From Armatimonadota bacterium (lineage in GTDB: Bacteria > Armatimonadota > SYMT01), in the NCBI GenBank assembly GCA_046292385.1, contig JBKBRF010000085.1:1-10736 (forward strand): 10,736 nucleotides of DNA, given 5' to 3'. Below, one piece after another: positions 1 through 10,736 of the stretch. The translations under genes were made by a program, and so were the position numbers. The notes under the pieces are model-generated. The model had not been told where the DNA came from and did not search any database. It was given only the letters and a program-made list of their open reading frames with translations. Positions within the stretch are counted from its first letter, which is position 1, and the number at the start of each line of letters is the position of its first letter.

Positions 1-81
1 CTCGTCCGTCAGGAGCAGCGGGCGCATGGGGCGGCCACGGGAAGACCGCTCGGTAGGATGGCCTACAGACAATCGTGTCAT
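1..81 (-). CDS. 5' end of a gene running off the left edge (start at ATG 81 or ATG 27), product unknown
   Basis: Open minus-strand frame MTRLSVGHPTERSSRGRPMRPLLLTDE..., bounded upstream by an in-frame TAA at 91-93 and preceded by a TATAAT box. Too short to identify. Confidence 0.4.
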   Translation of the reverse strand, partial: MTRLSVGHPTERSSRGRPMRPLLLTDE

Positions 82-89
82 TTGAAACA

Positions 90-95
90 ATTATA
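90..95 (-). promoter_or_regulatory. Consensus -10 box TATAAT in an AT-rich island
   Basis: Plus-strand attata at 90-95 = TATAAT on minus, 8 nt upstream of ATG 81; no convincing -35 box. Confidence 0.55.
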
Positions 96-128
96 CACGC
101 TCTTTTACTTTATTCCCATAAGTCGAGG

Positions 129-159
129 CTACAGAGAGCGAAGCCCGCCTGCGCGGGCT
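129..159. repeat. REP-like palindromic repeat, GTAG type, copy 1
   Basis: ctacagagagcgaagcccgcctgcgcgggct matches 7046-7076 at 29/31 nt; agcccgc...gcgggct hairpin. Confidence 0.8.
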
Positions 160-290
160 CAGACCTGCCGAGCCGAAACCACGGCGGTACTTACGTCGCA
201 CCCCTGGCCCGGATCTGTCGCTCGCCGTGCTGGCGCGCGCCTTCGTCGAGCCGAGCACGCAGGATGGAGTCGACTTCACCCCGCCGGAAG

Positions 291-313
291 GGCCGAGCAA
301 GCTCGTCACTCCG
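291..313. repeat. REP-like palindrome, GGAG type; left member of an inverted pair
   Basis: ggccgagcaagctcgtcactccg; its reverse complement matches 400-416 joined to 659-664 at 21/23 nt. Confidence 0.7.
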
Positions 314-416
314 CAAAGAGACGAGAGGCGTGTCGGTACGACGGCAGCCAACCGGGACGTAGCGTCCGCTCGACTCGGGGCGGAGCCAGGCGGTACTGCC
401 GGAGTGACGCGCTTGC

Positions 417-654
417 GGATACTGTTGGCGAAATCAACAGGGCAGCAGGATTACCGGCTATCGAGCACTCCGGCGAGATTCCCCTGGCGGGGAAGCGGTG
501 GCAAGCCACCGCACTCCACAGACTTCCCCGAGGCCGGCTCCCTTTCGACGAGAGGGAATCTCTACCGGGCTAGCCTGTGGAGTGCGAATGCTTGCTTTCG
601 CGCCCCGCGCCAGCGGGGCACCGGAGCAGCTTCCCGATTTCGCCAACAGTATCC
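417..654. mobile_element. MITE / non-autonomous IS derivative, 238 bp
   Basis: Perfect 19-bp terminal inverted repeats ggatactgttggcgaaatc (417-435) and gatttcgccaacagtatcc (636-654); flanking direct repeat ttgc at 413-416 and 655-658; no transposase inside. Confidence 0.85.
495..601. repeat. Inverted pair of GGAG-type REP palindromes inside the MITE
   Basis: gcggtggcaagccaccgcactccacag (495-521) and ctgtggagtgcgaatgcttgctttcgc (575-601), sharing the 11-bp inverted segment gcactccacag/ctgtggagtgc. Confidence 0.7.
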
Positions 655-812
655 TTGCGCGGCCTCCCTCTCGCGCCGCTTCCTGCTTTCGCAAAGGGGT
701 GAGTACTTCCCGGATGGACCCCTCTGCTAACCGGTCTTTGCGGGGGCTGGTAGCTGCGGTCGGCGAGCAATCCTTCAGCGGAGCTCGGGACAGACACCCG
801 CCGGAGGGCCGG

Positions 813-1985
813 CTAGAACCGCACGTTGATCTGCGTGATGGCGCTGGCGTTGCGGAGATCGCTGCCGGAGCTGCCGGGGGTGTCGTGGCGGCGGATCAAC
901 AGGCCGAGCTGCACGTCGCCCAGGCTGCGGTCGATCCGCAACGTGTAGGCGGCACTGTCCAGGGCGAGCCCCGGAATACCGAGCTGGCGGGTGCGCTCGT
1001 AGCCGAGGCCGATAAAGAAGCCGCGGCCCAGGTCGTAATGGAGCATGCCCTTCCAGTAGACCATCCGCGCGAGATCGTCGTCCAGCGAGCTGATGCTGGC
1101 GGTGGCGAGCTGCAGGTCGAGCCGGTTCCCCAGCTCCCGGGTCAGCGCGCCCCCGACCTCCTCCACCGGGCCGGCCGGCATCGTGAGCCCGCTGAGGCCG
1201 TAGTAGTCCCACATCCCGGCGGCGCGGCTGTAGAACGCGCTGAGGGTGTAGCTTCCGAACGGAAGGTCGAGCTGCGCGTGGTAGTCGAGCGCGGTGGACG
1301 GGTCTTGCAGCGGCAGGCTCGGGTCGTTGTGGAGGCGGTCCGGCCCTTCGATCCCCACGCTGACGCTGGCGGGGCCGACGGAGCCGGTGAAGGCGGCGGC
1401 GGAGGTGAGCGCCGCCGGGCCCTTGAGCGGCGTGTCGGCGCGGGTCACGGAGAGCAGCGAGTTGCGGCGGGCGTTCCGGAGCGCGTTCCGCACGCCGTAG
1501 AGGCGAGGTCTGCTCAGCGCGGCGGCCAGAATCTCCTCGCTGTTGGGGGAATCGGAAGCCGACGGCGCCTGGGCCGCCGCGTCCAGGCGGGTCACCCGCT
1601 CCCGCATCTGCTCGAACTGACGCTCCAGCTCTTCGAGGTCCTGACCGAGCGCCACCATGTCCGGACCGAACTCGTCCATCAGCACCCGGAGCGCCTCCAG
1701 GTCCTGACGCAGCCGGCCGGGCGTCTCGGCGCTCGCGACCTTCGGCTGCAGCTCGCGGTGGAGCCGCTCGGTGGCGACGGCGAAATCGTAGCGGGTCAGC
1801 GCGCGCTTGCCGGCGAAGGAGCCGGCCGGATAGCCGGTAAAGAGACCATTCCCCTCGAGCTGCTGGATCGCGCCGTAGGCGGGAGTGGAGGGGAAGACCT
1901 TGTCGTACGGGCGCTGGAAGGCGGCCTGGGAGGGGGACGCAAGCAGTGCGGCGAGTATGGAAACCCCTGCGATCCACTTGCTCAT
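813..1985 (-). CDS. SLH domain + coiled coil + beta-barrel outer-membrane protein (OmpM/SlpA-like tether or porin), 390 aa
   Basis: Signal peptide ending SQA; SLH motif AYGAIQQLEGNGLFTGYPAGSFAGKRALTRYDFA; LMDEFGPDMVALG coiled coil; amphipathic beta strands ending ITQINVRF with terminal Phe. Confidence 0.85.
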   Translation of the reverse strand: MSKWIAGVSILAALLASPSQAAFQRPYDKVFPSTPAYGAIQQLEGNGLFTGYPAGSFAGKRALTRYDFAVATERLHRELQPKVASAETPGRLRQDLEALRVLMDEFGPDMVALGQDLEELERQFEQMRERVTRLDAAAQAPSASDSPNSEEILAAALSRPRLYGVRNALRNARRNSLLSVTRADTPLKGPAALTSAAAFTGSVGPASVSVGIEGPDRLHNDPSLPLQDPSTALDYHAQLDLPFGSYTLSAFYSRAAGMWDYYGLSGLTMPAGPVEEVGGALTRELGNRLDLQLATASISSLDDDLARMVYWKGMLHYDLGRGFFIGLGYERTRQLGIPGLALDSAAYTLRIDRSLGDVQLGLLIRRHDTPGSSGSDLRNASAITQINVRF

Positions 1986-2351
1986 CTCGAAACCGATTCC
2001 CCCGTCTCTCCCGCTGAACGAAGCCCGCTGCCAGTCAGTATATAGGATTGTTCTCCGGGATACTGAAGCCGTTGGACAAAAGGGGATGCAATCCCTTCCC
2101 CGCTTGCTCTATCGGAGCAAGATTGTGAAAAGTTCCGCGAGCCCCGGCCGCAACCAGATCTCAGTGCTCGCCGGTCCGCGGGACGCGCCGAGTACCCTCA
2201 CCCGGCCTGCCTGGCCTCGCTCAACCGGGACTGTCCGGTTAAGCTCTTAGCCCGCCGGGCGCGCGCGGAAACCTGCTGCTGGAATCTCTAGGAAGATGCC
2301 GCAGCGGTCGATTCCGAGTCACCGGCCGGAGGCGAGCCGCAGGTGGAGAGC

Positions 2352-3002
2352 TCAGGGGGTCGGCGCCACGAATCCGGCCATCACCACGTAGTGGCAGCCG
2401 CTGCCGCCCAGGACGAAGCAGTGCCAGAGGTCGTGCGCGCCGAAGCGGCCCGGCCAGAGCCGCGGGCGTTCCGTGGCGAAGACGATCGCGCCGACGCTGT
2501 ACAGGAGCCCGCCCAGCACCAGCCAGAGCAGTCCGGCCGGGGGGACCGCCTGCACGAGGGGCTGCACCGCCACCACGCAGAGCCATCCCATCACCAGGTA
2601 GAGCAGGAGGCTCACGTAGTGCGGGGCTCCGCGCCAGGCGACGCGGAGGGTGATCCCCACCAGCGCCAGGCCCCAGACCACGCCGAGCAGGCTCCAGCCC
2701 CACGGACCGCGCAGGGAGACCAGGCAGAGCGGCGTGTAGGTGCCGGCGATCAGGAGGTAGATCCCGATCTGGTCCAGCATGTGGAGCTGTCCCACGCGGC
2801 GGGGGCTCACCGGCAGCAGGTGGTAGAGCGCGCTGGCGAGGTAGAGCAGGACCAGGCTGCCGCCGTAGACTGCAAATCCGGTCAGGTGCCACGGCTTTCC
2901 GGGCGAAAGGCTGAGCAGCGCTACCAGGCCTACCACCGACAGACCCGCGCCTCCCAGGTGGGAAAGCCCGCTCACCGGCTCCCGAAGATTCCATCGCCGC
3001 AT
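2352..3002 (-). CDS. Hemolysin III family (PAQR/TrhA) membrane protein, 216 aa
   Basis: Motifs EPVSGLSH, SALYH, LDQIGIYLLIAGTYTP, HDLWHCFV; about 7 hydrophobic segments; AAGGA upstream of ATG. Confidence 0.95.
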   Translation of the reverse strand: MRRWNLREPVSGLSHLGGAGLSVVGLVALLSLSPGKPWHLTGFAVYGGSLVLLYLASALYHLLPVSPRRVGQLHMLDQIGIYLLIAGTYTPLCLVSLRGPWGWSLLGVVWGLALVGITLRVAWRGAPHYVSLLLYLVMGWLCVVAVQPLVQAVPPAGLLWLVLGGLLYSVGAIVFATERPRLWPGRFGAHDLWHCFVLGGSGCHYVVMAGFVAPTP

Positions 3003-3026
3003 GCTTGGTCCTTACCTCAATCCCTG

Positions 3027-3055
3027 CAGGTTCCAGGTTACCAGGTTTCCAGGTT
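3027..3055. repeat. Short degenerate tandem repeat (caggtt core, 4 copies)
   Basis: caggttc-caggttac-caggtttc-caggtt followed by ccgaacc. Confidence 0.6.
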
Positions 3056-3124
3056 CCGAACCCGCTCCCCGCGAGGATGCTGCTCTAACCGGCGGCGTTC
3101 GGCCGCGATACAGTTTAGCGACCT

Positions 3125-3307
3125 ATGGACGCTCCGGAATGTGAAATCTGTGGCCTGGCGATGCTCCGGCGCGTCAGTGGCGGTAAGTTCTGGTGCGCCG
3201 GTTGTGGGCACCTGCAGAGCTGACACGACTGCGGTCTCCGGTCGGAGGCCGAGCTCCCGCCTCCGGCGCCTCCGGCGGCAACCCATCCCCCAGACTGCCA
3301 ATCCTAG
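3125..3307 (+). CDS. Cys-rich zinc-finger microprotein, putative selenoprotein (60 aa with Sec at codon 33; 32 aa if TGA is a stop)
   Basis: Manual translation MDAPECEICGLAMLRRVSGGKFWCAGCGHLQS(TGA 3221-3223)HDCGLRSEAELPPPAPPAATHPPDCQS*(TAG 3305-3307); two CxxCG knuckles plus UxxC; lies in the otherwise empty gap before dprA. Confidence 0.7.
3221..3256 (+). promoter_or_regulatory. Candidate bacterial SECIS element
   Basis: 8-bp stem cggtctcc (3232-3239) / ggaggccg (3244-3251), one G-U pair, GGUC loop starting 16 nt after the UGA. Confidence 0.6.
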
Positions 3308-3407
3308 CGGACCGCGCCGGCTGGGGACCGGAAGGGATGATGGGCCGGACCGCCGAACCGGCATCCGCGTCTCATTCTATTCTTCCCCCTCTCTGCCCCG
3401 CCGCCGT

Positions 3408-4508
3408 ATGGACGACCTCCGGCTCTGGATCCGCCTGACGAAGACCGGCGCCTCCGCGCGGCGGCTCAATACTCTGCTTGCGCACTTCGGCTCCCCGGAC
3501 GCGATCTTCGGAACGAGCGCGGCGAGCCTCTCCACCGCGCTCCGCTGCTCCGTCTCCGTGGCGGAGAAGCTGCTCGATCCGCTCTACGCCGCCACCGAGC
3601 GCGACCTGGAGCTGATGGAGCGCCTGAACACGAAGCTGGTCACCCGGAAAGATCCGGCCTATCCGGCGCTGCTCGCGCAGATCCCGGACCCGCCCCCCGC
3701 CATCTACGTGCGTGGGACGCTCCGCCCGAGCGACTGCAAAGCGGTGGGGATCGTGGGGAGCCGCCGGGCGAGCGACTACGGGCGCCGGATCGCGGACAAG
3801 CTGGCGATGGAGCTGGCGCAGGCGGGCTACACGGTCGTGAGCGGGCTGGCGCGAGGCATCGATACCTCGGTCCACCAGGGCGCCCTGCGGGCAGGAGGTC
3901 GAACCCTCGCCTGCCTCGGGTGCGGCGTCGACGTCGTCTATCCGCCGGAGAACCGGCGGCTGGCGCAGTCGGTCTCGGAGAGCGGCGCGCTGGTTTCCGA
4001 GTACCCGATGATGGCGCCGCCGGACGCCTGGCACTTTCCCAGCCGGAACCGGATCATCAGCGGCCTCTCGCTCGGGGTGGTCGTGCTGGAAGCGCCGGCC
4101 GGCAGCGGCGCCCTGATCACCGCCGAGTGCGCGGTGGATCAGAACCGGGAAGTGTTCGCCATCCCCGGCAACGTCGACAACTTCCGCAACCAGGGGGCGC
4201 ACGCGCTGCTCCGGGACGGGGCGGCGCTGGTGGAGAGCGTGCAGGACATCCTGGACGTGCTGGAGAGCCGCGAGACGCAGCCGCGTCTCGATCTCGGCCT
4301 GGAAGAGCCGGCGGCCCCGGCCCCGCCGCAGCTCACCCCGGAGGAGTCGGCGCTGCTGGCGCTCCTGACGGAGGACCCGCGTCCGGTCGACGACCTGATC
4401 CTGGAGTCGAGCATGCCGGCGGGACAGGTAAATGCCGGGCTGCTTATGCTAGAGATGAAGGGCTGCGCGCGCCGGCTCCCCGGCAACGCCTTCGTGCGCC
4501 TCAGTTAG
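3408..4508 (+). CDS. dprA: DNA-processing protein DprA (Smf), 366 aa
   Basis: YPALLAQIPDPP, AVGIVGSRRASDYG, VVSGLARGIDT, FPSRNRIISGLS, SGALITA, REVFAIPG and C-terminal winged helix LLMLEMKG; true start ATG 3408 rather than 2343. Confidence 0.97.
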   Translation: MDDLRLWIRLTKTGASARRLNTLLAHFGSPDAIFGTSAASLSTALRCSVSVAEKLLDPLYAATERDLELMERLNTKLVTRKDPAYPALLAQIPDPPPAIYVRGTLRPSDCKAVGIVGSRRASDYGRRIADKLAMELAQAGYTVVSGLARGIDTSVHQGALRAGGRTLACLGCGVDVVYPPENRRLAQSVSESGALVSEYPMMAPPDAWHFPSRNRIISGLSLGVVVLEAPAGSGALITAECAVDQNREVFAIPGNVDNFRNQGAHALLRDGAALVESVQDILDVLESRETQPRLDLGLEEPAAPAPPQLTPEESALLALLTEDPRPVDDLILESSMPAGQVNAGLLMLEMKGCARRLPGNAFVRLS

Positions 4509-4524
4509 CCGCAGCCGCATCCGG

Positions 4525-6165
4525 ATGTCAGTCACCGTACCTCACGAAGTGCCCGAGGAGACCGCCGGCCGGTTTCCGCGCCCGCCGCTGCAGCCGCTGG
4601 TCTGGGCGCTCTTCGGCATCGCCGCCCTGCTCGGCCTAGTGGTCGTTTTCCTCGCCGCCCTGAACCCGATCGCCGTCACCGACTTCTGGTGGCAGGCGCG
4701 CACGGGGGAGATCATCGTCCGCACCGGGGAGATCCCGAAGCGGGACGTGCTGAGCTGGACCGCCGAGGGACAGCCCTGGGTAGTGCACGAGTGGCTGACG
4801 GAGGTCTTCTTCTACTACGCCCTGATGTACCTGCCGGAGTGGGTGCTGGTGGCGTACAAAGCGGGCCTGGCGGCGCTCGCCTGCGCGCTGGTGCTGGCGC
4901 GGTCGTGGGTCCGCTCCGGCAGCATCGCCGTCGCGATCGTCGCCGCGGTCTGGGCCGGCTACCTGGTGCGCCACTATGCCGACCTGCGGCCGCAGATGGT
5001 CAGCTTCGTGCTCCTGGCGGGTCTGCTGCTGGCGTTGGAGCTCTACCGGACTTCCCGCTCGCCGCTGCTGGAGCGAGCGCTGCCGTGGGTGCTGCCGCCG
5101 CTCTTCGCGCTCTGGGCCAACCTGCACGGCGGCGTGGTGGTGGGGCTGATCCTCGCCGTCGTCTGGGTGGTGGGGGACGCGGTGGGGGCGTGGCTCTTCG
5201 ACGAGGAGAGCCCGGAGCTCGTGCCGCTCGCCGTGGGTGTCGGCGCCTCGCTCTTCGCCGTGCTCCTCAATCCGAACGGCTATCACGTCTACACTTATCC
5301 CTTCGAGGTGCTGAAGCATCCGGAGGTGATGGACTTCATCACCGAGTGGTACTCGCCGAACTTCCACAATCCCGCGATGCAGGCGTTCCGCTACCTGCTG
5401 ATGGCGTGCATCGGCTTCGGGCTGCTGTCGCGGGGGCGGGACCGGGTCCGCGTGACGGAGACGCTCCTGCTGCTGGCGGTCACCCACGCCGCCTTCACCG
5501 CCCAGCGCAACACCGCGACCTTCGGGATCGTCGCCGCCCCAATCGCCGCGGGAGCGCTCGTCTCCGCCTGGAAGGCGCCGGACCTCCTGGCGCCGCTGCG
5601 CGAGATCTCCCGGGAGCCGTTCGTGCGGGCGCTCGGCGCGGCGACGCTCGCGCTGGCGCTCGGTTTGTATCTGATCCCCCGGGAATACCCGAAGGAGTGG
5701 ATCGCGGCGGAGCAGCGCTGGGTGAAGGTGCCGCCGGACCGCTGGTACGAGTACGGCGCCAACCTAAAGTACTTTCCGTACGACGCCGTGGCGCAGATGC
5801 GGGCCGGGGTGAACTGGCCGGAGCGGGCTTACATCGACTACACCTGGGGCGGCTTCATCTCCTGGATGCTCTGGCCGCAGCGCAAGGTCTTCATCGACGG
5901 CCGCGCGGAGGTGTACTACCCCGGCAAGGTCTTCGACGACGAGATCAAGCTGTTCCGGGCGCAGCCGGGTTGGGATGCGGCGCTGGAGAGGCGCGGGGTG
6001 CAGATGGTGCTGACCAACAAGAACGGCTATCTGGCGGCTGCGCTCGCCACCCATCCCGGCTGGCGCAAGGTCTTCGAGGGCTCCGCCGAAGTGGTCTATT
6101 TGCCGGTCGAGCTGGTGGAGAACGGAGCGCCGCCGACGGTGCCGGGAGGAACCGTCCCGCCGTGA
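4525..6165 (+). CDS. Polytopic membrane protein, probable GT-C fold glycosyltransferase-like, 546 aa
   Basis: Many TM segments; motifs DFWWQARTG after TM1, HEWL, RPQ, LWANLHGG, ITEW, FIDGRAEVY. Function is inferred. Confidence 0.75.
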   Translation: MSVTVPHEVPEETAGRFPRPPLQPLVWALFGIAALLGLVVVFLAALNPIAVTDFWWQARTGEIIVRTGEIPKRDVLSWTAEGQPWVVHEWLTEVFFYYALMYLPEWVLVAYKAGLAALACALVLARSWVRSGSIAVAIVAAVWAGYLVRHYADLRPQMVSFVLLAGLLLALELYRTSRSPLLERALPWVLPPLFALWANLHGGVVVGLILAVVWVVGDAVGAWLFDEESPELVPLAVGVGASLFAVLLNPNGYHVYTYPFEVLKHPEVMDFITEWYSPNFHNPAMQAFRYLLMACIGFGLLSRGRDRVRVTETLLLLAVTHAAFTAQRNTATFGIVAAPIAAGALVSAWKAPDLLAPLREISREPFVRALGAATLALALGLYLIPREYPKEWIAAEQRWVKVPPDRWYEYGANLKYFPYDAVAQMRAGVNWPERAYIDYTWGGFISWMLWPQRKVFIDGRAEVYYPGKVFDDEIKLFRAQPGWDAALERRGVQMVLTNKNGYLAAALATHPGWRKVFEGSAEVVYLPVELVENGAPPTVPGGTVPP

Positions 6166-6180
6166 GTACGACCTTCGGAT

Positions 6181-6295
6181 ACGGAGAGACGGAGAGACGG
6201 AGAGACGGAGAGACGGAGAGACGGAGAGACGGAGAGACGGAGAGACGGAGAGACGGAGAGACGGAGAGACGGAGAGACGGAGAGACGGAGAGACG
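6181..6295. repeat. Perfect tandem octamer (ACGGAGAG) x14 plus a partial unit
   Basis: Counted directly: 14 identical units at 6181-6292, then acg. Confidence 0.98.
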
Positions 6296-6303
6296 CGGGG
6301 ATG

Positions 6304-6397
6304 GCGCCCCGGAGGGGCGCGAGACGGTAGCCGGGGGCGAAGCACAGCGCCGCCCCCGGACTCACGCCGGCCCAATAGATCCGCCCTGGAGGGGCGG
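6304..6397. repeat. REP/BIME-like cluster of three GC-rich hairpins with a GTAG tag
   Basis: gcgccccggaggggcgc (6304-6320); gtag + ccgggggcg...cgcccccgg (6327-6359); ccgccctggaggggcgg (6381-6397). Confidence 0.7.
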
Positions 6398-6487
6398 CGG
6401 GAGCTTCCGCGCTCTGGAAGCAAAGGCAAGTGAGCTCCGCCGGGGGTTCCTCTCTCAAAAAGTCATCGTGCAGGAAGGAGGTCCGCA

Positions 6488-6922
6488 GTGAGCCAGGCGG
6501 TGGAAGAGTTGACTGCCCCGGTGGAAGGGGATGGCGGTGTGCTGGTGATCCGCGGCGGTGGGGGACACCGCCAGTGGAACAACATCCGGTATCGCACCGG
6601 CATGTCCGGCAAGAACGTCGGCGCGAAGGCGCTCTCGATGAACGTGGCGACGATCCCGCCCGGCGGGGTGGCGTACGCGCACATCCACGTCGACTTCGAA
6701 GTGATGCTCTACATCCTGGAAGGCCGCGTGCGCCACGAATACGGCCCCGGCCTGAAGCAGGTGGTGGAGAACGAGGCAGGCGACTTCATCTTCATCGAGC
6801 CGGGCGTCCCGCACGAGGTGTTCAACGTGAGCGACACGGAGCCGGTCGTGGCGGTAGTCGCCCGCTCCAGCGCGGACGAGTGGGACAACATCATCCCCTA
6901 CGACCGGAATGCAGAGGCCTGA
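6488..6922 (+). CDS. Cupin domain protein (RmlC-like), 144 aa
   Basis: IPPGGVAYAHIH...E and GDFIFIEPGVPHEVFN cupin motifs; GTG start with strong SD ggaaggagg. Confidence 0.92.
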   Translation: MSQAVEELTAPVEGDGGVLVIRGGGGHRQWNNIRYRTGMSGKNVGAKALSMNVATIPPGGVAYAHIHVDFEVMLYILEGRVRHEYGPGLKQVVENEAGDFIFIEPGVPHEVFNVSDTEPVVAVVARSSADEWDNIIPYDRNAEA

Positions 6923-6932
6923 GCGGCGCGTG

Positions 6933-7166
6933 TCCGAACGAACGCGAAGGCGCGAAGGTCACGCGAAGGACGCGAAGGACGCGAAGGACGGCTGAGACAG
7001 CTGAAAGGCCGGGTTGAGTTCGCCCGCCCGCGAGTAAACTCGGGCCTACATAGAGCAAAGCCCGCCTGCGCGGGCTGTCGAACCCCGTGCTCGGAGCGCC
7101 TCGTCCGTCCCCATCAGGTTCCCTTCGCGTTCTTCGCTATCTTCGCGCCTTCGCGTTCGGTTCGGA
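6933..7166. repeat. Inverted arrays of cgcgaagg-type 8-9-mers between convergent genes, enclosing a REP
   Basis: cgaacgcgaaggcgcgaag (6939-6957) is the perfect reverse complement of 7141-7159; further units at 6961-6990 and 7122-7140. Confidence 0.8.
7026..7076. repeat. REP-like repeat, GTAG type, copy 2
   Basis: Minus strand reads agcccgcgcaggcgggct-ttgctctat-GTAG-gcccgagtttactcgcgggc; matches 129-159. Confidence 0.8.
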
Positions 7167-7167
7167 A

Positions 7168-7440
7168 TCACTCGGCCGGGATGTGCGGCACCTCCTCGTG
7201 GTGCCGCAGCGCCGGCTCGCCGGTGGCGCTGGCCGCCTCGCGGACGGCGCGGTCCGGGATGACGCGGTCGGACGCGCCGCCGACGGGGATGCCGCCGGTG
7301 GGCGCTTCTCCGGAGCTGGTCATGATCCGGTCCGGTTCCCGCGGGTGATAGAGGTTCCCACCCTCCGGAAGGATCTCCGGGGTGTGGTCCTCTGACTCAC
7401 CCGAGGCCTCGATCAGCTCTGCGTGGGTAGGCTCTTCCAT
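7168..7440 (-). CDS. Small acidic, probably disordered hypothetical protein, 90 aa
   Basis: MEEPTHAELIEASGESEDH...HHEEVPHIPAE; AGGAG SD 5 nt before ATG 7440; the only credible part of ORF 7168..8529. Confidence 0.7.
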   Translation of the reverse strand: MEEPTHAELIEASGESEDHTPEILPEGGNLYHPREPDRIMTSSGEAPTGGIPVGGASDRVIPDRAVREAASATGEPALRHHEEVPHIPAE

Positions 7441-7590
7441 GCTCGCTCCTCGCTCCGCCTTCTGCTGGGTTTCACCCGGGTCGCGAGCGGCTGAAACGCG
7501 GGCGTCGCTTGCCTCCGCGGCCCGAGGCTGGTATGACTGTTCTGGCCCGGCCCCACCCGTGCGGACTGCCTCTCTCCGTTTGATCGCCCC

Positions 7591-9204
7591 ATGCACATCC
7601 CCGATGGTTTCCTGAGTGTCCCGGTTGCCGCGAGTACCGGCGTGATCTCCGCCGGCGTGGTCGGCACGGCGCTGCGGCGCGTGCGGCCGGAGGCGGAGCC
7701 GGAGCTGGCGGCGCGGATGGGGGTGATGGCCGCCTACGTCTTCGCGGCGCAGATGGTCAACTTCCCGGTGGCGGCGGGCACCTCCGGACACCTGCTCGGC
7801 GCCACGCTGGCGGCAATCGCGCTGGGGCCGCACGCGGCGACGGTGGTGATGGCGGCAGTCTTCCTGATCCAGACCTTCTTCTTCCTCGACGGCGGGCACA
7901 CGGCGCTCGGCGCCAACGTGCTGAACATGGGGATCGCCGGCACCTACGGCGGCTATGCCGTCTACCGCTCGATTGCGGGCGCCGCGCCCACGCCGCGCCG
8001 CAGCCTCTGGGCCACGGGGGCCGCCGCCTGGTTCTCCGTCATGCTGGGCGCGGTGCTCACCGCCGCGCAGCTTGCGCTCTCCGGGACGATTGCCGGCGGG
8101 CTGGTCTTTCCGGCGATGGTCGGGGTCCACGCCCTGATCGGGGCGGGGGAGGCGGCGATTACGGTGGCGGCGGTGGCGCTGCTCTGGCGGGTGCGCCCCG
8201 ACCTGCTGACCGGCCGCGCGGAGAGCGGTGAGCGGCGCACGGGCTGGACCTGGGTCGCCGTCGGCCTGGCGCTGGTAGCGGTGCTGGCGCCGTTTGCGTC
8301 GTCGTCTCCGGACGGGCTGGAGTGGGTGGCGGGACGCCTCGGGTTCGAGGAGCACGCGCGGGACCCGGGCCTGCCGGGGCCGTTCCCGGACTACTCGCTG
8401 CCGGGGACGGAGGCGGGCTGGGTGCCGGCGCTGGTGAGCGTGCTGGGGGCAGTGATCATGTTCGCCGCCCTCGCGCCGCTGGCCGTGCTGGCGCGGGGAT
8501 CGGTCGGCGGACGCGCCACGCCGGCACACGCGGCGCTCGATCCGCGCGTGAAGCTGCTCGGGACGCTGGGGCTCGTCTTCACGGCGGTCCTGCTTCCCGC
8601 CGGGCAGGCGGGCAAGCTGTGGCTGCTGCTGGCGCTGGCGCTCGGCTGGGTGACGCTCTCCCGGGTGCCCGCCCGGTGGCTGCTGGGGCGCGCGCTGTTG
8701 CTGCTCCCGTTCGTCGGGCTTGCCGCGCTCTCCGCCCCGCAGCTACGCGAGGCGGGAGGTCCGGGACTCTCCTGGTATGGGCTGCTCTTCCTGAAGGCAG
8801 GGGTCTCGCTGGCAGCGACCGCGGCGTTCGCGGCGACCACCTCCGAGCCACAGGCGCTGGCGGCGATGGGCTCCCTCGGGCTGCCGCGCGGCCTCAGCCA
8901 CACCATCGCGCTGGCACTGCGCTACCTGCGGGTGATGGGGGAGGAAGCGGGGCGGATGCTGCAGGCCCGCGCCTGCCGCGGCGGCGGCGCCACGCTGGCG
9001 CTGCGGACGCAGTCGACCGGCGGGATGGTCGGCTCGCTCTTTCTCCGGAGCTGGGAGCGCTCCGACCGGGTCTCCAGCGCGATGGTGGCTCGCGGCTTTC
9101 GCGGCGACCTGATCCCGTTCGCGCTGGCGCGGCCGGGACTGGCCGACTATGGATTCCTGATCGGGCTGGGTTGCTTCTTGATGGGAGTGTGGGTATGGCG
9201 GTAG
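7591..9204 (+). CDS. Fused Ni/Co ECF transporter permease: NikM/CbiM + PDGLE (NikN) + NikQ/CbiQ, 537 aa
   Basis: N-terminal MHIPDGFL, FAAQMVNFPV, GTSGHLLG; ASSSPDGLE (P at residue 240) and PFPDY; LDPRVKL at residue 316, LRYL, ARA and AMVARGF T-component motifs. Confidence 0.93.
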   Translation: MHIPDGFLSVPVAASTGVISAGVVGTALRRVRPEAEPELAARMGVMAAYVFAAQMVNFPVAAGTSGHLLGATLAAIALGPHAATVVMAAVFLIQTFFFLDGGHTALGANVLNMGIAGTYGGYAVYRSIAGAAPTPRRSLWATGAAAWFSVMLGAVLTAAQLALSGTIAGGLVFPAMVGVHALIGAGEAAITVAAVALLWRVRPDLLTGRAESGERRTGWTWVAVGLALVAVLAPFASSSPDGLEWVAGRLGFEEHARDPGLPGPFPDYSLPGTEAGWVPALVSVLGAVIMFAALAPLAVLARGSVGGRATPAHAALDPRVKLLGTLGLVFTAVLLPAGQAGKLWLLLALALGWVTLSRVPARWLLGRALLLLPFVGLAALSAPQLREAGGPGLSWYGLLFLKAGVSLAATAAFAATTSEPQALAAMGSLGLPRGLSHTIALALRYLRVMGEEAGRMLQARACRGGGATLALRTQSTGGMVGSLFLRSWERSDRVSSAMVARGFRGDLIPFALARPGLADYGFLIGLGCFLMGVWVWR

Positions 9205-9974
9205 CGCCGGTGCGGATGGAGCAGCTCTCGTTCACCTACCCGGATGGGCTGGTGGCGCTGCGGGGGATCACGCTGGAGGTGCCGGCGGGGCAGACGCTGG
9301 GACTGCTCGGTCCGAACGGGGCGGGGAAGTCGACGCTGCTGCTCCAGGTGAACGGCCTGCTGCGTGGCTCCGGGCGGATCTCGATCGGGGACCTGACGCT
9401 CACCGAGCGCACGCTGCCGGAGGTCCGCTCCCGCGTGGGGCTGGTGTTCCAGAACCCCGATGACCAGCTCTTTATGCCGACCGTTCGGGAAGACGTCGCG
9501 TTCGGCCCGCGGAACCAGGGACTCTCTCCGGAGCAGGTGCGGCGGCGGGTGGAGGAGGCGCTCCAGGTGGTGGAGATGAGCCACTGCGCGGAGCGGCCGC
9601 CCCATCACCTGAGCCTGGGGCAGAAGAAGCGGGTCGCGCTGGCGACGGTGCTGGCGATGGACTGCGAGGTGCTGGTTCTGGACGAGCCGACCAGCGGTCT
9701 CGATCCGCGGGGGCGGCGTGAGCTGGCGGCGTTCCTGGCGTCACTGCCGCAGACGAAGCTGATCGCCACGCACGACCTGGAGTTCGCCGCGGAGCTCTTC
9801 GACCGCGTGGCGGTGCTCTATGAAGGTGAGCTGGCGGCGGAAGGCACTCCGCGCGAGATCCTCTCCGACGCGGAGCTGATGGAGCGCACCGGCCTGGAAG
9901 TGCCGCACAGCCTCCGCTACCACGCCCACGGCGTAGAGCACCAGCACGCGGCAATTCTGAGGGATGAAGGATGA
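9195..9974 (+). CDS. cbiO: ECF transporter ATPase (CbiO/NikO), 259 aa
   Basis: Walker A GPNGAGKST, VFQNPDDQLF, LSLGQKKRV, Walker B VLDEPT, ATHD; overlaps the permease end by 10 nt. Confidence 0.93.
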   Translation: MAVAPVRMEQLSFTYPDGLVALRGITLEVPAGQTLGLLGPNGAGKSTLLLQVNGLLRGSGRISIGDLTLTERTLPEVRSRVGLVFQNPDDQLFMPTVREDVAFGPRNQGLSPEQVRRRVEEALQVVEMSHCAERPPHHLSLGQKKRVALATVLAMDCEVLVLDEPTSGLDPRGRRELAAFLASLPQTKLIATHDLEFAAELFDRVAVLYEGELAAEGTPREILSDAELMERTGLEVPHSLRYHAHGVEHQHAAILRDEG

Positions 9975-10100
9975 GGGATGAGGGATGAAGGATGAGTCCG
10001 AACCGTCCCGTTCCGGTGAGGGGCCAGGATTGAGCGAAGGCGTCACCGCCTCCGAATGGTTCGGATTTCATCCCTCATCGTTCATCCTTCATCCCTTCAG
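9957..10100. repeat. Inverted heptamer arrays (GGATGAR)5 and (YTCATCS)4 between convergent genes
   Basis: Units at 9962-9996 followed by tccgaacc (9997-10004); ggttcgga (10058-10065) followed by units at 10067-10094. Confidence 0.9.
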
Positions 10101-10103
10101 AGG

Positions 10104-10457
10104 CTACCGGTCTTCCATCACCGCGCCGTGGAGGTGGGGATCGAAGCCCCTGGGCCACTGCGTGTCGCTGCTGTAGAGCGCGAAGCGGAAGTCGGCGCGG
10201 CCGAGATCGGCGTCCCGGAGGTCGGCGCCGCGCACGTCGGCACCGCGGAGGTTGGTGCCGCGCAGGTTGGTCTCCCGCAAATCCGCGTCGCGCAGGTCAG
10301 CCAGGTGAAGGTCCGCTTTCTGGAGGTTGGCGCTGCGAAGCACGGCCGATTGCAGGTCGGCTCCGGCGAGCGCCGCGCCGGCGAGCTTGACGCGCGCCAG
10401 GCTGTCGCCGTCGATGCTGGTCAGCACCTCGCGAGTACGTCGATGCGCGATATCCAT
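10104..10457 (-). CDS. Pentapeptide repeat protein, 117 aa
   Basis: A(D/N)LxX repeats (AALAG ADLQS AVLRS ANLQK ADLHL ADLRD...) and C-terminal YSSDTQWPRGFDP cap; G-rich SD before ATG 10457. Confidence 0.92.
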   Translation of the reverse strand: MDIAHRRTREVLTSIDGDSLARVKLAGAALAGADLQSAVLRSANLQKADLHLADLRDADLRETNLRGTNLRGADVRGADLRDADLGRADFRFALYSSDTQWPRGFDPHLHGAVMEDR

Positions 10458-10635
10458 TCGAGTCCCCCCTTCACTGGTTCGAGATTCGCGTGATCGGAGC
10501 CTCGCGCGCCAGTGGATAGGAAGGCTGCTGCCTGCGAACCCCCTGGTCTGCGCGAGCCCCGACGAAGATTTCAAGGTGAGCTTCTGAAACGGTTCACCGA
10601 AGCTCCGACGCCGCAGTTAGCCCAAGTTCCGCAGT

Positions 10636-10694
10636 TTGTAAGAAAGATTCAGCCTCGCGGTGGCTGCGAAGCATCAAGCGAGGCTGAATCTTTC
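10636..10694 (-). terminator. Probable intrinsic terminator
   Basis: 17-bp perfect inverted repeat gaaagattcagcctcgc (10642-10658) / gcgaggctgaatctttc (10678-10694), U-rich tail on the minus strand, 2 nt after a TAG stop. Confidence 0.7.
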
Positions 10695-10696
10695 CA

Positions 10697-10736
10697 CTAC
10701 ACTTCGTACATCGGCATGGTTTCTGGCAGGTGCAAG
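10697..10736 (-). CDS. 3' end of a gene entering from the right edge
   Basis: ...LHLPETMPMYEV* (TAG at 10699-10697) directly followed by the hairpin. Confidence 0.5.
   Translation of the reverse strand, partial: LHLPETMPMYEV

Follow-up and report, generated by a model that had tools for sequence, protein, structure and literature searches.

A candidate zinc-ribbon selenoprotein with a C-terminal UxxC motif in an Armatimonadota genome

A very small gene at positions 3125-3307 (plus strand) of the DNA analyzed here most probably encodes a selenoprotein, with a probability of about 85% judged from sequence comparison. The window, meaning the whole stretch of 10,736 nucleotides analyzed, is contig JBKBRF010000085.1 of the Armatimonadota assembly GCA_046292385.1. 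The candidate gene comprises 60 codons, including an in-frame TGA that would be read as selenocysteine (Sec). A Sec-containing microprotein at this place had been proposed in a preliminary description of the window, and this main idea is now supported by the conservation of the TGA, the coding signal beyond it, homologs with Cys in place of Sec, and the Sec machinery of the genome. None of the three contrary findings named in that description (homologs ending here with TAA or TAG, no conservation after the TGA, or a genome lacking selABCD) was obtained.

In the window sequence, ATG 3125 opens MDAPECEICGLAMLRRVSGGKFWCAGCGHLQS, the zinc-ribbon part formed by codons 1 to 32 (3125-3220, plus strand) with the pattern C6-x2-C9 ... 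C24-x2-C27. The TGA at 3221-3223 follows as residue 33, and the frame then runs on through HDCGLRSEAELPPPAPPAATHPPDCQS to TAG at 3305-3307, exactly as had been described. The nine codons 3' of the TGA (3224-3250) encode H-D-C-G-L-R-S-E-A, which together with U33 gives U-H-D-C. From 3251, an unconserved tail, ELPPPAPPAATHPPDCQS, leads to the TAG stop and occupies 3251-3307. The gene lies in a 405-bp gap between an HlyIII-family gene (2352-3002, minus strand) and dprA (ATG 3408 to 4508, plus strand). In the mechanical open reading frame (ORF) list, with a minimum of 30 amino acids, the locus appears only as a 32-amino-acid ORF at 3125-3223, consistent with the earlier remark that the TGA hides the gene from the ORF track by cutting it short. 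Positions 3103-3285 show 0 differences in three contigs (X2, X3, and X8) from three other sequencing studies; thus, the TGA is no assembly error. Among RNA sequencing runs, none was listed as covering the locus. No clear Shine-Dalgarno sequence was found before ATG 3125. According to the ORF list of the window, many spurious ORFs overlap the region. Elsewhere in the window, an Rfam CRISPR-DR28 match at 7054-7077 was discarded, as no repeats surround that site.

Homologs of the gene are few. When 401 genomes of the phylum were searched in six frames, only three had the gene, all from one GTDB family (the window's genome, G005, and G003). At E<=0.1, 167 of the 401 genomes gave matches; the 3 real ones had E<1e-17 and the rest had E>=0.001, being generic ribbons, many of them C termini of the class II ribonucleotide reductase (RNR) NrdJ. 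In the species-genome collection, these two relatives were found again as L064 (titled Armatimonadota) and L063 (titled Actinomycetota), along with one chance match; five new loci (L066, L067, L068, L070, and L071) came from the metagenome collection. With L069 (equal to L063), L072 and L073 (equal to the chance match L065), and L074 to L076 (noise) left out, the set comprises eight distinct DNA homologs: the window, L064, L063, and the five metagenome loci. Over 42 residues, the protein identity of the homologs with the window is 73 to 79%, and all eight have an in-frame start codon (ATG in seven, GTG in one). Thus far, the family is small, consisting of one lineage and metagenomes. No longer or fused forms were found, which is weak evidence.

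The chance match was a 35-amino-acid ORF of Candidatus Binatus (L065; also L072 and L073) that contains CGACGHLQSCHDC and carries a Cys where the family has Sec. It was rejected because both the first knuckle and the RRVSGGKFW block are missing, because it runs into the 5' end of a gene on the other strand, and because 60 other genomes of its family contain no homolog of it. The downstream neighbor of the genuine loci varies (dprA, a TPR protein, or an aminotransferase, and an opposite-strand gene in L066 and L067). Because the neighboring genes differ between loci, the hairpin and the sequence 3' of the TGA belong to the small gene. Among the genomes of the GTDB family, selB is present in all three carriers. 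Of four noncarrier genomes of the family, two have selB and two do not.

The codon aligned with position 3221 is TGA in 8 of the 8 distinct DNA homologs and never TAA or TAG. Together with the conserved nine codons and the hairpin that follow, this exceeds a chance pattern: TGA accounts for only 1,472 of 3,160 stops of long ORFs in the genome, and NrdJ genes in the phylum use TAA, TAG, or TGA as stops. Conservation past the TGA, a check proposed in the preliminary description, was found as well. The nine codons after the TGA read CAC GAY TGY GGN/GCT CTY/ATC CGG/CCG TCS GAR/GAT/GGG GCS in the eight homologs and give the peptide HDCG[L/I][R/P]S[E/D/G]A. Over these nine codons, the numbers of variable columns at codon positions 1, 2, and 3 were 1, 3, and 7 of 9. 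This matches the pattern before the TGA, where 6, 6, and 23 of 27 columns vary. In the 8-nt spacer between the TGA and the hairpin (CAC GAY TGY), which is unpaired, differences fall at third positions only. Such third-position periodicity, in phase with the TGA, fits translation and would not be given by an element acting only as RNA.

Beyond the nine conserved codons, this signal is lost. Codons 10 to 18 after the TGA vary in 9, 9, and 9 columns at positions 1, 2, and 3, and the tails are unrelated among homologs, with 14 to 30 further codons and a TAG, TGA, or TAA stop. The GC3 of the tail is 0.67, compared with 0.84 in the upstream ORF. Since neither sequence nor length is conserved and GC3 is low, nothing points to selection on the tail. 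An effectively random stretch of 14 to 30 residues would thus end the protein, which is unusual and counts against the Sec reading. The tail is probably tolerated rather than needed.

Homologs with Cys at the TGA column were sought with a profile of the eight sequences, in which U was read as C, against 1.84 billion representative proteins. The search gave 14 matches at E<=1e-3, of which 3 have Cys at the column, 7 end exactly at the Ser preceding it, and 4 are repeat artifacts. The three Cys forms, at position 33 as the search suggested earlier was meant to find, are P0009 (61 amino acids; E 4.8e-8), with ...CLDCGHLPS-C-ADGDCGPPPLPKKEKPCGR and thus S-C-ADGDCG around the Cys; P0012 (119 amino acids; E 2.8e-6), with ...CLGCGYIPS-C-SDGDCGLVRAPPPKGKS and S-C-SDGDCG; and P0014 (206 amino acids; E 4.2e-6), with ...ACGCLDS-C-HDCGSAPP.... 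P0014 is irregular in that it lacks the third zinc Cys. All three are metagenomic, and their Cys was read at the protein level. A pair of Sec and Cys forms with conserved flanks is the standard comparative criterion for selenoproteins. A second profile search gave no further Cys forms. In all, word-index and profile searches found 11 database proteins in which the zinc-ribbon part is conserved and which stop at the Ser before the TGA column. In the databases, members of the family are entered as "hypothetical protein," "ribosomal protein L37AE/L43A," or "transposase" of 29 to 73 residues.

The genome that carries the window (7.04 Mb in 91 contigs, 68.9% G+C) is equipped for Sec insertion. It has selA (577.9 bits), selB (367.5 bits), and tRNA-Sec (66.6 bits), which together with selD score above curated cutoffs, so that the Sec genes for which a check had been advised are present. 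Its selD carries one in-frame TGA (VKCGG-U-ASK) and is Sec containing. The genome was also scanned for further Sec genes, defined by an in-frame TGA flanked on either side by GC3 of the coding type. Among the 60 candidates, a Pfam domain spans the TGA in 8: 2 CMD/AhpD-like proteins, 1 rhodanese, 4 AhpC/TSA-redoxin proteins, and 1 NMT1_2 binding protein. For the rhodanese, the span across the TGA was taken from the active-site context. The genome has at least eight other selenoprotein genes. As for Sec-containing molybdopterin enzymes, an in-frame stop was found in none of six genes of this genome. TGA is the commonest stop of long ORFs in the genome (1,472 of 3,160).

Directly behind the in-frame TGA lies a SECIS-like hairpin (3232-3251, plus strand) with a 5' arm at 3232-3239 (CGGTCTCC), the loop GGTC at 3240-3243, and a 3' arm at 3244-3251 (GGAGGCCG). 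It has an 8-bp stem, a GGUC loop 16 nt from the UGA, and a folding energy of about -15 kcal/mol. In the minimum-energy fold, a hairpin stands at the same place in seven of the eight homologs; the eighth, L063, folds differently, and on manual reading its stem forms only with a bulged U. One homolog has the loop CGUC, and the register is off by one base in two. With the hairpin structure fixed, 81% of cells pair, and one stem pair shows a double change from C-G to A-U, found in the closely related L070 and L071. The covariation is not significant on its own (20 of 500 shuffles reach the observed score), nor are the folding-energy z-scores, which are unremarkable (-0.15 to -2.27) in a context of 69% GC.

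The consensus for bacterial SECIS elements (bSECIS), as summarized in a 2026 review, is a loop of 3 to 9 nt with G in the first two loop positions, a stem of 4 to 16 bp, a distance of 16 to 37 nt from the UGA, and a minimum free energy of <= -7.5 kcal/mol (PMC13188914). Judged against that summary, the hairpin of the small gene agrees with every item, 16 nt being the lower edge of the range (PMC13188914). Seven confirmed Sec codons of the same genome are followed by hairpins with the loops GGUC, AGUU, GUC, GGC, GUU, GUU, and GUG and with G+C-rich stems of 7 to 8 bp, at 17 to 33 nt from the UGA (counted by hand from the folds). The identical GGUC loop lies behind the Sec codon of a CMD-like selenoprotein gene (L098). 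The SECIS loop of Escherichia coli fdhF is GGUC too. With the fdhF type of bSECIS, the hairpin shares its place in the coding sequence directly after the UGA, a small apical loop starting with G, and a G+C-rich stem. It differs in that its spacing is at the minimum of 16 nt and its stem is in the same register in only seven of the eight homologs. The hairpin is not a dispersed repeat, as it occurs once in the genome. CAGGTT repeats found ahead of the small gene and also ahead of selD were considered as a selenium-regulon motif, and this idea was dropped because the repeat is genome-wide (232 clusters).

It is improbable, in our view, that the gene simply ends at the TGA. The product would then be a 32-residue zinc-ribbon microprotein, the hairpin would be an RNA element (a factor-independent terminator, an mRNA stabilizer, or a protein-binding site), and "HDCG" would be a by-product of conservation at the RNA level. 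Gene callers do end the 11 database proteins at Ser, the genome uses TGA more often than any other stop, and the sequence past the hairpin is unconserved with low GC3. In addition, a GGUC-loop hairpin also follows a genuine double stop, TGA TAG, at position 14383 of another contig of the same genome (C80:14383). However, the variation after the TGA keeps to the frame (1, 3, and 7 of 9 columns), including in the unpaired spacer CAC GAY TGY, which a hairpin would not constrain. The TGA was kept in 8 of 8 homologs while nearby synonymous sites changed freely, and three homologs continue with Cys and then the same DCG or HDCG. As for a terminator in particular, no T run follows the stem, and no terminator-like site was found in 2900-3500.

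There is likewise only a slight probability that recoding is real but inefficient, with the UGA and its SECIS serving mainly as a selenium-dependent switch. The cell would then make mostly the 32-residue ribbon, and the Sec form would appear only with plentiful selenium, which would give two products or a means of selenium sensing. In favor of such a switch, release factor 2 and Sec insertion compete in bacteria, an unconstrained tail would fit a minor product, and the hairpin lies as close to the UGA as the SECIS range allows. However, the H, D, C, and G after the Sec are constrained at the amino acid level and kept in the Cys forms, so the extended product is the one under selection. Moreover, the downstream gene is not conserved and there is thus nothing obvious to regulate. 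Finally, a chance open frame in GC-rich intergenic DNA that encodes nothing, which the very short length, the lack of a clear Shine-Dalgarno sequence before ATG 3125, and the many overlapping spurious ORFs might suggest, is already contradicted by the comparative sequence data: 73 to 79% amino acid identity over eight loci in differing neighborhoods with 23 of 27 third positions variable, an in-frame start codon in all eight homologs, and significant matches in two protein libraries.

Under the selenoprotein reading, the UGA at 3221-3223 would be recoded to Sec by SelB and Sec-tRNA(Sec), recruited by the hairpin in the next nine codons. Translation would then run on through H-D-C-G-L-R-S-E-A and the unconstrained tail to TAG 3305. 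Residues 1 to 32 would form a four-Cys zinc ribbon in which Zn is bound via C6, C9, C24, and C27. The ribbon may hold out a flexible U33-x-x-C36 that cycles between a selenol/thiol and a selenenylsulfide. If so, the protein could act as a redox shuttle of very small size, in the manner of the Cys-rich zinc finger at the C terminus of class II RNR. We hold this function, which is drawn from analogy, as tentative and somewhat short of an even chance. A metal-binding role for U-H-D-C is the main alternative to it.

No Pfam or NCBIfam model reached its cutoff with the small protein. An AF2 model has a mean pLDDT of 79.5, with 81 to 92 per 10-residue block over residues 1 to 30 and three short strands; in the tail, pLDDT falls to 65 and 50. 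Among solved structures, the best match in both sequence and fold is the ribbon of the ribosomal protein eL43 (L37Ae), which a profile search of PDB sequences found at E 1.1e-6. The two share the pattern C-x2-CG-x3-[LV]RR[VI]S-x-G-x-W-x-C-x2-CG. All top-ranked Foldseek matches are eL43, with a root mean square deviation of about 1.1 to 1.3 A over 28 to 30 residues and a nonsignificant E of about 0.09, and JGI labels one family member "ribosomal protein L37AE/L43A." However, eL43 is an archaeal and eukaryotic ribosomal protein of 73 to 99 residues without the [U/C]-x-x-C extension. Bacteria are not known to have eL43. The eL43 model TIGR00280 gave 13.9 bits (E 0.05) against a cutoff of 95.8, and only for the homolog L064; thus, the small protein is not an eL43 member, and only the ribbon is alike.

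The redox analogy comes from NrdJ. Weak NCBIfam matches of the small protein point to the last 30 residues of B12-dependent RNR. The tail of the genome's own NrdJ is EDAPPCSECGMIMVRAGACYRCDNCGATSGCG, and BLASTP of the small protein against it gave 13 identities in 32 positions (E 9e-7 for the pair). An alignment of the family with 11 NrdJ tails by hhalign had a probability of 92.4% (E 5e-7) and placed U33 on the last Cys. For S. nassauensis NrdJd, the C-terminal Cys-rich domain (CRD) is proposed to shuttle electrons by means of its flexible C-terminal end (Loderer et al. 2017, PMC5704485). There, Cys-945 is proposed to belong to a redox-active pair through which electrons reach the active site, the finger is held by a four-Cys zinc site, and the physiological reductant is reported as unknown, being neither thioredoxin nor glutaredoxin (PMC5704485).

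The small protein resembles this domain in its two CxxC zinc-ribbon knuckles followed by CG-x4-[Cys/Sec], and its Sec33 aligns with the last Cys, the counterpart of the proposed redox-active Cys-945 (PMC5704485). It differs in being free-standing and unfused to an RNR, in its inter-knuckle linker of 14 residues instead of 9 to 10, and in the lack of a partner corresponding to Cys-933, in place of which C36 follows the Sec (UxxC). The six-Cys array of the NrdJ domain, C-x2-C-x9/10-C-x2-C-x2-C-x5-C at the C terminus of a class II RNR, is absent from the small protein. The protein may work like the NrdJ finger but is not filed as a member of the domain. Furthermore, part of the likeness comes from a generic zinc-ribbon pattern, and the match of the ribbon to eL43 is at least as good. 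A replacement of a missing NrdJ finger was rejected: the NrdJ of G000, G005, and G001 has a finger of its own, and because NrdJ in the same genomes keeps it, the small gene does not replace the domain. It is a rather doubtful proposition that these proteins are selenium-armed, free-standing copies of the electron-shuttling finger and supply NrdJ, or other disulfide-cycling enzymes, with reducing equivalents in trans. In that case, a zinc ribbon would take the place of the thioredoxin fold in what could be called a "selenoredoxin," the protein would be among the smallest redox selenoproteins, and Sec catalysis would gain a new fold class.

Two known types of small selenoprotein were compared as well. 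By description, the closest listed family is NF041197 (CxxC_Se_CxxC; OS_HP3 / hypothetical protein DW), likewise a bacterial selenoprotein of very small size that carries two CxxC motifs, but its Sec lies between them, as RxU or GxU (PMC13188914). The NF041197 model (40-bit cutoff) did not match the small protein at E<=1, and in a six-frame genome search none of its nine weak matches (E<=10) fell on the gene (C85:3125-3307). The FmdB family (TIGR02605, UxxU) is a zinc ribbon with a Sec form among the predicted selenoproteins (PMC13188914). In that family, however, Sec residues replace the zinc-knuckle Cys (UxxU), whereas in the small protein the four knuckle Cys are intact and the Sec is an extra residue after the ribbon. 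TIGR02605 gave no match at E<=1, and PF09723 (Zn_ribbon_8) matched only the tail of one homolog, at E 0.031 and below its cutoff, so the protein was not assigned to FmdB.

In the 2026 review, Table 1 covers 119 families and subfamilies of prokaryotic selenoproteins (PMC13188914). None of them, including the families of Haft and Tolstoy 2025 that are incorporated there, fits the small protein. Full-text literature searches found no description of such a zinc-ribbon UxxC family. The terms "Zinc," "ribonucleotide," and "Armatimonad" have 0 occurrences in the main texts of BSepDB (PMC13326102) and deep-Sep (PMC12013277). With no listed family and no Pfam or NCBIfam model for it, the earlier suggestion of an undescribed family stands, and from its sequence the gene would define a previously unlisted family among the bacterial UxxC selenoproteins, on an unusual scaffold. 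As stated in the review, most known selenoproteins have thioredoxin-like folds (PMC13188914), and a zinc ribbon with an extra Sec is unusual for this reason.

Gene callers routinely cut bacterial selenoproteins short. Among the proteins hidden in this way would be this family, a zinc-ribbon microprotein that bears UxxC at its C-terminal end. The resemblance to the class II RNR redox tail offers a testable idea on how such tails are reduced. In addition, the small gene, its natural Cys variants, and its compact SECIS may make it a possible model for Sec recoding in a little-studied phylum.

Besides the small zinc-ribbon gene, the genome of the window (G000) probably encodes eight further selenoproteins, as judged from in-frame TGA codons, each of which (8 of 8) is spanned by a Pfam domain. 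The candidates lie on contigs C2 (L092, 119071-120168), C5 (L098, 193743-194351; L099, 150081-151106), C6 (L103, 130668-131882), C14 (L115 and L116, 76271-78673), C17 (L120, 7063-8289), and C23 (L129, 68363-69382). Four are TlpA/AhpC-TSA-like proteins with a UxxC motif, two are CMD/AhpD-like (CxxU), one is a rhodanese, and one is an NMT1_2 substrate-binding protein (PVT-U-HLTCP). At least 30 codons 5' of the TGA were required in the genome scan; thus, Sec codons close to the N terminus, as in selD, would escape it.

The GGUC loop of the hairpin behind the small gene's TGA recurs elsewhere in the genome. On the plus strand at C80:14383, a hairpin with the identical loop (GCCGGGCCCCC-GGTC-GGGGGCCGG) was found 3' of a genuine double stop (TGA TAG). 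Therefore, GGUC-loop hairpins can follow ordinary stops in this genome as well.

A 35-amino-acid open reading frame on a Candidatus Binatus MAG contig (L065, 2306-2413; identical in L072 and L073) ends in SCGACGHLQSCHDCNC and has 11 of 13 residues in common with the Sec region of the small-gene family, encoded by different codons. A match of this kind would arise by chance with a probability of about 1e-3 (a rough estimate). Nevertheless, the resemblance is probably fortuitous, because the remainder of the zinc ribbon is absent and no homologue of the frame was detected in 60 genomes of its own family. The record carrying L063 (SYKE01000302.1), one of the DNA homologues of the small gene, is titled Actinomycetota but matches G003, a genome placed by the analysis in one GTDB family with G000 and the Armatimonadota-titled G005. 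The title may be a mislabel.

Within the window, a single Rfam CRISPR-DR28 match was obtained at 7054-7077, with a score of 36.3 against a gathering threshold of 35. It is probably spurious, since the surrounding stretch from 6600 to 7700 lacks any direct repeat with a length of at least 18 nt.

Upstream of the small gene, the CAGGTT repeat CAGGTTCCAGGTTACCAGGTTTCCAGGTTCCGAA (window 3036-3068) is a single arm of a dispersed repeat. When a cluster was defined as at least three CAGGTT within 40 nt, 232 clusters were counted genome-wide in G000, for example at C2:138462-138542, C3:78602-78696, and C11:88728-88748. The clusters consist of tandem units of 7 to 8 nt, frequently with CCGAA at the end, and are often paired as inverted copies separated by 25 to 50 nt. 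Another copy lies upstream of selD/selA. The repeat looks like a REP- or MITE-like family of intergenic palindromes.
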